The notes beneath the pieces were generated by a model. It did no database searches, was not told the DNA's origin, and worked only from the letters and a program-made list of their open reading frames with translations. Positions 1 to 35,281 of a stretch of DNA of 35,281 nt are shown piece after piece. Position numbers and translations under genes: made by a program. Numbering within the stretch: position 1 is the stretch's first letter; each line of letters begins with the position of its first letter. This stretch comes from Bdellovibrionota bacterium FG-2. Its GTDB lineage: Bacteria > Bdellovibrionota > UBA1018. The stretch lies in contig JBBCAV010000042.1 of NCBI GenBank assembly GCA_051382305.1, positions 1-35,281 of the forward strand. The letters are read 5' to 3'.

Positions 1-225
1 AATCAAAAGCGCGCTTGGGAGCGGGAGAAAGAAAAGATTGAACAGGTGATTGCCCAGCTTGAAAAAGAACAGGCCGACATTCAGGTGCAAATGGCCGACA
101 ATACGACTTATGACGATAAAGCAAAGACCCTGGCACTAATTGCACGCCAGCGTGAAGTCGAAGCCACGCTAGGGTCGAAGCTCGCCCGCTGGGAAGAATT
201 ATGTTTAGCGCTCGAGGGAAGCTAG
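1..225 (+). CDS. C-terminal fragment of an ABC-F family ATPase (Uup/YheS-like coiled-coil tail), partial at window edge
   Basis: Frame 1 is open from base 1 to TAG at 223-225: NQKRAWEREKEKIEQVIAQLEKEQADIQVQMADNTTY...LARWEELCLALEGS. This resembles the ABC_tran_CTD pattern (IxxLE...L.DP..Y...WEEL). Not in the ORF track because the start is missing. Confidence 0.7.
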   Translation, partial: NQKRAWEREKEKIEQVIAQLEKEQADIQVQMADNTTYDDKAKTLALIARQREVEATLGSKLARWEELCLALEGS

Positions 226-232
226 AGTAACC

Positions 233-571
233 TTACTTCGCAGCAGGTGCAGCGGGTGCCGGAACTGCAACAGGAGCAGCTGCGGGGGCCGCCGGCGCCG
301 CGGCCGGAGCGTTTGAAGGCGCGCCCTCGAACAGACTCTTCTTGCTCTGGCTTCCTAAAACAGTAAGTGTCAGAGACGTAATCATAAACACCGTTGCAGC
401 CCCTTGGGTAAACTTCGTAAAGAAGTTAGCACCGCCGGAGCTGCCGAACACGGTCTGGCTCGAACCGCTAAAAGATGCACTGATCTCCGCACCCTTCCCC
501 GACTGGAGAAGGACGACGAGAACGAGCAAAATACAGGTCACAACATGAATTACGGTTATGAGAGTGATCAT
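233..571 (-). CDS. secG: Preprotein translocase subunit SecG
   Basis: Two TM segments, VLLQSGKG and FGSSGG..FTK.T motifs, Ala/Pro-rich C-terminal tail. Confidence 0.95.
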   Translation of the reverse strand: MITLITVIHVVTCILLVLVVLLQSGKGAEISASFSGSSQTVFGSSGGANFFTKFTQGAATVFMITSLTLTVLGSQSKKSLFEGAPSNAPAAAPAAPAAAPVAVPAPAAPAAK

Positions 572-600
572 CTGGGCGAACCTCTTCTTTAGATTTACTT

Positions 601-2703
601 CTATTTGCCTTCTTTGGCGCGTTTTTCTTGGTACTTCTTAACCATTTCGTCTTGGAGGTTGCGTGGCACAGCTGCGTATTTCGCAAATTCCATCGTGAAC
701 TCGCCCTTGCCTTGGGTCGCAGAACGAATGTCGGTTGAGTAACCGAACATGTCATTGAGCGGTACCTCGGCTTCAATCACGCAGAAACCTTCGTTTGTGG
801 AGCTGTTCAAGATCACACCGCGGCGTTGATTGATCTGGCCGATCACGGAGCCTTGGAACTCTTCGGGAGCCGAAGATTCAAGCTTCATGATAGGTTCCAA
901 AATCGCAGCGCCGGCGTTTTCATAAGCTTCACGGAAGGCCATGAGGGACGCCGTTTTGAAAGCTTGCTCAGAAGAGTCAACCGCATGGGAAGCTCCGTCG
1001 TCGATCGTGACGCGCACACCGACGATGGGGAATCCGATTAGGCGGCCTTCTTTAGTCGCTTCGATGAAGCCTTTTTCGCAAGCGGAGATGAATTCACGAG
1101 GAATCGATCCCCCGACGACTTCATCCACAAACTCGAATTGCGCGACAGCGTCTGCTGGTAGCGGTTCGATAAAGCCTGCAACGCGGCCGTATTGACCGGA
1201 GCCCCCAGTTTGCTTTTTGTGTGTGTAGTTGAATGTGGCGCGTTTCGTGATGGTTTCTCGGAAGGCGACCTGGGGTTTACCCACGACGACTTCGCAAGCG
1301 TACTCACGCTTGATACGTTCGCAATAAATCTCGAGGTGAAGCTCGCCCATCCCACTGATAATTGTCTGCGCGGATTCTTCATCGCGATGCACACGAAGAG
1401 TCGGATCTTCTTTGGTGAACTTGTTGAGCGCTTTAGAGAAGTTGGCAGTGCCAGCTTTATCTTTAGGGGCAATCGCAAGTGAAATCACGGCATTCGGAAC
1501 GAACATCGAGGTCATGGTAACTTTTTGTGTTCCGTCTGTGAAGGTATCGCCCGAAGAGCAATCCACACCGAACAGTGCGACGATATCTCCAGCCTGCGCC
1601 TCATCGATATCGTTCATCTCGTCAGCGTGCATGTGCACTAAGCGCGGGATCTTGACTTTACGATCATTAGTGCTGTTATAAATGAAGTCGCCCTTCTTAA
1701 TGGTGCCCTGATAAATACGCATGTAGGTCAACTGCCCATAGCGGCCTTCATCCAATTTAAACGCAAGGCCGACAAAGGGGGCTTTGGAGTCAGACTTGAG
1801 TACAACCTTTGCTTCGTTAGCGTTTTGGTCAAGAGCGATGTTCTCTTTTTCGCCCGGAGCTGGAAGGTAGTACGTTACCGCATCCAACACGACTTGAACG
1901 CCTTTGTTTTTATAGGCTGAGCCCATGATCACAGGGGTGAACTCAAGACTCATGGTGGCTTTGCGAATCGCAGCGCGCAGTTCATCAATGCTGATGTCTT
2001 GCCCTTCAATGTATTTGAGCCCGACATTGTCGTCGAATTCGCCCACGGCTGCAATTAAGTTTTCGCGATATTTCCGAGCTTCTTCCAAGATATCGGCTGG
2101 GATTGCCTCGATGCGGATATGCTCCCCGTTGTCACCATCAAAGTACATGGCTTCCATGGTGACGAGGTCTACGATGCCTTTAAACTGATCTTCGGCGCCG
2201 ATGGGATAAGTAATAAAGTGAGCGTTATGTCCCAACTTTTCGCGTAGCATCTTGAGTCCGCGGAATGGGTTAGCGCCAGCGCGGTCCATCTTATTGATGA
2301 AGCACATGCGAGGAACTTTATAGCGTTTCATCTGGCGATCGACCGTAATCGACTGAGATTGGACGCCTGCAACCGAGCAAAGAACGAGAACGGCGCCATC
2401 AAGCACGCGAAGAGCGCGCTCTACTTCAATTGTGAAGTCGACGTGGCCTGGAGTGTCAATCAAATTGACCTGATAGTCTTTCCACTCGCAATAGGTAGCG
2501 GCAGATTGAATGGTAATCCCTTTTTCTCGCTCCAAATCCATGAAGTCCATGGTGGCGCCGACGCCTGATTTACCCTTCACTTCTTCGATTTTATGGATTT
2601 TGTTCGTATAGAACAAGATACGTTCAGACAGTGTTGTTTTGCCTGAGTCGATGTGAGCGGAAATTCCGATGTTGCGAACCTTATCGATAGAAATACGAGC
2701 CAT
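601..2703 (-). CDS. fusA: Elongation factor G (stand-alone, spdEFG1/mtEFG1-like)
   Basis: [47 protein letters not shown]; 700 aa. Confidence 0.98.
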
Positions 2704-2784
2704 TGCAAACCTCTTCCTTGCTTTAAAGTGTCAGACTTTGTAACCAAAAAGAAACCTTTTAATCAAGAAAAAAGGGGAGGCCTC

Positions 2785-3333
2785 ATGAAAAAGCTTTTTT
2801 GGATCGATCTCGAAATGACCGGCTTGGATGAGAAGTCGGATTCCATCTTGGAAGTGGCGGTGGTCGTCACGGATATGGACCTTAATCCCGTAGAGGAATT
2901 TCATCGCGTGGTCTTTCAGCCCCCTGAGGTTGTTGAGAAAATGAACGATTGGTGCAAGAAAACTCACGGAGAGAGCGGCCTGACGCAAGCTATCCCAGGA
3001 GGGACGCCCCTTGCGAAGGTGGAAGAAGAGTTGATTGCTTTGGCAAATCGGCATTTCAGTACCAAGGATCGAGTGGTCTTGTGCGGCAACTCGGTCGGAA
3101 ATGATCGCCGATTTATCGACAAATACCTGCCTGAGTTTGAGAAACACCTCCATTATCGGCTCATCGATGTGAGCTCATTTAAGGAGATTTTCCGGGAAAA
3201 GTACGCAGTTTCTTTCGAAAAGAAGAATGCGCATCGGGCCATTGGCGATATTTATGAGTCGATTAAAGAATTAGCGCATTATTTGTCCTTTGTCTCGGTT
3301 CCGGGTGCCCCCTCAAAGAAGGGGGCTGTATGA
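2785..3333 (+). CDS. orn: Oligoribonuclease (DEDDh nanoRNase)
   Basis: WIDLEMTGLD, CGNSVGNDRRFI, HYRLIDVSS, HRAIGDIYESIKEL. Start moved to ATG 2785, which follows SD GGGGAGG (2774-2780). Confidence 0.95.
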   Translation: MKKLFWIDLEMTGLDEKSDSILEVAVVVTDMDLNPVEEFHRVVFQPPEVVEKMNDWCKKTHGESGLTQAIPGGTPLAKVEEELIALANRHFSTKDRVVLCGNSVGNDRRFIDKYLPEFEKHLHYRLIDVSSFKEIFREKYAVSFEKKNAHRAIGDIYESIKELAHYLSFVSVPGAPSKKGAV

Positions 3334-3749
3334 GTAGGCCTAGTTTTGAGGCGATTTATCTGCATTTGGCTCAAACGCTTTCGCGGAGATCGACCTGCGT
3401 GCGGTTGCAGGTGGGGACGGTGATCACGACGACAGATTTCAGAAAAGTCTTGGCTGTCGGATACAATGGGAACGCCACCGGCCTTCACAACGGATGCGAT
3501 CGAGAGGAGCCTGGCAATTGTGGATGTTTACATTCAGAAGAGAACGCCGTGATCAACTGCGATGCTCCCCGCTTTATGGAGAAATTTGTTTTTGTAACGC
3601 ACCTTCCCTGCGTGGCCTGCGCTAAGCGGCTCATCAATCTAGGGAATGTCAAAGCCGTGTATTACGCTCAAGACTATCGCTTACGCGATTCCGTGGAGTT
3701 ATTAAAATCAGTGGGAATCGAAACGATTCAGCTCAATCCTACGCTATGA
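3330..3749 (+). CDS. dCMP deaminase / ComEB-like zinc-dependent deaminase
   Basis: RSTC..LQVG, GYNG, HSEENA, PCVAC motifs; ATGA overlap with the orn stop. Confidence 0.9.
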   Translation: MSRPSFEAIYLHLAQTLSRRSTCVRLQVGTVITTTDFRKVLAVGYNGNATGLHNGCDREEPGNCGCLHSEENAVINCDAPRFMEKFVFVTHLPCVACAKRLINLGNVKAVYYAQDYRLRDSVELLKSVGIETIQLNPTL

Positions 3750-6400
3750 ATTCAGGTGGTTTTTTGTTCATTCTCGCGGTTTTTTTCGCTGCCGGTGCCG
3801 CGGGGGCGGTTTTGCCTTCAACTTCACCTTCAACTTCGCCTTCTTCTTTTCCGCGCCCGGATCATAAGCTTTCATGGGCGCTGACTCAAACAGAGGCCAC
3901 GTTTCGGTCGCAGGTTATTTCGAAGGTAATTTATAACCTTCGGTTTCGTCTTGGGGGGGAAAGTCGGGATTTTGAAGGATATGCTCGGATTCGATTCCAC
4001 TATAAAAGGATTAATGACCAGGTCGTTTGGCTTGATTTTGAGGGCGGGGCGATTCGTCAACTGACGCTCAACGGGGTTCTAGACAATCAATCTCGTTTTG
4101 ACCGGCATCGAATTTATTTTTTAGCCGCGGAACTAAAAGAGGGCGAGAATGAGGTCGAAATTGCCTTTTCTCATCCCTACGGCCGGGGGAGTCGCGATGT
4201 GCGCGATGACGGAGGACTCGTCAGGATTCGCGACACCAATGAGGGGCGAATCTATCTGCACTCCAATCTTGAGCCGTTTTTTGCAAATCGGGTGTTTCCA
4301 TGTTTTGACCAACCTGATTTGAAGGCTCGCATTGAACTCGTGGTCGAGGCCCCCCAAGATTGGCTTGTGATTGCAAACGCGCCCGAGCAACGCGTAAAGA
4401 AAGAGGAAGGTCGAACCCTTTGGACGTTTCAGCCTACCGAAGTGTTGAGTACTTATTTGTTTGCGCTTCATGCGGGGCCTTTCAGAATGTGGAAGCAGAG
4501 CGCTGAAACGGGGATCGTACTCAGGCTTTTTGCGCGCCCATCACTCGCGGATAGTTTGGATGTGCACGAGTGGTTTGAAACTACAAAAAAAGGGTTTGCC
4601 TATTTTACGCGTGCGTTTGGGGTGCCGTTTCCCTTTCAAAAGTATGATCAAGTGATTGCGCCTGGATTCTACGGGGGGGGGATGGAGAATGCCGCTGCCC
4701 CCATCTTTTCAGAAAGCTTTGTTCTTGATGAACGCTCTGTTCGGACCGAGACGATCTTGCATGAGCTCTCCCATATGTGGTTTGGAGATCTGGTGACACC
4801 TCAATGGTGGAACGGCCTTTGGTTGAACGAAAGTTTTGCGACCTTTGCGGCCGAGGAGGCCAAGGGCGGAGGGTTTTCTGTTTCTAAGCGGAAGGCGTAT
4901 TGGGCTGAGGCATCTTCTACGGCCCATTCAGTTGATTTTGCAGTCGCTGACACTGAATTGATTCAAGAGAGTTTTGATGACATTACCTATGCGAAGGGTG
5001 CCGCAGTCATCCGGCAATTATCTTTTCAGCTTGGGGAAAAGGTATTCAGGGAAGGGGTTCGAAAATACTTAGGCAAATTCGCCCATGGCAATGCCAATCA
5101 AGATGCCTTTTTTCGTGTTCTTTCAGCAGCGTCAGGGCGCGACCTGGGCGCGTGGCAACGGCTTTGGATTCAGACGCCTGGTGCTAATTCTCTGCGGGCT
5201 GAATGGGCCTGCAAGAAAAATAGGATTTCAGCTTTTAAGCTCGTTCAAGGGTCTGTTTTGAGACCCCATCGAACGACGCTTTTGTTGCTGCTGCCCTCGA
5301 AGAAGACCGTCACAAAGGATGTTTTTTATTCCGCAAAAGACACTGATTTCCCAGAACTTCTTGGCAGTGTTTGTCCGGTTTTTGTATTTCCAAACGAGAT
5401 GGATCGAGATTATGTGAAAGTAGAAATTGATGCATCCTCTCGAGCCTATCTTCTGGGACATCTAAATGAATTTAAGGACGTTTCCCTGAGAAGGTTGGTT
5501 TGGTTTTCGCTCTGGGATTCTGTCCTGGAAGGGAATTTAACCCCTGCGGATTATTTGAAAATCGTGCTTGCCCAAATTCGAGAGGAAATGAATCCGAGTG
5601 TCTTGGCGCAGGTCTTGGAGACAATTACTGGAATGCCAACAGTATTGAGTTTATTGCCGCCCATGGAGGCCCTCAGGTGGCGGGGGCAGCTTGAGGCTCT
5701 TGTGCGTGGAGATTTTGTGTCGGGCAAAGGGTGGGCCTCAGGAAATGCTGACTTGGGGCAGGTTGCTTTTGATTTTATTCTGGACCTGAGTTCTACGTCT
5801 TTTTCTGCAGATTCGGTAGAGGTCCTAAAAGGGGTTTTGCTGGGGAAGCTCCCCATTCGGGGTTGGTTGCTGGGGGCACAGCATCGTTGGGGTATTTTGA
5901 AGGCGCTCGCGCGCGCTGGATACCGTGATGTCTATTTGTTGGTCGACGCAGAACTAGCACGGGATCATACAGATAGGGCGCAAATGGAGGCTCAAAAAGT
6001 GCGAGCATTTTTTCCTGACCCCCAAAACCGCAAGTTTTGGTTTAAGAGTTTTAGGGAGGGAGCCTCGGGACGGTTGCGAGGAGCGCTAGTGGATTTTCAA
6101 GCCGCGGGCGAGGAAGATCCTTTGCTGACTTTGGTTTCTGAGTATTTTGTTGAACTGGAAAAGATTTTTAAAAGTCCTGTTCCCGAGGAGCGGCAAGAGT
6201 GGGCTTTTTCACTTGTGAAATACCTTTTTCCTCCTTCGTGTGATGGCGGGGTCGTAAAAAAAACTCGTATCTTTTTGGATGCTCATCCCGATTTACCGAA
6301 ATTAGTTCGTACCTCGCTTGAGTTGTCTCGCGAGAACGTGGAACGATGTGTGAGGATCAGAGGGAAGGCTCTTGCCGCGGGGCTAGTCCCACAGCTCTAG
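3746..6400 (+). CDS. pepN: Secreted M1-family aminopeptidase N
   Basis: N-terminal signal peptide, FPCFDQPDLKA, GGMEN, HELSH-x18-E (WLNESFA), ITYAKGA; ATGA overlap with the upstream gene. Confidence 0.92.
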   Translation: MNSGGFLFILAVFFAAGAAGAVLPSTSPSTSPSSFPRPDHKLSWALTQTEATFRSQVISKVIYNLRFRLGGESRDFEGYARIRFHYKRINDQVVWLDFEGGAIRQLTLNGVLDNQSRFDRHRIYFLAAELKEGENEVEIAFSHPYGRGSRDVRDDGGLVRIRDTNEGRIYLHSNLEPFFANRVFPCFDQPDLKARIELVVEAPQDWLVIANAPEQRVKKEEGRTLWTFQPTEVLSTYLFALHAGPFRMWKQSAETGIVLRLFARPSLADSLDVHEWFETTKKGFAYFTRAFGVPFPFQKYDQVIAPGFYGGGMENAAAPIFSESFVLDERSVRTETILHELSHMWFGDLVTPQWWNGLWLNESFATFAAEEAKGGGFSVSKRKAYWAEASSTAHSVDFAVADTELIQESFDDITYAKGAAVIRQLSFQLGEKVFREGVRKYLGKFAHGNANQDAFFRVLSAASGRDLGAWQRLWIQTPGANSLRAEWACKKNRISAFKLVQGSVLRPHRTTLLLLLPSKKTVTKDVFYSAKDTDFPELLGSVCPVFVFPNEMDRDYVKVEIDASSRAYLLGHLNEFKDVSLRRLVWFSLWDSVLEGNLTPADYLKIVLAQIREEMNPSVLAQVLETITGMPTVLSLLPPMEALRWRGQLEALVRGDFVSGKGWASGNADLGQVAFDFILDLSSTSFSADSVEVLKGVLLGKLPIRGWLLGAQHRWGILKALARAGYRDVYLLVDAELARDHTDRAQMEAQKVRAFFPDPQNRKFWFKSFREGASGRLRGALVDFQAAGEEDPLLTLVSEYFVELEKIFKSPVPEERQEWAFSLVKYLFPPSCDGGVVKKTRIFLDAHPDLPKLVRTSLELSRENVERCVRIRGKALAAGLVPQL
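3815..3850 (+). repeat. Imperfect 12-bp tandem repeat encoding a PSTS-PSTS-PSSF linker
   Basis: ccttcaacttca ccttcaacttcg ccttcttctttt, directly after the pepN signal peptide. Confidence 0.6.
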
Positions 6401-7165
6401 TACCACGGGGCAGTGATCCGAACCACGCACTTCGGGTTGATGCGTGACGTTTTTCAGGCGATCCTTGAGTGATGGGTCCACGCAAAAGTAGTCTAAGCGC
6501 CATCCGATGTTTTTCTCACGCACTCCCGGGCGATAGCTCCACCAGGTGTAGTGTCCGCCCTCGGAATTGAAGTGTCTGAAGGTGTCGATGTAGCCGTGGC
6601 CTAAGCCACGGCCCAAGAACGTTTCCATCCAGGCGCGTTCTTCCGGCAAAAAGCCGGCGTTGTTTTCATTCGCTTTGGGGTTTTTGAGGTCAATTTCCCG
6701 GTGCGCAATATTGAAATCCCCGCAGAGGACGACAGACTTACCTTGTTCGCGCAGGGTGTCGCAGAATTTGTGGATCGCCTCGCAAAATTCGAGTTTGTAG
6801 CATAGCCGGGTGTGCTCACGTTGCGAATTGGGAAAATAGGCGTTGAGAAGGATGAAGTTAGCAAATTCTGCGATCAGAATTCTTCCCTCCGAATCAAACT
6901 GGGGAATCCCGATCCCTTCTCGCACCGACAGAGGTTCCTTGCGAGTATAAATCGCCACGCCACTATAGCCAGGTTTTTGGGCGGGGAACCAAAAGGAGTT
7001 ATATTTGAGGGGATGAATCATATCGATCGTCAGTTGATCAGGAGAGGCTTTGATCTCTTGTACGCAAACCACATCAGCGTTTTGATTTTCGAACCACTTG
7101 AGAAATCCATTACGTTCTGCGGCACGGATTCCGTTGACGTTCCACGAGATGAGTTTCATGGCCAT
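6383..7165 (-). CDS. xth: Exodeoxyribonuclease III (AP endonuclease)
   Basis: SWNVNGIRA, QEIKA, GYSGV, YFPN, GDFNIAH, YTWWSYR, GWRLDYF, SDHCP. Start may be 7159; 3' end overlaps pepN by 18 bp. Confidence 0.97.
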   Translation of the reverse strand: MAMKLISWNVNGIRAAERNGFLKWFENQNADVVCVQEIKASPDQLTIDMIHPLKYNSFWFPAQKPGYSGVAIYTRKEPLSVREGIGIPQFDSEGRILIAEFANFILLNAYFPNSQREHTRLCYKLEFCEAIHKFCDTLREQGKSVVLCGDFNIAHREIDLKNPKANENNAGFLPEERAWMETFLGRGLGHGYIDTFRHFNSEGGHYTWWSYRPGVREKNIGWRLDYFCVDPSLKDRLKNVTHQPEVRGSDHCPVVLELWD

Positions 7166-7251
7166 ATCGTGACGATACCTCGGGGGTGGGGCGGTGAAAA
7201 GTTAAAAAACCTTCTTGAACTGTCCTCCTAATTCAAGGAAAGTCCGGGGAT

Positions 7252-8934
7252 ATGAAGTTTAGAGTTTTGTCAGGTCTTGCGGTTGGGGTGAGTCTTCTTT
7301 TCGTTTTCGGTTCGCTCGGGTCTAGTTCGCTAGGGCATGCGAGCCCGAAGCGGCCGAAGTTGATTGTGATGCTCGTTGTTGATCAGTTTAGAGCGGATTA
7401 TCTTCAGCGTTTTGAAAAACGGTTCTTACCGCCGTTGGGTAAGGACGGACGTTTTGGGGGATTTCGGTATTTGATGAGTAAAGGGGCGTATTATCCTCAA
7501 GCTCATTACGATCTCCTTCAATGCATGACGGGTCCTGGGCATGCGAGTGTTTTAACGGGGGCCTATCCTTATCAGGCAGGGATCGGACTCAATGATTGGT
7601 TTGACCGAGAGACCGGTTCACGAGTCAATTGCGCAGAAGATCGTAGCGTGTCCAGCGTAGGGGCAACGGTTGCTTCGCCTCATGCGGGGACTTCGCCTCG
7701 AAACCTCTGGGCGGACACGGTCGGTGATGAACTCAAGAACGCCGGCTATCCCGCTCGTGTTTTTTCGATTTCGCTTAAAGATCGCTCCGCAATTTTCATG
7801 GGCGGGCATCGCGCGGATGCTGCGTTTTGGTTTAACCCGGAAAGTTTCAGTTGGATTTCGAGTCGGTATTATTTTCCACAAGGCGAGCTGCCCGCTTGGA
7901 TCAAGGATTTAAATTCGGCGCTTCAAAAAGAAAAAGGTAAGCCTTTTGTTTGGGAGCCCAAAGGCAAAGCTGCGGGCTTTTCCATAGATGAAAAAGGTCA
8001 TTTTCCTCATTCAACGACGGTCGGTGAAAAGGCCATTCTGATGACGCCTTATGGTCTTGAAATGACACTTGAGATTTCAAAAAAGGCGCTTGATGTTCTT
8101 CACCTTGGAGAGGGCCCGAGTTCGGATTTGTTGGCGGTAAGCTTTTCGAGCCATGATTATGCCGGCCATGCTTATGGCCCCAATAGCAGAGAGATGGAGG
8201 AGATGACTGTCGTCGAAGATCGAATTCTCTCTGATTTTTTAAATCATTTGAACGTGCGAGTGCCGGGCGGGTTGGCGAATGTCCTGGTCGCCTTCACGGC
8301 AGATCACGGGGTGGCGCCATTTTTTGAGGAGATCAACAAACAGGATCGGGGACACTTGCCTGGGATGCGAGTAGTTGAAGAAGAGGTCACTCAGGCGGTT
8401 TCCGAGAAGTTGATTCAAAAGTTTGGTAAGCCGGGCTCGGGCGAGTGGGTTTTGTTTAATCACGAGTGGAACATTTTCCTAAACTCCAAGGCTGCCTTGA
8501 AGAAGGGTATTGATCCTGTAAAGCTCCAGGTCGTTGCCAAAGAAGCGATTCTCAATGACCCGCGATTTAAGGGCGCGTTCGCCTTTGTTTTCACGGCTCA
8601 TGAATACGTTGAGCGAAAATTGCCTCCAGGAATTCTAGAGCAGCAGATTCTTCATAGTTATATTCCGGAGCGAAGTGGGGATGTCGTTATGATTCCTAGA
8701 CCTTTTGTCGTGCCGAAGAATTTTGATAGTACGAGCCACCTTACGGGCTATAGTTATGATCGGACCGTGCCTCTGATTTTGCTTGGCACTGGAATCCGCT
8801 CTGGAATCTATTCGGCTTCGGCCGGGGTGGTCGATATTGCGCCCACCTTGTCTTTTTTAGCGGGGGTGTTGCCGCCAGCGATGACGGAAGGCCGTGTCTT
8901 GTCTGAGGCGTTGCTCCCCGGAAAGGGGGAGTAA
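7252..8934 (+). CDS. Secreted alkaline phosphatase superfamily protein, PafA-like
   Basis: Signal peptide, VVDQFRADY, Thr nucleophile in MTGPGHA, SLKDR, DYAGHAYGP, TADHG, and a His in TSHLTGYSYD. Confidence 0.9.
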   Translation: MKFRVLSGLAVGVSLLFVFGSLGSSSLGHASPKRPKLIVMLVVDQFRADYLQRFEKRFLPPLGKDGRFGGFRYLMSKGAYYPQAHYDLLQCMTGPGHASVLTGAYPYQAGIGLNDWFDRETGSRVNCAEDRSVSSVGATVASPHAGTSPRNLWADTVGDELKNAGYPARVFSISLKDRSAIFMGGHRADAAFWFNPESFSWISSRYYFPQGELPAWIKDLNSALQKEKGKPFVWEPKGKAAGFSIDEKGHFPHSTTVGEKAILMTPYGLEMTLEISKKALDVLHLGEGPSSDLLAVSFSSHDYAGHAYGPNSREMEEMTVVEDRILSDFLNHLNVRVPGGLANVLVAFTADHGVAPFFEEINKQDRGHLPGMRVVEEEVTQAVSEKLIQKFGKPGSGEWVLFNHEWNIFLNSKAALKKGIDPVKLQVVAKEAILNDPRFKGAFAFVFTAHEYVERKLPPGILEQQILHSYIPERSGDVVMIPRPFVVPKNFDSTSHLTGYSYDRTVPLILLGTGIRSGIYSASAGVVDIAPTLSFLAGVLPPAMTEGRVLSEALLPGKGE

Positions 8935-8935
8935 G

Positions 8936-9799
8936 ATGGCGGGAATTCGTCCGTCTCCTGCGATCATTGTAGAAGAAGATGTCGCGCTAGGCGAGTGCGT
9001 GCGCCAGATGCGCGAGAAGAATGCGGGGTCGGTATTGGTCGTGAAAAAGGAGGCCTCTGGGTCCTCCCCTGGAAGTACTGCCGATGCGCTTGTGGGGATT
9101 TTCACCGAGCGAGATTTTATGCAAAAGGTGAGCCTTTTGCCGGGCAAGGAGTGGCAGCATCGAATGATTGGATCGGTGATGACGCCGAATCCAATTTCGA
9201 TTAGTCTTGCTCAAGTCAAAGACGCTGCGGCGATTATGATTCGATCGGGGATTCGGCATCTCCCGGTTGTCATTGATTTGCCCGGGAATCCCAGTGCGTT
9301 AGTCGGCGTCGTTTCGATGCGGGATTTGTTTAAGCATTATTACGAACTGAGTGCCGGCTTTCCGCTTGGAGCATCTGCGAGTGTGCCTGTGGCGAATGAA
9401 GTGCCGCGTGAGTCACAAGTGGGTCTTCTCACTGATGACGAAAAAACGCGTGCGCTCTTGATGGCAGGCTTGAGCAGTCTAAGTGGATCGACTTTGATTC
9501 GAATGAGTTATGATGAAGTTTTGAGTGATTCTGGCCTGAACCCCACCCTCAAGGGTCTGGGAGTCTTTGTTATTGATTTGGATCAGTTGGGTTCCGCGAA
9601 GTGGTCGCTGCTCTTGCGCAATTTGAATCTCGATCCTGATGCGCCTCCTGCAGTGATCGTTTTTAATCCGATGCTTTGTTCGCCTCAAGAGTTGGCCGTT
9701 TTGGAGCGGCTTGAAGCTTCACGCAAGTTCTCGATATTTAGAAAGCCGCTTAATCCGTTGGAGCTGTTTGAGCATTTGCAGGCGTTATTGGTTCGGTAG
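8936..9799 (+). CDS. CBS-pair domain protein with C-terminal receiver-like domain
   Basis: CBS motifs GIFTERD, VMTPNP, IRHLPVV, GVVSMRDL. The C-terminus has LLTDD..., VIDLD and RKP. ATG 8936 lies 2 nt after the upstream stop, following GGGGGAG. Confidence 0.75.
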   Translation: MAGIRPSPAIIVEEDVALGECVRQMREKNAGSVLVVKKEASGSSPGSTADALVGIFTERDFMQKVSLLPGKEWQHRMIGSVMTPNPISISLAQVKDAAAIMIRSGIRHLPVVIDLPGNPSALVGVVSMRDLFKHYYELSAGFPLGASASVPVANEVPRESQVGLLTDDEKTRALLMAGLSSLSGSTLIRMSYDEVLSDSGLNPTLKGLGVFVIDLDQLGSAKWSLLLRNLNLDPDAPPAVIVFNPMLCSPQELAVLERLEASRKFSIFRKPLNPLELFEHLQALLVR

Positions 9800-9808
9800 G
9801 GGGCGCTC

Positions 9809-10750
9809 CTAATGGTGTTTTTTCTTCGAGCGTGAGGCGTGAATCCAGGCGTGGTGAGTGGAACAAACGGTGGTGAGGTTTTCAAGGGTATTTTGACCGC
9901 CTTCAGCCACGGGAATCTTGTGATGGATGTCAACCCAGCGGCTTTGGCGACATCTTTGGCCCTTGCTGGACGTATGCGTGCATCGTCCTTGATCCCTAAG
10001 TCGAACTTGATGGAGAAGGTTTGCAGGGATGGGGGTGCGCTGGTGAGCGGGGGCTGATTCTGTTTTTGGCCCCTTCTCTGGCGGTTCCTGTAGCGCTACA
10101 GGCGTCGGAGGTTGCACCTGTTTGCCTTTTCTTATGATCTGCCGTTTTGCGCGTTGGACCGGGTCATGACGATTGATGTGTTCTTGAGCTAACGTAGAGA
10201 TGACTTCTTCAAGAGTAACTGGTTTGCCTCGAGCTTGACTCAGTAGATCCTGCACTCGCCTGAGGTTAAGCATGTCCTTTTCAGAAAGGCCTATTTCTAG
10301 CCTAACGCGGTTTTGAGTGACATAGCTTGCGCATTCTTGGACAGCTTCTTGGGGTCGTACTTTTACGACAGCTTTTTCGAGTTGACGGTAAGAAAGTGAA
10401 GCCGCCTTCTCTAGTCACTCAGTTTTGTTTTGGGTGGTCAAAACGGGTGTAATTTTTCGAGCATTGGACATTGTAATTGCGCCGGTAGCAATCAGGGTTT
10501 TTAGTTCGGGTACTTCGCGCGCCTTGCGCATAACGACGATGAGATTGTAGGCAACGCTTTCAGATAGACGCAGCTCATGAATCACGTAAAGAAAAAGACT
10601 CGAATGTCCGTGCTCAAGATAGACACGATGGCGATCGACTTGTTCCAGAATTTCTAAGAGTTCTCCCTCGGCCCTTTTGTATCGTACGCTAACCTCGAGC
10701 GCGCGGCGGTGGATTTGGTCGGTGAGTGAAATGACTGCTGTTTGGGGCAT
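9809..10750 (-). pseudogene. Bdellovibrio-type HNH endonuclease gene (313 codons) interrupted by one in-frame TGA at 10415-10417
   Basis: ORFs 10415..10750 and 9809..10273 are in the same frame, and the gap reads open (...NKTE*LEKAASLSYRQLEKAVV...GLSEKDMLNL...). N-terminal GHSSLFLY..EL.LSE..AY motif; C-terminal RDQGRC...C...DIHH.IP...GG.N..ENL...C..HH HNH motif. Confidence 0.85.
10087..10102. repeat. 16-bp perfect palindrome CCTGTAGCGCTACAGG, copy 1 (inside the HNH gene linker)
   Basis: Read directly; an identical copy is at 13261-13276. Confidence 0.9.
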
Positions 10751-10888
10751 GCGGGTGTCTCCGGGGGAAAAATGTGGAGGTCGAACTTATCAGAAATCGA
10801 GTGTTCTACAAGGGAAAATGCGAAGATAAATCTTTCGAAGTCGTCCGAAATCCGGACGGGTGATCTCGCTAAAAAGACCATGCCTGCC

Positions 10889-11692
10889 CTACAGTTTAAA
10901 CCAGTCCAGGCTGATTGCCGCTACCATTTCCTCCTTGGAGTCACGGAGAATGGGCTCGGCTTTGGCGAGGGTTTCAATAAGCATTTCGCGAACCCGAACA
11001 AAATCCGTTTCTGAAAGAGCCAGTGCGCCAGAATAATGAAGATCAGTTTTTCCCGGCAGATCAAGAGCCGCAATCGCCTTCATACGCCAGTTTGTGTGGT
11101 GCTTTCGAATGAAGGGGGATTCCTTGTTCAGGTGAATCCGTTTCTCACCAATTCCAAATTCGCCGCCGATGCGACGAGCAAGCCCTGAAGCGGTCAGTTG
11201 CTCAAGGACCTCTTGCACAACCCCGAGGGGGAGTTTTAGAAGTGACGCCAGAACTGCAGGAGTCTGTTTTTTACTCAGCGATAAGGCGACATGGATGGCG
11301 CCATAGTACCATGTATCGTAGTAGTGGGCCTGGTCTTCAAAGCTTAGCTTGTTGCGAACTTCGATCCGTTCCTCCACCCGAGAGCGTTTTTCGAGGATCT
11401 GAGAAATTTGGGTCTGGTAATAATCCCGCAAGGCTTTGCTACCCGCGCGCCGAAAATGAACTAACAAGACGAAGAAGTTGGACTCGTATTCGGAAAGCCC
11501 AAAAAATGGCCCGACCCGGACTGCGTATTCTAGGCTTAAGTGAACTTTTTCCGCTAAAACCTGGGAAATAAAGGCGGTTTGGCAGCCTAAGTGCGCTGCT
11601 AGACGACTGCGCGCGCCGCGGGCGGGGATGGATTCGTCCAAGGTGCGGCGTAAATAGAGCCGGTAATCATTGAAGTCGTATAGAGCGATCAT
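10889..11692 (-). CDS. TIGR02147 / DUF4423 family protein (putative HTH regulator)
   Basis: F.DYR.YL, RGARSRLA..LGC...FISQVL, YY..WYY.AIH, H.NWR..AI, HYS, and terminal D.F motifs typical of this family. Confidence 0.85.
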   Translation of the reverse strand: MIALYDFNDYRLYLRRTLDESIPARGARSRLAAHLGCQTAFISQVLAEKVHLSLEYAVRVGPFFGLSEYESNFFVLLVHFRRAGSKALRDYYQTQISQILEKRSRVEERIEVRNKLSFEDQAHYYDTWYYGAIHVALSLSKKQTPAVLASLLKLPLGVVQEVLEQLTASGLARRIGGEFGIGEKRIHLNKESPFIRKHHTNWRMKAIAALDLPGKTDLHYSGALALSETDFVRVREMLIETLAKAEPILRDSKEEMVAAISLDWFKL

Positions 11693-11808
11693 CGTGGGTT
11701 CCTGATGTTAATGAATTGCTTAAGTTAATGTATCTTATTTAATTACAAATATCTATTCTTTCGTGGGCACCTTGACGACACTGGAGCTACATGAAAGGAA
11801 CAAATGAT

Positions 11809-13187
11809 ATGAAGCAAATTAGATCGCAGTGGTTAACAAGGATGTTGATTCTAGGGATGGCGGGGTTGGGGTTCCAAGGCATTGGAGCCCGGGCTGGAAG
11901 TCTTCTGAGCGATGGGGCCGGCAGCACCGGTGGCGGTGATAATGTTACGGACACACGGGTGCGGCTTGGTTTTTGGGAATGGATAAGACAATCCGAACTT
12001 GCTTTGAGCTCAGTCCTGATTTTGGCGTGGATGTCGCTACGGTCAAGTCGGAGACCGAAGGCGCTTTCACGGATTGGCAAAGTTATATTGAGCGCAAGTT
12101 CAAATTTGCAGACATCAAGCTGGGTTTAACGACTCAAGTAGCAGTGAACCCCGTGTGCCAAGGAAACGAGGATCTTGTTTTTTACTTCGGAACGCAAAAC
12201 GAAGAAATTAGGCTTGCCAAGTCACTGTATAACAATCCCTCGGCATTTGGGTTTAAGCGTTTTTACAATCATGAGCGTCGGTGGGGTCAGGGGTGGATCT
12301 GGTTTGCGCCACCCTCCAGCGTGTTTCCGAAAGATGGTTTTCCAGATTGGAGCCCCAAGGAGCCTGTGATGATGCCAGAAGGCAAAAAACAACCCTGGGC
12401 TCTTCGTGTAATGTTGATGCATGAGATTGGACATGTATTAGGAAATCCTCATGTCGCAGGTACGATTATGACGGAGCGGATTTCGGAATACATTCATGCA
12501 GGCTATGCATTCGGATCGGCGCGCATTGATCAAGCCCGTGAGCTCTCAATCTGTTGGCAGTGTGGCTACGAATGGGACGGTTCACTGACGATCTACGGAC
12601 AGACGGTTGATCTGGAAGATCCAATGCCATCGGGAGATGCGGCCTACAAGAAGGTGGCGAGAGACAATTTTGAAATTCTCACAGGTCACGCTCCCAAGTC
12701 CGATGGATTGGGCGCGAAGATCCGTTCGGATGCGTCTGGCACTGTGTTCGAGGTCTTTGATAAGGATGAAATCTATTCATTTCCGATTGAGTTTCCCCAG
12801 GATTCTTTAAGTGCGATCAACGATACACGAGTGGAGGATCCGACGCCGATCTTTAAGCGGGCGCTAGGAGGCTCAGGAGTCCTTCCTGGGTCGTACTTGT
12901 CGGCGAGGGTTCAAGGTGTGGTCGAATATGGAACGCTTAAGACCGCACGAGGAGAGAGCCTGACCGTGATTGTGGAGCGCAATTTGCCGGTGCCCGAAAG
13001 TCGGTACGGAATTTTCCAGGAAATGCCTCTCTTTGCTCGGGCAGACTTCAGACTCAAGATGATCAGACAGGGGCAGATCCGGCCGCTATTCGAGGCGAGT
13101 TGGCTGGCGATGTTGTCGAGTATCGGACATGTAACGCCGATTGTGGGTCCTTCTCCCTTGCCGGCACCTTCACCTTCGAGTCGTTGA
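11809..13187 (+). pseudogene. Secreted metzincin-type zinc metalloprotease-like gene with a frameshift near 11944-11970 (pseudogene or sequence error)
   Basis: SD AAAGGA and ATG 11809 give a signal peptide plus GSTGGGDN in one frame. The long frame opens after TAA at 11940-11942 (YGHTGAAWFLGMDKTIRTCFEL...) and carries HEIGHVLGNPH (HExxHxxGxxH) and a GTIM Met-turn. Confidence 0.75.
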
Positions 13188-13212
13188 TAAGTAGTAGTAG
13201 GATTTTCTTTTT

Positions 13213-13244
13213 GGCCGGGGCCCTAACGGGTTCCGGTCTTTTTT
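13213..13244 (+). terminator. Rho-independent terminator after the metalloprotease gene
   Basis: Stem GGCCGGGGCCC-taac-GGGTTCCGGTC (11 bp including G-U pairs) followed by TTTTTT. Confidence 0.8.
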
Positions 13245-13260
13245 GTTTTCGGATGGATTG

Positions 13261-13276
13261 CCTGTAGCGCTACAGG
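13261..13276. repeat. 16-bp perfect palindrome CCTGTAGCGCTACAGG, copy 2 (intergenic)
   Basis: Read directly; lies between two convergent gene ends. Confidence 0.9.
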
Positions 13277-13300
13277 TTGAGGCCAAAACCGTGATAGGTC

Positions 13301-13639
13301 TTAAGTTTTCCCTTGATTCCGTCTCAAAATAACCTGCGGCCCTGACGGCTTCGCAGCGGGCTCCGCCTCGGGGGCTTTCTCTACCGCAGATCGTTTCCGC
13401 ACCGGCTTGTCTTCACCGGAAAGTGTGCGCGCCCATTCTTCAGCCGAAGGCGCTTTACGCTCTTCGGCCCACGATTCGCGATGATTCATCAGGGGTAAAT
13501 GGGCGTCCCAACAAGAGACGGAGCAAAAGGCAAGTCCCGTTCTCTTGCGATTGCAAGTCGAGACATTGCAAACCCAATAGGTTGCCTTAAAGTCAATGGG
13601 TTTCTTACAGCTATTACAACGTCGCCAAGGTTCACTCAT
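13301..13639 (-). CDS. Small Cys/His-rich ZZ-type zinc-finger protein (112 aa)
   Basis: CxxC-x12-Cx4C-x9-Cx3C-x3-H-x5-H: CNSC..CNVSTC..CSVSCWDAH..H. Start taken at ATG 13639 because the longer ORF overlaps the divergent helicase ORF. Confidence 0.8.
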   Translation of the reverse strand: MSEPWRRCNSCKKPIDFKATYWVCNVSTCNRKRTGLAFCSVSCWDAHLPLMNHRESWAEERKAPSAEEWARTLSGEDKPVRKRSAVEKAPEAEPAAKPSGPQVILRRNQGKT

Positions 13640-13734
13640 CGCACTTTGATTTTGAAGGGCTTTTCCCGCAACGTCAAGTTCTCTCAGAAAAGTTCTTGGC
13701 AAAAACTCCCCCGACGTTTTATTCCTACTCCATC

Positions 13735-15894
13735 GTGACGTTGAATCTTAGTCGATTAAATGAAAATCAAAAAAGGGCCGTTCTCCATGGAGATGGACCG
13801 CTGCTTGTCCTTGCGGGCGCTGGGAGCGGCAAGACGAGTACGATGAGCTATCGCATCGCTCACTTAGTCGCACAGCGAGGGGTGTCAGCCTCGTCGATCT
13901 TGGGGCTTTCGTTTACACGGAAGGCCGCTGAGGAGCTCAGGGAGCGCGTCAAGGGGCTTATCACTAAGGTCGCAGGGGTTCGGGCAGCGCATGGGCTTAC
14001 GGTCACGACTTTTCACAGCCTTTGCGCAAGAATTCTCCGGGCTCATGCTGAAAAGGTGGGCTATAGCAGAAACTTCACCATCATGGATCGCAGTGATCAG
14101 GTCGATGTGTTGAGGCAAATTCTAAGAAACATTAACGTCGATGATCGTAAATTTGATCCGGACGTTTTACTTTTTGAATTTGGCCAAGCTAAGAATCGAT
14201 TCCTGGGGCCTGCACAGGCCGAGTCCTTCTTTTTTGATTCCGGAAAACTGGCTAATGACTATGCCATCGTGGCGCACTCTTGTTTTGGTCGCTACCAAGA
14301 ACAACTCAAGGCCCTCTCGGCGATGGACTTTGATGATCTGCTATTTTCTGCGGTCACGCTCTTGGAGAATTCGCCCGAGGTACGAGCGGATTATAATCAG
14401 AAATTCCAGTATATCTTGGTTGACGAGTATCAAGATACCAATCCCGCTCAATCGCGGCTACTGAAACTCTTGACAGAAAGTAAGCAAAACATTTGTGTGG
14501 TCGGTGATGACGATCAATCGATTTATGCATGGCGAGGCGCAGATCCCACTCACATCTTAAACTTTGGTGAGCACTATCCTGGCGCGCGCGTCCTGACTTT
14601 GGATCAGAACTATCGCAGCACGACGACGATTTTAAATGCCGCCAATGAAGTGATTGGCAAGAATCGAAACCGGCATCCCAAATCCCTTTGGTCCGATCGT
14701 GGCGAGGGCGAGCCTATCGAGATGATTATGGTGGATGGCGATCGCGCCGAAGGCGAAGTGGTCGCTGAGGAGATTCTGAAACGCGCGCGTGAAGTGAATG
14801 AGGGGGTGATCAGGCAAAAACGGCCCTGGAAGGATTTTGCTATCCTCTATCGTAGCAATCCCCAATCTCGAATTTTTGAAGAGACGCTTCGTATGCGAGG
14901 AATTCCTTACAAGATAGTGGGCTCCATGTCTTTCTTGAATCGGAAAGAAATCAAAGACGTGCTCTCTTACTGGAAGCTCATTTTGAATCCAAAAGATGAC
15001 TCTTCTGCCAGACGGATTCTCAATTGGCCCTCGCGCGGAGTGGGTAAGACAAGTCTCGAGGTGCTAAACGCGCAAGCCGTTGAAAAAGGGATTTCTTTTT
15101 TCGAAACTTTGGGCCAGGCCCGCGATTTAACCACCAAGGCCGCCACAGGCGTCGCAAGTTTCAAGACTCTCATTGATAAGATGCGAACGGAACTAGAAAC
15201 CTGCGAGATCTCTCGCCAGGGCTTAGCGCTTTGGGCAAAGCGTTCGCTGGAACTCATTGGCGTAAAGCAAGGCTTTGAGCAGGACTCTGATGACGCTAAA
15301 GAAGTTGCGCGTAAAATGGATAGCGTCGATGAACTTGCTAATGCTGTGGGACAAATGAATCTGGCGGACATTCTCTCTTCGGAAACCGAAGCGGGCGGTG
15401 TCGCAACGAACGGATTGGATGTATTGCGGGAGTTTATTATCCGGATGACTCTTGATTCGATCGATGAGGCGGAGCGGGATGAAGAGAAGCAGGAACTAAA
15501 GGATCAAGTAACGCTGCTTACGCTCCATGGGGCGAAGGGGCTCGAATACCCGATTGTATTCTTAGTAGGGATGGAGGAGGGCTTGCTGCCCCATCGTCGT
15601 GTGATTGAAGAGTGCTCGGATCTAAGTGAGGAGCGCAGGCTCTGTTATGTCGGCATCACGCGAGCTCGGGATCATCTGATTTTAACTCGTGCAAAGAGTC
15701 GCATTCGATACGGCAAAGAAGTGCCCCGAAATCCGAGTCGGTTCTTGGAAGAAATTCCTGCAAATCTTTTAATCACTCGAAACGAATCTTCAACTCCAGA
15801 TTTGTCTTCAAAAGAGGCCTGTGAAAAACACGAGGCCAAAGTGAAGGATTACTTGGGTGCGATCCGCGCGCAGCTCATGGCCAATAAGAAGTAG
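13735..15894 (+). CDS. UvrD/Rep-family SF1A helicase (Rep-like, no C-terminal Tudor domain)
   Basis: LAGAGSGKT, FTRKAA, DEYQD, VGDDDQSIYAWRGA, QNYRS, TLHGAKGLEY, EERRLCYVGITRA. Start uncertain (GTG 13735 or TTG 13741). Confidence 0.93.
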   Translation: MTLNLSRLNENQKRAVLHGDGPLLVLAGAGSGKTSTMSYRIAHLVAQRGVSASSILGLSFTRKAAEELRERVKGLITKVAGVRAAHGLTVTTFHSLCARILRAHAEKVGYSRNFTIMDRSDQVDVLRQILRNINVDDRKFDPDVLLFEFGQAKNRFLGPAQAESFFFDSGKLANDYAIVAHSCFGRYQEQLKALSAMDFDDLLFSAVTLLENSPEVRADYNQKFQYILVDEYQDTNPAQSRLLKLLTESKQNICVVGDDDQSIYAWRGADPTHILNFGEHYPGARVLTLDQNYRSTTTILNAANEVIGKNRNRHPKSLWSDRGEGEPIEMIMVDGDRAEGEVVAEEILKRAREVNEGVIRQKRPWKDFAILYRSNPQSRIFEETLRMRGIPYKIVGSMSFLNRKEIKDVLSYWKLILNPKDDSSARRILNWPSRGVGKTSLEVLNAQAVEKGISFFETLGQARDLTTKAATGVASFKTLIDKMRTELETCEISRQGLALWAKRSLELIGVKQGFEQDSDDAKEVARKMDSVDELANAVGQMNLADILSSETEAGGVATNGLDVLREFIIRMTLDSIDEAERDEEKQELKDQVTLLTLHGAKGLEYPIVFLVGMEEGLLPHRRVIEECSDLSEERRLCYVGITRARDHLILTRAKSRIRYGKEVPRNPSRFLEEIPANLLITRNESSTPDLSSKEACEKHEAKVKDYLGAIRAQLMANKK

Positions 15895-15897
15895 AAA

Positions 15898-16374
15898 CTA
15901 GAGGTCCTGCAGGTATTGAATGTACTGCGAGGTTTCCGGCGGATTGGCTTTTGCCTTCTTGATGATTTCAATGGCATCGGCTTGAAGGAGTTTTCCCTCA
16001 GCCATTTTTTGACAGGCAATGGGTTCAAGGGGGTCTGTATATTGATAAATGCTTTCGTGCTGAGGCCAGAGGTTGTCGGCTTCATTACTGCCGCCCATAC
16101 AAAGAGGGATATAATGATCGATCTTGAAATGCTCCCGGCCGGTCTTCATGATCGTAAAGCCGAGGTCATGATCGTAGGTGTCGATGACTTGCCTTTTGAG
16201 GCCCGATTTGACATCGCGGCTACAGTAAGCGATTTGTTCGGGGTAACGAATCTTGCTCGCTCTCTGGCACAGGGAACCCGGAGTGAGCTGGGCGTCGGGG
16301 GAAGTTGGAAATGCATCAGCTGCGAAGAGAGGGATGCTTATGAACAACGAGAGAACCGCACATAAATTCCACAT
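15898..16374 (-). CDS. Secreted HNH-type (beta-beta-alpha-Me) nuclease
   Basis: Signal peptide (...SIPLFA|AD), IDHYIPLCMGGSN...NLWPQH motif, and four Cys in the mature chain. SD GGAG is 7 nt upstream of the ATG. Confidence 0.8.
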   Translation of the reverse strand: MWNLCAVLSLFISIPLFAADAFPTSPDAQLTPGSLCQRASKIRYPEQIAYCSRDVKSGLKRQVIDTYDHDLGFTIMKTGREHFKIDHYIPLCMGGSNEADNLWPQHESIYQYTDPLEPIACQKMAEGKLLQADAIEIIKKAKANPPETSQYIQYLQDL

Positions 16375-16381
16375 ATAGAGT

Positions 16382-16447
16382 CTCCAAATAGTCAGGCAAG
16401 GGTGCCTGGTAGAAACGCCAACCCGTCATGTTGGCTTATACTTAGAA
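16382..16447 (-). ncRNA. Purine riboswitch aptamer (guanine-type, C74), short-L3 variant
   Basis: The minus strand reads UUCUAAGUA-UAA-GCCAAC-AUGACGG-GUUGGC-GUUUCUAC-CAGGCA-CCCU-UGCCUG-AC-UAUUUGGAG, i.e. P1, J1/2, P2, L2, J2/3, P3, L3, J3/1, P1'. The junction sequences match the purine riboswitch core exactly. Confidence 0.9.
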
Positions 16448-16578
16448 GCTGTCGGGTAAATAAGTCTCTTTGGGGCAGGGTTTTGTCAAGGTTTCAGTGT
16501 CAAAGGCCTTTACAGTTGCTGTCTTGTTATCAATCAGGGCGGGGGGTGTCTGTTTCGTAGGCAGAGGGAGTTTTGCCG

Positions 16579-16591
16579 TAACTTCTTGATT
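16579..16591 (-). promoter_or_regulatory. IHF binding site consensus
   Basis: Minus strand AATCAAGAAGTTA matches WATCAANNNNTTR; about 40 bp upstream of the sigma54 -24 box. Confidence 0.6.
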
Positions 16592-16631
16592 TTGTGAAGG
16601 GAAGTTGCGGCAGTGTCTTTTTGAACCCATG

Positions 16632-16647
16632 TGGCACTTGGGTTGCA
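16632..16647 (+). promoter_or_regulatory. Sigma54 (RpoN) -24/-12 promoter
   Basis: TGGCAC-ttggg-TTGCA is a perfect TGGCAC-N5-TTGCW match, 50 bp upstream of ATG 16698. Confidence 0.8.
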
Positions 16648-16697
16648 CTACTCCTCTGTGTAGTGATGAGTTTGGATAAATAGTAACAGGAGTAGTT

Positions 16698-16928
16698 ATG
16701 AAAAAGAGAATCATGTTGTTGATTGCGTTTGGCGTGTCGTTTGCGCCACCGGTTTTGGCTTTTGAGCCGAGTCGAGCTCCCATTGAGTCGGCTCGTCTTG
16801 GCGAAAACTCGGTCTTGGAGACGACGGCAAGTGCCATCAACTGTAAATTTGCGGATCTAGAAAAATCAGTTGATCAAGATAAATCCGAGGCAAGGGTGAA
16901 ATCGATCTCTGCAAATAGCGCCGAATAA
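16698..16928 (+). CDS. Small secreted hypothetical protein (76 aa)
   Basis: SD AGGAG, MKKR followed by a hydrophobic signal peptide ending VLA; sigma54 promoter upstream. Confidence 0.75.
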   Translation: MKKRIMLLIAFGVSFAPPVLAFEPSRAPIESARLGENSVLETTASAINCKFADLEKSVDQDKSEARVKSISANSAE

Positions 16929-16938
16929 GTTTTTGGTT

Positions 16939-17265
16939 TCAGCGCGAGTGCTGAATCAGAGACTGTAGTTTTCGGCGTTCCGCGGGCGAAGCCTCATCGT
17001 CGTTATCCCGAAAACTGCGGGATGATGTCGAAGACTTCTGGCTGCCATTGCGAGCATCGCCTAGGAGATGACTGGCCCAGCTGCGCACCGGACTGAGGAT
17101 GGGCGGGAGCCATTGGTTCGTCGCCGTCGCGTGTTCTGCTTGTGCGAGTCCAGTTCGGACTTGGTCTGAAACTGTTTTCCCATCCCAACGAATGAGGTGG
17201 CCCAATACAAGCACAGCGACGGAAAAGAAAATGAGTTTGAACCCAAGTCCAATAAGCCTAAGCAT
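16939..17265 (-). CDS. Membrane-anchored hypothetical protein
   Basis: N-terminal TM helix; SD GAGGA; overlaps the upstream gene end, so likely the last gene of the lon-cheY run. Confidence 0.7.
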   Translation of the reverse strand: MLRLIGLGFKLIFFSVAVLVLGHLIRWDGKTVSDQVRTGLAQAEHATATNQWLPPILSPVRSWASHLLGDARNGSQKSSTSSRSFRDNDDEASPAERRKLQSLIQHSR

Positions 17266-17722
17266 GTCCTCGATCTCCTGATGAGGTCAGAATAATCCAT
17301 GCATGGACGGTCACTTCAACGTTGCCATGTTTATGGATGTATTGATGATAGGGAAAATCTTTTCCAACTTTTAAGAGCGACTGAAACACCGACTTAGAAA
17401 TCTTTTGCGGCGGCGACACCGCCAGGTCCATCTCCTTGCGTGCGCTTAGTGTGGTCACAAGCTGGCTCGCAATGATGTTTCCCATTTCGGCATAGACCGA
17501 GAAATCCAAACTTCTGTCGAACTGTACGAGAAGGACTCCCTGGAAATCGCCTTGAAGGGAGTAGCCAATAGTTTTGAGTTCGTCAGAGGGGGCGAGAACA
17601 GGAATCTTCTTTTCGTGGGGCAAAGCGGGGGTAAGTTTGGTGACCTCCCCTAGATGGTAAAAGGGAAAACTCTCGGGAAGCGCCATCTGTAAAGTCTCAT
17701 AAATCGAGTTTGATTTTTTCAT
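17258..17722 (-). CDS. CheC/CheX-like phosphatase-fold protein
   Basis: GDFQGVLLVQF, AEMGNII (ExxN) and VSPP motifs; ATG 17722 follows SD AAGGGAG; adjacent to cheY. Confidence 0.65.
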   Translation of the reverse strand: MKKSNSIYETLQMALPESFPFYHLGEVTKLTPALPHEKKIPVLAPSDELKTIGYSLQGDFQGVLLVQFDRSLDFSVYAEMGNIIASQLVTTLSARKEMDLAVSPPQKISKSVFQSLLKVGKDFPYHQYIHKHGNVEVTVHAWIILTSSGDRGHA

Positions 17723-17735
17723 TTCAGATTCTCCC

Positions 17736-18152
17736 TTATCCGGTGCGAGCATCTCTTGAGGCGGTTCCGCGGGCGATCGATTCGCCTGCATCAAGAAATG
17801 CGCGCTCGATGGTCTTTAGTACGTCGGCGGAACTGAAGGGCTTCGTGAGATAATCGCGCGCGCCAACGTTAATCGCATCCATGATGAGATTTTCTTGTCC
17901 CATCGCAGAAATAATCACGACGCGTGCTTTCTTATCCATTTTTACAATGCGTCGGGTGGCATCAATTCCGCTCATATTGGGCATCACAATATCCATGGTG
18001 ACAATATCGGGTCGAAGTTTCATGTAGAGCTTAATCGCTTCAGCTCCATCTGCGGCTTCCCCGACGACCTGATAGTGCGCGGCCGTGAGAATTTCTGAAA
18101 GCGTTTTTCGAACAAACGCGACGTCATCGACAATGAGTACGGTCTTGGCCAT
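17736..18152 (-). CDS. cheY: Single-domain response regulator, CheY-like
   Basis: LIVDD, TMDIVMP.M.G, ISAMGQ and KPF motifs. Confidence 0.85.
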   Translation of the reverse strand: MAKTVLIVDDVAFVRKTLSEILTAAHYQVVGEAADGAEAIKLYMKLRPDIVTMDIVMPNMSGIDATRRIVKMDKKARVVIISAMGQENLIMDAINVGARDYLTKPFSSADVLKTIERAFLDAGESIARGTASRDARTG

Positions 18153-18203
18153 CCTTTGCCTTCCCCTCTTCGTTCTTATTGTAAACGCTTTATAAAAAAA
18201 GGG

Positions 18204-19469
18204 TTAGCTTTCAATTTTTTCGACGAGCACGCTCTCCACATGGCGTTCGGAGGCCTTCTGAATTGTGAATTTATATGCACCAGAAGGGGTGGTAAAAAAG
18301 AGTTCGTCGCGAGATTCGGGAATTCGGCCAAATTGCTGTAGCAAGAAGCCACTGAGGGTTTCGTATTCGCCCTGCGGGAGGTCTAGCTTGAGGATTTCGT
18401 TGATTTTCTGAACCTCCATGCGAGCTTGAATCATCCAGCTGGTGTCGGAAAGTTCTTTATACAACGCCAATTCATTGTCGTACTCGTCCTGAATTTCACC
18501 GACAATCTCCTCAATGACATCTTCAAACGTCAAAATTCCGACGGCGCCCCCGTGTTCGTCAACGACGACGACCATTTCAATGTCTTCAAGACGCATGTCG
18601 TTGAGTAACTCATCTAAGGCTTGAGTCTCTGCGACATAGTGCGGGGAATTCATGTAGTTTCGAATGGGCTGTTCCAGATCACTCGTGGTAAACAAATCCG
18701 ATGCATCAATCACTCCGATGACATTGTCGATTCGCTCCGAGTAAACCGGCATGCGGGAGTGTCGGTGGCGCTCAAAACATTCGAGCGCTTCTCGAATCGT
18801 CGAACCTTCTTCGATCGCTTCGACCCGAACCAGTGGAATCAGCGCGTGCTTGGCCTCGCTATCTCTAAAATCCAAAATGCGTCGGATCATTCGTTTGGCG
18901 CTGGTTTTGATTTCTGTTTCGCGTTTGGTGTAGGACAAAAGCGACCGCAGCTCTTCGCGTGTGGTTCGAGGTTTTCCGGCCAGAAGCTCCTCCATCGGAC
19001 CAATCAGTTTGGAGAGTCGACTCATATAGGAGGCGAGCACTCGCGTGATGGGAAAAAAGGCCTGGTAAACTCCTTGCACTGGAAGCGCGACATAGGGAGC
19101 CAGTTTGAGGGAATAGCGCTGAAAAACTGTTTTTGGAATGAGCTCCCCAAAAATGACGACCAAAGGGGAAACCACCAAGACCGTGTAGAGATCCGCATGT
19201 TTCGGGTGGGCAGCAAGAAAAAAGAAAGTGATGAGTGTGGAGTTTGTGATGACGCAAAGACTTGTCATGAGAAGCGTCGCCGAGAGGACTCGCTCGGGCT
19301 TTCCAGAAAGTTCAAAAGCCAAGCGATATCCGCGCGCGCCGGTTTTCGACAGCTTCTTGAGAGCAAGTTTGTCTGCCGACAAGAGGGCAATCTCGGATCC
19401 CGAAAATAGTCCCTCAATTGTCAAAAGAATGGGGACGATAAATAGGAGAGTCCAAAAGGAAAGGTTCAT
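18204..19469 (-). CDS. HlyC/CorC (CNNM-CBS-CorC) family transporter
   Basis: FSGSEIAL, FGELIPKT, HSRMPVY, VVDEHGG..GILTFEDVIEEIVGEIQDEYD, YETLSGF. Confidence 0.93.
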   Translation of the reverse strand: MNLSFWTLLFIVPILLTIEGLFSGSEIALLSADKLALKKLSKTGARGYRLAFELSGKPERVLSATLLMTSLCVITNSTLITFFFLAAHPKHADLYTVLVVSPLVVIFGELIPKTVFQRYSLKLAPYVALPVQGVYQAFFPITRVLASYMSRLSKLIGPMEELLAGKPRTTREELRSLLSYTKRETEIKTSAKRMIRRILDFRDSEAKHALIPLVRVEAIEEGSTIREALECFERHRHSRMPVYSERIDNVIGVIDASDLFTTSDLEQPIRNYMNSPHYVAETQALDELLNDMRLEDIEMVVVVDEHGGAVGILTFEDVIEEIVGEIQDEYDNELALYKELSDTSWMIQARMEVQKINEILKLDLPQGEYETLSGFLLQQFGRIPESRDELFFTTPSGAYKFTIQKASERHVESVLVEKIES

Positions 19470-20560
19470 TCTTTGGGCCTCGCGGGCGGCTCTTGCTCAA
19501 ATTCCTCCGGTTCTGGAAGGACTTCTTCGAAGAGCGCGTCGAGCACGTCGCTCATCGTGACAATCCCGAGTGTTTGGTTAGTAATTTGTACGACTGCGAG
19601 GTGCGTCTTGTTCTTTTTCATCTTTCGAAAAAGCGTGTTCATGTGCAGGGTGGGACCAATGATAAAGGGTTTGTGCATTAAGGAGGTGATAGGCGCCCCA
19701 AGCAGCTCTGGCTTGAGCCGAGCCCTTAGGAGGTCTTTGAAGTAAAGAACCCCGACAACCTGTTTGCTTGACCCCTCCGTTACTGGAAGGCGTGAGTATT
19801 TGAGATTTTTCATCCGATTGAGCGCGTCTTTCACAGTCGTTGCAGAGGAAAGACACTGAACGAGAGAAATGGGCGTCATGATGTCTTCGATTGTTCGATT
19901 ATCAAATTCAAAAATATTACGAATGAGCTCAAGTTCGTTTTGCTGAATGACGCCCTCTTTGAGGCCCTCTTCTGCGATCAATAAAAAATCGCTCTCTCGA
20001 AGAAGGTGTTCAGTCTCGGGCTCCAAATTGGCCCGAAGTTTTTCAGCCGGCGGCCCTTTTTGTCGCAACTTGCGGGCAAGAATAGCGACGAGACGAATGA
20101 GGCCTCGCCGTGGGATGAAACTGATGTCGTACAGCGTGGAGAGAGGGCTTGCGGTGAGTGTGGCAATGAGCTGGTTCGCTCTGGCTGCGATGACCTTGGG
20201 CGTGAGCTCACAAGCAAAAAGCACGATCGGCGTTGTAATAATAATGCCCAAGAGCGTATGCAATGCCCACGGAGGTAAAAACGGGAGAAGTTCGGATTTC
20301 TCGTGCGTACCTCTTGAAACGGCTGAAGCAATGATCGAGGATAGCGAGATATTGACCATCTCGTTGAGAACCAGCAGCGTCACTAAGAGCCCACCCGGGT
20401 CACCAATCAGTCGCTTGATCTTCCGAAAAGCGTTGCGCGAGTGATCCTTAAGCGATCTGAGCTGAAATCGCGATAAACTAAAGATCGCGACTTCAGAGGC
20501 AGACAAAAAAGCGGAGCTTGCAATCAAGGCTAGACACAGGAGAAGTTCTAGCGGTGTCAC
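19466..20560 (-). CDS. CNNM (DUF21)-CBS domain protein lacking the CorC C-terminal domain
   Basis: SASEVAIFSL, ELTPKVIA, YSRLPV, GIVTMSDVLD; ATGA overlap with the next gene. Confidence 0.9.
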   Translation of the reverse strand: MTPLELLLCLALIASSAFLSASEVAIFSLSRFQLRSLKDHSRNAFRKIKRLIGDPGGLLVTLLVLNEMVNISLSSIIASAVSRGTHEKSELLPFLPPWALHTLLGIIITTPIVLFACELTPKVIAARANQLIATLTASPLSTLYDISFIPRRGLIRLVAILARKLRQKGPPAEKLRANLEPETEHLLRESDFLLIAEEGLKEGVIQQNELELIRNIFEFDNRTIEDIMTPISLVQCLSSATTVKDALNRMKNLKYSRLPVTEGSSKQVVGVLYFKDLLRARLKPELLGAPITSLMHKPFIIGPTLHMNTLFRKMKKNKTHLAVVQITNQTLGIVTMSDVLDALFEEVLPEPEEFEQEPPARPKE

Positions 20561-20566
20561 GGAGCT

Positions 20567-23014
20567 CTAGGCCGCCTTATCGACATGGGGAGCATGGGCC
20601 CTCTTTTTCGCTGTCTTAGGGGCCTTTGCCTTTGTCGCCAATTGGCTCACCTTATGCGTTAGGACTGTTGCCAAGACTTCGTCAATCGTCTTGACGGGCA
20701 CGAAGGTGAGTTTTGCGCGATATTCTTCCGGAATATCCTCGAGGTCCTTTTTGTTTTTGTCAGGAATAATAATGGTCTTTATCCCGTGGCGCATGGCTGC
20801 AAGCGCCTTTTCCTTGAGTCCTCCGATTGGTAACACGCGTCCGGTCAGCGTGATCTCGCCGGTCATCGCCACATCTTTGCGCATGGTGATGCCCGTAAGT
20901 TTCGAGATCATCGCGGCGGCCATTGTGATTCCCGCTGAAGGTCCATCTTTTGGAATTCCCCCTGAAGGGAAGTGGACATGGATATCGTTTGAAGCAAACC
21001 AGTCTTCGTCAATTCCGAAGTCTTTGGCTCTCGAACGAATGAGTCCCAAGGCGGCTTGTCCGGATTCCTTCATGACGTCTCCGAGTTGCCCCGTGAGAAT
21101 CAGAGAACCTTTTCCTCTCATGGTCGAGACTTCAACGTAGAGGATCTCTCCTCCGACAGCCGTCCAGGCAAGACCTGTTGCGACCCCGACTTGGTCGGTC
21201 TCTTGTTCGTCTTCACGAATAAAGGGTGCAGGGCCTAGGAACTTATTGGTCAGCTCCGAAGTGATCTGAGTCTGTTCCTTTTTGCCTTCAGCCACAAAGC
21301 GGGCAGTTTTCCGGCAGATATTTGCGATGTTTCGCTCCAAGTTACGGAGTCCGGCTTCGCGAGTATACTGCGAGATGACTGCCTTGATGCTTTCATCGTT
21401 AAATTCGATGAGAGCTGGGGTGAGGCCGTTTTCAGTGGTTTGTTTAGGGATGAGATACTTGCGGGAAATAAAGTACTTCTCCTCTTCCGTGTATCCAGAC
21501 AGCTGAATTATCTCCATCCGGTCTCTGAGCGCCGAGGGAATGGTTTCCAGCATATTGCAAGTCGTGATGAACATGACGTTTGTAAGATCAAACGCGACGT
21601 TCAAGTAGTGATCGCGGAAGGCGTAGTTTTGTTCGGGGTCCAAAACTTCAAGGAGCGCCGAAGAGGGATCTCCCCTGAAGTCGTTACCGAGCTTGTCGAT
21701 TTCATCAAGGACAAACACAGGGTTGTTCGTTCCCGCTTGTTTGAGCCCTTGAATGATACGACCAGGAAGTGCTCCAACATAGGTCCGACGATGGCCACGA
21801 ATTTCAGCTTCGTCTTTGACGCCGCCCAATGAAATTCGGACAAACTCACGTCCCAAGGCCCGCGCAATGGAGCGGCCTAATGAAGTTTTTCCGACACCGG
21901 GAGGTCCAGAGAAGCAAAGAATCGGACCCTTCATTTTGTCTTTAAGTTTTCGTACGGCAAGATATTCGAGGATGCGTTCCTTGATCTTGGTGAGGTTGTA
22001 GTGGTCTTCATCCAAAATCGCCTTTGCGCGCGTGAGATCAAGATTGTCTACGCTCGCCTTGCTCCAAGGGGTGTCAATGACCCAGTCAATATAGGTGCGA
22101 AGCATTGACGCTTCAGAGCTATCGGGATGCATGCGCTCCAAGCGACCCAGTTGCTTTAGCGTTTCCTGCTCCGTCTCAGCGGGCATCTTGCATGCGGCCA
22201 CTTTTTCGCGAAGTTCAGTGAGCTCTTCAGCTTTGGAGTCATTGTCGCCTAACTCAGTCTTGATGGCGCGGATCTGCTCACGAAGGAAGTATTCTTTCTG
22301 AGATTTGGTCATCTCATCCTTCGCTTGGGAGCGAATCTTGGCTTGCAAAGTGAGAACTTCGATTTCCTTGGCTAGGATATCGTGAATTTTCTGAAGACGT
22401 GCCACGGGGTCATGAGTTTCTAAGATGAGTTGGGCATCCGAAACTTTAAGTCCTAAATTCGAAGCGACGAGATCGGCAAGGCGGCCGGCATCCGTGATGT
22501 CATCGAGAACCATGATGATGTCTGGGGAGAGTACTTTGCCGAGCGCAATTACTTTTTCAAGCTGTTCGCGCACCGTTCGCATCAGGGCTTCGGGGGCGGA
22601 GCCTGCATTCAGCGCTTCGTCTTCGATCTTCTCGATCTTGGCTTCAAAGAAGGGTTGGTTCTGCGAAAACTCTAAAATGTTCGCTTTGCACAGTCCTTGT
22701 ACGAGGACTTTGATGCGCCCATCGGGAAGTTTGCGCATGCGCATGATCATCGCCACCGTTCCGGTGCGATAGATACCCTCAGGAGTCGGATGTTCATCGC
22801 TAATGTCTTTTTGAGAGGCTAAGAGGATGAGTCGGTCGGCGCGGGCCAGACTTTCTTCGATACTCTTGATTGAAGAGTCGCGTCCCACAAAGAGGGGAAG
22901 GATCATATAGGGGAAGACCACGATGTCGCGTACGGGCAACATGGGAAGTGTTCCTGGGATTTCTACCTGCTCGCCGTCGTAGTTTGTTACCATTCCAGAG
23001 GCCTCCTCAGCCAT
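20567..23014 (-). CDS. lon: ATP-dependent Lon protease
   Basis: GPPGVGKTS, RGHRRTYVGA, LDEIDK, PKDGPSAG (catalytic Ser), IGGLKEK (catalytic Lys). Confidence 0.98.
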   Translation of the reverse strand: MAEEASGMVTNYDGEQVEIPGTLPMLPVRDIVVFPYMILPLFVGRDSSIKSIEESLARADRLILLASQKDISDEHPTPEGIYRTGTVAMIMRMRKLPDGRIKVLVQGLCKANILEFSQNQPFFEAKIEKIEDEALNAGSAPEALMRTVREQLEKVIALGKVLSPDIIMVLDDITDAGRLADLVASNLGLKVSDAQLILETHDPVARLQKIHDILAKEIEVLTLQAKIRSQAKDEMTKSQKEYFLREQIRAIKTELGDNDSKAEELTELREKVAACKMPAETEQETLKQLGRLERMHPDSSEASMLRTYIDWVIDTPWSKASVDNLDLTRAKAILDEDHYNLTKIKERILEYLAVRKLKDKMKGPILCFSGPPGVGKTSLGRSIARALGREFVRISLGGVKDEAEIRGHRRTYVGALPGRIIQGLKQAGTNNPVFVLDEIDKLGNDFRGDPSSALLEVLDPEQNYAFRDHYLNVAFDLTNVMFITTCNMLETIPSALRDRMEIIQLSGYTEEEKYFISRKYLIPKQTTENGLTPALIEFNDESIKAVISQYTREAGLRNLERNIANICRKTARFVAEGKKEQTQITSELTNKFLGPAPFIREDEQETDQVGVATGLAWTAVGGEILYVEVSTMRGKGSLILTGQLGDVMKESGQAALGLIRSRAKDFGIDEDWFASNDIHVHFPSGGIPKDGPSAGITMAAAMISKLTGITMRKDVAMTGEITLTGRVLPIGGLKEKALAAMRHGIKTIIIPDKNKKDLEDIPEEYRAKLTFVPVKTIDEVLATVLTHKVSQLATKAKAPKTAKKRAHAPHVDKAA

Positions 23015-23081
23015 CAGAGTTGTTGTTCCTAATGAATGGTTCGGCGGGAGGGGGGTTTGTCTTTAGAGTTATTCGAAAAGA

Positions 23082-23109
23082 AAGTGGGTCCAAATCAAAA
23101 TAAATTCAA
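23082..23109 (-). promoter_or_regulatory. Possible sigma32-type promoter upstream of lon
   Basis: Minus strand TTGAAT-N14-ACCCACTT is an imperfect match to TTGAAA-N13/14-CCCCATNT. Confidence 0.3.
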
Positions 23110-23192
23110 ATCAATAACGACGCAAGAGGACAAGCGAATCAGTATTTTGGCGCGTCATGAGTTTGGAGGAGATTTCTGTCTAAGGAGTATGC

Positions 23193-23218
23193 AAAAGAGG
23201 GCACGAAGGTGCCCTCTT
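23193..23218 (-). terminator. Rho-independent terminator after dksA
   Basis: Minus strand AAGAGGGCAC-cttc-GTGCCCTCTT-TT; perfect 10-bp stem. Confidence 0.75.
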
Positions 23219-23268
23219 AGGGTCAATATTATGTCGGACTGAATTTAGAGAAAAAATTACTAACGCGA

Positions 23269-23631
23269 TTAGGCGTAGATCTTTTCTCGGTGCTCTTGCT
23301 TTTCTTTGCAGGCAATGCAAAGCGTTGACGTTGGCCTAGCTTCCATTCGGCGCGGCTCAATGTCCTCTTCGCAGTCTTCGCAAGTCCCAAACGTCCCATC
23401 GTCAATTCGAGCCAAAGACTCGTCGATCTTTGATAGGAGCTGGCGCTCACGATCGCGAAGTTTGAAAATCAGGTTTTGATTCACTTCGCTTGAAGCAAGA
23501 TCAGTTTCGTCAGCTAGGTCATCTGTGGAAATAATAATCTCATTTTGCAGTGCGTTTTTCGTATTATTGAGAATCCGTTGTTTCTCTTCGAGAAGAACCT
23601 TCCGGTATTTAGCCAGAGTTTTCGCTTCCAT
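23269..23631 (-). CDS. dksA: DksA/TraR family RNA polymerase-binding protein
   Basis: DETDLA (DxxDxA) coiled-coil tip and a CEDC...CIAC C4 zinc finger. Confidence 0.92.
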   Translation of the reverse strand: MEAKTLAKYRKVLLEEKQRILNNTKNALQNEIIISTDDLADETDLASSEVNQNLIFKLRDRERQLLSKIDESLARIDDGTFGTCEDCEEDIEPRRMEARPTSTLCIACKEKQEHREKIYA

Positions 23632-23801
23632 GGTCAACCCCCCTCACGCTCTCCAGTGGTTTTTTGACCTTCCCCTCATCCTGCTGAGAAGGCTCCACTG
23701 TTCTGCTTATTCTAACTGTTTTATTCGATTTCACAATAACTTTTATAAGGTTTTATAAGGAATTGGAACTTGAGGTGTCGGGCGAATTCCGGTAACCGGA
23801 A

Positions 23802-25280
23802 ATGATCATGATAAAAAAAGCATCTCGCCCCGTTCGCTCCGTCCATAAACCCGCACCCGTCGCCGTCATGATTTTGGCGGCAGGACAGGGAAAAAGGATG
23901 GTTTCTGAGCTACCAAAGGTTTTGCATGAGATCGCTGGACAGCCCCTCTTAATTCATGTTTTGAATGCTGTGGGAGCGATCGGTGATCGAGTCTCTGTGG
24001 GGATCGTCGTTGGACACGGAAAAGAAAAGGTTGAAGCGGCTGTTGAAAAAAGTGCAATCTCCGCGTCATTTTCTGGTGGGATCTCTTTTATCTCTCAAGA
24101 TGAACAAAAAGGAACCGGACACGCCGCACGCTGTGCGATGGATTCTCTATGGGGCAAGCGCGTCAAGGATCAAGGCGCAACGGTCTTGGTGTTGCCAGGA
24201 GATCTGCCGTTAATTCCTTCGGCTTTGATTGAGGCGCTGGCGGCGCCCTTTGAGGCTAGGACGGTGCTTCGACTTTTGACCTGCGATTTTGAAAATCCAC
24301 TTGGCTATGGTCGAGTTCTACGCCAAGGGAAGAACGTACTTCGAATTGTTGAAGAGCGGGATGCGACTCCCCTGGAAAAAAGAATTCGCGAAGTGGCGGC
24401 CTCTATCTACGCTTTTGATGCGAAGTTTTTGGCAGAGTCGTTGCCTAAGTTAACCACGAGCAATGCACAGGGTGAATATTATTTGACGGATCTCGTCGCA
24501 CGCGCTTCAAAGGTGCGCTCGGGCATTGAAATACTCAAATGGTCCTCTGCCGAGGACCTCCGAGGTGTGAACAATCGCTACGAGCTTGCCGAAGCGGGCG
24601 GTATCCTTAATAGGCGCCTGATCAAGAGATGGGCTGAGGCTGGGGTGACCTTTCGCGATCCTTCTTCAACTTGGTTGGATACAACGGTCACCTTTGAGGC
24701 GGACGTCAGTGTGGGGCCAGGGGTGGTACTGCTGGGCAAAACGACCGTTGGAAAAGGCTCGACGCTTGGGCCCCATGTTGTGTTAAAGGATGTTGAAGTG
24801 GGTGAAGGCGCAAACATCAAAACGGGAACGGTTGCTGAGGCGTCAAAGATTGGTCGCGGAGTTCAGCTCGGGCCTTATGCACATCTTCGCCCCGACTCGG
24901 TCGTGGGAGAGGGTTCGAAGATTGGAAATTTTGTTGAGCTTAAGAAGACAAAGATTGGCAGCCATACAAACGTCTCTCACCTTTCGTACCTTGGGGACGC
25001 AGAAGTCGGAAGCCACGTGAATATTGGCTGCGGCTTCATTACCTGTAACTTTGACGGCCGAGTCATTGAGGGGCTAAGAAAACATCGCACCTTGATAGAG
25101 GATGATGTTTTTATGGGGAGTGATTGCCAGACGGTTGCGCCCATTCGCATTGGCAAGGGTGCGTATGTGGCCTCGGGTTCGACGATTACGCAGAATGTGG
25201 AGCCAGAGGCCCTCGCCATCGCTCGCTCCCGGCAAGTGAACAAGTTGGGATATGCGCGCAGGATTAAGCAAAAGGAATAG
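23802..25280 (+). CDS. glmU: Bifunctional UDP-GlcNAc pyrophosphorylase / glucosamine-1-phosphate acetyltransferase
   Basis: LAAGQGKRM, GTGHA, GYGRV, EYYLTD, GNFVELK, HLSYLGDA, hexapeptide repeats; start uncertain. Confidence 0.97.
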   Translation: MIMIKKASRPVRSVHKPAPVAVMILAAGQGKRMVSELPKVLHEIAGQPLLIHVLNAVGAIGDRVSVGIVVGHGKEKVEAAVEKSAISASFSGGISFISQDEQKGTGHAARCAMDSLWGKRVKDQGATVLVLPGDLPLIPSALIEALAAPFEARTVLRLLTCDFENPLGYGRVLRQGKNVLRIVEERDATPLEKRIREVAASIYAFDAKFLAESLPKLTTSNAQGEYYLTDLVARASKVRSGIEILKWSSAEDLRGVNNRYELAEAGGILNRRLIKRWAEAGVTFRDPSSTWLDTTVTFEADVSVGPGVVLLGKTTVGKGSTLGPHVVLKDVEVGEGANIKTGTVAEASKIGRGVQLGPYAHLRPDSVVGEGSKIGNFVELKKTKIGSHTNVSHLSYLGDAEVGSHVNIGCGFITCNFDGRVIEGLRKHRTLIEDDVFMGSDCQTVAPIRIGKGAYVASGSTITQNVEPEALAIARSRQVNKLGYARRIKQKE

Positions 25281-25285
25281 AGTTT

Positions 25286-27163
25286 ATGTGTGGAATTGTC
25301 GGTTACGTCGGACATCGACCTGCTGTGGAAATTTTATTGCGAGGACTCAAGCGCCTCGAGTACCGAGGGTATGACTCGGCAGGCGTTGCGTTTTTCCTGA
25401 ACGGAAAAATTGAAGTTAAGAAGTCCGAAGGGAAGCTCGAGAACGTCGAAAAACTTCTCAATGCAAGCGAACCCCCTTTCAGTGGCGCGACCTGTGGCAT
25501 CGGGCACACGCGCTGGGCCACTCATGGAAAACCGACCACTCAAAATGCTCATCCTCATCGCACAGGTCATATTGTCCTGGTTCACAACGGAATCATCGAA
25601 AACTATCAGGATCTAAAAAAAGAAATCCTCACCTGGGGAAAGACGCCCGAATCGGAAACCGACAGCGAACTATTTGGTTTCTTAGTGGAGCGAGAAGTTC
25701 AAGGGGGCGCTTCATTTGTAGATGCGGTTCGCAAGAGTTTCACCCGCCTCGAAGGCGGTTGTAGCGTTGTGGTGATGTCGGAAAAAGATCCCGGCGTCAT
25801 CGTGGGCGTTAGAAACGGCTCCCCTCTGGTTGCGGCTTTTGATCCTCAGGGGGGGGCGGTGCTTGCGAGCGACGCTCAGCCGCTTCTGGATATTACCCAA
25901 GAAGTGTTTTTTCTCGAGCATGGGGATGTGGTCGTGGGAACGCGAAAGGGTCTTGAGTTTTTTGATCTACAAACGGGCGCGAAGGTTCAGCGAACGATGA
26001 CTAAAATCGATTGGTCGGTAGAGAAACTCGATAAGCAGGGGTTTGCTCATTATATGCTCAAAGAGATTCATGAGCAGCCGACGGCCCTGGTCGATACCCT
26101 TAACAGTATCTTAGATCGTGCGAAAACGGATCCGTTTCCTTTGGCCCTTCAGCCGGCAGTCGGGATTTTGGACAAGGCTGAGCAAATCATGCTCGTCGCT
26201 TGTGGTACTTCTTGGCATGCGGCACTTTTGGGAAAATTTTGGTTGGAGAATTGGGCCAGGATCCCGACGCATGTCGAGCTTGCCAGCGAGTTTCGTTACC
26301 GCAATCCCGTTGTTCCGCCAGGCACCGTAGTGATGGGACTCACTCAATCTGGCGAAACGGCAGATACACTTGCCGTTTTGAAACAAATGCGCAGCCAAGG
26401 GGTGCCGACTCTGGGTGTGACGAACGTGCGTAACAGCACGGTGTCGCGAGAAGCCGACGCGGTTCTTTATACGTCCGCAGGTCCGGAAATTGGTGTCGCT
26501 GCCACAAAAACTTTCACTACGCAGATGCTCGTGATGCTTCTGCTTTCGGGTTATCTTGCTTTGAAACGCCCGGGGCAAAAAGGTTCCCAAAGTTCCGCTG
26601 AGGTCACCGAGCTTTTTCATGACCTCGTAAAACTACCCATGTTGCTTTCTCAGAATCTTGAAGAGGGCGGCGCGTGGATGCAAGCCATTCGAAAAGCTGC
26701 GCAGAATCTCTATAAGGCTAAGGGTTTTTTCTTCATTGGTCGGGGGTATTCGTTTCCTTTGGCGCTTGAAGGTGCCCTGAAACTCAAAGAAATCGCTTAT
26801 GTGCATGCCGAAGGCTACGCTGCGGGCGAATTAAAGCACGGACCCATTGCGATGATTGATAACGAAATGGCGGTGATCGTGATTGCTCCCCGTGATCGTT
26901 GGCGCGATAAAACGATTTCGAATCTTGAAGAAGTTAAAGCCCGCGGCGCAATCATTGTGGGGGTGGGCGAAGAAGGCGATGAAAAGTTTCGCTCTTTGTG
27001 CAGCCATTGGATTCCGCTTCCGCATGCTTCCGATCTTCATGAATCTTTGCTGCCGTTCTTGGTGGCCCCGATTGTGCAGTTGCTCAGTTATGAGTTGGCG
27101 GTACTTAAGGGGACGGATGTAGATAAACCTCGCAACCTCGCTAAAAGCGTGACGGTAGAGTAA
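25286..27163 (+). CDS. glmS: Glutamine--fructose-6-phosphate aminotransferase
   Basis: MCGIVG, GHTRWATHG, QSGETADT, GELKHGP, PRNLAKSVTVE. Confidence 0.99.
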   Translation: MCGIVGYVGHRPAVEILLRGLKRLEYRGYDSAGVAFFLNGKIEVKKSEGKLENVEKLLNASEPPFSGATCGIGHTRWATHGKPTTQNAHPHRTGHIVLVHNGIIENYQDLKKEILTWGKTPESETDSELFGFLVEREVQGGASFVDAVRKSFTRLEGGCSVVVMSEKDPGVIVGVRNGSPLVAAFDPQGGAVLASDAQPLLDITQEVFFLEHGDVVVGTRKGLEFFDLQTGAKVQRTMTKIDWSVEKLDKQGFAHYMLKEIHEQPTALVDTLNSILDRAKTDPFPLALQPAVGILDKAEQIMLVACGTSWHAALLGKFWLENWARIPTHVELASEFRYRNPVVPPGTVVMGLTQSGETADTLAVLKQMRSQGVPTLGVTNVRNSTVSREADAVLYTSAGPEIGVAATKTFTTQMLVMLLLSGYLALKRPGQKGSQSSAEVTELFHDLVKLPMLLSQNLEEGGAWMQAIRKAAQNLYKAKGFFFIGRGYSFPLALEGALKLKEIAYVHAEGYAAGELKHGPIAMIDNEMAVIVIAPRDRWRDKTISNLEEVKARGAIIVGVGEEGDEKFRSLCSHWIPLPHASDLHESLLPFLVAPIVQLLSYELAVLKGTDVDKPRNLAKSVTVE

Positions 27164-29406
27164 TGAATATAAAAGAGACGTCCTATTTTGCAGGACTAAA
27201 TGAACGTCAGCGCGAAGCGGTTTTGATCACCGAAGGACCGCTGATGGTGTTGGCTGGCGCGGGCTCAGGTAAGACGAAGATGCTGACTTCGCGAATGGCT
27301 CATTTGATTGAATCACTACGAGTTCCTCCCTATCAGATTCTTGCCGTCACTTTTACGAATAAAGCCGCAGGCGAAATGCGGGAGCGGGTCGAGCGTGCTT
27401 TGGCTTCGGTCGGTGAGGGATCGTTAAGTATTGCGCGTCCGGAGATTGGAACTTTTCATTCGGTGTGCGTACGAATCTTAAGGCGCGAAATGGCGCATAC
27501 GCCTTTTTCGAAGCCTTTCGTAATCTATGATGACTCCGATCAGCTCCGCCTACTCAAAGACGTGATGGAGAAGGTGGGGCTTGGTGAGAAGAAGGTGAGT
27601 CCCAAATCTTTGCAAGGCGCCATCAATCGACTCAAATGTGACGCAACCGAGCCTCAAGATCTTCAGCCCGCTCCCCATGACCTTTTTGAGCGGCATTTAA
27701 AGGTCGTTTACGAGCAATATCAAAAAGACCTTTTTCAGAATAACGCTCTAGATTTTGGCGAAATCCTCTGTATGACCTATCGCCTGATTCGCGATAACGC
27801 TGAAGTCCGCCGGAAGTATCAACAGCGGTTTCGTTATATTCATGTCGATGAATATCAAGATACGAATCGCGCGCAATATCAGCTCCTCTCTACCCTTGCG
27901 AGCCGGAGGCATGGCGGGCACGAAAACATGTGTGTGGTCGGCGACGAAGATCAGTCGATCTATCGCTGGCGTGGCGCGGATATTCGCAACATTTTAGAAT
28001 TTGAAACGGATTTTCCGGGGGCCAAGATCGTGAAGCTTGAGCAAAATTACCGCTCGACTCAAACGATTATTCAGGCGGCCGGAGCGGTGATTGCCAACAA
28101 TACTACACGCAAAGAAAAAACGCTTTGGACCGAGAATGAAGAAGGGCTCGCCATTGAGCACTATGATGTTCTGGATGAACGCGCTGAAGCCGATATTGTC
28201 GTAGGTGAGGTGAAGCGCTTGGCCTCCCATGAAGGTTATTCGTACTCTGACTTTGCGATCTTTTATCGCACGAATGCGCAAAGCCGGCAGTTTGAAGATG
28301 TACTGAGGCGCGAGAAGATTCCCTATCAGGTATTGGGGGGCCTTCGGTTCTATGATCGTAAGGAAATTAAGGATATTTTAGCCTATTTGAAGCTCATTAT
28401 GAATCCGGCCGATTCGGTGAGCCTGAAACGCATTATTAATGTCCCCGCGCGTGGGATCGGCAAGACCACACTTGAGAAACTCGATGCCTTGACCTTGTCC
28501 GAAGGTGAAGGGTTTAATTATTGGAGTGCGCTCCATAAGGCCGCTTCGACACCTGAGTTGACTTCAGCCGGGACCGCACGGAAGCTTTCACAGTTCACGG
28601 CCCTGATGGGGCGCTTGATCAGCGCGCAAGAGACGCTTTCGATTACGGAGCTTTATCATCGAATCTTGGATGAGACGGGTTACGTCCAGGATCTTCGTCA
28701 AGAAGGAACCGAAGAAGCGCTCACGCGCATCGAAAATTTAGAAGAGTTTGATACTCTTTTGCAGGAATTTGAGGAAGATGCGCTTAAGGGGCTTTCGGAG
28801 GCGGAGGGACTGCAAAGGCAGCGCGAGCTCCTGCCGTTATTCTTAGAGCAGTCAACGCTCGTTTCGGATGTGGATTCGCTGGATGGGAACGCGTCTACTC
28901 TTAAAATGATGACCCTCCACTCCTCTAAAGGCTTGGAGTACCCGGTGGTTTTTATGGCGGGCATGGAAGAGGGGCTTTTCCCTTCTCAGCGTGAATGGGA
29001 AGAGCAAGACCCTATGGAGATCGAAGAGGAGCGGAGGCTTTGTTACGTGGGGATGACTCGCGCGCGCAAGCTGTTGTTTATGTTAAGCGCCCAGGCTCGT
29101 CGTATTTGGGGAAATACCGTTTTCCAGGAAAAGTCCCGGTTTTTGGCGGAGATTCCAGAAAATCTGATTCACTCTCGGGGGCCACGCGTTGAGCAGAAGC
29201 GCCCCAATCTAACGCTGGTAAAGTCGGGTTCAGGTTCTAATGAAATGGTCGGACAACGCCTCGCGCATCCCGATTACGGGCCCGGGACAGTCGTCGGGGT
29301 TGAAGATTCGGGTGAAAATCAAAAAGTTACGGTAGAGTTTGGGGGGAAGCAGAAGCGCAAGTTTCTGCTCCGCTATGTTTCGCAGTACCTGGGCCTTGTT
29401 TGGTAA
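27163..29406 (+). CDS. uvrD: ATP-dependent DNA helicase UvrD/PcrA
   Basis: All SF1A motifs plus a C-terminal Tudor-like domain (GQRLAHPDYGPGTV...KVTVEF); TAATG overlap with glmS. Confidence 0.93.
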   Translation: MNIKETSYFAGLNERQREAVLITEGPLMVLAGAGSGKTKMLTSRMAHLIESLRVPPYQILAVTFTNKAAGEMRERVERALASVGEGSLSIARPEIGTFHSVCVRILRREMAHTPFSKPFVIYDDSDQLRLLKDVMEKVGLGEKKVSPKSLQGAINRLKCDATEPQDLQPAPHDLFERHLKVVYEQYQKDLFQNNALDFGEILCMTYRLIRDNAEVRRKYQQRFRYIHVDEYQDTNRAQYQLLSTLASRRHGGHENMCVVGDEDQSIYRWRGADIRNILEFETDFPGAKIVKLEQNYRSTQTIIQAAGAVIANNTTRKEKTLWTENEEGLAIEHYDVLDERAEADIVVGEVKRLASHEGYSYSDFAIFYRTNAQSRQFEDVLRREKIPYQVLGGLRFYDRKEIKDILAYLKLIMNPADSVSLKRIINVPARGIGKTTLEKLDALTLSEGEGFNYWSALHKAASTPELTSAGTARKLSQFTALMGRLISAQETLSITELYHRILDETGYVQDLRQEGTEEALTRIENLEEFDTLLQEFEEDALKGLSEAEGLQRQRELLPLFLEQSTLVSDVDSLDGNASTLKMMTLHSSKGLEYPVVFMAGMEEGLFPSQREWEEQDPMEIEEERRLCYVGMTRARKLLFMLSAQARRIWGNTVFQEKSRFLAEIPENLIHSRGPRVEQKRPNLTLVKSGSGSNEMVGQRLAHPDYGPGTVVGVEDSGENQKVTVEFGGKQKRKFLLRYVSQYLGLVW

Positions 29407-29427
29407 GCGCGCTAAGAAGGAGATGCG

Positions 29428-29733
29428 ATGGACATGAATGCAATTTCTCGCTCGGTTGCGAATCTTGCACGCCTTGAACTGAGTGAAGAAGAGGTAGCAA
29501 CCTTTTCAGATCAACTGACGCAAGTGCTGGGCTATATTGATCAGCTCCAAAGTGTGCCAGAGAGTAGCTTGGGGGAGCCTTTGTATCATCCTATAGACCT
29601 CCCAACGCTGTTGCGTGAGGATCGGGCCGCGCAGCCGCAAGTAGATACTGAGGGACGACCCGTGATGTTGTCGGCGGCCTCACAAACGGATGGCGTGATT
29701 GGAACGGCCTTTAAGGTCCCGCCGATTTTATGA
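29428..29733 (+). CDS. gatC: Asp/Glu-tRNA amidotransferase subunit C
   Basis: VANLARLELSEEE, LRED and FKVP motifs; precedes gatA. Confidence 0.92.
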   Translation: MDMNAISRSVANLARLELSEEEVATFSDQLTQVLGYIDQLQSVPESSLGEPLYHPIDLPTLLREDRAAQPQVDTEGRPVMLSAASQTDGVIGTAFKVPPIL

Positions 29734-31190
29734 AAAATAGCCAATCGATTTCAGAAATCCAGCGCATTCATGATGCGTTTGATAAAAAAGAATTTACTCC
29801 GTTGGAGTTGACTCAGGAGTATTTGGGGCGAATTCGGGCAAGCCAGCTCAATGCTTTTTTGACCGTGTCTGAAGAGAAGGCGTTGGAGCAAGCGAGGGCT
29901 GCGACTGCCGTCTTTGCAAAGGCGGGGCGTGTTCCTCGGGAGGCGCAGCCGCTTTTTGGAATTCCTTTTGGGGTAAAAGACAATATGGTGACCCAGGGCC
30001 TTCGTACGACTTGTGGCTCGCGGATTTTGGAAAATTATATTCCGCCTTACTCGGCGACGGTGGTCAATCGAGTCGAGAAGGCGGGCGCGGTGATTTTGGG
30101 CAAACTCAATATGGATGAGTTTGCCATGGGGAGTTCAAACGAGAACTCAGCCTTTGGTCCGGTTCAGCATCCCACGCATCCGGGCCATGTGCCAGGGGGT
30201 TCAAGTGGCGGCTCTGCGTGTGCCGTTGCTGCAGGACTATGCGTTGCGGCGTTGGGCTCTGATACGGGAGGCTCGATTCGCCTGCCCGCTTCGTTTTGTG
30301 GGGTCACCGGTGTGAAGCCCACCTACGGGCATGTGAGTCGTTATGGGTTAGTTGCATTTGCTTCATCGCTTGATCAGATCGGGCCTCTTACGAAAAGCGT
30401 TCATGATTCTGCGGTGGTTCTGGATGTCATTTCGGGCGCAGATCCACTGGATTCGACAAGTCTTCAGCAAACACCACAGAAATATGCGGAGAGCCTTCGC
30501 GCGCCGATTGAGTGGTCGAAGATTCGAATCGGAATTCCCGAGGAATATTTTGTTAGCGGCGTGCAAGCGGAGGTCGCCACTTCAGTACAGGATGCGATGA
30601 AGTGGTTTGAGAAGCAGGGTGCGAAGTGCGTACCTGTCTCTCTGCCTCATACTTCTTATGCCGTTTCGGTTTATTATGTCGTCGCCGTGAGTGAGGCTTC
30701 TAGTAATCTCGCCCGGTTTGATGGGGTTCGTTTTGGTGTTCGACCTGAGGCGCTTTCGAGTACTCAGGGGGATCTTTTGAGTTTTTACAAAAAAGTGCGT
30801 TCGCGTTTTGGCGATGAAGTAAAACGACGAATTATGCTGGGGACTTTTGCGCTTTCCAGTGGTTATTCGGATCAGTACTATCGCAAGGCTTGCCAGGTGC
30901 GGCGCTTGATTCAACAAGATTTTATTTCGGCTTTTGAAAAGGTCGATTTTATCTTAGGCCCGGTCGCACCATCTACTGCTTTCAAGCTTGGTGAAAAATC
31001 AGAAGATCCGCTTCAGATGTATCTCAACGACATTTTCACAATCCCGGCGAATCTGGCCGGACTGCCTGCTTTGAGCGTGCCGTGTGGGAGAGATTGGGCC
31101 GGGTTGCCCATTGGACTGCATTTAGCTGGGAAACTTCATTCTGATTCGGATCTCCTTCGTGTCGCAGACGCATTTGAAAGGAGGGCCTAG
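29730..31190 (+). CDS. gatA: Asp/Glu-tRNA amidotransferase subunit A
   Basis: KLNMDEFAMGSS, PGGSSGGSA, GSDTGGSIR, EVKRRIMLG, MYLNDIFT. Confidence 0.98.
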   Translation: MKNSQSISEIQRIHDAFDKKEFTPLELTQEYLGRIRASQLNAFLTVSEEKALEQARAATAVFAKAGRVPREAQPLFGIPFGVKDNMVTQGLRTTCGSRILENYIPPYSATVVNRVEKAGAVILGKLNMDEFAMGSSNENSAFGPVQHPTHPGHVPGGSSGGSACAVAAGLCVAALGSDTGGSIRLPASFCGVTGVKPTYGHVSRYGLVAFASSLDQIGPLTKSVHDSAVVLDVISGADPLDSTSLQQTPQKYAESLRAPIEWSKIRIGIPEEYFVSGVQAEVATSVQDAMKWFEKQGAKCVPVSLPHTSYAVSVYYVVAVSEASSNLARFDGVRFGVRPEALSSTQGDLLSFYKKVRSRFGDEVKRRIMLGTFALSSGYSDQYYRKACQVRRLIQQDFISAFEKVDFILGPVAPSTAFKLGEKSEDPLQMYLNDIFTIPANLAGLPALSVPCGRDWAGLPIGLHLAGKLHSDSDLLRVADAFERRA

Positions 31191-31193
31191 GTC

Positions 31194-32672
31194 ATGCTTT
31201 CTGATTTTGAAGCGGTTATCGGACTTGAAGTTCATTGTCAGCTCTCCACACAGAGCAAGATTTTTTGTTCTTGTCCTGCTCGATTGCAGGAGGGAAAATC
31301 CGTCGCTGATGTCGCTCCCAATCTAAATACTTGCCCGGTATGTACAGGACAGCCAGGTGCGCTCCCTGTTTTGAACAAGAAGGCTGTGGAGTATGCGGTA
31401 CGAGCGGGGCTAGCGACTCATTGTGATATTCAGTTGGAGAGTGTGTTTTCGCGAAAGAATTATTTTTACCCCGATTTGCCCAAGGGGTATCAAATTTCAC
31501 AGTACGATTTGCCCGTGTGTGGAAAAGGGTGGCTCGAAATTCCACGAGATCCTACGCCTAAGCGAATTGGCATTACCCGAATACACCTTGAGGAAGACGC
31601 AGGTAAAAACGTTCATGAAGTAGGGTACTCCGCCGTGAATTTGAATCGCGCGGGCGTGCCACTTATCGAGATCGTCAGTGAACCGGAGATGTGCTCTGCG
31701 GATGAGGCGGGCGCATATCTGCGTACATTGCATTCGCTTGTGGTCACTCTGGGAATTTGCGATGGAAACATGCAAGAGGGTAATTTTCGCTGTGATGCCA
31801 ATGTGAGCGTGCGCAAGCGAGGGGCGCAGATTTTAGGGACGCGGGCCGAGATCAAGAATGTGAATTCGTTTCGGTTCATTGAAAAAGCCATTGAGTATGA
31901 AATTCAGCGGCAAGTTCAAGTCATTGTTTCGGGCGGGAAGATTGTGCAGGAAACGCGCGGATACGACTCGGACAAGAACGTGACGGTTTCACAGCGGAGT
32001 AAAGAAGAGGCGCACGATTATCGCTATTTTCCGGATCCCGATTTGTTGCCGCTGCGGCTCTCTCCTGAGTGGGTGGAGGCCTTGCGACGTGAGTTGCCAG
32101 AACTTCCGGATCAGAAGCGGGCGCGGTATAGCGAGCAATACAAATTGTCCCCGCAAGATGCCGCAACGTTGAGCGTCTCGAAAGTGTTGTCGGAATTTTT
32201 CGGGAAGACGATTGCGCTGTTTCCAGAAGGGGATCTCACGGTTCCCGCAAAAGCGATTGTGAATTTTCTAACGGGCGAAGTCACAAGGCTTTCGTCAGAG
32301 GCTTCAGTGGATCTTGCGCAAAGCAAGGTGTCGCCGCGGCATTTAGCCGATCTGGTTCAAGCGTCTGTTGGGGGAGTGCTTTCGAGTTCGGGGGCCAAGC
32401 AGGTTTTGATTTCGGTTTGGAGTTCGGGATTGAGTGTCGAGGCGACCATCGAAAAAGAGGGTCTTAAGCAAGTGAGTGATACGGGAGCTCTGGAGCCGAT
32501 TGTTAAAAAAATAATCGAGAGCAATCCAGCGCAGGCCGCAGAGCTCAAAGCGGGTAAAGACAAACTCATGAGTTTTTTCGTGGGGAAGGCAATGAAGGCT
32601 TCCGGCGGAAAAGCAAATCCGGCCATGGTTCAACAAATCGTCAAAAAGTTACTCGGGTTGGAGCGTTCATGA
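31194..32672 (+). CDS. gatB: Asp/Glu-tRNA amidotransferase subunit B
   Basis: IGLEVH, RKNYFYPDLPKGYQISQ, HLEEDAGK, DYRYFPDPDL, GKANP. Confidence 0.98.
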   Translation: MLSDFEAVIGLEVHCQLSTQSKIFCSCPARLQEGKSVADVAPNLNTCPVCTGQPGALPVLNKKAVEYAVRAGLATHCDIQLESVFSRKNYFYPDLPKGYQISQYDLPVCGKGWLEIPRDPTPKRIGITRIHLEEDAGKNVHEVGYSAVNLNRAGVPLIEIVSEPEMCSADEAGAYLRTLHSLVVTLGICDGNMQEGNFRCDANVSVRKRGAQILGTRAEIKNVNSFRFIEKAIEYEIQRQVQVIVSGGKIVQETRGYDSDKNVTVSQRSKEEAHDYRYFPDPDLLPLRLSPEWVEALRRELPELPDQKRARYSEQYKLSPQDAATLSVSKVLSEFFGKTIALFPEGDLTVPAKAIVNFLTGEVTRLSSEASVDLAQSKVSPRHLADLVQASVGGVLSSSGAKQVLISVWSSGLSVEATIEKEGLKQVSDTGALEPIVKKIIESNPAQAAELKAGKDKLMSFFVGKAMKASGGKANPAMVQQIVKKLLGLERS

Positions 32673-34192
32673 AGAAGGCCTTTCAAATTGTTGGACTCTC
32701 AACTGTCTTCATAGGCCTGGTTTTGTTGATCTTGTCTTTCGCTGTAGATGTAAATCCCTTTCGCGCTAGGCTTGCGGCTCGAATAGGCCAGTTCGTGGAT
32801 GGCCAGGTTGAGGTTGGGAAGTTTTCGGTCTCATTGTTAGGCAGGATTAGGGTAAAAGCGGCGGGGTTGCGTATTCGTGATCGGGATGGGAACCCGGTTT
32901 TTAGTGTCCAAGAGGCTGACTTTGAAGTGCCGTTGTTGGCGCTGTTGAAGGGGGCCCCCGAAATTAACCTAAAACTTGAGGGCCCTGAGATTGTTTCGAT
33001 GAGAAACGCCGCAGGAAGGCACTCCCTGCTCGAAGTTTTTCACTTGGCGGAGTCAGAGGGCACGTTTACTCTTCCCGGGATTTTGGCATCCGCGCGATTT
33101 GGAATTGATGTTAAGAATGCAAAGTTTATTTATCGCGATGAGCTCTCGCATCAGGAGACGATTTTTTCTAATTTGAATTTTCGCTCTCAGGACTTGTCCT
33201 TGCTTCGTCCCATCAAGGTGGAAATTTGGGGTGGGCTCGATACCAAAGGGGCATCGGGTTGGAGCCTGAAGGGACCGGTAAAAGCTTCGTTGGGGTTGCA
33301 AACGAGTTTGAAGGGGCGAGAGCTTGAAAAGATCGATGTTGATTTGAGCGTGGATCTTGATCAAGCGGCGCTTGGGCTGCCTCAGGTCTATGAGAAGAAG
33401 GCCGGGGTCGCGGCTCACTTAGATGTCGCTGTTGTTGGAACGCCTGCTGAGATTGTAATAAGGCGGTTTGATTTGGGTTTAGTCAATACCGTTTTGTCCG
33501 GATCGGGGACTTTGCGAAAAGGGAGCTCGAATACGGAAGCGGGAATTCTGGAGTTTCGGGCCAAGACTCCCGATTTTGAACTCAAGCCCTGGGGTGAGGT
33601 TTTGGTTGGCGCGCGGGGGTTAGTGAGTGAAGGCACTGTGCATTTTGAGCTCAAAGTTCAGGGGCCTATGGATCAGATTAAACCCGAGCTGCACCTAGCG
33701 GTTGAAACTTCGGCCTATGGCGGAAAGCTCAAAGCAGATTTTGTGATGGATAATCTGACTCAAGGGTTTAGTTCGCCCTACCGTGTGGTGGCTAAGGTGA
33801 GTGAGGCCCAGGCAAGTCAGGTGTCTTCTGTTTTATTTGGGAGTGCGCTTTTAGAAGTCGAGGGAGAGACGGGTGGGTTTTCTAAAGATGAAGTCCTGGG
33901 TCGGTTTCGGGGCAAGGGAAACTTTGCGTTCGAAGGAGCAAAGTTTGAGGATGTTTCTCTCCCTCTTAAGCAGGTGACCGCGGTTTTCTCGATTCAAGAG
34001 GGGTATCTTGTGAGTCGGGATCTTAAGGCCATTCAAAAAACAAAGAAGGTTTCCAAGGTCTATTCAGGGGCGATTGAGTTGGGCTTAAGTGCTTTGAAGC
34101 TTAAGGGGAGCCTTGAAACAAAAAAGGCGCTTAGGTTTTTTGCAGAAATCGGGTGCGAGTTGGCAAAGCCATGCTTACAGGTTCGCAAATGA
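32669..34192 (+). CDS. AsmA-like family protein
   Basis: N-terminal TM anchor followed by DVNPFR, then repeated amphipathic beta strands, YGG and G.GNF motifs. Confidence 0.65.
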   Translation: MKKAFQIVGLSTVFIGLVLLILSFAVDVNPFRARLAARIGQFVDGQVEVGKFSVSLLGRIRVKAAGLRIRDRDGNPVFSVQEADFEVPLLALLKGAPEINLKLEGPEIVSMRNAAGRHSLLEVFHLAESEGTFTLPGILASARFGIDVKNAKFIYRDELSHQETIFSNLNFRSQDLSLLRPIKVEIWGGLDTKGASGWSLKGPVKASLGLQTSLKGRELEKIDVDLSVDLDQAALGLPQVYEKKAGVAAHLDVAVVGTPAEIVIRRFDLGLVNTVLSGSGTLRKGSSNTEAGILEFRAKTPDFELKPWGEVLVGARGLVSEGTVHFELKVQGPMDQIKPELHLAVETSAYGGKLKADFVMDNLTQGFSSPYRVVAKVSEAQASQVSSVLFGSALLEVEGETGGFSKDEVLGRFRGKGNFAFEGAKFEDVSLPLKQVTAVFSIQEGYLVSRDLKAIQKTKKVSKVYSGAIELGLSALKLKGSLETKKALRFFAEIGCELAKPCLQVRK

Positions 34193-35106
34193 TTCGCGCA
34201 TCGATCGATTTGGGAACTAATACTTGTTTGTTGCTGATTGCTGGAGTGGAGAAGGCCGGAAAGCCTGTTGTAAAAGTGCTGGGAGATTACGCAACGGTGG
34301 TACGTTTAGGCGAGGGTTTGGATCAGGACAAGCAATTTAAATTTGCGGCGATGGAGCGTACGCTTGAATGCTTGAAGGGCTATGCGGACAAAGTCCGCGC
34401 TCACGCAGTGGATCCCGCTCAAGTCACCTGTATCGCGACAAGCCAGGCCCGCGATTCGGGTAATTGGGAAGAGTTTCGGAAGCGTGTCCAGAGAGAAACG
34501 GGATTCTTATTTAGGTTGGTTTCGGGTGAAGAAGAAGCGTCGCTGAGTTTTCGGGGAGCGATTTTGCCGGGGATGAATCCTGGTCAGTCTGCGGTGATTG
34601 ATATAGGCGGCGGAAGTACGGAGTTCATTTCGCTTACTGGAGAGCGGGTGCTCGGCCATAGCCTTGATGTGGGCGCCGTGCGATTTACCGAGCGTTATTT
34701 GAAATCGGATCCTGTGATCGATGCGGAGTTTTGGAAATGCCAAGATGAGATCGATCGCTTGCTTCAGACTTTACTGCCATGGCGCAAGAGTGTGGGTTCT
34801 ACGGTTCAGCTAGTGGGAGTCGCGGGGACAGTCACGACCCTTGCGGCTTATCAGCTAGAACTTGAGGTTTTTGATGCGCAAAAAATCGATGGCGCGGTTT
34901 TGACTCGTGGTGATGTTCATCGCTTAGTGGAAGAGTTGAAGTGGCGAACGGTGGCCGAGCGACTCGCGCTTCCTGGAGTTGAGGCAGGCCGTGCGGACGT
35001 ATTGCTAGCGGGAGCGCTGATCTTGTGGCGGGCGATGGAAGTGCTCGAGTTTCAAAGTTGTGTCGTGAGCACGCGGGGGCTGAGGTACGGGGCGATCGGA
35101 TTGTGA
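34189..35106 (+). CDS. ppx: Ppx/GppA family exopolyphosphatase (short form)
   Basis: SIDLGTNT, VRLGEG, ATSQARD, SGEEEA, DIGGGSTE, GRADV, GLRYG; start set at the ATGA overlap (34189). Confidence 0.92.
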   Translation: MIRASIDLGTNTCLLLIAGVEKAGKPVVKVLGDYATVVRLGEGLDQDKQFKFAAMERTLECLKGYADKVRAHAVDPAQVTCIATSQARDSGNWEEFRKRVQRETGFLFRLVSGEEEASLSFRGAILPGMNPGQSAVIDIGGGSTEFISLTGERVLGHSLDVGAVRFTERYLKSDPVIDAEFWKCQDEIDRLLQTLLPWRKSVGSTVQLVGVAGTVTTLAAYQLELEVFDAQKIDGAVLTRGDVHRLVEELKWRTVAERLALPGVEAGRADVLLAGALILWRAMEVLEFQSCVVSTRGLRYGAIGL

Positions 35107-35281
35107 GAAAAGGAACTTTCCAAAACCTAAAAACAATCGCCAACAACAAGATAAAAAGGAAACCCAATTTATGAACGAGTCAGAATCATTAAGCCACACG
35201 CGGTGGGAATGCAAATACCATGTGACTTTCATCCCGAAATGCAGACGAAAAGTGCTGTATTTCAAGCTCAGGAAAGAGCTG
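35107..35281 (+). mobile_element. Left part of an IS200/IS605-family element (boundary approximate)
   Basis: tnpA start plus an abrupt switch to an A-rich leader immediately after the ppx stop. Confidence 0.7.
35171..35281 (+). CDS. tnpA: IS200/IS605 family transposase TnpA (Y1), 5' fragment running off the window
   Basis: ATG 35171 after AAAGGA: MNESESLSHTRWECKYHVTFIPKCRRKVLYFKLRKEL, the characteristic Y1 TnpA N-terminus. Not in the ORF track. Confidence 0.92.
   Translation, partial: MNESESLSHTRWECKYHVTFIPKCRRKVLYFKLRKEL

Follow-up and report, generated by a model that had tools for sequence, protein, structure and literature searches.

The 35,281-nucleotide window, by which we mean the whole stretch of DNA analysed here, carries on its minus strand a monocistronic gene for a 158-aa protein (15898..16374), a candidate secreted nuclease of the HNH-like (beta-beta-alpha-Me) kind. 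The gene is convergent with a UvrD/Rep-type helicase gene on the plus strand (13696..15894; UvrD-helicase, E 2.2e-84; UvrD_C, E 1.7e-64), which marks the boundary of the unit and lies outside it. On the minus strand at 16369..16463 is a purine riboswitch aptamer, as the original prediction had claimed: a whole-window Rfam cmscan returned a single match over the gathering score, to RF00167 (Purine), at 46.4 bits against a cut-off of 37 bits (E 7.6e-05, model positions 1-102), and the same aptamer appeared at E 1.4e-06 when the search was restricted to 16300-16950. The P1/P2/P3 three-way junction by which membership of RF00167 is judged is base-paired in all of its helices. This is the sole purine aptamer of its own 4.34-Mb assembly under the Rfam model, and a phylum-specific model, trained on several copies including that of the window, again detected no second copy at E<=1. 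The leader and divergent-promoter region at 16464..16697 (minus strand) is common to the closest relative, L002, by alignment, and contains a 21-bp palindrome at 16624-16644 (an inverted repeat, 10-1-10, 90% complementary); a promoter scan of this strand gave no sigma-70-like site ahead of the aptamer.

The P1 helix and the Shine-Dalgarno

From sequence reading together with the Rfam alignment, the 5′ strand of P1 (UUCUAAGUA) was placed at 16439..16447 and the P2 stem (GCCAAC/GUUGGC) with its L2 loop (AUGACGG) at 16417..16435, all on the minus strand. J2-3 (GUUUCUAC, 16409..16416) carries the ligand-pocket residues U47 and U51, as assigned from conservation in 39 aptamers, while the P3 stem (CAGGCA/UGCCUG), capped by a shortened 4-nt L3 loop (CCCU), was read from the sequence at 16393..16408. 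C74, the specificity base, which is of the guanine type and is a C in 39/39 aptamers, falls at 16391 and is followed by the 3′ strand of P1 (UAUUUGGAG, 16382..16390), within which lies the Shine-Dalgarno GGAG (16385-16382). A minus-strand read confirmed the predicted spacing, in which 7 nt (16381-16375) separate GGAG from the ATG at 16372..16374, 17 nt past C74. This ATG is the earliest possible start in its frame. An alternative TTG start was rejected; it would remove the signal peptide, is without a Shine-Dalgarno, and was an artefact of the short L3, which had displaced the search anchor.

On the junction side, P1 consists of A16439-U16390, U16440-A16389, G16441.U16388, A16442-U16387 and A16443-U16386, and the remainder of U16444.G16385, C16445-G16384, U16446-A16383 and possibly U16447.G16382. 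Thus, all four GGAG bases are within the helix, of which Rfam draws eight of the nine pairs, and three of the nine, as read from the sequence, are G.U. In an alignment of 39 related aptamers, columns 10-17 (the P1 5′ strand) pair with columns 75-82, and they do so with covariation. The expected absence of a terminator between aptamer and ATG was likewise borne out, the only terminator-like site on the minus strand being at 15737-15725.

Conservation, the window copy and the ligand

The placement of the Shine-Dalgarno in P1 is widely shared. In 38 of the 39 related aptamers the start codon lies 13-19 nt past C74, which puts the Shine-Dalgarno inside P1, and 4-10 nt past the helix itself. The layout is therefore not a matter of chance. 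Indeed, the P1 columns that overlap the Shine-Dalgarno (12-15 with 77-80) covary (CG 18 / AU 14; AU 14 / UG 8 / CG 6 / UA 5). Across the alignment of all 39, 90.1% of cells are paired as against 69.1% in shuffles, pairing falls to 33-40% once partners are slid, and 18 of the 20 helix pairs have changes on both sides. In P2, 97% of the cells are paired and all six pairs are changed on both sides. We found no conserved alternative helix.

The window copy is peculiar in its loops. Its L3 is the only one of 4 nt and has no AAA, the other 38 being 5-9 nt long, and its L2 is unique among the 39, differing from the usual [A/G]AUA.GG with positions 33-34 altered. In the phylum sample its Rfam score is the second lowest of 33, and 31 of the 32 others score 48.6-67.5 bits. 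The closest relative, L002, whose protein is 77% identical, carries a deletion of about 40 nt that removes everything from the 5′ strand of P1 to that of P3, and only one of nine other genomes of the same family has an aptamer at all. Such observations could point to a decaying relic, in which the L3 deletion cripples binding and the gene is constitutively damped by P1, or is effectively unregulated, on its way to the loss seen in the sister lineage. Loop-loop contacts matter for ligand binding, according to the abstract of PMC2896527, and a B. subtilis aptamer with a loop-loop mutation needs Mg2+ to bind its ligand; the same abstract has Mg2+ compensating for the loss of these contacts, which speaks against the relic reading. 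Set against the expected contact of roughly 7-nt loops, G37/G38 with C60/C61 and an A-rich L3, the window copy keeps G37/G38 and C60/C61, which form the core loop-loop pairs, but departs in its short L3 without AAA and in its altered L2. Every junction and pocket base is intact, even though neutral decay would be expected there too, and 20 of its 20 helix pairs are standard, the top count among the 39. The window copy, with its truncated L3, may bind its ligand weakly, and we consider it unlikely to be a relic. On sequence grounds the aptamer is a genuine one and belongs to the guanine type.

Indeed, U22, U47, U51, C74, A21-U75 and U20-A76 are invariant in 39/39 aptamers, as are G46, U49, C50, A52 and C53, with U48 constant in 38 of 39. 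The pocket roles of U22, U47, U51 and C74 are taken from PMC8872408 and PMC9295807, and the rule that C74 denotes guanine and U74 adenine from PMC8872408. The invariance of these four residues places the set in the guanine type rather than with adenine or 2'-dG-II riboswitches. An adenine riboswitch was rejected on C74, found in 39/39 where U74 would be expected. A 2'-dG-II riboswitch, which according to PMC8872408 is marked by C51, by G-C as the junction-proximal pair of P1 and by an insertion of 2 nt in J3/1, was also rejected: U51 and the A-U pair A21-U75 stand at these positions in 39/39, and 38/39, the window among them, are without the insertion. Because these three features are absent, the predicted ligand is a base and not a nucleoside. 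Another purine might still be recognised, as in variant aptamers of DNA-acting genes; candidates would include hypoxanthine, xanthine, nucleosides (2'-deoxyguanosine among them) and damaged bases. In this direction point the variable positions 24 (A 23 / U 14 / G 2) and 73 (A 25 / U 13 / G 1), the reported occurrence of 2'-dG-II variants upstream of endonuclease I and ComEC (PMC8872408), and the small number of bases that separate variant classes from the guanine class (PMC9295807). We judge such a ligand improbable given the invariant pocket just described, in which C74 rules out adenine and the U51G change and insertions of xanthine-II, as given in PMC9295807, are absent.

In the own genome, three HGPRT-type matches over cut-off indicate salvage, so that guanine would be a usable product. 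The further suggestion that genomes with this motif lack de novo pur genes failed for the own genome, in which purH and purC are present.

Downstream genes, the product and the proposed feedback

A survey of which genes follow the motif in Bdellovibrionota, as the original prediction had proposed, found 33 purine aptamers in 24 of 151 sampled genomes, from 8 of 25 families and 16 of 100 genera. Downstream were 21 members of the HNH family of the window protein (BLASTP E 1e-22 to 1e-65), seven Endonuclease I genes (five by Pfam, E 1e-32 to 1e-36, and two from N-termini near-identical to L023), three EEP nucleases, one PD-(D/E)xK-like secreted protein and one EamA transporter. Therefore, counting the PD-(D/E)xK-like protein, 32 of the 33 aptamers precede secreted nucleases, and the arrangement, as surveyed from sequence, is phylum-wide. 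Only 21 of the 61 HNH-family genes of the sample carry the aptamer, and in the complete genome G126 it stands before a single one of the three Endonuclease_1 genes. Judging by size, the 289-aa Endonuclease I that follows the riboswitch in complete genomes might be an orthologue of Bd3507, for which the figure of about 32 kDa derives from a 59-kDa mCherry fusion. In a literature search of main texts with few subscription journals, no paper tied nucleases of the Bdellovibrio type to a riboswitch for guanine or other purines; gene-association tables accompanying Weinberg et al. 2017 or PMC9295807 may already include nucleases under guanine riboswitches.

The window product begins with a signal-peptide-like N-terminus (residues 1-18, MWNLCAVLSLFISIPLFA, then ADAFP; 16321..16374, minus strand), identified by a hydrophobicity heuristic. 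Its 10-residue hydrophobicity maximum is 2.63 at residues 5-14, and small residues at -3/-1 (LFA then AD) suggest cleavage after residue 18. The n-region has no K/R, and homologues begin M-K/R; the hydrophobicity threshold is passed at the N-terminus by 39/39 riboswitch-linked products. The predicted signal peptide is thus supported at the level of this heuristic, and the product is probably exported.

The proposed HNH identity was supported by conservation of a DH...N...N...H motif (D86-H87 ... N97 ... N101 ... H106; 16057..16119, minus strand) across 35 family sequences, in which D86, H87, N97, N101, C36 and C51 never vary and H106 is kept in at least 90%. The protein has 911 homologues. The AF2 model (pLDDT 91) has strands at 83-87 and 102-106 followed by a helix at 107-113. 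HNH domains are its top structural neighbours, weakly so (Foldseek E at least 0.078; best neighbour by VIA an HNH domain, Z 4.0, rmsd 3.3 over 75 residues). It is conceivable, if improbable, that the fold is HNH-like for binding or for some other hydrolytic role in the envelope: the protein has no NCBIfam match and nothing over threshold in Pfam (HNH_5 15.1 bits against a cut-off of 27.5; HNH 12.4 against 21.4), a PDB sequence-profile search gave only matches with E of at least 0.34, and structural matches do not exceed Z 4. Against this reading stand the conserved residues of catalytic type, HNH_5 matches at E<=0.1 in 34 of 35 family members (sub-threshold, best 6.6e-05), the HNH nucleases among the structural neighbours, and the same riboswitch design before bona fide nuclease families. 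We therefore infer that the product would have HNH-type nuclease activity.

As for how the switch might work, a nearest-neighbour model without ligand gave the aptamer fold an occupancy below 0.1 in 25 of 39 aptamers and of 0.01 in the window, so that the fold is not dominant on its own and leaves room for ligand-driven switching. In the same model the predicted unpaired probability of the Shine-Dalgarno is only 0.19 even without ligand; it might therefore be masked in both states. The unconstrained minimum-energy fold is a non-aptamer structure in which GGAGAC pairs with J2-3. Were the RNA to adopt this fold by default, ligand would shift the masking of the Shine-Dalgarno from one helix to another, and the effect could go either way. 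An ON switch, or action on transcription or mRNA stability instead of translation initiation, is nevertheless very improbable. That pairing requires the GAC that follows GGA in the window and is not shared by other copies, the fold is not significant (z-score -0.76), neither a terminator nor a conserved alternative helix was found, and the start codon in 38/39 follows closely on a P1 that holds the Shine-Dalgarno.

We favour, with reasonable though far from full confidence, a guanine-class translational OFF switch that has no separate expression platform, holds its Shine-Dalgarno in P1, and acts on an exported HNH-type nuclease as part of a phylum-wide nuclease feedback regulon. When intracellular guanine (or hypoxanthine) is plentiful, ligand would bind the three-way junction and lock P1, and the locked P1 would hide GGAG from the 30S subunit and lower translation. 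Under purine scarcity P1, weak and with G.U pairs in it, would breathe, and the nuclease would be made and exported. The proposed product is a Sec-exported, disulfide-bearing HNH-type nuclease from a monocistronic gene. Of this reading, the aptamer, the Shine-Dalgarno geometry with its conservation and covariation, the association with nucleases and the motif and signal-peptide features have held; the OFF direction, the ligand, the nuclease activity, the export and the physiological role, a feedback on nucleic-acid digestion, continue to be inferred.

Across the phylum, aptamers of this minimal design stand before secreted nucleases of three Pfam-recognised unrelated folds and one candidate fourth, and the riboswitch-nuclease units together would let the product of digestion feed back on the breakdown of nucleic acids from prey or from outside the cell. 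We give even odds to the broader proposal that in Bdellovibrionota the guanine riboswitch has been diverted from purine synthesis and transport and now serves, almost without exception, to sense satiety for a regulon of secreted nucleases, one switch design having been placed on three or four unrelated folds (HNH, Endonuclease I, EEP, PD-(D/E)xK-like). On this proposal, intracellular guanine freed from the nucleic acid of digested prey or of the environment would stop more nuclease from being made, at the level of translation. If this is true, the ~160-aa HNH family, which is missing from published Bdellovibrio nuclease lists, would be flagged as a major foraging nuclease.

Guanine riboswitches are a textbook case of feedback control over purine synthesis, salvage and uptake. 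Here the sensor appears to govern purine supply outside the cell, by acting on the enzymes that release purines from foreign nucleic acid, and a Shine-Dalgarno placed in P1 would be the simplest possible platform. Confirmation would provide a testable mechanism by which Bdellovibrio-like bacteria pace the breakdown of prey DNA and RNA, add an unrecognised family of secreted nucleases to the predatory tool set, and yield a small, naturally occurring translational switch, repressed by guanine, for use in bacteria that are hard to engineer. Moreover, a single aptamer has been recruited to several nuclease folds that are unrelated to one another, a clean example of a regulon evolving by function.

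Comparison with known systems

One comparison is with the secreted nucleases of Bdellovibrio bacteriovorus HD100, which are signal-peptide nucleases of a predator. These include the Endonuclease_1 proteins Bd0934, Bd1244 and Bd3507 and the SNase proteins Bd1431 and Bd1934, which are expressed in sequence during prey digestion (PMC3593177, PMC7925074). In both papers their regulation was followed only as transcripts and timing, and the words for a riboswitch and for an HNH-family nuclease have no occurrence in either. In fold, the window protein resembles HNH (beta-beta-alpha-Me) nucleases (HNH_5, PF14279; HNH, PF01844; Gme HNH, 4h9d; Cas8-HNH, 8w1p) in carrying DH...N...N...H on a beta-hairpin and helix, and such nucleases are its best, though weak, structural and profile neighbours. 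It differs from them in falling below all curated thresholds and in the signal peptide-like N-terminus, the two invariant cysteines and the C-terminal helical bundle that are specific to the ~160-aa family.

Among riboswitches, the Vibrio vulnificus add adenine riboswitch also has a purine-family aptamer that controls translation initiation through accessibility of the Shine-Dalgarno. In that system ligand turns expression ON, the specificity base is U74, and the Shine-Dalgarno is sequestered by its own helix downstream of P1, whereas here the Shine-Dalgarno is part of P1 itself, which would imply OFF. The 2'-dG-II riboswitches, reportedly described by Weinberg et al. 2017, are similar in that purine-family aptamers precede genes whose products act on extracytoplasmic DNA. 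Their gene contexts include Endonuclease I, ComEC and phospholipase D in PMC8872408, and they are attributed to Bacteroidetes metagenomic sequences in PMC8872408 and PMC5473149; the window differs in having none of their C51, G-C junction-proximal pair and J3/1 insertion. A further known system is the guanine-I riboswitch (RF00167; type example B. subtilis xpt-pbuX), with which the window shares the P1/P2/P3 three-way junction, the J1-2, J2-3 and J3-1 sequences, U22, U47, U51 and C74, and G37/G38-C60/C61 in the loops. The usual regulon of guanine riboswitches comprises purine biosynthesis, salvage or uptake (PMC9295807), whereas the Bdellovibrionota targets are secreted nucleases, the switch at this locus has its Shine-Dalgarno in P1 in place of a terminator or separate platform, and the window L3 is cut to 4 nt.

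Purine aptamer at the start site of a probable nuclease gene

When Rfam covariance models were run across the whole 35-kb window, RF00167 (Purine) was the sole match above a gathering score, located on the minus strand at 16369-16463 with 46.4 bits against a gathering score of 37 (E 7.6e-05, or 1.4e-06 with the search limited to 16300-16950). Direct reading of this strand places the Shine-Dalgarno (SD) sequence GGAG at 16385-16382, 7 bases from an ATG at 16374-16372, which is the earliest start available to the 158-codon frame ending at 15898. The P1 helix reads as A16439-U16390, U16440-A16389, G16441.U16388, A16442-U16387, A16443-U16386, U16444.G16385, C16445-G16384 and U16446-A16383, with U16447.G16382 as a possible ninth pair, and therefore all four SD bases lie within the helix. 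Indeed, the original observation of a GGAG in the 3′ strand of a G-U-rich P1, 7 nt ahead of the ATG and with no intervening terminator, is right in every detail: G.U pairs account for three of the nine, and no terminator-like site lies on the minus strand between aptamer and start.

By sequence, the RNA belongs to the purine riboswitch family and is of the guanine type, because its conserved bases fit the criteria in the accessible text of PMC8872408 and PMC9295807. According to these, the adenine type needs U74, xanthine-II needs U51G plus insertions, and 2′-dG-II needs C51, a G-C junction-proximal pair and a 2-nt insertion in J3/1. The defining features of 2′-dG-II were tested here and are absent. 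The window's own assembly (4.34 Mb, 433 contigs, 85% complete) holds no other RF00167 match, and a phylum-trained model, whose training set includes the window's sequence, returned no second aptamer there at E<=1.

The candidate nuclease gene is monocistronic, and converging on it with a gap of 3 nt is a gene for a UvrD/Rep helicase (13696-15894, plus strand). The 323-nt region upstream is shared with a divergent 76-codon ORF (16698-16928, plus strand) that has GGAG 5 nt ahead of its ATG, a signal-peptide-like start (MKKRIMLLIAFGVSFAPPVLA) and no Pfam match. Within this leader and divergent-promoter region, a block of about 65 nt (16611-16675) is near-identical in the window and in L002, the locus of its closest relative, while the flanking leader has diverged. 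It contains a 10-1-10 palindrome at 16624-16644 (arms AACCCATGTG and CACTTGGGTT around a central G) and a 6-8-6 inverted repeat at 16646-16665, and may be a transcription-factor operator for the nuclease gene, the divergent ORF, or both.

Aptamer-linked genes across Bdellovibrionota

Among 21 loci encoding relatives of the window protein, six have an RF00167 match directly upstream and 15 do not (11 searched at E<=10 and four at E<=1). The original prediction had proposed surveying which genes follow this motif across the phylum, and in 151 Bdellovibrionota genomes, spread evenly over it, 33 purine aptamers were found in 24 genomes (16 of 100 genera, 8 of 25 families). Taking the first long ORF past each aptamer as the downstream gene, 21 precede the HNH family, window included (BLASTP E 1e-22 to 1e-65), and seven precede Endonuclease I (PF04231), five by Pfam (E 1e-32 to 1e-36) and those at L024 and L026 by N-termini near-identical to that of L023. 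Three more precede members of the endonuclease/exonuclease/phosphatase family, one an EamA transporter, and one a 195-aa secreted protein. A signal-peptide-bearing nuclease thus follows 31 of the 33, and counting this last protein, a candidate PD-(D/E)xK nuclease, raises the number to 32; a purine biosynthesis gene follows none of the 33. The HNH family itself comprises 61 genes in 52 of the 151 genomes, 21 of them with an aptamer, and some genomes (G048 and G140) carry the aptamer on another nuclease and an HNH gene that lacks one. Related genomes are non-independent, and these counts describe a pattern rather than a statistic.

The 195-aa candidate (L052, G024:C1:1805400-1806900) has its SD in P1, as in the nuclease leaders. 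Its uncharacterised family of 110 relatives has invariant E46, D81 and E97-x-K99 (E...D...ExK) along with four invariant cysteines, and its AF2 model (pLDDT 94.5) has as best, though weak, neighbours nearly all restriction-endonuclease-fold nucleases (Foldseek E at least 0.0098). The sample's sole purine aptamer without a nuclease link (L047, G024:C1:402214-405311) precedes the EamA-family transporter gene with a 54-nt spacer and carries GUCUCUAC (U48C) in J2-3; its platform differs and is possibly of the ON type. At G126:C1:384767-385696 and the counterpart loci L024 and L026, in complete genomes of about 3.8 Mb, the aptamer is on just one of three Endonuclease_1 genes. The product is 289 aa, and by matching size it is possibly the orthologue of Bd3507, for which the available text of PMC7925074 implies about 32 kDa from a 59-kDa mCherry fusion. 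An Elusimicrobia contig (L022) also carries a c-di-GMP-I-GGC riboswitch (2357-2436, minus strand; 64 bits against a cut-off of 59). A distant homologue of the HNH family lies about 560 nt away, but the riboswitch is on the other strand and faces away from it.

Together with six aptamers from the relative-encoding loci, the survey provided 39 sequences, which were aligned with MAFFT and assessed on a P1/P2/P3 structure written from the Rfam alignment. Standard pairs occupy 90.1% of cells, as compared to 69.1% in shuffles and 33-40% when partners are slid by 1-3 columns, and 18 of 20 helix pairs show change on both sides. Covariation extends to the P1 columns that overlap the SD (among them CG 18 / AU 14, and AU 14 / UG 8 / CG 6 / UA 5). 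U20, A21, U22, A23, G46, U47, U49-C53, C74, U75 and A76 are invariant in all 39, as are the loop bases G37, G38, C60 and C61. The start codon lies 13-19 nt past C74 in 38 of the 39 (17 nt in the window by direct reading; the transporter leader, at 54 nt, is the exception), and therefore the SD, whether GGAG, GGAGG, GGGG or GAGG, lies in the P1 3′ strand.

The window protein and its possible role

A large protein collection contains 911 relatives of the window protein at E<=0.001, nearly all unnamed; the few with names, from Bdellovibrionota, Oligoflexia or Bacteriovoracia, are labelled HNH endonuclease or hypothetical protein. Its Pfam matches are sub-threshold (HNH_5 E 0.022, HNH E 0.18) and NCBIfam gave none. 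Across 35 family members, D86, H87, N97, N101, C36 and C51 never vary, H106 is kept in at least 90%, and 34 match HNH_5 at E<=0.1 (best 6.6e-05). The AF2 model (pLDDT 91, pTM 0.81) places the HNH motif in strands 83-87 and 102-106 followed by a helix at 107-113. Its best structural neighbours are the HNH nucleases Gme HNH, Cas8-HNH, ZRANB3 HNH, GVE2 HNH and McrA, with scores that fall short of proving the fold (Foldseek E at least 0.078; VIA Z at most 4.0, rmsd 3.3 over 75 residues). By a simple test of hydrophobicity and the -3/-1 residues, every one of the 39 riboswitch-linked products has an N-terminus resembling a signal peptide; that of the window protein is predicted to be cleaved after LFA (residue 18), but its n-region lacks K/R. 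Both the HNH motif and the signal-peptide-like start that had been predicted are therefore seen, and with the model and its neighbours they suggest that the protein is probably an exported beta-beta-alpha-Me nuclease. It may be the main riboswitch-linked secreted nuclease of its lineage, because a search for Endonuclease_1 (PF04231) turned up no gene in G041, a genome of the same family, or in the window's own assembly, which is 85% complete.

Secreted nucleases would release nucleotides, and the guanine that results would in turn stop their production. Three HGPRT-type matches over the cut-off indicate that salvage is present in the window's own genome. The suggestion that such genomes might lack de novo pur genes did not hold here: purH and purC are present, so the switch does not stand in for an absent de novo pathway.

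Switching mechanism and known systems

The leader reads most simply as a translational OFF switch, because the SD is a strand of the ligand-stabilised helix and nothing further precedes the start codon. Bound guanine or hypoxanthine would lock P1 and occlude the SD, while at low purine the weak helix could be opened by the 30S subunit. Nearest-neighbour calculations, which omit tertiary and ligand terms and offer a soft argument only, put the ligand-free aptamer fold below 0.1 occupancy in 25 of the 39 leaders; the window's value is 0.01, and no leader exceeds 0.66. Several kcal/mol of binding energy could thus tip the balance. Two predictions weigh against a clean switch in the window copy: its unconstrained fold pairs UGGAGAC with GUUUCUA of J2-3 (z-score -0.76, not significant), relying on bases absent from other copies, and its SD is only 19% unpaired even without ligand.

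That the window copy is functionally impaired seems unlikely, even though several features point that way. Its L3 is CCCU, against 5-9 nt in the remaining 38 (usually CC.UAAA), its L2 is AUGACGG instead of [A/G]AUA.GG, its Rfam score is second lowest among the 33, and only one of nine other genomes in its taxonomic family has the aptamer. L002, with a protein 77% identical, is missing about 40 nt through an internal deletion that stretches from the 5′ strand of P1 to that of P3. Its leader (2930-3003) keeps the promoter-proximal part and, of the aptamer, only P3-3′/J3-1/P1-3′/SD, so that the SD would be unmasked. In the accessible text of PMC2896527, the B. subtilis aptamer mutated in its loop-loop contact requires Mg2+ for ligand binding, and Mg2+ makes up for the loss. 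On the other hand, the window copy retains each of its 20 helix pairs and each pocket base, which argues for continuing selection. So far as sequence can tell, the proposal of a riboswitch-gated secreted nuclease is supported, and the comparative data strengthen it considerably.

Secreted nucleases of B. bacteriovorus HD100 are expressed sequentially at the transcript level (PMC7925074, PMC3593177), and the words riboswitch and HNH are absent from the accessible text of both papers. Our search of the accessible literature found no paper that ties purine riboswitches to nucleases of Bdellovibrio-like bacteria, although a gene-association table may already mention such a link. The nearest precedent is 2′-dG-II, which the available text of PMC8872408 reports ahead of genes for endonuclease I, ComEC and phospholipase D in metagenomic sequences of Bacteroidetes type; its pocket, however, differs from that of the Bdellovibrionota aptamers. 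Relative to known purine and guanine riboswitches, the regulon and the minimal SD-in-P1 platform differ, and the Bdellovibrionota system is therefore best described as a known riboswitch class that is new in its regulon and platform.

Follow-up and report, generated by a model that had tools for sequence, protein, structure and literature searches.

The window, that is, the whole stretch of 35,281 nucleotides analysed here (contig JBBCAV010000042.1 of Bdellovibrionota bacterium FG-2), carries on its minus strand a gene for a small nuclease-like protein, which is preceded by a predicted riboswitch aptamer of the purine class. The parts of the aptamer and its immediate surroundings are as follows.

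16382 to 16447, minus strand: purine (predicted guanine-type) riboswitch aptamer, from P1 to P1 (RF00167, 46.4 bits; R1, 67.5 bits)
16439 to 16447, minus strand: P1 5' strand, UUCUAAGUA, partner of 16382-16390 (covariation in 7 of 9 P1 pairs)
16436 to 16438, minus strand: J1/2, UAA, with U22 at 16438 (columns invariant or near-invariant in alignment A1)
16417 to 16435, minus strand: P2, GCCAAC/GUUGGC, with L2, AUGACGG, at 16423-16429 (all 6 P2 pairs covary)
16409 to 16416, minus strand: J2/3, GUUUCUAC, with U47 at 16415 and U51 at 16411 (7 of 8 columns invariant in A1; the third, U48, at least 90%)
16393 to 16408, minus strand: P3, CAGGCA/UGCCUG, with L3, CCCU, at 16399-16402 (all 6 P3 pairs covary)
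16391 to 16392, minus strand: J3/1, AC, with C74, the specificity base, at 16391 (C invariant in A1)
16382 to 16390, minus strand: P1 3' strand, UAUUUGGAG, including the Shine-Dalgarno (SD) motif GGAG at 16382-16385 (sequence reading; the layout recurs in relatives)
15898 to 16374, minus strand: nuclease-like gene, 158 amino acids (open reading frame, ATG at 16372-16374, HNH motif DH..PL..GG.N...NLWP)
16465 to 16556, minus strand: leader or upstream region, candidate promoter region (kept in the sister species, alignment A4)

Read on the minus strand, P1 comprises nine base pairs (three are G-U), and every junction nucleotide and each of the 21 helix pairs is intact. A consensus promoter scan of the minus strand near the aptamer returned no sigma-70-like site. 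The neighbours of the nuclease gene are ordinary. A UvrD-type helicase gene (13696-15894, plus strand) converges on it, the two stop codons lying 3 nt apart, and farther upstream are genes for a response-regulator receiver protein (17736-18152, minus strand) and for two tandem CNNM/CBS (CorC-type) membrane proteins (18204-20560, minus strand). Upstream of the riboswitch is a gap of 490 nt, which holds, on the opposite strand, a 76-amino-acid open reading frame with a signal-peptide-like N-terminus (16698-16928, plus strand), for which a Pfam search gave no match. Among sequencing runs, X1 alone carries the whole stretch, with identical letters, and is possibly the source of the assembly itself; a look for RNA runs that contain the locus found none.

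The covariance model RF00167 matched at 16369-16463 (minus strand) with 46.4 bits against a gathering score of 37 (E = 7.6e-5); no other Rfam family passed its gathering score anywhere in the 35 kb of the window, and the genome as a whole (4.34 Mb, 85% complete) has no second match to RF00167. Our own model, R1, the training set of which included the window sequence, gave 67.5 bits at 16380-16448. Free-energy folding of the strand yielded no signal distinguishing it from shuffled sequences (z = -0.82) and was dropped as support, so the case stands on the covariance model and on the comparison with relatives. The pocket bases U22, U47, U51 and C74 are all present, and J2/3 and J3/1 are 8 nt (the canonical length) and 2 nt long; the contacts to guanine are made by U22, U51 and C74, according to the available part of PMC9295807. 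At the level of sequence, we take a real purine-class aptamer with a guanine-type pocket to be confirmed, belonging to guanine-I, with unusual loops and a presumptive ligand.

Related classes were considered and rejected on the following grounds: (i) an adenine riboswitch is excluded by C, not U, at position 74; (ii) xanthine-II and guanine-II variants carry insertions in J2/3 and J3/1, and the former has U51G (PMC9295807, in the part available), whereas the window aptamer lacks these insertions and keeps U51; (iii) 2'-dG-I is marked by C in place of U22 and of U51 and by an altered J2/3 (PMC8872408, in the part available), whereas here both positions are U and J2/3 is the canonical GUUUCUAC; and (iv) 2'-dG-II combines C51 with a two-nucleotide insertion in J3/1 (same source), whereas here U51 is present and J3/1 is AC with no such insertion. 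At E <= 10, the 2'-dG-I model RF01510 left the locus unmatched, and the 2'-dG-II model RF03165 matched nowhere in the genome, the locus included. The original prediction had read the same three-way junction, base for base, with U22, U47, U51 and C74 forming a guanine-type pocket, and the silence of the two 2'-dG models, which it had named as a check, agrees with such a core. Its expectation that standard models may score the aptamer poorly was not borne out by a score above the gathering threshold, though this score is only the 11th of 15 in the family scan and the 32nd of 33 for the phylum sample.

Of 75 genomes belonging to the same GTDB family, 14 gave a match to RF00167, as did 20 of 116 from the order and 24 of 151 in a sample drawn evenly from the phylum. 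Fifty aptamers with their loci (L001 to L050; three further matches from the phylum sample, which came without a locus, were left out) were aligned with MAFFT, the structure being written from the window sequence. Within this alignment, 90.7% of the cells in paired columns were paired, compared with 73.2% after column shuffling, the observed value being reached in none of 500 shuffles, and a control in which the 3' partners were slid by 1 to 3 columns left 35 to 42% of the cells paired. Changes on both sides occurred in 19 of 23 pairs (P2, 6/6; P3, 6/6; P1, 7/9), which answers a check for covariation in homologues that had been proposed together with the prediction. The two L2-L3 pairs (GG with CC) are invariant in 47 distinct sequences, which speaks to sequence compatibility only; since they never vary, covariation is uninformative either way for the kissing contact. 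Also invariant among the 50 are the UAUA of P1/J1-2, the CUA around C74 and seven of the eight J2/3 columns, the eighth being conserved in at least 90%. The window aptamer differs from its relatives in P2 and P3 by compensatory changes, and in a comparison with 12 relatives its identity was 68 to 82%, while the 70 nt upstream reached 54 to 60%, which is the chance level (59% in shuffles), and the encoded proteins reached 45 to 56%. With the aptamer well above chance and the upstream flank at chance, it follows that selection held the aptamer on the lineage of the window.

The periphery of the aptamer is where it departs from its relatives. Its L3 loop, CCCU, is with 4 nt the shortest both among the 50 phylum aptamers, where the modal length is 7 nt, and against 64 further aptamers taken from upstream of homologous genes (a set that shares some species with the 50), where the lengths were 5 (2 aptamers), 6 (9), 7 (45), 8 (2), 9 (3) and 10 nt (3). 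The next shortest among the other 49 have 5 nt, namely CCUCA (L011) and CCUAA (L012, 5 nt by the MAFFT alignment and 7 nt by a simple parse). Five rows in which the simple parse failed, through a mismatch at the base of P3, were taken from the alignment. The 4-nt L3 is so far a single case, with none among the 113 other aptamers. The two terminal A columns of L3, each conserved in at least 90% of the alignment, are left empty by the window aptamer, which also has U and G at the L2 columns filled by A and U in at least 90% of the relatives, whereas the bases of the kissing pairs are kept, L2 ending in GG and L3 starting with CC. In the xpt structures, the two G-C pairs are surrounded by base quadruples, to which the terminal A's of L3 and the A and U of L2 contribute. 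On this view, the secondary part of the L2-L3 contact would be gone from both sides, the two G-C pairs remaining, and a contact so reduced would probably lower ligand affinity, i.e., raise the set point of the switch. At the opposite extreme, L010, L014 and L015, all from the family of the window, carry inserts of 18 to 32 nt within L3, apparently an extra hairpin, with the leading CC and the trailing A's retained.

A metagenome scan for the pattern of a 6-bp P3 with a 4-nt L3, which matched at least 120 stretches, gave no second example among the 80 loci listed, of which one is aptamer-like. This locus (L166, 2115-2201, plus strand; R1, 30.7 bits) carries a large insert in P2, and its P3 of 4 bp ends in a loop of 8 nt, which makes it another peripheral variant. 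Run X2 on window positions 16382-16440 returned short contigs from a wood-decay metagenome with core identity below 90%, which are aptamers of other organisms; one of these contigs has three extra bases at the position of L3 and thus represents a relative with a loop of standard length.

The known counterpart of such loops is the 2'-dG-I class, for which L3 has 4 nt compared with 7 in purine riboswitches, while the two tertiary G-C pairs are preserved in both 2'-dG classes (PMC8872408, in the part available); crystal structures of 2'-dG-I contain the 4-nt L3 with both G-C pairs kept (PMC8872408 and PMC12001964, in the parts available). In the Mesoplasma florum dGsw sequence as printed in the available part of PMC12001964 we identify AUAAUGG as L2 and CCUA as L3. 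These loops are thus equal in length to those of the window and identical to them at 5 of 7 positions in L2 and 2 of 4 in L3, with a 4-nt L3 starting with CC, an L2 of the form AU.A.GG and two G-C loop-loop pairs in common. The window element differs from M. florum 2'-dG-I in its pocket, which is of the predicted guanine type and not C-substituted, and in phylum, in gene and in platform, that of M. florum being transcriptional. The solved 2'-dG-I structure indicates that the 4-nt format is able to form the contact. Conversely, guanine riboswitches that were given 2'-dG-I-like loops bound guanine more than 50-fold less well (PMC8872408, in the part available), which suggests that the window aptamer may bind poorly. 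The 2'-dG-I class was reported from a single organism, according to the accessible portion of PMC5473149.

Much of the original prediction stood: its class, its pocket and its loops, including the retained L2 GG/L3 CC pairs (as far as sequence can tell), the atypical L2, the unusually short L3 and the likeness to the M. florum variants, as well as a Bdellovibrionota-like organism, with which the titles of homologues and the clusters of the protein atlas agree. Besides the poor scoring, two parts of it fell: a P2 of 6 bp, regarded as unusual, occurs in 43 of the 50 phylum aptamers (simple parse), and the supposed rarity outside the Firmicutes does not fit the frequency of matches in the family, the order and the phylum. 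The placement of the SD sequence within P1, the nuclease context across the phylum and the loss of the aptamer in the sister species had no part in it.

The P1 3' strand ends with the SD motif GGAG (16385-16382), and 7 nt separate it from the ATG (16374), which leaves no room for a terminator; a terminator scan of this strand after the aptamer found none. Counted from U75, the start codon comes after 12 to 20 nt in 49 of the 50 relatives and after 53 nt in the exception, L046, a lone transporter gene. A few of the values err by as much as 4 nt, the parser having stopped at an earlier CUA. With the SD inside P1, we infer that a P1 stabilized by ligand likely blocks translation. The element would then do without a separate expression platform, the SD being built into the P1 3' strand: a purine base filling the three-way junction would lock P1 and bury the ribosome-binding site, turning off synthesis of the nuclease, while under scarcity of purines the weak, A-U/G-U-rich P1 would open and the mRNA would be translated. 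Such a circuit would amount to negative feedback, in which the end products of nucleic acid digestion repress the nuclease. We consider it likely that the window aptamer is a working OFF switch on translation that responds to guanine or hypoxanthine, probably with reduced affinity.

The regulated gene encodes a protein of 158 residues with a signal-like N-terminus. Invariant in 29 aligned homologues are D86 H87 ... G94 G95. N97 ... N101 L102 W103 P104. The window protein matches Pfam HNH_5 below the cut-off (E = 0.022); 28 of the 29 homologues match it at E <= 0.1, the best at 6.6e-5, and the three HNH-like members for which bit scores were obtained all fall below its curated cut-off. Profile searches against the PDB gave nothing significant for the HNH-like group (best E = 0.36, to Cas8f-HNH) or for the PD-(D/E)xK-like group described below, NCBIfam gave no match for three of the nucleases, and in the protein atlas the HNH-like family consists only of clusters named 'hypothetical protein', mostly from Bdellovibrionota. 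On this evidence the product of the window gene is predicted to be a secreted HNH-like nuclease.

An all-against-all BLASTP comparison of the 50 downstream proteins gave groups of 31, 6, 6, 3, 2, 1 and 1, which were assigned as follows.

HNH-like: 31 members (motif and sub-threshold Pfam matches)
PD-(D/E)xK-like: 6 members (invariant E..D..EVK motif; Pfam matches only sub-threshold)
Endonuclease_1: 6 members (E = 1.8e-32 for the member tested)
EndoU_bacteria: 3 members (E = 6.9e-16 for the member tested)
Endonuclease/exonuclease/phosphatase: 3 members (all above the cut-off; the BLASTP groups of 2 and 1)
EamA transporter: 1 member (L046, the sole non-nuclease gene)
Loci with non-HNH nucleases: L002, L006 to L010, L014, L015, L020, L023, L024, L026, L029, L030, L034, L037, L040 and L044

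A predicted nuclease thus lies downstream of 49 of the 50 aptamers, and these nucleases belong to five unrelated families. By a crude test, an uncharged hydrophobic run within the first 35 residues is found in 49 of the 50 products, the EamA transporter included; the nuclease of L009 alone fails, its stretch being interrupted. Switches with the SD in P1 were also seen before the EndoU, PD-(D/E)xK-like, endonuclease I and endonuclease/exonuclease/phosphatase genes, the products of which have signal-like N-termini. Several genomes, e.g., G225, G233, G202, G179, G221, G039 and G100, each have two switches, the nucleases behind them being of different families. The HNH-like alignment, used in a scan across genomes, recovered 246 relatives, the best 80 of which come almost all from genomes labelled Bdellovibrionales, Pseudobdellovibrionaceae, Bacteriovoracaceae, Oligoflexia or Bdellovibrionota, a few being labelled otherwise, and 64 of these best 80 have an R1 aptamer just upstream on the same strand. 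At the 16 remaining loci and the sister locus, a search with filters off gave two non-credible matches only (E = 5.2 and 7).

A wider reading of these results, which we offer tentatively and with slightly more doubt than conviction, is that a purine-feedback regulon with the ribosome-binding site in P1 extends across the Bdellovibrionota and holds down secreted nucleases of five or more unrelated families (HNH-like, PD-(D/E)xK-like, endonuclease I, EndoU and EEP), tuning the digestion of prey nucleic acids to the purine pool of the predator. The window copy would then unite a guanine core with minimal loops of the 2'-dG-I type, a format that would have arisen independently outside the Mollicutes and may raise the purine level needed for a response.

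Several observations bear on whether the window aptamer still works. G013, the one further genome in the genus (98% complete), encodes an orthologue of the nuclease with 76% identity, which is sister to the window protein in the tree (support 100/98), and RF00167 and R1 searches of this genome gave no match. The leaders of the two species align well at about 16465-16556 and again from the P3 3' strand on (GCCAGACUAUAGGGAG...), and about 40 nt have been lost in G013, comprising the end of the P2 5' strand, L2, the P2 3' strand, J2/3, the P3 5' strand and L3. When its locus (L131, 1960-2140, minus strand) is set against window positions 16400-16451, nothing is left but the P3 3' strand, J3/1 and the P1 3' strand with its SD. 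As G013 keeps the nuclease and has lost the aptamer, riboswitch control of this gene is dispensable in the genus, which is the main reason to treat a decaying aptamer as a serious rival. The loss of 3 nt from L3 and the changes in L2 would in that case have crippled the tertiary contact, leaving an aptamer unresponsive at physiological purine levels and a gene that is in effect constitutive. The missing A's of L3, the missing A and U of L2, a RF00167 score near the bottom of the phylum range and the more than 50-fold loss of binding in loop-swapped guanine riboswitches (PMC8872408, in the part available) are all in keeping with decay. Against it are the intact junction nucleotides and 21 helix pairs, the compensatory differences in P2 and P3, an aptamer conserved far better than its flanking leader, and the fact that the same loop format works in 2'-dG-I (same source), and we regard decay as unlikely.

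A working aptamer could still differ from our reading in what it binds or in what binding does. Other variants of guanine riboswitches have changed their ligand, the loops resemble those of 2'-dG-I, and 2'-dG-II, similar in gene context, stands upstream of genes for endonuclease I, ComEC and phospholipase D (PMC8872408, in the part available), so another purine from nucleic acid breakdown, e.g., 2'-deoxyguanosine, guanosine, xanthine or 8-oxoguanine, might be the ligand. However, U51 and U22 are kept, where C at position 51/58 is critical for selectivity toward nucleosides (same source), J2/3 and J3/1 lack the insertions of xanthine-II, guanine-II and 2'-dG-II, neither 2'-dG model responds at the locus, and a loop swap in 2'-dG-II left the choice of ligand unchanged (PMC6847200, in the part available), all of which makes a different ligand very improbable. 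As to the effect of binding, folding of a 116-nt transcript of the window sequence alone (16345-16460, minus strand) predicts an alternative structure of -31.0 kcal/mol, compared with -22.3 kcal/mol for the aptamer fold, the latter value being without tertiary or ligand energy. In this alternative, the partner of J2/3 (GUUUCUA) is the SD region (UGGAGAC) and that of the P1 5' strand is the ATG region, so that both SD and ATG would be buried without ligand as well. As modelled, the alternative minimum-energy fold counts against an open ligand-free state, and it would suit a ligand that turns the gene on, or one that acts on transcription or mRNA stability and not by blocking translation initiation. 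Yet this fold is not conserved, the SD pairing with J2/3 at a probability above 0.5 in 2 of 50 aptamers and with the P1 5' strand in 19 of 50. In addition, 49 of 50 relatives have the SD within the helix that ligand would stabilize, and the lack of room for a terminator, together with the lack of any terminator-like site downstream of the aptamer on its strand, speaks against control of transcription, so that we give these other modes of action scarcely any credence.

The OFF switch on translation that we favor shares with guanine-I (RF00167), for which we take xpt-pbuX of Bacillus subtilis to be the type example, the three-way junction, identical junction sequences, C74 and the L2 GG/L3 CC bases. 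The differences from guanine-I lie in the 4-nt rather than 7-nt L3, in an L2 altered at its conserved A and U, in the SD within P1, which implies translational action with no terminator, and in a gene for a predicted secreted nuclease in place of purine salvage or transport. With 2'-dG-II it has in common that a purine-class aptamer stands ahead of genes acting on DNA. In SAM-II and preQ1-II riboswitches the aptamer contains the ribosome-binding site, and the add adenine riboswitch of Vibrio vulnificus is a translational ON switch with a separate platform; the control of translation initiation by hiding the SD, known from all three, is what we propose for the window, where, unlike in any of them, the SD would simply be the P1 3' strand of a purine aptamer.

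Our searches of the literature on purine or guanine riboswitches and nucleases in Bdellovibrio-like bacteria found no link between the two, and likewise no description of a regulon of guanine riboswitches with the SD in P1 on nuclease genes was found in the searchable literature; an earlier mention is possible. Papers on the secreted nucleases of Bdellovibrio discuss the timing of nuclease expression and compensation, the word riboswitch being absent from the portions available, and they describe, in the same portions, a brief early peak of expression for bd1244, which encodes an Endonuclease_1 protein. If the proposed reading is true, free purine bases, acting at the ribosome-binding site, would shut down the production of secreted nucleases in predatory bacteria, and the pattern of five nuclease families across a predatory phylum merits more follow-up than the loop itself. 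The window aptamer would also be a natural test of how much L2-L3 contact a guanine pocket needs, a point so far addressed by engineered loop swaps and by the 2'-dG-I class. A design in which P1 is the SD is about the smallest possible purine switch and could serve as a compact translational part. A minor similarity concerns positions 16379-16392 (minus strand; J3/1, the P1 3' strand and the next bases), which share an identical run of about 13 bases with the region of L3 and the P3 3' strand in the M. florum dGsw sequence, as given in the available part of PMC12001964; the two runs occupy different structural positions, and the match is probably a coincidence of A/U-rich, SD-like strands.
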